Shown: positions 1 through 49,064 of the stretch, in pieces
Numbering within the stretch: position 1 is the stretch's first letter
Layout of the letters: every line of letters begins with the position of its first letter
Source of the DNA: Basidiobolus meristosporus CBS 931.73
Lineage: Eukaryota > Fungi > Basidiobolomycota
Assembly (NCBI GenBank): GCA_002104905.1
Contig: MCFE01000661.1
Location: 1-49,064 of the forward strand
Direction: 5' to 3'
Length of the DNA stretch: 49,064 nt
The notes under the pieces: generated by a model
The model's input: only the letters and a program-made list of their open reading frames with translations
Databases searched by the model: none
What the model was told of the DNA's origin: nothing
Translations under genes and position numbers: made by a program

Positions 1-1
1 T

Positions 2-424
2 CCGGTATACATCCCACGGGATGGAGAAATCAATGCTTGGGACAACCCTGACATAGTCCGGGCAATCAAGGCCACAGGCAGGAAGCAGATAGTGATGGCG
101 GGTATAGTCACAGATATTTGCGTGACTTTCCCTGCCCTTTCAGCAGTGCAGGAGGGTTACGATGTATTTGCGGTGATCGATGCGTCTGAAACCTTCAACC
201 AAGGGGTGCGCGATGTTGCTGTGGCGATAATGGTTCAAGGTGGAGTTTAACCCATGAATTCCTTCTCAGTTGTTGCCGAATTAGCGCGTGAATGGAGAAA
301 CTATGCTGATTGTAGTCTTGGCGCGCTCTACGCCAAATACATCCCCGGTTGTCACAATCTAATGGTCTCTTACGATACTAAATCTAAAAATGATATTGGA
401 ATAAAATCCAAGGTTGTTTACTGA
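2..424 (+). pseudogene. ycaC: YcaC-like isochorismatase-family cysteine hydrolase, 5'-truncated by the window edge, with an internal stop
   Basis: Frame 2 reads PVYIPRDGEINAWDNPDIVRAIKATGRKQIVMAGIVTDICVTFPALSAVQEGYDVFAVIDASETFN...GGV*PMNSFSVVAELAREWRN...LMVSY. This matches recalled YcaC motifs (RPGQINAWD, TEVCV, DASGTF, ELHRDWR). TAA at 248-250; no introns. Confidence 0.85.
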
Positions 425-3300
425 GCCTTTTCCGTAATCCTTAGCTACGCACACTATGTCCAGTTTGCACAAGCATTTAGTTTGCTAGCTCCTGTAGTTG
501 GTAGGCACCTGGGTGGCGTCGAAGATATACAACTGGTGGACACACCCAGCGTTGCTAAAAAAGATTCATGGGAATATAGCCCCATCTGATTTAGCAAAAT
601 ACTCCTATGAGAGACAATAAATAAATGGGTGTATAATTTGCGAGGAAGTCAAAGGGCTTGACAAATCTCAAATATATCGGGAGCTAATGAATCCAATCAA
701 AAGCCTGTTTACTTACGTTGTCACTTTGGTTCGCGTATGACCCACTTCATGGTGAGTCTCGAGGGCAATGGGTGGACCAGGTAAGGACAAGAGTCACATG
801 AATCGAGTAGACCGACTAGATCTTCATCAAAAGGAGTGGGGGACCTGTTCTGAGGAGCCAAGTGTATCTTGCCCGATTTCAGTGCTTCCATTCCTACCCA
901 CTCGATTATGCCAAGCATCTGGAATTGACATTTTCTTGGCAATTATTTGATTCATTATTAGCCTAGTAGCAGATATTGGTTGCATGCACTACGTCAACCA
1001 ATAGCTCTCGGAGCCAACTCAAAGGCCACCAATCAGAGTAATAGTAGATTGGTCAGCTTTTTTAGCAAACAAATCATATTCAAGATTCAAATAGAGATCC
1101 CCTTTGCTGGACCATTAACGGCTTTAGATCAGCCGCGGCCTTCTTAGCGCTAACCTGATGTGAAATATGCTCGACTGCCAATACTGTGATTTTGTGGTTT
1201 TCTTTGTATCTCTCCTACATAATTTTCGATGCAGTGTGTACTTGATATCTTAATCCGTAGATCCCGCCATGCCAGCTAGCAGACAAGTTAGCAACACGGG
1301 CCTGTTCTGGTATCTCTGCCTTTTCACCACGTACACACTATGGAACTCTTCCCCGGTGGCAAAGTCAGCAGCCAACTTTCATATTTTGGACTGCCTATTA
1401 CTTAACTTTGCGCACTCGAATGGTTTTGAGGGCCTACATACCGCACGTAGTACTATACTTCAATATTGTCCCGAACCCATATCTTTTGCAACTTAAAGGT
1501 TTATTCATGAACCAGTGCCAAAGCGTGAAACCCTGATCATTGCTGAAGGTTATTGAGCAGGATGATCATCAGTTTCAGCTCCTATAACGGTGCCCATGCT
1601 GTGATTCATTCAATATTGTTATTAGCAGGGAATATAGATATGGTGAGAAGAAGGCCTTTTTAGGACACTTCAGATTGAGATTTTGGAGCTGTAGAGGCGT
1701 ATTCAACCTCGATATAGGGCTAGTTAGACTTAATGGCCGACAAACTTGTTTTAAATTCAATTGCTTTCGATATTGTAGCCCCTTCGATGGATAGTGTGGT
1801 GATGATCATACAACAATATCGAAGCCGAAACAAGCGTAACCTAGGAGAGCCCGAGCTGTTTTGGTAGGTATCTCGTAGAAGAGGTTGGAATGGTGCGTCA
1901 TACATACGGTATAGTCTGGTGATCTGTTAAACATTTAGTCAGATTGCCAACTCCTATCATTGGCCATCTCTCTCTGGATGTTTGCCCTTACCAGAAACGG
2001 TAACTCGGTCCCGAAATGGTATACTAATATTTATGGGAATCGTTTACCCATCATTCTCCAAGATGGCCATGCTGACCTCATTGACTTATCATGGCAATAT
2101 CCTCCCCCAAATATAGCCGATGATAACCCATAGCAAACTCTAAGTTGAATAAACCAAACTCAATAATGATGCTTGGGCACATCAAAGCACTGGATGAATC
2201 CCTGTGTCTACTACAATACGCCCGCTGGCTTGGAGAAAGTGAGGAGATTAGCATTATTCCAGAAGACCGCTACGGTAAAACTTTACTAGGATAATGCGTG
2301 GTGAGAGTGCAGCTAATGTATGTTGCTGGTATGCAAACGAGCTGGAAAATCGTCATAACCGCCTCGGTCTGTTGTTTAGCATTGGTTTATTACATGTATA
2401 GATAAGCCGAATATTCAATCTGCTCCTTAATTAGTGATGATCAAATGTTATACTTTGGCATTGGTGGTTTAGGCTGTAAAGCCATCAAGCTTTATCATAT
2501 CATGATTCCAGTTCCAAACTGGTGATAGCTACCATGCAAAACAAGACCTGTGAATGTTGAATGAGCTATTGGCAGTCCAGTAGATTTGAGTCGATTTTGG
2601 AACAAAGGGAAGCACCCAAGTCGAGATTCCATTCGCTGCGGCATAGATCACCTAAATAATCTGGAGCACTAGCGATCATTAACACTAATCTCTCGCTACT
2701 GAAGATGAAGCACTCGATCAGTTCTTTGAGAGGAAGCTGATTATACTTTTTCCATCTATCCATTCGATACGGCCGATGTCTCTTCTGGCCAAATAGGCCA
2801 TCCGGACTGAGGATCACCCGAAATGGCAAACTAATATCCAATATGTATGCTGGTCTACAAAAAAGGTATAGTGTAGCCGCTGGTTTAGCAAAGGCAGTAT
2901 TCAGCATTGGTAAACTATGATGTCAACACTCAAACGTGACTGAAAAGAATTTCTGAAGCGCGGGCATCTGTGGATAATTAATTTTGCGTGGTAATCCTGT
3001 GGATCAGAAAATGCACCCTGCTATCTGTTGTATTTTCTTGACGTAGCACCATCACAAGCTTATTTCGTAGTTTTGTCCATGGACACGTGGTGAAGATTTC
3101 CATAACGATTCACCTCGTCTCCGTAGAAAGCCAATCACATTCACCTGTCTTACAGGGGTGTATCGTTCAGGAGAGGATCGCCAATCATTTCGCACTGGGA
3201 AGCTCAGGAAGAATAGGAAAACTATATCCCGAGATTGGAGTTTAAATGGTATATTAACGAATAGGTTCGCTAACTTGCCTCTCACATATCTCCGAACAAC

Positions 3301-3979
3301 ATGAACTCAAACTCACTCCCTAATAGCTCGGTACGGGTACTTTCCATTCTCTTTGCAAGTCCAAGCCGGGAAATGGAGCGTCCATGGACTAATCGTATTC
3401 ACTGTAATCCCTTAGGTCAAGAAGTCTATGAGAAAAATTGCCGGGGAAAACATAGAAACGTTAAAAACCTTGCGTCTTTGGCATTTGTCCGTCAACGTAA
3501 GTCGCCCGCCATGTTGGGTTCTTTCTACATTTCGCTAACATCAGCGTGGTATGGTGCAGGCGCTCTATATTTTCGTTGAGTTCGTTATCTTCTTTTTGCA
3601 TTTCGGAATCTACGATTTCTTGCTGTATGGCACCACCGGAGGTATCGGCTTATATTTGTATTGCTACTTGGAGAAGAAGGGAACCCCAGTCTACAGTTAT
3701 ACCGGGAAATTGAAGACACCCGGGGAAGACCTAAACTCTGGTGACCTTAACGCCTGCTGCTTCCACGTTCTCTATGCTACCTGGGCTATCCAGCTTGCAT
3801 CCATCATCACCAAGTACTCTTGGTATGCGTACCTTTTGGTAAGCACTTGATCAGAAATGGTATGGACTATTACCTACAGGTATCTAACCATATTTCAATA
3901 GGTTCCTGTATATAGTGCCGTCAAGTTGTGGCCTACTGTCATTAGACCTTACTTGAAGCCCAAGGTTGCTGTTGAGTAA
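3301..3979 (+). CDS. SND2: TMEM208/SND2 (DUF788) ER-targeting membrane protein
   Basis: Exons 3301-3330 (start uncertain; alternative ATG at 3428), 3416-3496, 3560-3838, 3902-3979. Motifs: RKIAGENIETL, hydrophobic helices, PGEDLN, LYATWAIQLASIITKYSWYAYLLVPVYSAVKLW. Confidence 0.85.
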
Positions 3980-4625
3980 GCCTCCAGATATGTTGTAGAA
4001 GCCAGATTAGAAACTTAGTAGATGACTCTGTAGTCAATAATCTTCGGTTGTGTTAGATCAACCCCAACCCTCCTATCTAATTATCTTCACGGTAAATAAA
4101 TCCTGTATTAGGCAAATTCTGTGAGGCCCAAGGAAACAAGGCATTTGCACGCCAGTGTCAGTATCAACCAGTAGCAGTCTTTAAGTCAGGGAGAAGGGGT
4201 CAACGTGAGGTACGCTGGATTGTTGACTGAGGGTGACCATCTTATGTTCGTTTGTATCAGAGATATAACTTTAGTCAAATACTCAGAATGTGGAGTGACG
4301 ACAACGATTGAACTCGTAGAGGGGAGGTTGCTCCGGTGGTTTTAGGAATGGATACTACAAAAATCCCGATTTTGACTGAGCACAAGCAAACGAAGATTAG
4401 GTAAATAGAGGGTTGCCAATTATTGGGGACAGGATATTGTTTGCTAGAGACGGTAAAAGCACGTATAGACAGATTAGGTGGATTAATAGTTTTGAAGAGA
4501 ATTTTGGAAATCATTGGGTAGCCATGGCGGAGTATCTATTTCCCCGAGAATACTCCAGATATGCATTATTCGGTCCCAAGCCAACAATCGAGGGATATAT
4601 ATTTGGTGGTTATGGGTGTATAAAT

Positions 4626-6805
4626 TTACGATGACCTGGATCGAAGGAGATACTCGACCGCCGAGTTCAAGTCCCCTCCTGTGGCCAGAAGCGCCCTTTG
4701 AGCAGATGGTACATTAGAAAACCCTTTGCCAAAATTTTCAATTTCAGACACTCACCGGATATTGGCAGTCGCATCATTGAAGCCCATTTCATTCAACGAC
4801 TGGAGCTGGTCTCTAAAGCGCATTTCTGGCGGCTCAAATGTGGATAACGGGGATTTCGGCTCATTCTGATTTTGACTGTGTCGAAGGTCACATGAGCTAA
4901 GCGTACATTGATTGGTATTCTTTTGGGGACGCTCACTTACTATAACATCTGGCTCATGAAGTTAAACTGACTGGGCTCGTCTTGGTTTGGCTGACTGGCT
5001 GCGCTTAGAAGTGTTTGCAGGTCTTGGTTGATGTTTCCGCTAAAGCTTTGAAATAATGAATCCTGGCTAGGCCCAGTCAGTGCATCGATTGGACGCGCTT
5101 GAGGGTGTAAAGGGCTGCTTGGCGGGAACATGCGTCGCATCATCTGCTCATAGCGTTGTTGTTGATCAGATACTAGTGAGGGTTGCTCGGATTGTGTGGG
5201 AAGTGAACCATGTGTCTGAGAATCAATCGCACGTCGATGTGATCCAAAGCTCTGATGGTCAGATCTCTGGCGATGAGTCTCGTCGGAGTGCTGAGTATTG
5301 GCGGGTTGCTCAACCTCGGTGGATTCCTCTCTCATGTTGAGTAGTGGAAGCCTGGGCGCAGGTGGACAGCGCAGAGAGGTTGGAGGAACTCGCGCATTTG
5401 AAGCGCTTCTTTCTTCTGCTCTTTGAGAAATCCTATCTACGCTGTTTGACTGCCAGAAAAACTCTTAAATTAAGGAACAATAATATCAAGTAGCTACAGT
5501 TCTAATATACCGATCTGATGGCATGGACGTTGGTCCTAGTACTGGATCTTGGCGCTTCTGATGTACCCAAAGAGAAAACCTTAATATGTATTGATTTGAA
5601 CGACTCAAACAAATGACCTACGATGGGATAGCTCGTTTGAGTGTGGAGGTAACGGGCGACGTGCCCAAGGGTTTGGTAATGGTGTAGTATTGGGTTGGTT
5701 GTCTATATTAGCTTTCCAAGTCAATGTCTATCCTAGATATTCGAGAAAGAATGGAGTGAAGTTACCGGGTGCTTTAACGGCATTCAGCATCCTTGCCCAG
5801 CGCTCGTTGATAGCATCAGTTGAGGGATTCTCCTTCAAGATTGCTTAGTCCAGATGCGAGCGAACATATGTGTCACACTAATGAAGGGATCCTACCGGGC
5901 TGTGAGCAGAATCTAAAGGCTCTTGAAGGTTGTGATACATCTTTCGTAAATGATTGAATCCACCTGGCAACATTTCCAAATTGGACAAGGCTCGGTCGTT
6001 GTTTCTCATCATCTCCCTCATCAATTCTGGATTTCTAGCCAGGTCAATAGTCTGCAGGAAAGCTAATGAGTATTCAGAAAACGCGAAATAAAAGTTATAA
6101 CGGATAATTTTCGCCTTGACCTGTTGCAAAAAATTGGGATCGTTGATAATATGCCCAATTTCCGGGTTACGCTCCACCATCTCTCTTACTTGAGGGTTGG
6201 TCAACATTAAAGTACGAACTACTTCAGGATTTGACATCATGCTCTGATAAAAACGTGTTTGTTACATACGGTCAAGAAACAAGTCTGCCAAGTGTCACTA
6301 ACTTTCATAAACGAAGAGTTCAACAAGTCTTTCATGAAATTAGAAGTCTGAGGAGTTTTCGTCTGTACCCCTGGCTGATCTTTCTTGTTGTTAGCCGCTT
6401 GCTCTAAAGCTTTATTGGAGGCACTTCGAACTAAATGAACGGTATGTCCATCACGGATATCTATAGAGCGCGAAATTTAGTACATACACAGAGTGACCTC
6501 AGAGAATCTTCTATAAGTAGGAGGGGGAGCAGGGTGGAAGTCTAGCAGCAGTTGACCAGTGACGAATAAAAGGGTAGTTGAAGTCCAGACTTACCGTAGA
6601 AACGGAGTAAATTAGCATCTTGCAAGACTCTTCCGGCATACACGAGACGCATTTGGGCAGGAGACATGCTCGAATGGGTTTGAAGCATCTCTTTGAGAGA
6701 TAATACAGTAGTTTCCTCAGAACTGACTGATACAAATGAGGTATTTCCGCTGGAAAAGCGTATTTTTAGAATAATGTTGGGGGAGGGATTAGTTGCTTCA
6801 GACAT
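4626..6805 (-). CDS. DSK2: Ubiquilin/Dsk2 (UBL-STI1-UBA), multi-exon
   Basis: N-terminal UBL ([22 protein letters not shown]). STI1 repeats (MMSNPEVVR...[31 protein letters not shown]), [11 protein letters not shown]-terminal UBA ([26 protein letters not shown]|[17 protein letters not shown]). Internal exon boundaries were only partly resolved. Confidence 0.93.
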
Positions 6806-8352
6806 TGAATGCTATGTGAGATAGAAATGGGGTGAAATAGCTTCTGAAGGAATATAACTGAAAACACAGACAAACGTAACTGACTGCTCAAGTTGAAAGA
6901 CAAGGAAACGTGTTCAAATTCTAAATGAGACTGGATGTATATTACTCAAATTAGAAAGCAATCACGATAATAAGCTTTTCTACAAATACATCTGCTGATT
7001 GACCTAAATAATGTCCCTGTTGAAATTAACCCCTTTTATTTTAAGCCTTCACACTACAAACTATGTATTCTATATATGCCCACGGCTTTTACTCAAAACC
7101 GAATCCTGATTGTATTGTTAATTCGCGGTAGACATGTGTCACCCCGGCCTCGGTGTTGTTGAAGTTAGCACTTGGATTCACACCAGCACCTTGGTGGACT
7201 ATTGGAGAGAGGATGGCAAGCCACCACAACAAACGCGCTGTCCATGGTTCCCTTGGCTACGAAATCCCGATGATACCAACCCAATGAAATATCCCCATGG
7301 CCAGAGGCGCCATGGCAATAAAGAATCTGAAACATCGCCAATGAAGCTCGTGGTGCGAATTCTAGAAGCCTCTACCACCATCACAATTGGATCTTGTATG
7401 AAGAAGCCCTAGCAATCCAAAAGCTCACCTTGTCCACATTTGTCATCAAGGGTGCAGTTGGTGGAGATGGGATCATGTGGGTGTAAGCCGATGTGTGCAT
7501 TGCTGCAGTACGCACCTTATCGTCGGGGTCGTCGTTGTACCTGTATCTGCTTTCCCTTTATCATACAGCTTGGCGAAGGCAACTCCATGTCACGTGTGCA
7601 GATTCCAATTACTTGGAACCTACCAGGGACCCATCCATCGCATACCAGGTGACGGATTGTGCATTTCCCTGTTACCTGATCCAACGTCTACTGATTGAAG
7701 TTGCCATCAAGTCACAACTCCACACCAATAAAACCCACTTGATTGATCTGTTTACAGCCCAACCCCGGGCCAACCGTCATTTGATGATTACGGCATCATG
7801 GCCATCTGCTGTGGACTTTGTTTTCAATGGATCGTTCACGGATCACCGGGCTCATGATTCTTTCGCCTGAAATCTGAGCCGTACCACAAAGCTACATGGA
7901 GCTCGCAGGCTGCATAGCATAAGGTGTACGGAATTTGGCTCTGTCACACATACCAATTGAACAATTATCCATTTCGTGGTGTCCTTGTAGATTCTACTAT
8001 AATTAAATGGGAAATTACCCTTTCCTTCTTCGTCTCAGCATCCTATTCGGGCACCAACAATATTTATGCAATTCACTTCTAATGTAGTTTCATTATACTC
8101 ACAATTTCTCGCACACATCTGTAGCATTCCCCAGTACCTTGACCTAGGCTGTCCAAAATATATATCTCACCCTCTTCCCAAATTCTGCCCATTTCCAACC
8201 AACGCATCTCGAATACCTCCACACCCTGCTCGTAATCTTAGCGCTTCCTTTCCGTTCAGTTGTTTGTGTTATGCAAATTCAAACTGGCATCTGAGTCATA
8301 AGATTACGAAACACCCATCTCCAACTTACGTACTTCAGTTCGATTTTTCATC

Positions 8353-10623
8353 ATGTCGAAGAAAACCAGTATCCAAAGGCCCATTCGCCTTTACCTGGGA
8401 ACAAACTATCACGTGCGGTTTCTCCCCGTCCGCAACTCGTTCGAAGCGAGTACCCTTTACTTCGGGGTGGCTTTGGAAAGCCTTGAGGATTTCTCAAGTT
8501 GGAAGGGTCCCTCGGAAACTAGTAAAATATTTTTTGGGTATAATCGCTGGGGGGTATTCTCTCTCTGGGATGAGGATTATCTGGGCGTCTTAGAAATAAA
8601 TGGGCGTAAGGCTAGCATCCGAGAGAAGTTATGGCATCATTTGGAACAGAAGGTAAGCCCAACGATGACTAGCCTGGTAAAACGTGTTTTCTAATAGGTG
8701 GTTGTGACCACTAATTCTTAGGGATTTTCCACGGTTGGTGTTGACCACGTTGAGCTTATTACGCAACCAAGATTCTTGGGCTATGCCTTCAATTTCTTCA
8801 ATTTCTATTTTTGTTACTCTGTCGGAAGGCTGCGATGCATCTTGGTTGAGGGTAGAAACGCAGCTGGGGATAAATGGGTCCAAATACTCAGCCGGAACGA
8901 AGAACTAGATTGTAAGCGGAAAGGGTATAGATGTTCGAATTGCTGCTTATGGAGAGGGCGGGCACTAACCTAAATCGATCATATAGGTATAAGATGACCT
9001 TTTCTGTTCCGCGCATATTTCATATATCACCCTTCAACAGCTCAACTGGAAGCTACGAAGTGCATGCCAACGATCCGCTAGATGGAACATTTGATATTAG
9101 ATTTGTCATATGGGTTGATCCTTTGCACGACAAATCCCTCGAAACCCCCCCTTCGCCGGGGCTTCTAGTCTCTGGCGTAGGTCACGCACGAAAAAAGAAA
9201 TTCTTAGCCAAGGTCAGCGCCACCGAGATTGAGTACAAGTGGTCAGACTTGACACTTGCAGTTCTCAAGGCACCGACAAGAATATGGCTCCCGTTGCCAA
9301 GGTTCACCCTGCAGTGCATTAAGCTTGCCTGCCAGAAGTCGCTCAAAGTGTACCAAGCACCAGACCCGCCCGGGTACCCAATATCTAGAGCCAGGGCTGG
9401 AGTGTTTGAAAGGTAAGCTGTTTACAACGGCCGGCGGGCCGGCCTTTCATCCGAGGATGCAAAGATGCTAACGATCAGCATTAACCTATAGCCATGCCAT
9501 GAAGACCACTTTGAAGTATTTTGAGGAGTTAAGCACGCTTGGAAATATCCACATACGAATTCGATTCTCCCACGGAATCGACATGGATCCAGCGGAATTT
9601 CATGGGAACATGGAATCCAATAAGTTAGGCATAGTCACCAATGTTGTACTGACGGTTAAAAGCTACCAATTTTTCACGTATTTCTGGATGATGCAAGACC
9701 CCATAAGGGGTTTACTGATCACTTACTCCGAGGGTCTCTGGGACGCCACAAACCTGTCTAGTTTCCTAAGAGTTGTCATAGAAAGCGTCAGGCTAGAGAC
9801 AAATAGAAAACGCCAATTGATCACAAGGGTCTCCGCCGGCTTGAGAAGATTCCTGTCGTCCGTTGTCGAATCGAGCATCAATCTGAGTTGGCTTGATCAC
9901 GAGATCACGAGGTTTGGACATCGATTGAAGAAAGACGGGGAGAAGGTGTTGATTATCGAAAGACTAAGCCAGCGGTCACGCAGAGTAAGTTGTCACTGTG
10001 AAATATGCTTGGTGGACAATGATTTTAATCACCCTCGCTTACAGCAGAAGTTTAGGCGAGCTTCATTGGGGAGAGACGGAATAACCAGAATATCCTCCGA
10101 CAGCCTCACAACCAAGCTGCTTAACCAGCTTCCCGAGTTCGACCATGTCATCCTTCCCAGTTACGAGTCTGGACTCACCAAAAGGGTGGTTGATTTCCTG
10201 CACGAGCGTTCACGTAATTTACACATCCTTAGCATTCCCACCCGGCCTAGCGTGACCAAATGGGCAGCGCATCCGATCGAGACTCTAACCGAGCCACCGC
10301 TCATCCATCTAGCTTATCTGGCATTTTACACCCTCTATCTCGTCCTTTATCAGCTGATGGCCACCTACGGCTTGGTCACGTTTGCTGACCCAAAATTCCA
10401 TAAATTCGGGGCTTTTTGGGATAGGTTGCGAGAGATCATCTCCACATCCAATCAGAGCCTGTCCCACTGGGACATTCAGAAGCGAGGGAGTATGCGCCAT
10501 CTGAACGGTGACCACTCGCCCAGCATGGAATCGGAAGAGGCGAAGCTGCTGCTGAACTCGAACGAGCTGAGGATTTGGAGATTTCTAAATTACATGAACA
10601 AAGCCCTGCTATCCTTGGAGTAG
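8353..10623 (+). CDS. DUF1365-family protein with a long C-terminal extension resembling a degenerate cyclopropane-fatty-acyl synthase (about 686 aa)
   Basis: Exons 8353-8652, 8722-8924, 8987-9412, 9492-10623 join in frame. DUF1365 motifs: LYLGTNYHVRFLPVRNSF, TQPRFLGYAFNFFNFYFCY, RIFHISPFN. The C-terminal identity is a by-eye inference. Confidence 0.8.
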
Positions 10624-11108
10624 CCAAGGTCCACCTCTCTCACCTTTTAACCAATAAACAACCTTACGACCTGGCCGAGGGCACTGCGTACACACATATG
10701 AATCTGCACGTAGGGATCGATTTGGAAGGTAATCTACGGTCCATAATCGGTGGATGGGGTGATCTAGGCGTGCCACCAGGAACTTATGATTCAACGGCGC
10801 CCAGCGAGCGTGTCCCATGAATTCCGAATCCGATGCTTCGGCTCCATGGTTGCGTGTGGGTCGCATGGTGTCCTGCTCCTTGATATTGACATGTCGATTT
10901 ATTGTTCACTGATAATCACAGCAACACTAAGCTTGAAATATACAGAGGGAAACCTGGGCAGAAGGTTCTATTTCTACATTCATGTACAAAGATGTGACCG
11001 AAGGGGAATTCCCATCCCCCACAGCTAGCCACTTCGACAGGCCCGCCACCAGAAAAGGTGGCCGACCTCGATCGGGATTGATATTCTGCTTTGGGCGCCG
11101 GATATGTG

Positions 11109-11786
11109 CTAGTTTGAAAGGTGCAGAATTTCCTTAATTGACGGGAGAGGTTTATGGAAGTGTTTGATGGGTGGCAACTTAGGCCCAAGCTCTGGGGGGA
11201 ATTGATGTGCCGTAGCCAAGGTAGGTTGCTTGAAGCCTCCAAATCGCTTCAACCATAATGTTCTGTCGAACTCGGCCATTTTGGGGGAGACCTGTGGTGA
11301 TGGTAGAGTCATTTTCGTATTTGAGCTCGGCCTCGATCCAAGATTGAAATGCATCTGGGCTGTGATCTCGGGGTTTACTCCAGGGCTAGGTGGTGGCGTC
11401 CATGCGAGGGCCTCGTGACCTAGGGCCGGGTCGGCTTGTTGAGTGAGGTCCTGGAGGCTTTCCTCTGGGTAATAGAGGGGGTTTCCGGTGGCAATGATTG
11501 TGAAGCGTGGTGGACCAGATAACGAGCTGTAGTGGTTGGTGTCGAATATAGGGCGTCTACGACGATCCTTGCGCAGCGAATTTCTGCATGTGTCAGTAAG
11601 GCCGTATTTGATGCACCTTTGACATGGCCGGCCTTCGTCGCATTTTTTGCAGGCACGTTGGCAATTGATGCATGCGTTTTTCACCTGTCGTCGCTTCGCT
11701 ATGCAACTCCACTTCTTCTCGGAGGAAGGGTCGGCGGGGAAGATGGCGAAGTTCTGGTTAAGCTTTTTGGCGTTGGTACCAGACAT
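11109..11786 (-). CDS. Zn(II)2Cys6 binuclear-cluster transcription factor, Ert1/AcuM-like DNA-binding domain, intronless, 225 aa
   Basis: KRRQVKNACINCQRACKKCDEGRPCQRCIKYGLTDTC, followed by a basic RKDRRRR and a Pro-rich tail (LPSIKEIL). Confidence 0.92.
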   Translation of the reverse strand: MSGTNAKKLNQNFAIFPADPSSEKKWSCIAKRRQVKNACINCQRACKKCDEGRPCQRCIKYGLTDTCRNSLRKDRRRRPIFDTNHYSSLSGPPRFTIIATGNPLYYPEESLQDLTQQADPALGHEALAWTPPPSPGVNPEITAQMHFNLGSRPSSNTKMTLPSPQVSPKMAEFDRTLWLKRFGGFKQPTLATAHQFPPELGPKLPPIKHFHKPLPSIKEILHLSN

Positions 11787-14367
11787 GAGGGAGAAGGGGG
11801 ACTGGTTAGTAATAAGAGGGAGAGGGTCCTTCGAACCAATTGAATAGGCAAAAGCAAAGTGAGGTGAAGTGGAGTGAACCAGGATGAAGCTTGGGATGAT
11901 GAACGGACGTTTGCTGGGATATATTTATAACCTACGCGATCAAATTTTTGCAAGAATGTGATGTCTGTGGCTCACATAGTGGACTACTAGTATCACGGCA
12001 CACCCACCATGTACAATCGAAGGATTACACGAAAAATTCGGACGGTCGGCAAATAAGGAAAGAGTGGTTTCAGTCCTACAATCGGTGTCTTTTGTTTACA
12101 GAATTTCGACGTAAACTCCGACTTGGTACAGTGCTTAAGAACTACCTAAACAGAGCATCGTGGCTGATGCCCTCGCTGAATAACGTTATCTGGATTAGCC
12201 AATGTTCGGAGCATCTGCCTTCTATATCCACATTGATTCAATGGTGATTTGATTTCTAGAGAGAGATATACACCCCAATACACCCAAGGCCACGGGAAGC
12301 TAGCCTCTGGCGGAGGACGCTCATGTTTGGAGGGTTCAAATCGCCTCTAGGGGGTCTTTTCATCTGCGAAGTACCTGGTTTATTTGCAGAGGCGAAAAAT
12401 AGAGTTGTATATTTTTGTCGAGACTTGGCCATTTGCCAAAACCATTCTACTCCTATGGGGTACTCTAAAAGGTTTGGTAGCAGAAAACATGAATAAACTT
12501 CTGGATCTTAAAGTGCTATTTTCTGGGCAGGGTCCCGGTTCAAATTGGAAACTCTGTTGGTCGCAAGCCACACTCCAGGTCGAGATTGTACTTATCCGGC
12601 CAATTCCCAAACATCTCCACAATATCTTTCCAAAACGGGATCAGATCTATGAGCCGCTTACTCCGTTGCGATTTCTCTAAAGCGAAATAATGATTCTAGA
12701 GATGCTCGGAGGCTGTGATCTTTTTACCCAATTCCAAGAGCCAGGAGTTGAAGTGATCATTCGTGGCTAAAATGGGTGGTGGGCGGCCTCTTTGGTCAGT
12801 CTCGAGCAAATCGGCAGCCGGCTATTCCAATAGGTGGGAATTTGGATCATCAGACGATTCTATTTTACGACTGGCACTGACGCTCGAGAATTGGCTAGCT
12901 ACTTTCCCCTTAATGTTCGATAGTTGATGGAGTAGCCATATGATCCAACCAATGGTGATATACCATTTTGGCAGCTATTTTTTCAATGGAATCACTGATA
13001 TACCTATATATAGATAATGCAAGTTGGGTTGATTCTATCCGAAAAGCCACGCAGCGGAGCGCCTTTCATTCACAAAGAGCGGTACAGATATGGCTCTCGG
13101 CATTCCTCACGAACTGGCTAATCATCAATTGGAAACTTCGCATATTTTGTGTTTAATGGACTTCTCTGCATCAACACAGAATACGCAACCCTAGTCTCGA
13201 TAAACAATATAGCACCGATTGCATGTCATGGTACGTTAGGCAAAGCGAGTTCTCAGCGGTCCCCTTGACCCCGTGATACTTGCTCAGCGTGGATATCAAA
13301 TACACACCCCCACTCGCTACTCAAATACAACCTGCCCTCAAGCTTATTGGTGTCAACAGCATCTCAGGATCACGCTAGGGCTACAGTTGTTCTAAACTTG
13401 GTTGTATGCATTGTGGAAAATTCCGCCTTGATATGGTAAGGGCACCAATATATAGTTATAAATATAAATATCGATATACTTGGACAGCAATCTCAGCACT
13501 GAGCGTATTTCGAATATGATGGTGGTACATGCATCTTGTCGTTGGTACAAAATACGGCGGCATATTGATGCACGTGATACGGTGCCCTGAAACTGGGTTT
13601 TTGCGCAAGGAATATATGATTTATATATGCTGTGGTTGAGTTATTGTTACTAAACAGTACACCTCTCACCCGTTTGGCAAATTCCGTTTACTTGGGCTGC
13701 ATTCAAACTCAGATCCAGCTGATTTTTATTGGTAGATCGCACAAGCCAAGAGCTGGGCCAATTGAATGTAGAGATACGCAGCTGTTACCAGTGTATGGTA
13801 GTAGTATCTTGGAGATGGCTTTCTTGGTGCAATGCGAAGGCTCATCAGAAGATGCGCGGAGCCCAGAAAGGTATCCCGCCTCGACAGCTGGGTTCAACTT
13901 CTCTATCCTCACAGTTTGATTGTCCGCATTTGCTTGTTATACTGAAGTATAAAGGGTGGTACGAAACCTAGACATTCCGGAACTTATTGTTACATGACAG
14001 CAAATTCATGTGAGATTCAACATTGGGTGATCTACACCAAGCATTTGCCAAATGCCCCAAAACATGTATGGGATCACATCTATGAAATTCAGAGAATGCG
14101 CGGAGCGCTCTCTGAGAAACAGTGGCCATCCAGGAAATTATGAGGTTTGAATCATGCTGCCAGTTCAATTTTCAGTCTGGCCAATGGGGGGATTACGTAC
14201 GGGTTGACGCATTCAGCTATAAATACTAGGTATGAAGGCGGTTGTCAAAGAATACTGCATTTCTAACCCAACATCATTAACTTAACCCCCCAAAAGGGCC
14301 TTCTGTCCAGCATATCTTTAATTATCTAAGCCACACCTTTACTTTAGTTACCGTTAGATAAATACGC

Positions 14368-15561
14368 ATGGTTCGTATTGCTCCAATCAACATACCACTT
14401 CGGAGACGTCGCCAAACGACTGCCGTTGCATTCTGGGTCTACCTTCTCCCGCTGTGCCTTGGTTGTTTCTTGATTCTTTTGATTCCTACGCTGTGGCCCT
14501 TGCTTGCTATGTACCTTGCTTGGCTATATTTAGACGACGCACCTAGCACCGGCGGAAGGAGCTGGGAGTTCTGGAGAAGGTCTAAAATATGGAAATGGTA
14601 TTGTGAATTTTTCCCAGTAGCTCTGGTCAAAACAGAGGAGCTGGATCCATCGAAGAACTACATATTCGGTAAATCGATGCGTATTGTAGACCTTGCCTCT
14701 TAGGCGCAGCCACCCTGATTATTATTGTTTTTATTAGGCTATCATCCACACGGGATTATTGCTGTTGGTGCGTTTGCTGCCATTGCTACCGAAGGCGCAA
14801 ATGTGAGCGAAGTCTTTCCGGGGTTAAACATCCGTTTACTTACTCTGGACACAAATTTCAAACTTCCGTTCTATCGGGACCTGTTGTTGGGTCTCCGGGT
14901 GGCTTCCGTCTCCCGCCGCTCCTGCGAAAATATCTTACGGAAAGGGCCGGGACATTCATGCATGATTGTCGTCGGTGGGGCTACTGAATCACTTAGTGCG
15001 TTTCCTGGAACCAACGATCTTGTCCTCAAGAAACGGGTTGGTTTTGTAAAGCTGTCTCTGAAGACTGGGTAATGCTTTGCTCTTTACGATGTTTGCGTCT
15101 GTGATCCCACTGAATTCCAAGTTCTCTTAAGTGCATCCCTAGTCCCTGTGTTCGGCTTCGGGGAGAATGACATATTTGACCAAGTGGCCAGTGGACCAGG
15201 AACCAAGGTTCGCCATGTTCAGAGCAGAATCCAACAAATCTTTGGGTTCACCGTACCGCTATTCTACGGGCGCGGAATCTTCAATTACGATTTGGGGATA
15301 CTACCACACAGACGCCCGATCGTAGTAGTTGGTAAGATATATCCATCATCAGTTAGTGAGCACCCGTATGTGCCGCTGGAGTAACTTGCTTTTCAATATC
15401 TAGTTGGCAAGCCCATCGAAGTGGAGAAAATGGAGAATCCCACCGAGGAGGATATTAAGAAGTACCACGACCTGTACATCAAATCCTTGGAGGATCTATA
15501 CAACCAGTACAAAGACGTTTATGCAAAAGAGCGGGTTTCTGAACTTCGTTTCATTGCTTGA
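14368..15561 (+). CDS. DGA1: Diacylglycerol O-acyltransferase (DGAT2 family)
   Basis: Four exons. Motifs: [84 protein letters not shown]. TGA at 15559-15561. Confidence 0.96.
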
Positions 15562-17785
15562 TGCCCTGATATCATGTACAAACCTATGGATCCTCATGCT
15601 CGTAACCTCTCTGGTCTCATATCAGCTACCTTGAATCAATTAATTTCCCTACTTGACTCTCCTTCGCAAGCGATTTTTCATGCTTTTTACTCCATAGAAG
15701 CCTGAGCCAAGCCTCCTGACCATCAATTCTGTAAACATTATGTTTTCCCCTAGGTTGCATAAGTAAATAAACCACCAACTAGACCCATTGTGTAGTCTCC
15801 AAACATCTGGATTATGCTCATAAATGTATTAATCCACATATATTGTGGTGTCAAGGACTGCCTTAATCGTGGCTTATGGAAGCAGCAGGATCCCGAAAAC
15901 TACACAGTATCATTCAATGGATGTGCAAAAACGGTCTTTTTCTCAAGAGTGGTGGTGTGATGTGATGGCTTCACAGTGTTATGCCATTCGACCATATTGT
16001 GTGTGGGGGGGGGGAGGGTAAGTAGAAGACCATTTCATATGATTTATATATGATTCCTTTTATAGACTTGGCTACTCCTTTGTTTCTATAATTTCCATCT
16101 CTAATACTATTTGGGATCATCACGTTAAGTAGAATGAATTTGTGCAAATCTGCGTATTTCTGAGTAGGCTTATTGCTTATTGAGGGTGCGGTTTCTTGAA
16201 CAAGAACATGATGAGGTGGATAGTTCAGACCGTCCTATACAAGGTGATTCACTTACGAATATTTAATTTGAACCATCAAGCAATCTATGGTAATAGATAT
16301 CAGAGGGTACTTATAATATGTCAGACGTTTGAGTGTTTGCCTATAGAATGTTTATCAAGACCATTAGACAGTAGAAGTGGCTACCGATGGAGGATTTACT
16401 CGAACATATTCAACACTAGGCGGCGACATTACTTGAGCTGTTCTTATCTTCTCCTGCATATGTTTAACTGTAAACCAGTCTAATAACCGCAAGTCACCCA
16501 CGCCAAATCACCAATTTTGACTTCAAACTTGGTAGTAATGCCATTCATTCTCCAGTCTCCAATATTCCGTTGTAGCGAATAGCGAAGTTATACGCAGTCA
16601 AACATTTGGCTATCAAGTGCGTGATGTGAAATATGACATGTCCCACTTGTGCTTTTAGGATCATTTGGGCACGTCACCTTGATTAAGCAATTCAAGCACA
16701 GTTAGCGTAACACAGTCAGTACAGTTTCAGGCATGTACGGATCCCTTTCTTTAATGGAAAAGTGGATACTACTAGGACAATGAGTCAGAGGATGCTTCAA
16801 AACCTCTGTTTAATAGATTTTCTCACCCCCTCTTCCTACATCTCTCGATGCTCGCTTGATGTTCCCGAGGCGGACAGGCTCAATCGCACTCCCATTAGGT
16901 GAATCAGTCTCATTTCCTAGGAGCTTGATTGTTCGACCAAAGAATTCCCAGATAATGGCTGGTGGCTGGTGAGCGCTACAGACCTGAATGGATCAGAATG
17001 AAGCTATCGAATATTTTCCATGTTGCAAATGAAGAGTACATGATTCTGCACACACATACTCCACTTCTCCAGAACTAACGTGATTCACATCTAGTTTAAT
17101 GTAACCTTGCTCGGGGGATTGGTGGCTCAAAACAGAATCCAGCTTTCCCATTAATCATGGTCATGAGCGGAATCTCCGTAAGAGTCGTGATTCCCCACCA
17201 TTCATTTGTATGGTGTATACAATGGCTCCTCATGGGAATGTGTCTGATCGATTTCGAGCTCAAGACAATACCCACGCGACTGGCTGGCAGAGTGGGTGAA
17301 AAGGGAGTCAACCATGCGGTATTTGTGCCAATGAGACGACTGAAGAGAGTATAGGGTTGTCGAGGTTGAAGCTACAGCTTGAGTGGGATAATAAAACGAG
17401 CCTGGTACTGACGTTGTTTAGTAGCCCATTGTTGAATAATTCGCATTCATCCAATCCGATTTTGGACGATTTCAAAGGGACTAAATAAGGCCGACCTGAG
17501 GTGGGGTATTCATAAAGTTGAAGTGGTGCCTCTTTAGAATGCATTTACAGGTAATCCAAGCTCAGCCACGTTAATAGGTGTTGTCTTGTTGGATGGGGAA
17601 GGAGAAACACAACATCAAAAGAACGAAGAAGGAAGCGTTCATGTGTGAGGTCCTTCAAAACTACATTGTAGGTGTCAGGCGATGGAAAGAGTGCAGAGGT
17701 AACAGATGTGCGATGGTAATGAATATTTCCACAGGAGAATTTGATAAGTAGGGGCATTGAAGCATATAAGGAAGGTGCTAGGAAG

Positions 17786-19189
17786 TTAGGTGTCCTCATT
17801 CAGGGTGGGCAGGATGGCACTGTTTCTTTTCGAAGAAGGCTGAGAATTCTCTTTGTGGTGGGACTGTAGGCGCCTGGTGAAAGTGCTGACACGTGAGATT
17901 TTAGATAACGAGGCTCCAAATATAGCTGGTGCCGAAGGCGCTCTGACCGTGCGTTGACGTGGATTTCCAGTTGGCCGATCCGTAATAGGCGGCCCTGGCG
18001 GTAGATAGCTTGGTATTGGGGGTTGTGGGGGTAAGGCAGACATGGATTTACTATTCCCGTTCAGAGCACGCAATGTTTGGGGCCGAGTAAAAGGAATAGT
18101 GGATGCCGAATCACGCCGACAAGTGCCTACGAAAGGGACGATATTTGTGACATCCTGTTGGGTGAAGGGGATGCTGAAGCTGCCAGAGGAAGGTAGTCGG
18201 TTGTTGCAATACTTTGCCCGTATGACCGTCGCTTTCAGGGAGTTCAACCAAGTCTTAAGCGCGTCAAGGCTCTCCGTTTGGATATACCAGGACGGCTTCG
18301 AGGGAGATGTGATCTCCAATACCCACCGCTTCCCAGCGAATTTGTCCGTGACACAGGCTATTGTTTCTGGAGTAAGCTCGAGATATTCGTCCACAACTGC
18401 GTCTGGCGCTGACGATTTGAACCGGAAGAGGGTTGTAGGCGTAAGCACTAAAAACCGTTTCTTCCAGCTCTTGATTGAAAAAAAGGATGTACTGTTGAGC
18501 TTCAAAATCCAGCCAGCAAGGGTGGCAGCAATATAAACCTCACTGATTGTGGTGTTATTCTTGACAGGAATTGATTTCTGAGCCGGGCTAAAAACGTCAT
18601 TCGAGCCTTCAACGTGTCTGCCTCTTGAAACATCAGAGCAGGATTGGCTTCTGTTCAGTTGCCCACCCACTGGCTTGGCATACAGCGGTGTGGTTGAGCC
18701 CGATACACTCGGAGAAGGGACCTCTCCTTTGAGAACGTACGGCTGTGATATTGCGGTGTTTCCTACAGGGCTGTCGTCACGTTGTTGCTGAATTTTGACC
18801 AAACAATTCTCCAGCTCCCAAAGTAGGTGGTTGACCTTGGGCGAGAGTGAGTACGGATTTTCCTCCTCGTTTAGAGTGAATATAGCAGAATTGGCGGAGG
18901 TTTCGGATAGTGTAGAGTCCTGTGAATAACGACGGTCCTTGCGCCGTTGTAGGGAGATTTTCTCCAGGCTGTTCCGCAGGACCTCCAACTCAAAGGAGAC
19001 GTCAACAAGTGTGTGGCTACATCTGCGAGTTTTTTTGAACAAAGACGAGAATTCCTCGAGGTCATGCGTTTTGGCGTAGTGGGAGGAGGTGGTTGCTATA
19101 CATGAATCATCCTTGGCGTAATACAAATGTCGCTTGGTGATATAGGTGGAGGAGTCAATGGGACGGATGACGGCGAGTTCAGAAATCAT
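17786..19189 (-). CDS. PH-domain protein, intronless
   Basis: LAGWILKLNSTSFFSIKSWKKRFLVLT...LFRFKSS...WVLEIT...WYIQTES...LKTWLNSLK is a PH fold. First ATG at 19189; the ORF track starts at TTG 19234. Confidence 0.85.
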   Translation of the reverse strand: MISELAVIRPIDSSTYITKRHLYYAKDDSCIATTSSHYAKTHDLEEFSSLFKKTRRCSHTLVDVSFELEVLRNSLEKISLQRRKDRRYSQDSTLSETSANSAIFTLNEEENPYSLSPKVNHLLWELENCLVKIQQQRDDSPVGNTAISQPYVLKGEVPSPSVSGSTTPLYAKPVGGQLNRSQSCSDVSRGRHVEGSNDVFSPAQKSIPVKNNTTISEVYIAATLAGWILKLNSTSFFSIKSWKKRFLVLTPTTLFRFKSSAPDAVVDEYLELTPETIACVTDKFAGKRWVLEITSPSKPSWYIQTESLDALKTWLNSLKATVIRAKYCNNRLPSSGSFSIPFTQQDVTNIVPFVGTCRRDSASTIPFTRPQTLRALNGNSKSMSALPPQPPIPSYLPPGPPITDRPTGNPRQRTVRAPSAPAIFGASLSKISRVSTFTRRLQSHHKENSQPSSKRNSAILPTLNEDT

Positions 19190-20544
19190 AGATAGAAGCG
19201 AGGCAAGAAAAAGGAAATTGGCTCGTTGGAGCAATACCTATACAAAGCTCCCAAATGAGTGATATGTTACAGAAGTGAGTTGCGTGCACGGCGGTTGAAC
19301 CGAAGCAGTATGGGAAATAACAAAGCGTTCCGTAAGAGAACCCTATTACGCTTTCACTAAATCACAACACGACGCAGCTAGCGGCGAAGAATTTAGGTCA
19401 CAATAGGTCCTAAATACAGCGATGGTTCAATATTAAGTCAAGAGCGGATAGAGATTATATTCCAAAAAGTATAGAGTGTATCTCCATATGAGTATGACAA
19501 ATGAACTTACCGTGTAACACAGGCACACAATAATAGGATATGTTCTATAAAAAGCAGTATCAGTGTCAAATAGATGGGTCAATGGCTAGCAAGATCTTGG
19601 GCGTGATTGTGTGTACCAGAATGTATTGCTGAGGTACTGTAAAATATATCGTGCGATCTCAGCTGACCCACAGGGGTCGGTGGTCTGCTACTGCAAACGC
19701 ACCTCAACCAGGGAAGGCCTTCGCGGACATTAACTTGATCAGTGTATGCTAGGGGCAGTCGCCCAAACTCAGGTGAAACTGGTGAAGAGCGCACGACGGA
19801 TAAAGCAAGTAATTCTGATTCTGATTGAAACTGACCTAGGGCTGCCAGTGAGGTCTCTGATGGCTTCCAATCAGCTGCCACAGTGCCCAGTTGGGAATCA
19901 CGGCTAGGTCTGCTATCTCTCCCATGAAACCAGCGCTGCATCAGCAAGTTTCCAATGGTTGCATTGATTACGTTTGCTAAATGAGTCCCATCATTCCTGC
20001 CAAATGCTTATCTTGAGCAGTTGGCAAGTAGGATCTCCAGGCGTGCTCTGGAATAGCGCCTGGCTCAACTTGCAGGATAATCAGATGATAATCCTGTGCA
20101 AGCCCCGAATCCCGTGACGATCGATGATCGGAGGCTCCATCGGGTTGCCACACACCATCCCTCATTACTGATCATGGCGTTCTGGGTGCGCGCGGTTGCA
20201 GCCACTCCCTTTAACATTCGGGCCTACGCAGCCTGCAATTCCACGCCCATACGTGCTGCTTGACGGTGTGTCCAAAGGGTTGCCAAAAAGCCGAGGATCA
20301 CTTTAATTTCTCAACATGGAAAACGCAACAGGGTCTCAACAAAACAAGTAATCAAGACGTGGAGATCGGAACAAGTCAAATCACAGAAATCAAAAGTCTT
20401 CAGCCTGAGATTCAGCTGCAAGATAGCAGGAAACCTTGCAGAACACCCATCAGATAAGTGCACATGCTGGCCAATATCCGCAACGCACCGGCTATCACAA
20501 AGCTATTGGGCCATCATGGGTTGCGAGTCTCTATTTAACAAAGA

Positions 20545-20564
20545 TCGGATCGGATCCGATCCGA
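20545..20564. repeat. Perfect 20-bp palindrome TCGGATCGGATCCGATCCGA
   Basis: Self-reverse-complementary; extends to 20541-20568 with one mismatched pair. Confidence 0.95.
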
Positions 20565-20574
20565 GCTTGTTGGG

Positions 20575-22653
20575 TTATCTGAATGAGTTTGCTTGGCAGA
20601 GGCGATGGCCAGCCGGTGACTTGGCCCGGACCTTATCAATTCGGGGCTGCGGTGCGGCAGAGACCCGGAAGACAATTCCAAGCAGCTCGTTGACTGCATT
20701 AAGCGTCGTTTGGGAGGTCCGACGGTTGACTGCTGGGGCGTAGTGCAGGTCTTTTGTGTGGGTGCTAGCTACTGGAAATAACGACAACAATGACTGGGCG
20801 GTGGGCTTCAATGCCTGGGATGTACACTCTGCGTTACTAGGAATGTATTTAACCATGGAAACGTAAGCAGTGCTGGGCGGGTTCCCGAGCACAACAGGTT
20901 GGGAATGCGACTTCGAACCAGACTGGCTATTGGAAACGCGTGGACCGGTTTCCCGTGATGGGTCTGTATTCGTGCCGGAAGAATCAGTAGTGGGGGACAT
21001 GAGAGTGGAGGAAATGCCAAGTAGTGACTTGATTTGATCTTCTGCATTGGCAGGTCGATTAGCAGCTGTTTCATTTGTCGATGGGTTGCATTTGGATCCC
21101 TCGGTAAATAACCGACTCTTTGGAGTGTTTTCGTATCGCAATTCATCTGGATTACCTGGCATCCGCATCAGATTAGATATCGATTGGTTTGAACTGGTCG
21201 GCGTTCCACTGTTTGGCCTTTGCTGGGTCGGATAAAAATGGTAGGATGGTGGAGGCTGTGCGATAGACTGTGGGGGTTTAGGGACCGATATCCTCAGCAT
21301 GGATTTCGGCATGTGGTCCGAAGCAGTTTCACCTGGTTGTCTATTGGCTGTACTGGGGGTGTGGTGCGGCTGGTCCCTAGGAGTATGACTGTCACCAGCC
21401 TGATGATCATGACCATCTCTTTGCCCATCTACCATGCCAAGTAGAGATTTAATCTGGTGCTCCGCAGTAGCCTGTGCGTCCACTGTCGATATCCCGGAAG
21501 AACTTCGAGAGGATTTTAATGAACTTAATTGCTTGCTGGATTTCCCACTGTGGTTGTGATTGATCCACCCCTTCAGTTTCCTTGTAGAAGCTGGGGGTTA
21601 ATATCACCCTGATGTGCAGATTGGCGTAACAAAGCTTACGAAACAAAAGTAATGATCATATAGTATCGGTTTGTGGACTTTGCAACTTGCCCGGCCTCAA
21701 AGAGGTCAGCAAGGCCAGATTTAGCTCTGGATGCAGAAAGGCCCGAGATCTTATGCCACTCTATTTTCTAAATCCAACAAGGTTTGTATATCACGCGTAG
21801 TATGCGGAGTCGCGCAGCTTACACTGGTCTCCTTTCGCGTCAAAGGAATAAATACGGTTTTTTCGGGAACACCGGCGGCAATGAAGAGCTTGATTCTTTG
21901 TTCGTGAATGACGACCTCAATGAACTGTTTATCCTGGATATAAGGACTAATATCAAACCCGGTCTCCTCCAGAACCTGTTCAACCGAGTAGGTTTTGTCA
22001 GTTAAGGGCCAGACTGGGTAGTGAGGAATAGTTATTGATACCTCACGGATGGCGCAAGTGGAATCCTGCTCGTCCTTGTTGATTTTGCCTCTAGGAAATC
22101 CCCAACCAGACCGTGAAGTCCAGCCTTTCACAAGAAGGCACTAGTGTTTGGTCACTATAACTGTTGTAGGCGAATCGAGCGGGCGAAATGCTAATACCTT
22201 ATCCAACTTTTCGTTCAATATAATGGCACCGCAAACAGGCACCCGGAATTTGTATTGTAAAAAATCATTGTACGCCTTTTCATGCTCGTTAGCCCAATGG
22301 TGTAGTAATGAGCAATGCTGAAAAAGTAGCACTCGTTAAGGAAAACACTTTCGTGATAATGTTATGGGTATGAAAACATCATCGTAAAGGATGTTTTTCG
22401 CCGAGAAATTTCTGAGAGAGAACATGGGTAAGGCAGAGTTAATCTCTCTGACGAAGTCCTCGTAGAACCAGTGAGCTTGCTCAATCTGAAAGCAGATACG
22501 CGCAACTGAAGCAAGCTCCTCGTCCGGCACATTGATGATGAACCGGCTTCGAAACATCAGTTAGAACATTTGCACGCATTTATCCACGCGTTGGCAAGCG
22601 AACCTGCATAGATCGTCTAGAATCTCGGATAACGAGGTTTGCTCAAAATACAT
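20575..22653 (-). CDS. DCP2: mRNA decapping enzyme Dcp2 (BoxA + Nudix + disordered tail), 7 exons
   Basis: MYFEQTSLSEILDDLCSRFIINVPDEEL...ICFQIEQAHWFYEDF, YKFRVPVCGAIILN, and the Nudix box WGFPRGKINKDEQDSTCAIRE|VLEETGF; KIEWH, KLKGWI. Confidence 0.96.
22326..22394 (-). other. U12-type (minor spliceosome) intron in DCP2 with AC...AC termini
   Basis: 5' end ACATCCTTTAC; branch site TTTTCCTTAACG; 3' end GCTAC. Removal restores NFSAK-I-FQHCSLL, whereas retention hits an in-frame TAA. Confidence 0.8.
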
Positions 22654-24019
22654 ATCTTATCTGAGGGTAATAAAATTGTTTATTGCAAGTCAGGAAGGCT
22701 GTGTAGTGGTAATAACAAAAGTAATAGGGCCGAGGTCGAATAAGCGCCATGGTGAGAGAGTAGTCATTCGCAGTTTATCAGCCAGACTGCTTTGAAGACA
22801 CTTCATGTTTGTCCCAAACCTGGATATTCGGTCCCAATAGGCGGAATACCGTCAAAGAACACAGTGTTCCAGTATTCTCTGCTACTGGCTCAAATGCAAC
22901 AATCACAGACTCTAGATAGTTGAAGAAATCAAGATCCAAGTAATCTGGAGGATGAGTGAAACACCTTGCCAAGTATGCATTTGATTCTGCAATGATTCAG
23001 CTTGTCTTACTACTTCACCAGTCGCCAATGTGCGTTCAGTAGGATTTTGTTTAGCAATCTACCACTCAGAAGCACCACTGGTTTCATTGTGCGTTGTGCA
23101 CAGATACCTCTCTGCGAGAGGGGCAGTTTAGGAAATGGATACCACATAGTATGTGCCAGCTAATATCTTACATGCATGTTCAGCAGTATCAAAGCTCGAA
23201 TGCGGCGTGCAGACACTGACAAAGTAGGTGGGTAGTGTCGGGATTAATGGAAATAACAATACAAGCTACTGTTAGGTTTGGCTGAACTTCGAAAGAGCCG
23301 CACTTGAAACGACACGATCAGCCACACAACTTGATTCAGTATCGATCTTTTGAATGTTAAAGAAAGTTTTGGAACATTCGACAGTAACATATGTTCCCGT
23401 GAACCGCAGGAAACAAAGTGCTTGTTTCGGTATATTGGGAAAAGCTAGATCCAGTACCCTTGGAAGCCAGTCGGTCGAATACAGGGTCGTTGCTTGGCGG
23501 CAGACAAGCTATGCTGCACGACATAGCCTAACTGCAAGTAAGCGGACTTAATTAAATATCCAAGAGCGCTCGAAATGGGGTCGTCCATTGTTTGTCCAGA
23601 GAGATGGCGGGGATGTCTACACCCAAGAGACACCTGAATGCTTCCAGCCTGGTGTGATTGAGCTGAGGGGAGATCTTTTGTATTACCCGAGTTAAAAGAT
23701 CAACAACCATCCTTGTGATAGTTCAACCGCGCTTTGGATGGCTTGTTCTAGGAATGATGTCATGCGGCATGCTTCTCAAAACTCCATTAAGAGCGACAGA
23801 ATTGGGATGGTTGAAATCGCTAAGGGACCTGGTGTATAATATCCATCGAAATGACAAATCTTTTGATCGTGTATTGATGATATCTGGAAAATTTATAGCA
23901 GTAATGGTAATTGCTGACTCAGGAACCAGCCGCCTGTCGTTCGTGTATTTCTAGTATAACACAACCTGTTCATACCTACGTCAATTCACAATCTTTTAAG
24001 CTACTTCTTGATAGCCACC

Positions 24020-25330
24020 ATGAAACCAAGCAACAAGTTAGAGACGTGGGGGAACGAAACCACCATGAACCTCAACAATATTGTTTTCCAAAATGTTCAA
24101 GCTTCCCCTTACTTCAAATCCCTGTAGTAAGTGTCCAACGCGGATTCTCGCTCTAGTTACCAGTAGTAACCTTTTCTACGTGCAGTGAGCTGAAAACCTA
24201 CCATGAGGTCATCGACGAAATCTACAATCAAGGTAAGCTAGCGTACTTGGCGTACTCCACGATACGTGGCGCTTGATCTAAAATACTAGTAGCTAATACA
24301 TCATTTAGTTGACAACTTAGGTATATTGGAGACTCGAAAGGATCTCATCAAACATGTGGTTCCGGCTGCCAGCAGCTTGTATTAACCTTGGATTCCGTTT
24401 ATTGTCATCAGAGCCTTTTTTAAGAGGCACTACTGCTTCTACCGCTTTCTGCCTATTATTCAAACTGTGGACCTTAAGACTAACGGTCAAGCAAGTCAAC
24501 GGGGTGATAACTCACAAAGATTCGCCGTAAGAGCTTTTCCATACACCAACAACTGAGCATCTCGCTTACCAGTGGAATGTACGCACATAGATACATTCGC
24601 GCGTTAGGTTTTCTGTATTTACGATATGTTTGCAAACCTGCCTACCTTTGGGAATGGTTCGAGCCATACCTTGAGGACCCGGAGGAAATCCAAACCACAC
24701 GTGGGCCTAGACCGGTAAACACGTATGTATGAGCAGCTGAATGTGACTATCTCCAGCTTGTATCGATGTTCACGCTACACAACTCTACGCGTTAGCACTA
24801 TTGGCAAGCTTTGCCTTGAGCTTCTCACGGAGCCGAAATTCCTCGGAACCATCTTGCCGCGAATCCCAGTTCCAATTGCACGCGAAATCAATGAGAAGCT
24901 GAAAGATAGAGTGGGCGACAAGTTAGTGCAAGCTTCAATGACAGCGAGGGATTTGTATTAATCTTCTGGTCGATCTAGATATGAGGACGAAAAAGCCCCA
25001 TCTCGTCGAAGCCGGAGCCGTGAGGAAGACCGTGATAGAGGCAGCAGTCGACGTGACGAACGAAGAAGTTATCGTAGCAGATCGCGTAGTAGAGATAGAT
25101 ATAGATATGATCGTGGCTATTCTAGACGTGATGAATATCGTTCAAGGGATCGCGAAGGACGCAGCTATAGTCGCTCCTTCAGCAAGGACCGTCGCAGCCG
25201 CTCTAGGTCTTACAGCAGGGACCGTCGCAGCCGCTCCAGGTCTTACAGCAAGGATCGCCGTAGTCGCTCCAGATCACCAAGAAGAGGCAGCTACAAATCC
25301 GAAGGTAGAGATAGAGGCACCCGGGACTAG
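24020..25330 (+). CDS. PRP38B: PRP38B (PRPF38B)-like splicing factor with C-terminal RS domain
   Basis: LETWGNETTMNLN...ELKTYHEVIDEIY, STAFCLLFKLWTL, HKDSPYIRALGFLYLRY, TILPRIPVPI, then RS/RD repeats ending at TAG 25328-25330. Seven exons, including a 12-nt one. Confidence 0.93.
25181..25273 (+). repeat. 33-bp coding tandem repeat, about 2.8 copies (S[KR]DRRSRSRSY), in the RS domain
   Basis: agcaaggaccgtcgcagccgctctaggtcttac / agcagggaccgtcgcagccgctccaggtcttac / agcaaggatcgccgtagtcgctccaga. Confidence 0.9.
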
Positions 25331-26653
25331 ACGATGGACTAGCATATGCTGAGTTGCTCCCACGGCCATCCACCCCTGATTTAACGGGCTTGAAATGCTC
25401 CCGGTAGTCCTTGATCTTGGCAATAAAGTTTGTATTCGCACTTCTCCATGGCCTGCTAGTATGTCTACATTCCATCTCTCGAGACCAGTCTCCCGACGAC
25501 TTGTTTGCCCTGGGAGTTAAGTGGTACAAGCGAGGTCAGCAGTGCTCATGCTTAAATCACTCCCACGAAACCATCACAAACGAATTTGCGCGTCCTGGGC
25601 GATTGTCCAAATCATTCCCAAACCAAGGCACAAAAAAACCGGCTTCTGCTGGCCATCAAACCGATCTGAGAATGGGCAAAGTGCCATGATTGGAGGATGA
25701 AGAGAGGGAGCCAGCACTTACTTAGATCACCTAGACCTGAAACGAAACCACAGCCTGAAGGCTTAGCATAGTTAGGATTGCGTAGTTGGGCATGTGCAAT
25801 ACCCACAAACTGGCTTGGCCATCGTCAAGTGCTGGGGCCATTGCTCATTACTGCCGGACACAATGTCAATGAAGAAAGCGACTAACTGGAGAAATTGCAA
25901 CTGGACTCAATATCCCTGGGCAACCGACTCGAAAGGATCGGCAGCATGAAACTAGATTAGTGCCAATACATTACACATCATACATAAACCACATCTTGAT
26001 ACGTGTTGGGTTAGGTCCCTGATCTCAATGATCGGACTTATCCCGCATGCAAAGGCTAATTTGTAGGTGAAGCCTGCCGGTCGCTATGGCTGTTCATTCG
26101 TCAATGGGCAATCTGGTCCCAAATTAGAGCAGCTACCCCAAAAATGCTGGCCACAAATTGAGCTGTTGACAGCCCGACTGCTCAATGATACGTGCTCTGT
26201 GACCTCACACCAGCGTATATTCTGATGGGAAGGGGCCCATCCCGCTTGAGACTCGACACTAATCAATGCCGGCGATGTTAATTTGGCTCAAAGGGCTCCT
26301 TCGTTAGAGTTGCAGCACTGTGCTCAACACTGGGCGACTGAGTGATTCCGGAAGCCCGAAGTGGAATCACTTACTAAATATGTACCCAATCCAGGCAGGT
26401 GCCATCGATTGTTTGTGTGGATCCGCTTCACTGGTGGATCGCTTATCAACCCGAAATTCAATCGATATAAATCCCAACTAGAGCTGGTTCGGTTTCCTTA
26501 GAATTGTTGGTTGTTAATTATTGAGTTGCTCCCCAACTGGATTTTCTTCACATCATTATTTCGATCTAGTTATCTTTACAGTAGGCTTTTCTGGGCAACT
26601 TTTGTCGTATCTTTTGCTATATAAATATATAATCCTCTGTTCATACAACTCTT

Positions 26654-27634
26654 ATGGATCTGCAGATTCAGTCCCCTTCCCTCAACAATTCGTTGTCTTT
26701 CGATGCTGGTGTCCTTGCAGCAGCAGCGGCGGCAGCAGCAGTGAGTATGGACAAGCAGAAGGCTCACAATCGGTTTTCCAGCTATTTGGGAGGAACATCT
26801 CTCGGAAGAATCTCGAGAGCAATATACCTGGGAACCACTTGTGCAACCGGCTATATTGCTTCCTCTCTGGGGACCCTTTACAAGGGTGCAGATTCCTTCG
26901 CTGGCTCCATGGGCAACTCTGCCTCGCCGCATCCTGGTGTGGAGAAAAAAACTTTGGTACTAGATCTGGATGAGACTTTAATTCACAGTATGCTGGAGGA
27001 AAGGGGAAAGCCACACCTCCGAGTCGAGGTTCCCTATGAAAAGAAAACGTGCACATACTATGTGTACCAGCGGCCAAGAGTCCTGGAATTCCTCTACATG
27101 GTAAGCGCAGTATTTGTGCCCTTTCAAGCGTCTCCCGCCTTAATCTTGTAAACCGGCATATAGGTAAGCCAATGGTACACCTTGGTCATCTTCACCGCCT
27201 CAGTTGCCGAGTATGCCGACCCCATAATCGACTGGCTTGAGAGACAAGTCATGGCCAAATACGGGTTGCGTTCGAAGTTATTCGCTAAAAGGCTTTACAG
27301 AGAGGTAATTTTGTTGCAGCTAGAGTAGCCACCAGAAGATATGACTAAACAACCTCACTTCCAATAGAGTTGCACATACCGCAACGGTGTTTTCATGAAG
27401 GACCTTGCTATCATCAACCCCGAGCTCTCGAAGGTGCTTCTGGTAGACAATTCGCCATTCTCATACGCGATCAATGAACAGAATGCGGTTCCCATCAAGA
27501 CATGGATGAATGATGATCCGCACGACGAGGGATTATCCGATTTGATTCCGTTCCTAGATGCGTTGAGTGGGGTCGATGATATTCGCAGTATACTGGGTCT
27601 AAGATCCGGAACTTCGACAAAGGCCGGGTGCTGA
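26654..27634 (+). CDS. NEM1: FCP/SCP (NIF) HAD phosphatase, Nem1/Dullard-like
   Basis: KKTLVLDLDETLIHS, YYVYQRP, LVIFTASVAEYADPIIDWLE, MKDL, VDNSP, NAVPI. Introns at 27101-27163 and 27305-27366. The NEM1 versus PSR subfamily call is inferred. Confidence 0.8.
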
Positions 27635-28477
27635 ACATCCAATTATACATACACTCGCCCTTCTAAAACTGTACTTAATTCACCTCCATCCTTCTCATCA
27701 GCATTCTAGCTAGAATGCCACATTGATCCCCTCCACAGCGACCACAACGAGGGCCGGGTTTCCAGCCTGTCTATGCAATACTCAGCTAATTCCCTGATTT
27801 CCAACCGATAATGAGTTCTAACTTTCGCATTCTCGGCGTTATCTCCTTTTTGATGTCTGTATAGCATAAAAACTGTCAATATATGAATTTGGTCTTGTTT
27901 AACCCACCCTTCCTAACCACTCCTCTAATCGTATCCAAATGTGTAACTTAGCGCACTGAGTGCGTTCGTCACGTGTGACCCACCCATCATAACATGTGAT
28001 CTTGGCTGGGTAAGTGACAGCAGTGTGCGTCTTGGCTCCTGTGGAGGAACAATAAAACGTCGGGCTTAGCTCCAACCTGGCTCGACGAGTTACTCCCCAC
28101 CCTGATATCGACTCTGCCTCCTGATCGATCGGCCTTTGCCTAGTCTTGAACGGGAGGCATGACACATCATCCAACCTTATTTTGTAACTAGCCTTTCTGC
28201 AAGGAAGTCGACACACATCCCAAAACCCATTCTAGTATGGCTCGGCCTCAAATTATGGTGTTCGCCGCGAAGGCAGGTCAGCGTCCCCCACACATGGATA
28301 GAATGGATACCCGAGATGGTAATTTGACATATATAGGTAATCGCTGAAATTCCTTGGGTATCAGTACTATGTTGCTGACCAAATACGAGTGGATTGATGC
28401 GTGAAATTTCGGTTTTTCCGAGGTGAATTATTAGGTGGAAAAATTAGCGCTGTGGGTCTGTCCAAGCTAAGCACCCA

Positions 28478-29065
28478 ATGTCCTTGTTTACCGCTGCTAT
28501 TAGACGCGTATTCCCAGCTGCGGCTCGCTCGAGCTCTGCACGACTCATGTCTACGAAAAGGTATGCTGGCAACGACGGCCACTTGAAATGCTAATGCTGA
28601 GCCAATTCCTTACTTGTAGCCTGACGGTTAATTTTATCACTGAAGAGGGCGAGGAAATTGCCGTGAAGGCGGCGGAAGGGGAGAACATCATGCAAATTGC
28701 CCACGATAATTATGTAGACCTTGAGGGTATTTTCTTACGTTTGGTGTTGGGGTATTTTCCCTGCGATGCTAACCGACATTTTCTAGGTGCCTGTGAAGGT
28801 TCGCTTTCTTGCTCAACTTGCCACGTGATACTGCCACAAGAATACTACGACAAGTTGGAGGAGCCTTCTGACGAGGAGAATGACATGCTTGATTTGGCGT
28901 TTGGCTTAACGGATACGTGAGTAGCTTGCTGGCTCCCAAAAGATGTCTTTCTATCCAGGCTGAACCATTTTTTCTAGCTCCAGACTTGGTTGTCAAATTA
29001 TCATGAATCCTTCACTAGATGGTATCACTTGTAAGATCCCTTCGGCTACTCGGAATTTTTCTTGA
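28478..29065 (+). CDS. YAH1: Mitochondrial 2Fe-2S ferredoxin (adrenodoxin-type)
   Basis: Transit peptide [27 protein letters not shown]; [30 protein letters not shown]|SRLGCQI. Four exons. Confidence 0.95.
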
Positions 29066-29751
29066 GGCATAGGTGTTCTCAATTGCCCCATTGCCGAAGG
29101 GCAAGCCTGTGAAATGATGTTGCACCTGCATTCAATTCATTCCCATTATGTTATTTTTGCCCAGCCATTTTGCATCCAATTCTCAGCATATTTCAAGAGG
29201 ATTCCTGATCGAACCCCTTGTCAGAAAACCTTCCGAGGAAGAGGTATACAACACTTGGAATAAATAATACTTCGAACATTCCTATGACCTTCTGTAGAGC
29301 AAGCTGCTCAACCACTCGTACCAATATACCTATTGGCACGTACCATGGGCGAAATAATGGCATCTCCATCCTGTTGAACACTACCCAGGCAAATACCCAA
29401 AGCGACTCGTACTCGTCGCTTCTCCTAACACTAATGTTCTTAAGACATTCTTCGAGGCCACCGAAACAATGGCTTTTCAAACAAAATGATCAGGCTGTTG
29501 GTGGTAGCTGCACTCCAGATGAAACTTGACCGCTAATGTTGGGTTTTATTGACTGATTTCACTGCTACTGCTACTTCTACATATCCAGCCTTCATAATCA
29601 CACTCCATTGGTTGTCTCCCGGGCTTCGTGTAAGAGATCAGCTTGATGGTGGTATCTCGACAACATAAGAGCTATTTATCCGCTCTGCGATAAGGGTTAT
29701 TTGAATACATGTAGCAGACGACGTGCAAGAAGTCTGACTGAGCGACGCTTT

Positions 29752-31520
29752 TCAAGCTCCAAGGCCTCGTCGCTTGGAACGAACGACAGCCTCGATTGGA
29801 GTGACAATTCCGTCCCCAGAAACGCCAATACTCTGGCCAGGTGCCCACCTGTAGTAATGGATGTTAAATTCGACATGCTAGAAACATGTACATCGACACT
29901 ACGTACCCCATTTTGGAGAGCAATTGATGGCCGATATTCGATTCGGACAGTGGCTTGGCCTCTCCACCAACAACTGTGCCGTGAGCAGGAGCCATTACGG
30001 GCTCTAAATGTCCAAGAGGATCAACAGGAAGCCGATTTGATGCGTTTGGTCGATGCAGTGATAACGTACCTGGTCTGCTCTTGGCGGGTTTCTTGGGCGT
30101 AGCCGATTTGGATCCGGGCTTTTTCTTGTTACCGCTGCTAGCCGTTACGTTCAGTTGGGATTCCCCGCGTGCCAGTAGCTTGTCTATATGCGCACGTTTC
30201 TTGGGAACCATCGTTTTCCCTGTTTTGGTGATAATGTGAGATCTTACGAAATAAGCGTGAGTCACTGTTCCAGGGGTCGATTGGTGGCTCCTATTCAGGT
30301 ACCTCTTATTCCCAGAGCCAACGACGCGCGAGTTGATGTTATAGGACGACACCAGCAGATTGACAAAGGATGCCGCTCTTTTAGGGACAGCTGGTAGAGT
30401 GCAGCTACAGAGAATAATCTATTTAGAGAGCAGGGAGCGGCTGAAGTCGCTGCAAGCGATGGCTAACCTTAGTAAACCAGGATCGTTGATGAAGTTGATG
30501 ATCCTCCTATGAAGCGTTGGATGGCGTGAATAATTCGCCCTTGCAACCAGAAGAGACTGTTGGAAATACCTATTGATTCCTTTCAAGTCCACGTTCTTGT
30601 GACGTTCCCGCTTCTGCTTGGGCTCTGGCTTTGAGGTCGATTGAGACTGACTGCTTTCCTGTCGCATTTTGGTTCTCTTGAGTCGGGCCTTGAAGCCTGT
30701 ACGATGGTAGAGGAAATTTAGACGAAGCTTTGCATGGGCGAGGGGTACTTACCTCCATCTGGGTTATCAGGTATCGGGTAAGCGAATTCACCATTCAGAA
30801 CGGCCTTGAACATCTCATCCGTAGCTGCTGCTGTTTGGTTCAGCTCCTCCACTTCGTCCCAACTGGTTCGATTCTGTACCTCGTAATTGAACCCGGCTTG
30901 GTGGAAGTCTTCAGAATCGCTGGAATCGGACAAGTCGGATTCGTGAGGCAGTGAATGCTGTGGCTCATCAAACGTTAGCGCATCTAAGAGATCGACATGG
31001 TTGACTTCCATATCTCCATCGACATTCTAATAGTAACGAGCCGACTTAATAGCCGTATACAAGCGCAATCTTGAGTAAGGAAATACCTCCAAGTAATCTA
31101 GCATGGCAGCCGAAACGCCTGGATCCAACTCTTCGGTGGACATCTCCTCTTCTGAGCTGGAAACGTACGAGTGAATATATAGCGGCCGAGAGGGTGCTCA
31201 GGAGGCCAAACCTTACCTGAGTAAAATATCCTCTCCAGGTAGAATTTTCCTCTTGTTGTTTCGTCCTTTCATTCCGCCCCGCCTGCCTTTTTTTGCTCTT
31301 CTCCTTGTTCCTCTCAGTGGGATGAAATCTTGCGCGACAGATTGCTACAGCGCCAAGTTGAAGGTTATCCAAAGGCCAGAAGGACGACTCCCGGTCAGCC
31401 AAAAACTAGGGTTACCTGTTCCATCGGCTCCGAATACCGAGAAGGTACTGGCTTGGTAGCCTCGCCAACAGTATCAATAAAGAACAACTGCTCTGGAGCT
31501 AGATCGGTTTCCGTCGACAT
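29752..31520 (-). CDS. SQS1: SQS1/Pfa1-like protein with R3H-like and G-patch domains
   Basis: LFFIDT near the N-terminus, LDYLEN, acidic stretches, an R3H-like segment (YNINSRVVGSGNKR), and a C-terminal G-patch SNIGHQLLSKMG|WTPGQSIG...GIVTPIEAVVRSKRRGLGA*. Confidence 0.82.
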
Positions 31521-32274
31521 GGGCCGTCAATACGTGGGAATACAAGGCAAAAGTAAGCTGCCCCCCTCCCCCGCCAAGGAGATGGATATTCATTCCTGGA
31601 TTGATTCGCCTGGCAATTTTGGCTGGATTACCATCTCCCCGCCTACAAGTTGGTCCCATTTCCTAGATTTCTGACGATTTTGCGCTAGAGCTAATCGGAT
31701 TGCATCTGAAATTTTTTTCCAGCTCAAATGGGCCTTTGTATGTTGGATTTAATCTAGCCAGCACATGTGCGTCGCTGATTAGTGCTGATGCTGCAAATCC
31801 ATGTCATATCACGTACATTCCGTCATTGAACACTCTGATCCCGATTTCAACTGGCCATCTTGATGAATGGACATCCGATGGGCCTGATGCTGCACAGCCG
31901 TGCTAGTAGTCTGCCACCCACGTGTTCAAGTGAAGCGGGAAGGTGAAGAGGGTCGAGGGAAATTAATCAGTACTTGGTGCTTTCTCATTTTCAGTGTGGG
32001 AGAACTTCGCCACTTCACATCGTTACGATATACATCTTTTCATTGGTTCATTGCACACGATTCAAAGGGTTTACGGGGGATTGCCATGATATGTAGCTAG
32101 AGCATGTGACAGCCATGGTGAACGATCAACATTGGCTGGTGGCTGAGTACATCAGTTGGTATTACATTGAGAATAGCGGGGATTATTCCGGTGTGGATTA
32201 TGATTAGCGTTTGTAGGTAAGTGATCTATACAACTCGTGGAGCGGAATTTGCTACAGAACAGAATGGTATTCCA

Positions 32275-35157
32275 TCAGAGTGTACCAGGCTTAGTTCCTA
32301 TGGAGGAGCCCATGCGGATCTGCAATGGAGTGGAGTTAGTGGGCTTGGCACATCGTTGGCGCACATTGTGATCAGACGTACCAGTGTTTCGAGCGATCGT
32401 CGAGAGTTCTCGACCAGGTCCTCATCGAACTTGATCATTCCCTTTTGGAAGAGCAAGACGATGGTGGAGCCACCGAATGCAAAATATCCAAACTCGTCCA
32501 TCCGTGAGTATTGTTGCATGGGCTCGCAGGTCAAGACGATGGATCCCACCTGTTGGAAACAAGAGCTAGCGTTAGACAATCGCCTGCGAGAGACACGCGT
32601 TGTTTCTTTACCATCATTGCACCAATGGAGACATAGGCGACCAGTCCGAATTGCTCGCTCTCGATGACTGACACGATTCTCTTGTTTTCTCCGTAAACAT
32701 CGAGCGGGCTTCGGATGGCCATTGGGTTCACAGTGAAGTATTGTCCATCAATGGGTTGGGGTGGTCGAACCCGGCCATCCACGGGGAAGTGGAATCGATG
32801 GTAGTCCTGAGGTGCTAGTCTGAAGATAGCCAGTGAGCCTCCATCAAATGCTTGGGCCAATTGTCCCTCTGCAGCGGTTTCGCCCAATAGCCGGGCGACC
32901 GAGAAATGCTCGCCTTTGATCCACAACTGAGTTGCCTCATTGATGGTAGGGAAGCATGTGCATCTGCAGTCGGCTGGCGACACGGCAACCTTGGGGTTGG
33001 GTGAGGCGAGAGTGCGGCTATCTGGCTTGATCTTACGGTAGAAGAATTCGTTGAAATTCTTGAAGGACTCGATGGGCTCCAATATCTCCTCCTCATTGAT
33101 CTGATGGAACTGTATGAATGGTCGGATGTTCCGAACGGAGGCCGGATCGTCAAACTTTCTTCCCTGCTTCAAAGAGGTGGACTTCAGCAGATGGCGAACT
33201 GTAACAGAAGTCTGTCTTAGAAAGGACCAATTTGAAAGGGTGGTTCGAATCACTTACTAGCCCTGGTGTCTACCGCGGACTTCGAGGCGATGTTCTTGTA
33301 TAGAAGTCGAATGCCAAGTCGGATGTAGACAGGGATTTTCTCCTCGATCAACTGACCAGTGGTTCTGTCCTGAACAATGATGTTGGCATTGTTGCGTCCA
33401 ACACTGTAACGCCCGTAGCCCAGTCGGTTCATCGCCCGAGTGAACCACTTGCGCTGTGCATAAGCTTCGGTAACAAAATCCCCGGTCATCAACCGGTCAA
33501 TCTGCACTGAAGGGTCCTTCATAGAGCATATCGCAACATGGGTGATAATCTCGGTATCTCCCATCCACGAGAGATCGACCTTGTGACAAAGTGGACATCT
33601 ATCAATGTAGAAGATCCTGTGTCTCGCCATTTCTATCTCACCTTCCGAATCCGAGCTTTTGGAGGAGCCACTAAGATCGCTGGTGGACCCGCTGTTTCCT
33701 TCCTTGATGTAAGTCTCCAACACTGGCAGGAATTCCTGGAACGAAAGCTCCTCTGTATCCGGGGATTTCCCGCACCCTCTGAAAAACCGGTCCACCAACT
33801 TCTCTGGGGCTATCGCCTGCAGGTATTCGAGCAACGACAAGATCTCCTTGTGGTTCATTGCGCCATTATTATCCGTGTCATACTCCTTAACCAAGGCTAG
33901 TAAGAATGCTCCCCGTAACTCTTCGGCGGCCCTGAAATTGGCACGGATGGTCATCGTAGATTTGAAAGACTCTCTCCACTTGTCCTTCGCTAGGGCCAAA
34001 GGGATGATTTGATCTCTCGTGGACATGTTGGGGTTCTCACCGCCTTGTGCTTGGAGATCCAACAGCTCCTGAACAGTTACCGTATAGCTACCAATGAAGT
34101 CATTGTTACTGAACTTGTCGTGGTCGTAGACCGAGAACTTCACAACGTGGCTGAGATATGACTGTCTGACGTGGAAATAGAGTCTCTCGTTCCATACAGG
34201 GTTAAGTGTGTGTCGAAGAAAACGGGTTTTAAATGTTTGTCTTCCGTGGGTGATCACGACAAATGGGTCCATATCAAAGGACGTGCGGGTCAAATTCTTG
34301 TCATATGGCAGATCGCTAGAGGACACAATATCTATGACTATCACACCGAGTAGTGGGTTCTTTTCATCAATCCCAAACAAGGTAGCTTCATTCCCGGAGT
34401 CACTTAGGTTACCGTCGGACAAGGCGCCAGAATCGGGTAATATTGGGCCCAACAGCTGCTCCATCGCGGCCTCCCCGGGGAATTGGTGTACTGCCAAGTG
34501 TCAAAAAGTCAACCAAGTTAGATCCTGAGAATACTGTGCTTCAAGTGACCTGTTCTTACCAAGTGGCTGATGCTCCGGCTTTCCAAGCCCCCTTGTTGGT
34601 GAAGGAGAACTTCTATTGGAGTCCGGCAGTGGAAGTCCAGATTCAAGATAGAATCTCTTGTAGACGGTTGAGGAATACTGCCCAAGTACGTCCCATATAG
34701 GTTTGTGCGCTTTAAAGATGGTTGCATCATCTAGCTCTAGAGTATAGAATCCATATTTGACCGATAGAACACCTGGATTCTCTACCTTATTTTTCTTATT
34801 TTTGCGGTCGACAAGCTGCAGGATTTCCTGCTGGCTTGAGGCCCAGAACTTGGGTTTCTCTCCAGAAACCAACATACCCGTAGATATAGTCGTCTCCCCG
34901 ATATACTCCTTTGTGATACGATCCTTGTCGTAGCAGATTAATTGCACAGACAAAGGGAAGCTCGATGCATCTACAGAAAAATCGAACTGAGCGTCCCAAC
35001 GGGGGTTCAGGTCACGGCGGATAACCTCGGTTCGTTTTTTCTGGCTCCCAAGCCGCACTATTACGAAAGGGTCTGAAGTGCCGCTCTTATCCTTGGCAGC
35101 CAGATTGCGGCCTTCATTGATTTCCACACGTAAAACAATGCAGATTTTTTCTGCCAT
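32275..35157 (-). CDS. PSD2: Phosphatidylserine decarboxylase 2 (C2-C2-EF-hand-PSD)
   Basis: Two C2 domains (DKSGTSDPFV; FDMDPFVV...DHDKFSNNDFIG), EF loop DTDNNGAMNHKE, FKNFNEFFYRK, SPADCR, RLAPQDYHRFHFP, and the autocleavage motif FGGST. Confidence 0.96.
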
Positions 35158-36925
35158 GGATGCACAAGTAGAGGGTTGAAGAATGGAAGCACAACTGGTA
35201 TGGAACTGGAAGCTGGAACGTAGATCAACAACTGGGTATCAAACTCTTACTGACACTAAGAATAGAGGTGGGTTAAAGCGCAATGCTCTTCAACGGGCGC
35301 GGTTCCTTATATAACCATACAATCATCATATGCAGCATGCGAAATAAATCAGGCTGAAGTGTATCACCACCAACCTAATACGGTATGATACAGAATTCGA
35401 TGTGCAGAGCTGTTGGTATAATGGAATCAATTGTCGTGTTCCGAGCATCGTTGCAACCTGCTGCTGTCCAATATATCCGGATAGCGAAATCAACCATATA
35501 GTGGCACAGCATACACAGCCATCAGTGCCAAATTTAGCACGACCTTCAATTACTAAATTCTGTGCCATCTATGACACAAGTCGGTCCTCCAGTATCAGAT
35601 TACTCACATCGATGGCAGCCAATTGACGGAGTGTTTACTAATGCCCAAGATGCTGGTGAAGGTGCCTCTCACCTTCGCTCATGTCGGCATTGGCAACGAA
35701 TTGAATCTGATATCCAGAAGCACACTTTCCTAATGCAATTGGCTCAAGGATTGATTAAATCTGCAACTGGCAACATGCGAGGCCTCTCGGACCAAGCTCT
35801 TTCCGGCATATGCCCAATGGGCTTTACTAATCCAACATGGTGATGGACCACCCCTTCATCCGCCACCAATACTGTTGGCCAAAATGATCGCGTTTCCTCG
35901 GCCAATAATGGGAACCATCCTCCGCATCCCGAGTATTTTCAGGTCGGGTAAGCCTTGAGCATCCTAACAAGGGGTCTGCATAGACTATCAATGAACAGGG
36001 CTTGGCGCTGAATCACACCACCACAATAATGCCTATATATTTCCGAAACAGGCGGTGTCCGCCTCCAGAGGGCTGATTAACAAGGGATTCGTGCCAACTG
36101 TATGACAAGTATAGGCGGAATCCAATCGATGGATACTGATTTCGATTGACTCCATGACATCCTTTCTAAGAATAAATAGCCACTCTTTGTTTACTTCACC
36201 GAGATAGCAGGTGCCTGACATTGCTCTGCTGGCGTGGCAGGGTGCGGATCGAAGGCCAGATTGCCGCGATCGACACCACACCCTCCTGGAAGCATGTCCT
36301 AGCAGTCCTTTGTCGCCCCAGTGGACATGTGTTCCTGCGAATTGGCCGTATGCTTGTTTTGTTCAGCATCGCACCCGCGGCTGGGGGCTTCTCTCTTACT
36401 CAGGAGACTGGGCCCTCGAGCACCACCAGAGCTCCTGCTGCTGAAAGTATCCACTGGGCTGCGATCCAGCCGATTACTATGCCGGCCCCGTCAGAGACCA
36501 GCGTCAAGGTTCGTAACCGTCGTTGACGATGTATGCCGAGAACGAACAATGGCCTACTGGGTGCAGTCTCACCTTCTGTGGGCTACAAATTAACTCTAGA
36601 GTTCCTTATTTTAGTGATAGATGTCCCAATTACGGCCCATTTGAGCAATAATAAACGAAGTAACGTACCTTAAATATAGATTTCTATCCTGATTCGGGGG
36701 CAAATGTTGATTGATTGGTGAGTCATTCATCTTGGTCTCTCCTGAGCCAATCTTTGCGTTCTATGTGATTTACGCATATACATCGTTGCTTACAACCACT
36801 TGCTGCCCACCTCTTTCACCACGAAACCTCTATGGAGTTGACCTGTGCCTCGTTTGACCACTTTTAATCCCCCTCTTCAACTCCCATAGCCCATCCGTAC
36901 TTCGTGATCATAGCTGGTTGCCTAG

Positions 36926-38564
36926 ATGATCGACTTCCCTTTGGCCTCCCCGGACTCTACCGTGGATGCCCTACTGGCACTGCCAGTGGACAATCCAACC
37001 ACCCCCATTCTATCCCCCACTTCACCAAGTAAGCATAGCCATCGTGCTTCCTTGGGGAGATTCACCAAAAATGAGATCCAGAAATTACTTAGAGAAGCCT
37101 ACGCAATGATAATGGAGAAAGACAGAGGTATGGATGAAGCAGCTTGCCCACGGCAGAATAGAGTGGCAGACGACTGTGAGTTTCTAAACACGCACTAACT
37201 CCCTTCCAACAGAGTTAACCCTTGCCGCCAAACTTCGCAACCACATTATTGAAGAGAACGACATACTAAGAGAGAAGTACTCCGAGCTGGTTGAGTATGT
37301 AAAAGAGCTTAATATTTTCGATGAGCCGGTCCACGACGGCGACAGTGGAATACTACTTAACGCCGATTACGAACTATCGCCGCCCCCGCCACCACCCCGC
37401 TTGCGGTCGACCCCAAGGCGTATGAACAGTCGCTACGACGAGGAAGATGCCATCGTTTCGCTTGAGCACATGAACCAAGACCTACAGCTGAAGCTCGAAA
37501 GCGCGCTAAACGAAAACGATGATCTGCGAAAGAAAGGCGACCGCAGAATCCGCAAGCTCGAGCATGAAATTGAGCAGCTACGGCTCGAGTTGGAGCGTGC
37601 TTGCCAAACCGTCCAGGAGCTGGAGGACCAGAACCAGAGTCTGCTGTCGCGGAATCGGGAGGAGCAGCGCAGCCGACCTTCTTCTCAGCAGTCCGATAGG
37701 TCCTCCTCGCCCAAAACACAACGCCAGATCGAGCAGCAGGCCGAAGACGAAGTGATCGAGATCTTGATCACCAAAATCACCGAACTGGAGAAGCTCAACG
37801 ACAGCATCTACTCGCAGAAGTCGGACCTTGAGCAACAGCTGGAGGCCGCCATGTACCAGCTTGAAGACGCCTCCGTGCGTGTCAAAGACCTGGAAGACAC
37901 CGCCCGGGATTACAACGAGCTACAGAATGCCTTCGAGAGACAATCCATGCACGTTGCGGAGTTGTCCCAGTCGGTTGAGGACCAACGGTCCTGGATCCAA
38001 AATATTTTCGGCCAATTCTCCCCCCGCTCGGTCCCCGGGACTTTCTCGCCCACCACCAGCCCAATGGGTACTACCATCCGTAGTCCAACCCGAAGCAGCT
38101 TCCTAGGAAGCTCCGGCTATTCGCCCTCCCCCACTGTCAGAAGAAGAGGGACTTTGCTAAACGAACTAGAGTCCGAGTGGTTCATCCAAACCACCCCTAC
38201 ACATAACCTCTCCAACACCATCATGACCCCGCGAACCATTGCACATAGCGGATACATGGCCTCTACACCCATCACAGGCCGAAGCCCCCTCGGCTCATTC
38301 CAGAGCCCGCTGTCCCCCATTCCATTCAACAACGACTATCTGCGGGACGTGTTCAACAGCGACGAATCCAAGGAGCTGCTAGAGGAATCATCCGGCGATG
38401 AAAGCAACGAAGAGGAGACGCCCAGAAGAGGGCTGTTTGGCTGGGTAGGTAGATTGGTGAAGTATCTGGTCAAGACGGTGTTGAAATGGTGCCGGTTCCT
38501 ATTCTTCCTCTCCATGGCCGTCGTGATAGCGATCTATCGTGGACCAGACGGGGCGGCACTTTAA
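36926..38564 (+). CDS. Coiled-coil protein with an N-terminal CC1-box-like motif and a C-terminal transmembrane anchor (about 517 aa)
   Basis: Exons 36926-37127 and 37213-38564 join in frame. MEKDR|ELTLAAKLR, long heptad region, SP/TP-rich linker, terminal FLFFLSMAVVIAIYRGP. Confidence 0.85.
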
Positions 38565-40205
38565 GATGGTTCTTCGCACCTTGCTACCTGTATAGATGTA
38601 TACTAATCCTTCTCGCCGATATTTCCTCCCCTCATCGTTCTATACTAGTCCTAGATTTCATGGTCGAAATCAGATTATTGGAATCCCATATTATTATCTA
38701 ATTAAAAGTCCCTTAAATCCCAACCGTTCTTTCGCTCCCTCGCACTTCAGCTGCGGTTTGTCTGGCAACACGTGAGGTCTGAACATGGACCTCCCCCTCC
38801 TGGCCATTCCGTGGGCATCCCATGAAGATGCGAATGCAAGGGCTGGATTGTGTTGATGCCGAAGCTGCAGCCATCACCTGTGGTGAGCCATTGGCAGTAG
38901 AGAGGTGCTATCTGCATGTGGTACCAATTCTACGGGTCACCCTCCGGCTACTCCCTTGGATCTGGTAGCTAATGGATAGATTCCAATGTGGCGCCTAATG
39001 GTTACATCAAGGTTCGAGATGCAGCAAGTCCAAATGTAGAGAAGCTAGGCTGCAGATTGGTGATTGCGGTTCTCACATGGTCACTGAACCCCAATGATGG
39101 CTTCCCGACGACGTGCCATCCCAATGTTCCACGATGCACCTAGACTCTTCAACGGCCACGGTGGGGTTCCAGGTAAAATGGTGACTAAACCTTAATGCCC
39201 TTCACCGATATGTCGGAAAGACTAGCCCCTTTCCTGGAATCAAGAATGACCGCCAGGGTCTTCAGAAGCCTGCTCCGTTGTGCAGAACGGCCTTTGGCGC
39301 TGGATTCCGTTGGGGGTGGGGGAAAGGGGCTGGCTGCTTCCAAATCTGTTTGTCCCATGGAAAGCTCCGTTTTTTTCAGGTCACTGAGGTTGCCTCAACC
39401 CGATCTATAGATGAGAGTCTCCCCAGCATCAGCTATTGGATCAACCATCCGCAGGAAAAAGGAATCTCCAGCCGGTGAAACGGACCATTAGCTGTACTGG
39501 ATAGATGTGCGAGTGACCTGGATGATTGGCATTGATGAATCGACTGTGGTGTCACCATTGTTTCCATTCTACCCATCATACCTTGCCATTATACGGCCAT
39601 TACCTTTACAGAACCACCAATGGCCTTGCGAGCGCGTGCAGTAATTTTGGAAGCTGGGTTTGTTGCAAGTGGCCAGGATGTAGAGGCTTGACTTACCAAG
39701 ACACCAGATCACTTGTGCTCGACATGATCCCTGCATGAACAACCACACCATTATCCACAGGTAATCTCGCTCCCCAAGCCCCTATACTGAAGTGATGTGC
39801 CTTCCGACTTGAATTAGTTTGGCTGCCTCTGCAGGTCGGACGGTTTCGACCTGGGGACTCTGTGGAATCGCTTTGTCTGCAATAAGGTGGTATTTCTTAG
39901 CGGAGCAGGTGTTTTGCTGTATCCTGCTAGCAACTTTTCACTTGATCAATGGGAGTGATTGAAACCGGATCCCTTGCTACACGGCAGTAAGTCACCATAC
40001 AAATACCTGTTTGTGGTCTCAGCATATTTTGTTGGCACAGCCAATCAGCCTTTGAGCTTTCCAATTGTCAGCTTACATCTGGTGTGGTTGTAATAGGCGC
40101 ACTCCATCCATGCTCCCTGAGGGATTTCCAAGCTACACAGTCACCCATCTTATCTCATCTGTTGCGGAACAGTTGGCTGATTACTGCCATTTCTTTCTAA
40201 TTCAA

Positions 40206-40690
40206 TGTTGCATCTAGGTTTTTCTAGTTGCCTTCCTCACCTTGACCATTTGTGTACTGCCATCCTAAATCTCTACTATGGCCAGGGATTTAGCGGTTGA
40301 ATTGGCTAATATATTCCACTGTAAAATCGCATGTTTGGGGCTGTTTTAGCAACTTTGAGATTTTCATGTTCTGGGTACCTGATGTTTTGGTGAAAATATG
40401 CAAAGTAAATCCAAGCAAGGACTTTAGCCAGAATTCTCTAAGATTTGTAGACAATGATTTAAGTGACTAAGTTATGTGAATATTTAGGCGCAATTGTAAA
40501 ATTTGCAACATCCCTAATCAACTAAATACTCATATTAGCCAGCCCTAATTGTGAGCAACAATATTCAAATTTGTCTCTGGCTAATGGTTTTGTGAACATG
40601 TCTGCAGTAATTTAATCTGTAGAATAGTACCCTAAGATAACTAAGTTATTCTCCATGGAGGAGAAGTGAGAAATCTAAATTGCAGAATTA
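40206..40690 (-). mobile_element. Ty1/copia remnant B: RNase H end, degenerate PPT and LTR (about 40206-40510)
   Basis: 40330-40650 aligns by eye with 41610-41940. TGTTG at 40206 and CAACA at 40510. The left boundary is tentative. Confidence 0.7.
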
Positions 40691-40899
40691 CTCTGTTACT
40701 TCATGAGATAGAAACTGTAGGCATATAAGCTACTGATGTAGGTGTGATAATCACCATCCTGACTAGCCTGATTGACAATTTTCAGGGCACTGTCTCTGTT
40801 GTAAAGGTTTTGAAGATATTAGAAGTGGCTGGCAAAACAAGTAGAAAACATAGTTTTCACCTCATGATTAATGGGATGTAAAAGTGGTATTGAGACTTT

Positions 40900-41400
40900 T
40901 ACATGGTCTTAGGCAAAGAATGCCTAAGATGTTAGAAGACATATACTAGTCATGTTCAGCTGCCAAGAAAATGTATCTTAGGCAAAAGTCCTTGACTACA
41001 AAGATGCTGCCAGGAGTAGAAATGAAAAATCCAACTAACAGCACTACCCTGCAGGTGGATGAGATGGAATCTGTGTGTGTACCTACCACTGATGAGGATG
41101 TGATAGTAAACATCCTGAATAGCCTGACAGACAAGGTTCAGGGCCTTGTATCAGCTCTAGAGTTCAGAACTGAAGATTTGACCTTAAATTAAGCATATGG
41201 AAGGCTCCTGGATGAAGAATTAAGAAAATCAAGTGCTAATAAGAAGGAAGAGGAAAATGCCTTAATAAGTCATGATAACCAATAAAGGAGGTGTCCAAGA
41301 CCCTTTAAAAGCAATAGCAACCTGTTTTGCAGCTACTGCAAGAAGAAATGACACACATCAGACTGGTGGCTCAAAAAGTAAGATAGCCAGCAGAAAAAGC
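40900..41400 (+). mobile_element. Copia gag fragment (UBN2-like plus zinc knuckle), decayed
   Basis: KMYLRQK...DEDVIVNILNSL...LTLN*AYGRLLDEE...FCSYCKKK*HTSDW. Confidence 0.75.
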
Positions 41401-41466
41401 TTGAGTAGGGAAAGGCTGCTACAGCTGAAGATAGACTAGCCATATCTGCTGTAAGAGTCTTGGAAA

Positions 41467-43890
41467 TATTGGAAGTGAGTTGGAGTACAAGTAGATTATG
41501 TGGCTTTCACTTGATTATTTATTGAATGCCAAAGTGGTACTTATACTTTTACCTGGTCTTGGCATAAAAAACACAAAGAATGGGTTAAGGAAGCTCCCAA
41601 GAGCATGTGTGCAAGGTTTGGGACTGTTTGGGCAACTTGGAGAATCTTCATGTTCCTGGTACCTGGTATTTTGGTGAAAATATTTTTAGTAAATTCTGAC
41701 AGAGAATCTGGTCAGTATTCTCCAGGATTTGAGGGTAATGATCCAAGTGACTAAATTTGGTGAATATTTAGGTGGAATTACAAACTTTTACAACACTCCC
41801 ACTTAGCTAAATGTTCATACTGACTAGTCCTAATTTTAACCTAAGATATTCAAACTTGTCTCTAGCTAATGGTTTGGTAAATATGTCTGCAATCATTTCA
41901 TCAGTGGGACAGTAAACTAAGCTAACTAAGTTATTCTCTATAGCTTCATATATGAAATGATGTCTAATATCAATGTGCTTGGTTTTAGCATGAAAAGTTG
42001 GATTTCTACCTAATTGTATACATCCTTGATTATCTTGAAACAAAGTAAGAGGTGTTTTTTGACATAGGCCTAAATCTGTAAAAAGCTTTCTTAACCACAT
42101 TGCTTTTTTTGTAGCTTCACAGGCTGCCATATACTCTGCCTCTGTGGTAGAAAGTGCTACGGTTGGTTGCTTTCTTAAATTCAATGATATTGATCCTTTA
42201 CATGAAAGAAAGGTGTATCCTGTGGTAGATCTTCTGTCTTCTAAATTTTGTCCCCGATCAGCATCAGAGTATCCCACAGGATCCTGTTCTGACTCCTTAT
42301 AAGTGTATCTTAAGCCAATATCAGCAGTTCCTTTTAGGTATCTAAAAATCCACTTAACTGCTGCAATATGATCAGATCCATAGTTTCAATTATGTTGGCT
42401 GACAACTCCCACAGAATATGAGATATCTGGACATGTTCCTAGCATGATGTACATCAGACTGTCAATCATAGATTGATAAGGAAAGTCAGGGCTTTCAGAT
42501 AGCACTAAGCTCTCTTGATTTGGCTGAGTTTTGACCAAGTTAAGGTTTGTCTCCATTGGGGTAGCTGCTAGTTTACAGTCTACCATTTTGTACTTTTTTA
42601 GTATATCTTGAATATACTTGGATTGGCTTAGGGTAATAGTCTGGGTACTTCTGTCTATGGAGAACTTGATCCCTAAGTAGTAACTGAATTCTCCTAGATT
42701 GGACATCTTGAACTCCTTATATAGGCTGGATTTTGCCTCTTCCAATGTTTCTAGGTTATTGGTGGCTATAATAAGATCATCCACATATAGAGCTAATAGA
42801 ACTGGATTTGCTCTATCTGGCTTAAAGTATATGCTATAGTCAGCATTACTCCTTTGAAACTCAAAGATTCCAAATAGAAATCAATCTTGCAATTCAAGGC
42901 TCTTGGTGATTGTTTGAGACCATATAGTGACTTTTTAAGCTTGCAGACCAAATGGGGGTTATCTTGGTCAACAAACCCATCAGGCTGGTCCATATACACG
43001 TCCTCATCAAGTTCTCCATTCAAAAATGCCGTTTTACATCCATTTCATGAATAAAAAACTTATATTTGGCTGCAATAGCCAATATTAATCTGATGGAGTT
43101 AAACTTGGCTACCGGTGCAAAGGTCTCAGTATAGTCAAGTCCTTTTGTTTCAGAGTATTCTTTGGCCACAAGTCTTGCTTTGTATCTTTCAATTATGCCA
43201 TCAGCCTTGTATTTTGTCTTGAAGACCCATCTGCATCCAATTGATTTTTGGTTGATTGGTAATTTGACTAAGTCCCAAGTTTGATTTTCCATCAGGGCCT
43301 GATATTTGTCAGTCATTGCAGATCTCCAAAACTTTGTCTGAGGGCTATTTAGGGCCTCTTCTACAGTCTGGGGCTCATCAACATGGTCTTAATAGGCATA
43401 GGCTAAGGTTGCACCCTCATTGATATAGTAATTTGGGCTATTTCTTGTCTGATTGGATCTCCAGGCATTTGATACTGGAATGATCACTTCTAGGATATTC
43501 CTGGGCACTGATTCTAGCTGAACCATGGTTGTAGAGTCCTCTGGAGTGAAAAAATTTTCATTGTTTTGCTCTGATTCAATCCTGACAATTGGTGGACTTG
43601 GTGTTGTATCCAAGAGAAAGTGTAATAAAACTCTTGAATGATTTAACTGAACCAAAGGGACAATTAAGTGCAGAATCTTAGAATTGTCAGAGAGTGGCGG
43701 AAATATTAGCAGAAAGATTCTGATCTAGTATTGGTCTTGGATATAGCTGGGTTGGCTATAAAGACAATGATATTTGTTTGCTAGGCAGGCTAGGCTTGGT
43801 GTTCTTTGGAGTGCAAGGTATACTAGGCTTGGATAGAAACCAGAACAGATTTGTTGGATTCTTATTTTTGCTGAGACAGAATCTTAATTT
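41467..43890 (-). mobile_element. Ty1/copia element A: decayed RT and RNase H, PPT and 3' LTR (about 41467-41795)
   Basis: WVFKTK...[33 protein letters not shown], [V/M]DDL, GYSDAD, RKQPTVALSTTEAEY, KHIDIRHHFI, MIADIFTKPL. PPT AAGTGGGAG directly precedes TGTTG at 41795. Frameshifted. Confidence 0.93.
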
Positions 43891-44298
43891 TGTTGAGACA
43901 CACACTAAACCAAAAGGTTCAGTAAACTTTATTTATACTTTTCTGATCAAGTTGAATTAGTAAGTGCCAAGGGACTGGATTGATTGAAATCAATTTGGAT
44001 GTTCATAGGTGCATAAGATAAATGAAAATTACATCATCAATCAACTGATGTCTTGGCAACTGCACAGTGGTTGGATAGATCTCAGATGACTAATCACCTG
44101 GGAAGGCTTGGCAGATAGGTTGATAACGTAATGACCATTTGAAAATAGATCAGGTGTGATAGCTAAAAATAGATTTTGAGGTGGGATAAAATAAACTGTA
44201 ACTGGGATTTGTTATGTTTGGGTTAGGGAAAATCAGTTAGGGTACTAGATTTTCAAACGGAGTAAAATTGGCTAAGTTCTAAATGTTGATGCACAACA
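43891..44298 (-). repeat. 3' LTR (408 bp) of the chromovirus
   Basis: TGTTG at 43891 and CAACA at 44298; purine tract GGAAGGAAG upstream on the minus strand; TATAAATAAA inside. Confidence 0.7.
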
Positions 44299-45095
44299 TG
44301 ACTTCCTTCCGGAAGAGGAGTTTTTTGATACCTTCTGGGTTCCTCTGTGGCTCCAATACTGATCAATAATGGCAACATCATCAAAGTCGGTGTAAGGTTC
44401 CCAGGTGTTGTGTTTGGCATCAAAGCCTTTCCACTTGACTAAATAAAGGCAATTTGGTACTTCTCCATCATGGTCCACAACAGCTTCAACTTGATAGGAT
44501 TCTGAAGTTACTGGGCCTTGAGAAATAAGTTTGAGTGAAGAAGGTGGAAAGTTTTTGGGTAGCAGTGCTCCAGTATTATCCTGAAGTACATAAGATCCTC
44601 CAGTAGTGCGTCTGACAACCTTGAATGGTCCTTCATACTTGGGGTCAAGCTTAGATTGCCGGATTGGATCTAGTGTCATGACAAATGACCCATCTGGGAA
44701 GCTGCTGTTCCTGTGTCTTGAGGCATATGTTGAAGTCATCTTTTGCTGAGAGGCCTTACTTCTGGCACTGATAGCAGGGTAGACAATGTTGGTAAGGTAC
44801 TCAAGCCGGTTCTTTAGCTTATCTGTATTCAAACTTGCTAACTCTGTATTCTGGTAGTCTCCAAAGTGGTTGTATCTTCTTCCAAACATCAAGGAAAATA
44901 GTGTTGATCCATGTAGAGCGGCAATTTTGGTGTTGATAGCATATTGTACAGTCGGAATGTACTTGTCCCAATTCTTCTTGATACCTTTGATAGATTTCCT
45001 GATGATGTTCACTGAGGTCTAAACATGTCTTTCAGCCAGTCCATTAGCTTTGGGATGATATGGAGTGATTAGACGGTGATCAATGGCGCTGTGGT
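44272..45095 (-). mobile_element. Ty3/gypsy chromovirus integrase C-terminus, GPF motif and chromodomain (5'-truncated)
   Basis: IDHRLITPYHPKANGLAERHV*, YEGPFKVV, and the chromodomain YQVEAVVDH...YLVKWKGFDAKHNTWEPYTDF. Confidence 0.93.
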
Positions 45096-45097
45096 GG

Positions 45098-46159
45098 TGT
45101 ATAGGTCCAAGGGAGAGATACGTCCAACACTTCTCAAGTGTTTTGTGTGTGGGGTGTTCACTGGGTGCAATAACCTCTGGCAAAAGCTTGCTAGGAATAC
45201 TTGGGTTCTGTTTCTAATCTAATGTGAAGGGAAATAAAGCCACAAGCTTGTCAAGGGAAAACTATTGAGCTACAATCCCCAACTTAGTTGGCATCTTAGC
45301 AAAAGTATGTGCTGGGTTCAGCATCCTTTGAGATGACAATGTACTAAAGCTTCCAAAGTCAAAACAACTGTAAACTCCACCAGCAGGGACTTGATAAGAA
45401 TGCAGCTGTGGTCAATAGTTACAAAGACAGAAAAGTATCTTTGCCTGTACAAGAACAAACTTGGGAAAGAATCAAATATAATAAAAGATACCTACTCTGA
45501 GTATTCCTCACAAGTAGTGCCTCCAAGGTCAGTTGGCTGCCAGCACGGTTTCCTGGGAGTGTCCTGTGGTCTAGGGTTGGAAGTTCAGGTAGCAGCAGGC
45601 AGCAGTGATCACACTAATCAACAAGTTGGTATATTGATAAAAGGGATGATGATTTATTGTAGAGGGATAGCCTCCCTTATATACTTTTCTCACTGGCTAA
45701 GTGATTACTAATCATGGTGTTCCAGAAGGTTCCAGATATCAATAGAAATCTTAATGACATCAGAATGACCTAAGAATGCTCTAAGTAGGTGCTGGAAGGT
45801 TCTAAGAGGCACAGCACATCCAACCAATCAGGAATCAATATTCTGAAACCTGTGTAACATAGGGATACCTTATATGGTATGGAAATGGTAGGGATGGTGA
45901 CATGGGTTGATCATGTGTCACGGGTACTGGCACGGGTACTTGCCTATATAGAAGCACTTGTAGCTAGTAATCTTACATAAAGTGAGGGGTAACTTAAGCA
46001 ATAAGGTAAGCAGGTGTGATGGTCAACCGGCTTATGGGATAGTACTGATTGGGTAAGACAAATGGGATAAAACTAAAATGAGTGTAGTAGGGATATAGGG
46101 AAGTAGAAAATAAGGGAATGAGCACATCTGTCAGTGGGTGTCACTGTCACCCCACTACA
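45098..46159 (-). repeat. Putative 3' LTR of the second gypsy element (left boundary uncertain)
   Basis: On the minus strand, PPT GAGAGGGGGGTGGA directly precedes TGTAGTGG at 46159; AATAAA near 45655; candidate other end TGTA at 45098, at the junction with the chromovirus. Confidence 0.55.
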
Positions 46160-48455
46160 TCCACCCCCCTCTCAGCTTTGAACTTGGGTCAAAGCAAACT
46201 AATCTTGATGTGCAAAATTCCTATGCTTGAATAACTTAAGTCAATTTCCAGCAACTGGTGCTCTCAACTGGGTGTTGTCAAGCGCAGATATGTAATAACT
46301 TCCATTTCCAATCACTTTGGAAATGAGGTAGGGGCCAGTCCATTTGTTGTCAAACTTCCAACTCCATTGCTTTTCAAGGTAGAATCATAGAGTAATACTG
46401 GGTCTCCTAGTGATAGTGGTTTTGGTCTTGTTGGGTGTGATTTGTCAAAGGGCACCTTGTTCTTTAGTTGTGTATCCTTAAGTTGGTCAGCAGCTCTGCT
46501 AATATTCAAGTCATGGTGATCAAGTTGCTGTATGCAAGTTGCAAGGAGGTCTTCAGTCTGCATATTGGATCTCCAATTCAATGAGTTCCAAGTGATTGTG
46601 TTTAACTCAACTGGTAGTATGCAGTCATGTCCATAGAGTAGCTTGAATGGCAATAATCCAGTTGTTCTCTTGGTAGTAATGCTATCTGCCCAGAGTGCTA
46701 GATGTAATTGCTGTGGCCACAGTGTGGTGTTATTCTCACAAGTCTTGACAAGAGAGTTCACCAATGGTCCATGTCCTCTCTCTATCATTCCATTGGCTTG
46801 AGGGTGGTAAGCTGTTGTGAAAGCTATGTGTATCTTGTACTTTGAGCACAACTCCTGGATCATCTGGGATGTCATCTCTCCTCTGTCAGCAACAAACTGT
46901 TGGATGTAGCCAAATCTACAGATGATGTCTTCAAGTATAAATCTCCATATGGTATGGCTCTTGTTGTTGGGCAAGGCTCAAGCCTCTGCCCATCCACTAA
47001 GGTCATCTCTAGCAACAATCAGGTACTTTTTTGATCCAGCTGATGGCATGTGGACAAGGTCAATACCAACCTTTTGCCATAGACAGATTGTGTAAGTAGG
47101 ATGCAGTGGTTCTTCATAACGCTTAGAGGATCTCTTCTGGCAGGCTACACATGACTCAACAAAGTGCTGGATATCATAGTACATGTTTTCCCAGTAGTAC
47201 CTCTGAGCTGTGGTATTGTAGGTGGCTTCTTGTCCTCTATGTCCTCCTGGTTCTCCTTGGTGGATACTTGTCATCATGTTCAGTTGCTCTTGAGGGGTAG
47301 TGACTACTCTTCTTGGCATAAGTCCAGGCTTCACTTGCTTAAAGAGAAGATCATCTTTAAGATAGTAGTGATGTGCCTTCTTCCTGAGTTTTCTAAGCGC
47401 CTGAATTTCCATCCAACTAGGTTATTTAAGTGTCCTTAGATAATCCTTGATCAGACTCCAGGTAGTTCTCTCTTGGTCCTTGATGGCAATCTGTCAGATC
47501 TCTGCATCAATAATATCATCAAAGTGAGGGTCCAAGTCTTCAAATAATTGTGGTCCCTTCCTGGAGAGTGCATCAGCCACAACATTTGTCTTGCCAGGGA
47601 TATGTTTGACCTCAAAGTCAAACATTTTCAGCCATGCCATCCATCAGTTTGTGGCATCATCAGGTAGGTCAGGCTTGTTAATCATTCCTATAAGTGGCTT
47701 GGCATCTGTCTCCAGGATAAAATGTGTCATGTAGAGTTGTGACTTCAGTTTCCTCAGCATCTTCACAACTCCTAGTAGTTCTCTCTTAATCTGTGAGTAT
47801 CTTTGCTCTCTAGGAGAGAATAGGCAGCTCTCATATCTGCAGGCATAGCGGTTGCCATCTTCATCATCTTGTCCAAGTAGTGCTCCAGCTCCTATAGGGC
47901 TTGCATCCACTGTCAAAATAGGTGGGCATTCAGTGTTTTGATAGTCAAGAGGTCTTAGAACTGGTGGAGATACTAAGGCCACTTTCAGTAATTGCATGGC
48001 TTCTTCTTGCTCTTCTCCCAGATAAATGGGGTATTCTTTCTCTGTAGTTGGTAGATTGGTTCTGCTATCTCAGAAAATCTTGGGATCCAGATCCTAAAGA
48101 ACCCACAAGCAGCCACAAAGCCACAAGCTTGTGTGAGATTTGTGGGGGTAGGCCAGTTGCGTATCTTTTGTGTCTTGGAGTCTCCAGGTGAATGACCAAA
48201 GGTATTGCATTTTTGTCCAACAATGGATATCTCTGATACACCAAAGCTGCTTTTCTCACCACTGATGGTGAGTCCAGCTTCTTCAATGGCTCCTAATATG
48301 GCATCATTGTCTACAATATGGTCATAGACAAACTTTCTTACTCCAGGCATAACTTCAGGGGTGTCCCGGAATTTTGGTCCTTTGATGCCTATGTCATCCA
48401 CAAAGACAGCAAGTTTCTCAGGTATAAACTGATACAGCACATTAGACTTGTTCCA
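46160..48455 (-). mobile_element. Ty3/gypsy pol (RT, RNase H, H2C2, integrase core, GPY), decayed and 5'-truncated
   Basis: VFVDDIGIKGP, LTVDASPIGAGALL, RYSQIKRELLG, HRGQEAT...C..CQKR, TTAYHPQANGMIERGH, KWTGPY. Stops and frameshifts present. Confidence 0.95.
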
Positions 48456-49064
48456 TCGTACCATGCCAGGGCGCGCAGCGTGATCTGCGGTCGCAAAGAA
48501 CAATCAGGCGCAATATTATAGCTACCAGAAGGCAGGATTGTTCTTGGTCAATTTTGCACCATGCGGGACAATCTCGCACACTATGGCACAATCTGACACG
48601 ATGAGGTTGGCACAGATGATCGCGCCAACTTGTAATGTTTGCATCACGTGCGCAATTGGATACCGCTATAATGGCAGGTAAAATCCGGTATTTGGATATG
48701 TTTCTTTAATGTAAATGGAAATAAATGTGTATCACACTATAAACTACACTGATACTTACCATTTTGGTTACCCTCACTCCAATTGGACGGTATCTCAGTG
48801 GTTAATTGGTCCAAAAGTATCCTGAAGCTGGAAGCCCCCAATTGGCTCATTGACTACTGAAAAAGCTACCTGATTTGCCATCAAATATCCCATTTTGCCC
48901 ATTGAGCAAGTAAATCACTGATCCTAGTAATTGGACAAGGTGTCATAGCTAGCACGCAAGCAATTGTGTAGGTGCAAAACAGATCCAATAGCTGCACTGG
49001 TAGTACAGATGATGTATATATATGCAGGGTGTTTATTTATAGGGGTTCTGTCTCAAATGTGAGA

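Follow-up and report, generated by a model that had tools for sequence, protein, structure and literature searches.

The gene at positions 8353 to 10623 on the forward strand of a Basidiobolus meristosporus contig raises the question of whether it encodes a fused lipid-modifying enzyme and, if so, whether it reveals a poorly described fatty acid modification pathway in fungi. To our knowledge, no enzyme of the furan fatty acid pathway is less well understood than DUF1365; in UfaO-type chemistry, a methylated dienoic acyl chain is converted to a furan ring in an O2-dependent reaction. An earlier note on this DNA (49,064 nucleotides, referred to here as the window) had described the gene as DUF1365 joined to a catalytically dead, lipid-binding module derived from cyclopropane fatty acid synthase (Cfa), and had taken it as a marker of a furan or cyclopropyl pathway.

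The region holds one five-exon gene, all parts of which lie on the forward strand, and the spliced model translates without stops into 666 codons followed by a TAG stop codon. Exon 1 (8353..8652; residues 1-100) covers positions 1-71 of the DUF1365 profile with 38.7 bits and is 76% identical at the nucleotide level to the corresponding sequence of Basidiobolus ranarum, the ortholog of which is referred to as P0001. Intron 1 (8653..8721; 69 nt, GT-AG) shares 43.5% identity with the ortholog, compared with 76-79% in the adjoining exons. Exon 2 (8722..8924; residues 101-168, ending in phase 2) covers profile positions 80-132, and its junction to exon 3, CKRKG/YKMTF, is the same in P0001; the donor of intron 2 (8925..8986; 62 nt, GTATAG...CTAAC...TAG) is the only one that both restores the frame and matches that protein. 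Exon 3 (8987..9412; residues 168-310) contains the end of DUF1365 (profile positions 136-235) and the beginning of a linker. Intron 3 (9413..9491; 79 nt, GTAAGC...GCTAAC...TAG) lies ∼15 residues past the DUF1365 domain, and its position is kept in B. ranarum at 48% identity. The junction between exons 3 and 4 is spanned by homology to bacterial fusion proteins encoded by a single ORF, with one 1-residue gap on each side. The view that one gene joins DUF1365 to Cfa-derived sequence was thereby borne out, and, as judged from sequence, the DUF1365 half and the C-terminal half are a single conserved gene.

What had been regarded as one last exon is in fact two, exon 4 (9492..9984; residues 310-474) and exon 5 (10045..10623; residues 475-666 and the stop), split by the GT-AG intron 4 (9985..10044; GTAAGT...TACAG). 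This intron is in frame and free of stops, and because its 60 nt are removed the protein comprises 666 rather than the originally stated 686 amino acids. The corresponding residues are missing from P0001, the phmmer match to which breaks at this very point, and the B. ranarum contig (L001) has a GT-AG intron at the same place that is 48% identical, that is, its position is kept and its sequence diverged like those of the other introns.

In an exhaustive phmmer search of 1.84 billion representatives, the sole real relative of the C-terminal half was P0001 (KAK9764820.1), a 661-aa hypothetical protein of B. ranarum. The other match, P0002, was dismissed as spurious because its score is the sum of short matches over its 22 fn3 repeats. 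A word-index search with the C-terminal 376 amino acids yielded no match within the allowed length range. Gene order on contig L001 follows that of the window (TMEM208, ubiquilin, the DUF1365 gene, and then a Zn2Cys6-type gene). Transferring the exon borders to this contig gave a translation identical to P0001, and all four splice junctions are canonical and coincide in position. Between the two species, exons are 70-79% and introns 44-48% identical. In this two-species comparison, pN was 0.08 for residues 1-309 (DUF1365) and 0.156 for residues 310-666, at a pS of ∼0.74-0.78, which is saturated. Indels are confined to one gap in either half, of 4 residues in DUF1365 and of 1 residue in the C-terminal part, and the last 28 residues are nearly identical. 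The low pN at saturated pS, together with so few indels, therefore shows that both halves are conserved as protein and under purifying selection. As far as databases show, the gene appears to be restricted to one genus.

The assignment of the N-terminal half to DUF1365 was well founded. Each of the first three exon translations matched Pfam DUF1365 (PF07103) with 38.7-40.6 bits (cut-off 25), together spanning the whole profile (1-235), and the ortholog scored 131.7 bits (E 4e-38). Preservation of the family signature is incomplete. Across 76 bacterial DUF1365 members (26 fused and 50 standalone), 33 columns are conserved at ≥85%. The Basidiobolus proteins match 23 of these, whereas every bacterial member matches at least 26, with a median of 31. 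The 10 changed positions, a loss exceeding that in any of the 76 bacterial members, include the replacement of the invariant P125 by F, T147 by A, and K177 by R, as well as seven others; H20, R22, D75, R117, N146, and S182-P183-F184 are retained. In a DUF1365 tree, the stem leading to the Basidiobolus pair measures 2.07 changes per site. Because of this long stem and the lost positions, catalytic competence of the DUF1365 half is doubtful.

Downstream of DUF1365, the stretch LTVKSYQFF...LRVVI at about 9649-9780 had been likened to the N-terminal pattern of Cfa. It is part of a domain core at 9601..9810 (residues ∼347-416; LTVKSYQFF...GLWDATNLSSFLRVVI) that corresponds to the small, DUF7884-like N-terminal domain of Cfa, which has been described as lipid-binding (PMC11387697). 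When residues 305-420 were compared by hhalign with their counterpart in 60 bacterial DUF1365-CMAS fusions, the match (Prob 96.5, E 9.2e-10, score 55.1) was not approached in any of 60 column shuffles, the highest of which scored 19.8. An HMM of the domain recovered residues 355-410 of the ortholog (E 2.5e-7) and residues 360-409 of the window protein (E 7e-7). The resemblance thus goes beyond chance. The best BLASTP segment against Escherichia coli Cfa also falls in this domain, at a score non-significant alone, and an Atlas feature search with the whole C-terminal half was led by DUF7884/CMAS at a sub-threshold 0.79. Pfam DUF7884 (PF25371) did not match the Basidiobolus protein, but this model also misses E. 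coli Cfa, and the bacterial fusion P0014 passes only narrowly (29.7 versus 27 bits). The top structural match in a fold search was E. coli Cfa (PDB 6BQC), which is not independent of sequence homology because the alignment used for folding held bacterial rows covering the N-domain. Sequence comparison therefore assigns residues ∼305-414, by homology, to the linker and the small lipid-binding domain at the N-terminus of Cfa.

The last ∼250 residues are a different matter. In CMAS proteins, the glycine-rich SAM-binding motif I reads xLDIGCGWG. GxGxG is absent after residue ∼410, and HYD after residue 300, in both the window protein and its ortholog, and the last 252 residues hold just 9-10 glycines in total in either species. 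In hhalign, residues 415-666 scored 14.4 against the CMAS domain, which equals the shuffle median (35 of 60 shuffles reached or exceeded it). No match was returned by a custom CMAS HMM with filters off (--max; E ≤ 100), by Pfam CMAS (PF02353) in the window protein or the ortholog (E ≤ 10), by a PDB sequence search (E ≤ 10), by an Atlas feature search with residues 410-661, or by tblastn for a CMAS remnant in any frame. In Pfam, the tail gave only a sub-threshold match to the ApbA Rossmann family (E 0.09). When it was compared by BLASTP with about 145 fusion proteins, the only segments to align were scattered and inconsistent (E > 0.3). The segment LKKDGEKVLIIE aligned with the beta-5 region of the bacterial fusion P0003 (BLASTP E 0.62), a placement which clashes with the motif-I assignment of GEKVLIIE; neither was taken as evidence.

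GEKVLIIE (9937-9960) and FDHVIL (10138-10155) are indeed present, and the earlier observation that the former lacks GxGxG and that HYD is absent was confirmed. Reading them as remnants of motifs I and II is unsupported because none of these comparisons connects residues 415-666 with the catalytic domain of CMAS. Both segments lie in a predicted unit of one helix and four strands (9883..10242; residues ∼441-540, spliced across intron 4). It was seen as a long helix plus four beta-alpha units at P0001 residues 437-535 in both AF2 models, that is, in run 1 (pLDDT 43.8; usable only at residues 145-236 of that model), for which the C-terminal half was aligned in three rows, and in run 2 on full-length P0001 (pLDDT 73.2; >90 for DUF1365, ∼89 for the N-domain, 55-83 for residues 437-535, and low for the rest). 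In run 2, the bacterial rows were cut after the N-domain and were therefore unable to impose a fold on the tail. Fold searches with the tail returned generic alpha/beta matches only, and Foldseek with the full model found nothing below 1e-3 in the PDB. Models of residues 415-666 are weak (pLDDT 28-83) because the C-terminal half is known from just two sequences, and a degenerate class I methyltransferase fold may have escaped these fold searches. The unit is followed by an uncharged hydrophobic stretch of 31 residues (10294..10386; residues 558-588), with a maximal 19-residue Kyte-Doolittle average of 1.53 in B. meristosporus and 2.15 in B. ranarum. For comparison, two bacterial fusions were examined, P0003 and P0014, which reach ≤1.28, and not in the CMAS domain. 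The stretch may serve as a membrane or lipid-droplet anchor. Helices predicted with low model confidence make up the C-terminal end (10387..10620; residues 589-666). Overall, the tail falls short of the CMAS part of the bacterial proteins by ∼66 residues.

Judged by these comparisons, the protein is almost certainly not a methyltransferase, and SAM binding has presumably been lost. The notion of a catalytically dead, lipid-binding Cfa module holds insofar as the N-domain is kept and methyltransferase features are lacking, but not with respect to the proposed motif remnants. The odds that the tail represents a methyltransferase domain that has decayed and been remodelled, as opposed to an unrelated replacement, are finely balanced; where the tail lies, the helix ahead of it, and its alpha/beta unit tip the scales slightly toward the former.

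That the architecture itself is a fungal novelty is not supported. A word search with P0001 led to P0003, a bacterial protein of 661 aa with DUF1365 at residues 8-236 and an intact CMAS domain at 370-637, the gene for which overlaps an amine oxidase gene just upstream and is followed by a fatty acid desaturase gene in a bacterial operon. That bacterial DUF1365 genes adjoin amine oxidase and CMAS genes, as had been stated, was likewise seen in the bacterial loci. Searching with P0003 gave 3884 matches, the best 120 of which (633-698 aa) all contain PF07103 and PF02353, and some also PF25371, so that at least 120 fusions of the same length are on record among the best matches. In P0014, DUF7884 (271-346) lies between DUF1365 and CMAS, and the CMAS domains of P0003 and P0014 score 285-287 bits. 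By BLASTP, P0001 is colinear with P0003 from DUF1365 via the linker into the N-domain, up to P0001 residue 431 (E 4e-22). By hhalign of the Basidiobolus pair against the 60 fusions, residues 12-414 align with profile positions 4-343, and the linker with the exon 3/4 junction is crossed with one 1-residue gap per side. When bacterial and archaeal species genomes were scanned, 489 relatives came up; the top-scoring bacterial sequences in tblastn are fusions, and their alignments reach residue ∼404-463 of P0001. A DUF1365 ORF was present in 79 of the 80 loci kept (29 fused, 50 standalone). In the DUF1365 tree, which comprises the Basidiobolus pair and bacterial rows picked by similarity to the Basidiobolus protein, the pair falls inside a clade (SH-aLRT 99) with all 27 fused genes used for this tree and 18 standalone genes, and a second clade is formed by 32 standalone genes including a Rhodobacter sequence. 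Because the pair shares a clade with all fused genes, and because its best matches are fusions, transfer of a ready-made bacterial fusion into Basidiobolus is plausible from these sequences. Basidiobolus has a record of horizontal transfers from bacteria (PMC7466969).

Four other accounts of the gene were weighed. An origin within the fungi, by which UfaO-like and Cfa/UfaM-like neighbours were joined and the spacer between them turned into intron 3, with no bacterial fusion ancestry, is rather unlikely. The location of intron 3 just past the DUF1365 domain would fit such a history, and so would a tree devoid of eukaryotic sequences, but the linker matches that of the bacterial fusions almost without gaps (one of 1 residue on each side), the DUF1365 part belongs to the clade (SH-aLRT 99) holding all bacterial fusions, and it is fusions that match best. 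The same continuity of homology with single-ORF proteins across the junction renders it very improbable that exons 4 and 5 are a separate gene and the fusion an annotation artefact. An ATG at 9499 does open an ORF of 374 codons, but the two parts are just 79 nt apart, and this interval starts with a canonical donor, includes CTAAC as its branch site, and ends in an in-phase acceptor, all of which are kept in B. ranarum.

Two further possibilities concern what has become of the protein. Strong purifying selection indicates that the C-terminal region is functional, and its alpha/beta unit follows a long helix where the Rossmann fold should begin; both would fit an active, if highly atypical, SAM methyltransferase of the Cfa/UfaM type. 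Such an enzyme is nevertheless hardly credible, given that the glycine-rich motif I is missing, that neither CMAS nor any other methyltransferase HMM matched with filters off, that the profile score is noise, and that the region is ∼66 residues too short and in part a hydrophobic segment. The opposite extreme, a decaying pseudogene or neutral remnant of a transferred bacterial gene, could explain the very long stem and the loss of many conserved positions and of the methyltransferase motifs, but it is the least believable of all: the frame is intact in two species despite saturated synonymous sites, pN is 0.08-0.16, indels are almost lacking, and four spliceosomal introns have been kept.

The preferred reading, to which we assign a probability of roughly 0.7, is that the gene descends from a DUF1365-CMAS fusion of the type common in bacteria. 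Retained are the DUF1365 (UfaO-family) beta-barrel, an inter-domain linker of the original length, and the small lipid-binding N-terminal domain of Cfa. The SAM-dependent catalytic domain expected next is not recognisable any longer, and its position is occupied by ∼250 residues comprising a generic alpha/beta unit, the 31-residue hydrophobic segment, and conserved helices. The protein would most likely dock on a membrane or lipid-droplet surface via the Cfa N-domain and the putative hydrophobic anchor, and the DUF1365 barrel may be used on, or merely be presented to, phospholipid acyl chains. The product would then be a diverged UfaO-like oxygenase or a non-catalytic lipid-binding paralogue. 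A more specific version is tentative: a bacterial UfaO-UfaM-type fusion might have entered the lineage, gained four introns, and been rebuilt into a protein anchored to membranes or lipid droplets, in which a lineage-specific anchor module replaced the methyltransferase and the barrel and the Cfa lipid-binding domain were kept. If true, the outcome would be an acyl-chain oxygenase that docks by itself and has altered chemistry, or else a pseudoenzyme that senses lipids.

As to the pathway, the gene is solitary among housekeeping genes. When ORFs from the 80 bacterial loci were searched against the window and L001, the sole match was the DUF1365 gene itself; homologs of UfaM, UfaD, or other operon partners were found neither in the 49-kb window nor at the B. 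ranarum locus, and no CMAS match occurred elsewhere in the window. The gene can thus not be upheld as a marker of a local furan or cyclopropyl pathway. Being solitary, known from one genus in databases, and of doubtful catalysis, it alone reveals no new fungal lipid pathway. Because it is a strongly diverged copy of a fusion common in bacteria, with no recognisable methyltransferase, it is, by its sequence features, an unusual variant of a known protein type. It does show that selection can keep a DUF1365 barrel with only the Cfa lipid-binding domain and no methylase. This combination argues that the N-domain is the membrane-docking module of DUF1365 in the fusions, and with it nature provides a ‘methylase-minus’ construct by which the two activities could be told apart.

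The closest known counterparts are the bacterial DUF1365-CMAS fusions (for example P0003 and P0014; Paenibacillus psychroresistens and Salisediminibacterium halotolerans, ‘DUF1365 family protein’), which have the same order of DUF1365, linker, and Cfa N-domain, a linker of the same length, and the same overall size (633-698 aa, versus 661-666 aa in Basidiobolus), with significant homology over residues 12-414. They differ in having an intact CMAS domain and, for P0003, an operon with amine oxidase and desaturase genes, whereas the Basidiobolus protein has no detectable CMAS domain but a hydrophobic segment, and its gene is interrupted by introns and lies by itself among housekeeping genes. The Pfam family DUF1365 is shared by UfaO of Cereibacter (Rhodobacter) sphaeroides; in line with the earlier note, this protein is described, by domain, only as a DUF1365 protein, and it is the O2-dependent enzyme forming the furan ring (PMC7380195). 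A standalone DUF1365 gene of Rhodobacter sp. (L059, not UfaO itself) belongs to the standalone-only clade, unlike the Basidiobolus pair. With E. coli Cfa (PDB 6BQC), the small N-terminal lipid-binding domain is common, whereas the catalytic domain, the SAM motif, and the bicarbonate-binding residues Glu239, His266, and Tyr317 (PMC11387697) have no identifiable counterpart. Among eukaryotic members of the DUF1365 and CMAS families, here compared by description, Arabidopsis AtUFAO1 (AT1G30130) and AtUFAMD1 (AT3G23510) are both lipid-droplet proteins (PMC10940516), found at lipid surfaces. The plant DUF1365 protein stands alone, and it is UfaD and UfaM that are fused there, whereas in Basidiobolus it is DUF1365 that is fused to the Cfa N-domain.

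The DUF1365 gene (window 8353-10623, + strand) has as its tail-to-tail neighbour a Zn2Cys6-type ORF on the - strand (11109-11786) with the cysteine pattern CxxCx6Cx5CxxCx8C, which occupies the same place in B. ranarum (window 11550-11755 matches 13284-13486 of the syntenic contig, L001). Elsewhere, G+C content falls to 0.38 at window 40001-44000, compared with 0.44-0.53 across most of the window.

Intron 4 of the DUF1365 gene (9985-10044, + strand; 60 nt) keeps the frame and contains zero stop codons. Its retention would add 20 residues directly behind the first strand of the predicted alpha/beta unit, leaving the frame unbroken.

Among the bacterial loci L003-L082, those of Pontiellaceae (L019, L040, and L047) carry DUF1365 as a separate ORF; in the DUF1365-domain tree, these genes cluster with Lentisphaerota and Verrucomicrobiota genes in which the domain is fused. 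At L019, the DUF1365 ORF comprises 258 aa, yet the tblastn match extends beyond it, up to residue 420 of the B. ranarum ortholog. This suggests that fusion or fission occurred more than once in this clade; the tree requires eight changes of state.

The nearest Atlas clusters for the C-terminal half, which were sub-threshold leads, included standalone bacterial proteins of 129-148 aa annotated as DUF7884; therefore, the Cfa N-domain may also occur alone, without a methyltransferase.

What the first reader, a model, noticed from the sequence alone, without database searches (positions are those of the whole stretch)
22326..22394. Minor-spliceosome intron with non-canonical AC...AC ends in DCP2
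Seen (minus strand): exon ...TCG GCG AAA A | ACATCCTTTACGATG ... GTGTTTTCCTTAACGAGTGCTAC | TT TTT CAG CAT TGC. Removing these 69 nt gives LRNFSAKIFQHCSLL, the expected BoxA continuation. Retention meets an in-frame TAA, and I see no GT donor that restores the frame. Established: U12 introns have a 5' RTATCCTTT, a TTCCTTAAC branch site close to the 3' end, and AT-AC or GT-AG ends; most fungi have lost the minor spliceosome. Here everything fits the AT-AC class except +2, which is C instead of T, analogous to GC-AG among major introns. Inference: either a rare functional AC-AC U12 intron, possibly a slow-splicing throttle on decapping, or a defective allele or base error. Either way it implies a minor spliceosome in this lineage.
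Basis: partly seen in the sequence, partly recalled or inferred. Interest (0 to 1): 0.8.

Follow-up and report, generated by a model that had tools for sequence, protein, structure and literature searches.

The report
Mutated minor-spliceosome intron in DCP2
A 69-base intron in one copy of the decapping-enzyme gene DCP2 of a Basidiobolus fungus matches an old, conserved minor-spliceosome (U12, AT-AC) intron, but its second base has changed from T to C; this is more likely a weakened splice site in a spare, decaying gene copy than a new working intron class.

Summary
On the minus strand, 22394-22326 interrupts DCP2 Box A. It starts ACATCCTTT, carries a perfect TTCCTTAAC branch site 10 nt before a terminal AC, and meets an in-frame TAA if retained. 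Removing these 69 nt makes the Pfam Box A profile continuous.

Twelve distinct relatives carry a U12 intron at the same codon and phase. They include syntenic Basidiobolus ranarum, Calcarisporiella, Rhizopus, Cunninghamella, Mycotypha and seven metagenome fungi. All twelve start ATATCC and end AC, so the +2 C here is derived. Independent contigs from the source sample (about 155x depth) show the same base.

The "implies a minor spliceosome" claim is correct but already published: B. meristosporus has 237-249 minor introns and U11/U12/U6atac genes.

Whether AC-AC is spliced could not be tested, because no RNA run was reachable. This copy also has a 5-nt tandem duplication that frameshifts a conserved C-terminal motif, and it has lost conserved prolines. 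A second DCP2 paralogue exists, and that paralogue appears as a spliced cDNA-like contig.

My odds:
- Crippled or leaky donor in a redundant copy: about 0.5.
- Working AC-AC intron: about 0.3.
- Alternative splice sites: about 0.12.
- Sequencing error: about 0.03.

Earlier notes of this scan found several ordinary AT-AC introns in this genome.

The parts
22326..22394 (-). Putative U12-type intron, 69 nt, with AC...AC ends. It corresponds to the conserved AT-AC intron in DCP2 Box A.
   Evidence: for the window; orthologous introns.
22386..22394 (-). 5' splice-site motif ACATCCTTT. It matches the consensus RTATCCTTT at 8 of 9 positions; +2 (22393) is C instead of T.
   Evidence: All 12 relatives have ATATCC here.
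22335..22343 (-). Branch-site motif TTCCTTAAC, a perfect U12 consensus. The presumed branch A at 22336 lies 10 nt from the 3' junction.
22326..22327 (-). 3' terminal dinucleotide AC.
   Evidence: It has the same spacing after the branch site as in Rhizopus L085, metagenome L029 and Calcarisporiella L088.
22395..22546 (-). DCP2 exon 2, the first part of Box A (RFIINVPDEEL...RNFSAK).
   Evidence: Pfam PF05026, E = 4.9e-22, profile positions 8-58. Also.
22198..22325 (-). DCP2 exon 3, the end of Box A ((I)FQHCSLLHHW...NEKLDK).
   Evidence: (profile positions 58-83).
20535..22653 (-). The whole DCP2 gene (copy A). ATG is at 22653. GT-AG introns lie at 22603-22547, 22197-22141, 22041-21976, 21822-21768 and 21639-21581, with a probable one at 20673-20592.
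   Evidence: Collinear with the B. ranarum DCP2 locus L089.
22318..22377 (-). Rival in-frame GT-AG intron (GTTTTC...CAG, 60 nt). It would give FSAKNILYDDHCSLL, 3 residues longer than every relative.
20535..20577 (-). C-terminal lesion. A 5-nt tandem GATCC-type duplication near 20543-20547 shifts the frame, so the conserved end ...SSDQI(R/K)(S/A)LLN.DS.PMMAQ* cannot be read in one frame. The result is either ...SSDRIRSDLC* or an in-frame TAA at 20577-20575.
   Evidence: B. ranarum; X4 lacks 5 letters at 20543; reconstruction.

Best explanation
The 69 nt correspond to an ancient AT-AC U12-type intron that splits the same Box A codon of DCP2 across early-diverging fungi. In this gene copy the invariant +2 T has mutated to C, giving AC-AC. 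Everything else the minor spliceosome needs is intact: ATCCTTT at +3 to +9, the TTCCTTAAC branch site, and a terminal AC 10 nt downstream. Recognition by the U11/U12 di-snRNP should therefore still occur. Position +2 is contacted by U11-48K and is needed in catalysis, so I infer that splicing is weak or abolished. The genome tolerates this because a second DCP2 paralogue (B) supplies the enzyme. Copy A appears to be sliding towards a hypomorph or pseudogene. Shown: the homology of the intron, the derived state of the C, the reality of the base, the second lesion and the existence of the paralogue. Inferred: the loss of splicing efficiency and the redundancy.
For: (1) Same position and phase, with ATATCC...AC, in 12 of 12 distinct relatives: L001, L002, L005, L006, L029, L063 and L069; Rhizopus stolonifer, Cunninghamella and Mycotypha; Calcarisporiella (where the public model splices AT-AC); and syntenic Basidiobolus ranarum. 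(2) AC-AC is 1 of about 73,700 conserved animal minor introns and none in plants (PMC10639083 Table S1). From memory, the abstract of Dietrich et al. 2005 (RNA 11:1430) says most +2 mutants of a U12 5' site were splicing-defective; I could not read the paper. (3) U+2 cross-links to SNRNP48/U11-48K (bioRxiv 10.1101/2023.12.22.573053). (4) A second derived lesion in the same copy is a 5-nt duplication that frameshifts a C-terminal motif conserved between B. ranarum and the X4 relative. (5) At sites where eight outgroups agree, the window has 7 unique replacements, including HCPLL>HCSLL, YMIIPF>YMIITF and DLP>GLS, against 4 in B. ranarum. (6) One search shows a paralogue B in runs X1-X4 at 1.7-2 times the depth of copy A. 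In X3 the B contig has 406 letters where B genomic contigs have 600, and it joins exon 3 directly to exon 4, so it is cDNA-like. The copy-A contigs of X3 run unspliced through introns 3-6 at about a tenth of that depth.
Against: Except for +2, every splicing signal is perfect, and all other GT-AG introns and the catalytic exons are intact. dN/dS against B. ranarum is 0.047 over the N-terminal half, so any decay must be recent. The relative-rate excess is not significant (7 vs 4, p = 0.55). A C at +2 is tolerated in U12 GC-AG introns such as LZTR1 (PMC1557818). The C-terminal frameshift removes only about 12 residues and may be harmless. The X3 'RNA' reading is my inference from contig geometry: the run is labelled 'DNA?', and contigs cannot prove that spliced copy-A mRNA is absent.
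Confidence: 0.5

Rival explanations
1. AC-AC is a working, if slow, U12-type intron. The minor spliceosome cleaves before A22394 and after C22326 and yields the consensus protein ...FSAK-IFQ-HCSLL..., much as GC-AG introns work despite a C at +2.
For: Splicing at exactly these ends restores the Box A profile and the conserved spacing and Phe seen in all relatives. The +3 to +9 motif, branch site and spacing are perfect. The junction sequence AAA A|...AC|TT TTT CAG CAT TGC is the same as in Calcarisporiella, where the AT-AC splice is in the public model. U12 GC-AG introns exist and are conserved between human and mouse. One AC-AC case sits among conserved animal minor introns. The catalytic half of the gene shows strong purifying selection.
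Against: No RNA evidence exists. All 12 orthologous introns keep T at +2. AC-AC is essentially unrecorded in surveys. The same copy has other derived damage and a paralogue that could cover for it.
Confidence: 0.3
2. The transcript is rescued through other splice sites. One option is a U2-type GT-AG intron 22377-22318 (GTTTTC...CAG, 60 nt, using CTTAAC as branch), which gives FSAKNILYDDHCSLL. Another is a shifted AT(22392)-AG(22318) excision, which gives FSAKNHCSLL.
For: Both options keep the frame with no stop. A 60-nt length and a weak donor are normal for this gene: intron 1 uses GTTCGC, and the introns are 55-66 nt. TTAAC lies 18 nt before the CAG and fits a fungal branch site. Conversion of U12 introns to U2 type is a known evolutionary route (PMC1557818).
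Against: The products differ in length (+3 or -2 residues) from every relative and lose the conserved Phe of FSAK-x-F-x-HC. GTTTTC is a poor donor. A 2-nt shift of the U12 cleavage site is out of register with the ATCCTT pairing.
Confidence: 0.12
3. The C at 22393 is a sequencing or assembly error and the real intron is an ordinary AT-AC.
For: It is a single-base difference from an otherwise universal consensus.
Against: Logan contigs assembled independently from runs X1 and X2, at about 155x k-mer depth, match the window with 0 differences over 20500-23500. They may, however, come from the same sample as the assembly.
Confidence: 0.03

Closest known systems
The orthologous AT-AC U12 intron of DCP2 in Basidiobolus ranarum (L089; protein KAK-type model P0202) and Calcarisporiella thermophila (XP_069246246)
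   Same: Same codon and phase (after the first base of the codon following FSAK/FSKK). Same 5' ATCCTTT core, a CCTTAAC branch site and a terminal AC. In Calcarisporiella the flanking exon bases are also the same.
   Different: Those introns start AT and are spliced in public gene models. Here +2 is C, the intron is shorter (69 nt against 98 and about 140), and splicing is unproven.
U12-type GC-AG introns (for example human and mouse LZTR1; Sheth et al. 2006, PMC1557818)
   Same: A minor-spliceosome intron with C instead of T at +2 and an otherwise consensus 5' site. This shows that the minor spliceosome can tolerate a C at +2.
   Different: Those have G at +1 and AG at the 3' end. The A-start class with C at +2 is almost unrecorded (1 in about 73,700).
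Known non-canonical U12 termini (AT-AA, AT-AT, AT-AG, GT-AT, GT-GG)
   Same: They differ by a single base from a canonical pair and keep the extended 5' motif and branch site.
   Different: Nearly all known variants change the 3' end or +1. This one changes +2 of an AT-AC intron.
Catalogued minor introns of Basidiobolus meristosporus (249 in Larue & Roy 2023; 237 in Olthof et al. 2024)
   Same: Same genome lineage according to earlier scan notes, and the same short AT-AC-style architecture.
   Different: Annotation-based catalogues are unlikely to contain an AC-AC intron. I could not check whether this one is listed.

Membership tests
U12-type (minor spliceosome) intron | Extended 5' splice-site motif, intron positions +3 to +9 = ATCCTTT | tested here: met
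   ACATCCTTT at 22394-22386; 7 of 7 at +3 to +9.
U12-type (minor spliceosome) intron | Terminal dinucleotides AT-AC or GT-AG (or a recorded non-canonical pair) | tested here: not met
   The ends are AC-AC. AC-AC is 1 of about 73,700 in PMC10639083 Table S1 and is absent from the other surveys searched.
U12-type (minor spliceosome) intron | Branch-site consensus TCCTTAAC about 10-15 nt upstream of the 3' junction | tested here: met
   TTCCTTAAC at 22343-22335, with the branch A 10 nt from the last intron base.
U12-type (minor spliceosome) intron | The orthologous position is occupied by U12-type introns in related species | tested here: met
   12 of 12 distinct relatives that have an intron at this position carry ATATCC...AC there.
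U12-type (minor spliceosome) intron | Actually excised at these ends in RNA | not testable with these tools
   No RNA run holds the stretch. The only cDNA-like contig belongs to paralogue B and ends exactly at the exon 3 / U12 junction.
U12-type (minor spliceosome) intron | Minor snRNAs (U11, U12, U4atac, U6atac) present in the genome | not tested
   None lie in this 49-kb window, and the rest of the genome was not available. Literature reports U11, U12, U6atac and a divergent U4atac in B. meristosporus (PMC11347168).
DCP2 mRNA-decapping enzyme | Box A domain followed by a Nudix fold | tested here: met
   PF05026 at E = 4.9e-22 on exon 2. The Nudix exons are near-identical to B. ranarum DCP2 over 230 codons. 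The single-ORF Nudix hit (19.5 bits) is below Pfam's cutoff only because the domain is split by introns.
Functional (non-pseudogene) DCP2 copy | Intact reading frame to the conserved C-terminus, and conserved residues kept | tested here: inconclusive
   The catalytic half is intact, with dN/dS 0.047. Against this, the C-terminal motif is frameshifted relative to X4 and B. ranarum, and several conserved prolines are replaced.

The most novel reading that the evidence does not exclude
AC-AC is a genuinely spliced terminal pair for the minor spliceosome in Basidiobolus. It would be the A-start counterpart of GC-AG, and a natural demonstration that U at +2 is dispensable when the rest of the 5' motif and the branch site are perfect. 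It might also impose slow splicing on one DCP2 paralogue.
Probability: 0.3. Interest if true: 0.55.

Novelty: new member of a known kind. Interest (0 to 1): 0.3.

Why it matters
If AC-AC is spliced, it would be a clean natural test of how much the minor spliceosome needs U at +2. The case is well controlled, with twelve AT-AC orthologues of the same intron for comparison. If it is not spliced, it shows how a gene duplicate starts to die through a single splice-site transition in a rare intron class.

There is also a practical lesson that holds either way. This conserved U12 intron breaks automated gene models. DCP2 is split into two genes in the public annotations of Rhizopus stolonifer, Cunninghamella blakesleeana and Mycotypha africana, and it is mis-spliced in other models.

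The presence of a minor spliceosome in this lineage is not news.

Tried and rejected
RNA and read evidence:
- The look-up of sequencing runs gave no RNA holder.
- The single read-laying run covered the X4 relative across the intron, but its table of base differences was cut before 22393.

Searches for closer Basidiobolus relatives:
- A search with the 340-aa C-terminal exon found nothing.
- The 73-aa exon-2 ORF found no Basidiobolus fragment.
- The full-library representative search returned no identical or near-identical Basidiobolus protein.
- Only the search seeded with Calcarisporiella DCP2 found B. ranarum.
- Paralogue B's own 5' splice site could not be retrieved.

snRNAs and other candidates in the window:
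- Rfam on the window found no snRNA, which is expected for 49 kb.
- The other ACATCCTTT and GCATCCTTT matches, and the one GTATCCTT at 46472, have no branch site at the right distance and are not U12 introns.

Literature:
- Dietrich et al. 2005 could not be read and is cited from memory only.

Tests that were not informative:
- The relative-rate test was not significant.

Steps left out on purpose:
Exons were searched separately by reference. In-frame splice options were enumerated only locally, and only short peptide snippets were printed.

Full report
**What is in the sequence.** On the minus strand the window carries a DCP2 gene. ATG is at 22653, and ordinary GT-AG introns lie at 22603-22547, 22197-22141, 22041-21976, 21822-21768 and 21639-21581. 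Between exon 2 (22546-22395) and exon 3 (22325-22198) lie 69 nt, 22394-22326. They begin ACATCCTTTAC, contain TTCCTTAAC at 22343-22335 and end ...GAGTGCTAC. The second A of the branch motif is 10 nt from the last intron base. Read through, the frame gives FSAKNILYDD... and stops at the TAA inside the branch motif. Pfam's Box A model matches profile positions 8-58 in the exon-2 ORF and 58-83 in the exon-3 ORF. The domain is therefore continuous only if about 69 nt are removed.

**Is the base real?** Logan contigs assembled from runs X1 and X2, at k-mer depth about 155, cover 20500-23500 with no differences and no gaps. These runs may be the source sample, so they exclude an assembly slip but are not an independent isolate.

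**What it corresponds to.** Short ORFs and truncated gene models from many Mucoromycota and Glomeromycota end in FSAK/R followed by NILF or YILF, which is a read-through of A|ATATCCTTT or T|ATATCCTTT. At DNA level I examined twelve distinct relatives:
- seven metagenome fungi: L001, L002, L005, L006, L029, L063 and L069;
- Rhizopus stolonifer, Cunninghamella blakesleeana and Mycotypha africana;
- Calcarisporiella thermophila;
- Basidiobolus ranarum.

All twelve have an intron after the first base of the same codon. In all twelve it begins ATATCC and ends AC, usually with a CCTTAAC-like branch site shortly before the end. In Calcarisporiella the flanking exon bases (AAA A | ... | TT TTT CAG CAT TGC) are the same as in the window, and the public model splices AT-AC to give FSKKIFQHCPLL. 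The B. ranarum locus is collinear with the window from DCP2 into the downstream PH-domain gene, and its model also splices the AT-AC intron to give FSAKIFKHCPLL. The window's intron is therefore an orthologue of an old, conserved AT-AC U12 intron, and the C at +2 is a derived T-to-C transition. Some relatives (L003, L004, L007-L009) have lost the intron altogether.

**Alternatives for excision.** I enumerated locally every GT/GC/AT/AC donor and AG/AC acceptor pair that keeps the frame.
- AC(22394)-AC(22326) gives FSAK-IFQ-HCSLL. Only this pairing reproduces the spacing and the conserved Phe of all relatives.
GTTTTC at 22377 joined to CAG at 22318 (60 nt) gives FSAKNILYDDHCSLL, which is three residues longer.
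- AT(22392)-AG(22318) gives FSAKNHCSLL.

The last two remain possible rescue routes, but each yields a protein unlike any relative.

**What is known.** Earlier notes of this scan name the genome Basidiobolus meristosporus. My own evidence is only that the nearest syntenic locus is B. ranarum, at about 67% DNA identity.
- B. meristosporus is published as minor-intron-rich: 249 introns, 0.554% of all introns (PMC10639083).
- A second survey reports 237 minor introns, with U11, U12 and U6atac genes and a divergent U4atac (PMC11347168). The "minor spliceosome in this lineage" inference is therefore right but not new.
- AC-AC appears once among about 73,700 conserved animal minor introns and never in plants (Table S1 of PMC10639083).
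- AC-AC is not mentioned in the other surveys I searched.
- C at +2 does occur in U12 GC-AG introns such as LZTR1.
- U+2 cross-links to U11-48K and lies outside the U11 base-pairing stretch.
- From memory only, since the paper was not held: Dietrich et al. 2005 reported most +2 mutants as splicing-defective.

**Is this copy healthy?** Against B. ranarum, synonymous sites are saturated (pS 0.71) and dN/dS is 0.047 over the Box A/Nudix half. The gene has therefore been constrained for most of its history. The window copy nevertheless shows derived oddities.
- At sites where eight outgroups agree, it has 7 unique replacements against 4 in B. ranarum. The difference is not significant (p = 0.55). 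The replacements include HCPLL>HCSLL, YMIIPF>YMIITF and DLP>GLS.
- At the C-terminus, B. ranarum ends ...SSDQIKALLNIDSKPMMAQ*. The X4 relative, rebuilt from the differences listed, reads ...SDNPASSDQIRSLLN... in one frame.
- The window has five extra bases in a GATCC tandem repeat near 20543. The frame therefore ends ...SSDRIRSDLC*. In the frame of the long ORF, it instead meets a TAA at 20577-20575, with the conserved motif stranded downstream.

**A paralogue.** One search also shows a second DCP2 (B), about 84% identical in exons, in X1, X2, X3 and X4. It sits at 1.7-2 times the depth of copy A in the DNA runs.
- Between the anchors 22145 and 22445, B has 325 letters against 299 in copy A, so it keeps an intron at the U12 position too.
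- In X3 the B contig has 406 letters where the genomic B contigs have 600 between the same anchors. The difference is about the summed length of introns 4-6.
- The loose end of that contig joins exon 3 (...GAIILNEAQDK) directly to exon 4. X3 is labelled "DNA?", which is a guess by the tool, and I infer that it holds cDNA.
- The spliced B contig stops exactly 128 nt upstream of exon 4, which is the exon 3 / U12-intron junction. This is where a de Bruijn contig would break if spliced and retained forms coexist.
- Copy A appears in X3 only as short contigs that run unspliced through introns 3-6, at about a tenth of B's depth.
- This evidence is weak, because contigs cannot prove absence. It does point to B as the working gene.

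**Verdict.** The feature is real and is a U12-type intron by position, motif and homology. Its AC 5' end is a lineage-specific mutation of a conserved AT.

| Reading | Probability |
|---|---|
| Crippled or leaky donor in a redundant, slowly decaying paralogue | about 0.5 |
| AC-AC is a working terminal pair | about 0.3 |
| Rescue through the GT-AG or shifted sites | about 0.12 |
| Base error | about 0.03 |

Junction reads for copy A, or the homologous base in the X4 strain, would decide between these readings.

Noticed in passing
window 20535-20577 (minus strand): The DCP2 C-terminus is frameshifted by a 5-nt tandem duplication (GATCC-type repeat near 20543-20547) relative to the X4 relative and B. 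ranarum. The conserved terminal motif ...LLN.DS.PMMAQ* is still recognisable but out of frame, or lies behind an in-frame TAA at 20577-20575.
   Followed up: partly
window 20592-20673 (minus strand): A probable 82-nt GT-AG intron (GTCTTC...CCAAG) is needed to link the long exon frame to the frame of ...SDNPTSSD.... X4 is unalignable over 20614-20671. B. ranarum has continuous coding sequence at the equivalent place.
   Followed up: partly
runs X1-X4 laid on window 21419-22635: A second DCP2 paralogue (about 84% identical in exons) is present in all four runs at 1.7-2 times the depth of this copy. In X3 it appears as a spliced, cDNA-like contig that ends exactly at the exon 3 / U12-intron junction, which hints at partial retention of its own U12 intron.
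   Followed up: partly
L085 (Rhizopus stolonifer), L086 (Cunninghamella blakesleeana), L087 (Mycotypha africana): Public annotations split DCP2 into two separate gene models, a Box A piece of 76-97 aa and a Nudix piece of 180-327 aa, exactly at this AT-AC intron. Other models (P0043 Actinomortierella wolfii, P0058, P0060, P0086) read into it or around it.
   Followed up: partly
L003, L004, L007, L008, L009: Close DCP2 relatives from a Logan assembly of a public sequencing run (L003) and from metagenomes (L004, L007-L009) have no intron at this position (continuous FSAKFFQHCPLL in the DNA), while L003 and L004 at least keep the next GT-AG intron. This is loss of the U12 intron in some lineages.
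   Followed up: no
window 46472-46479 (plus strand): This is the only canonical GTATCCTT in the window. No U12 branch motif follows it, so it is probably not an intron signal.
   Followed up: yes
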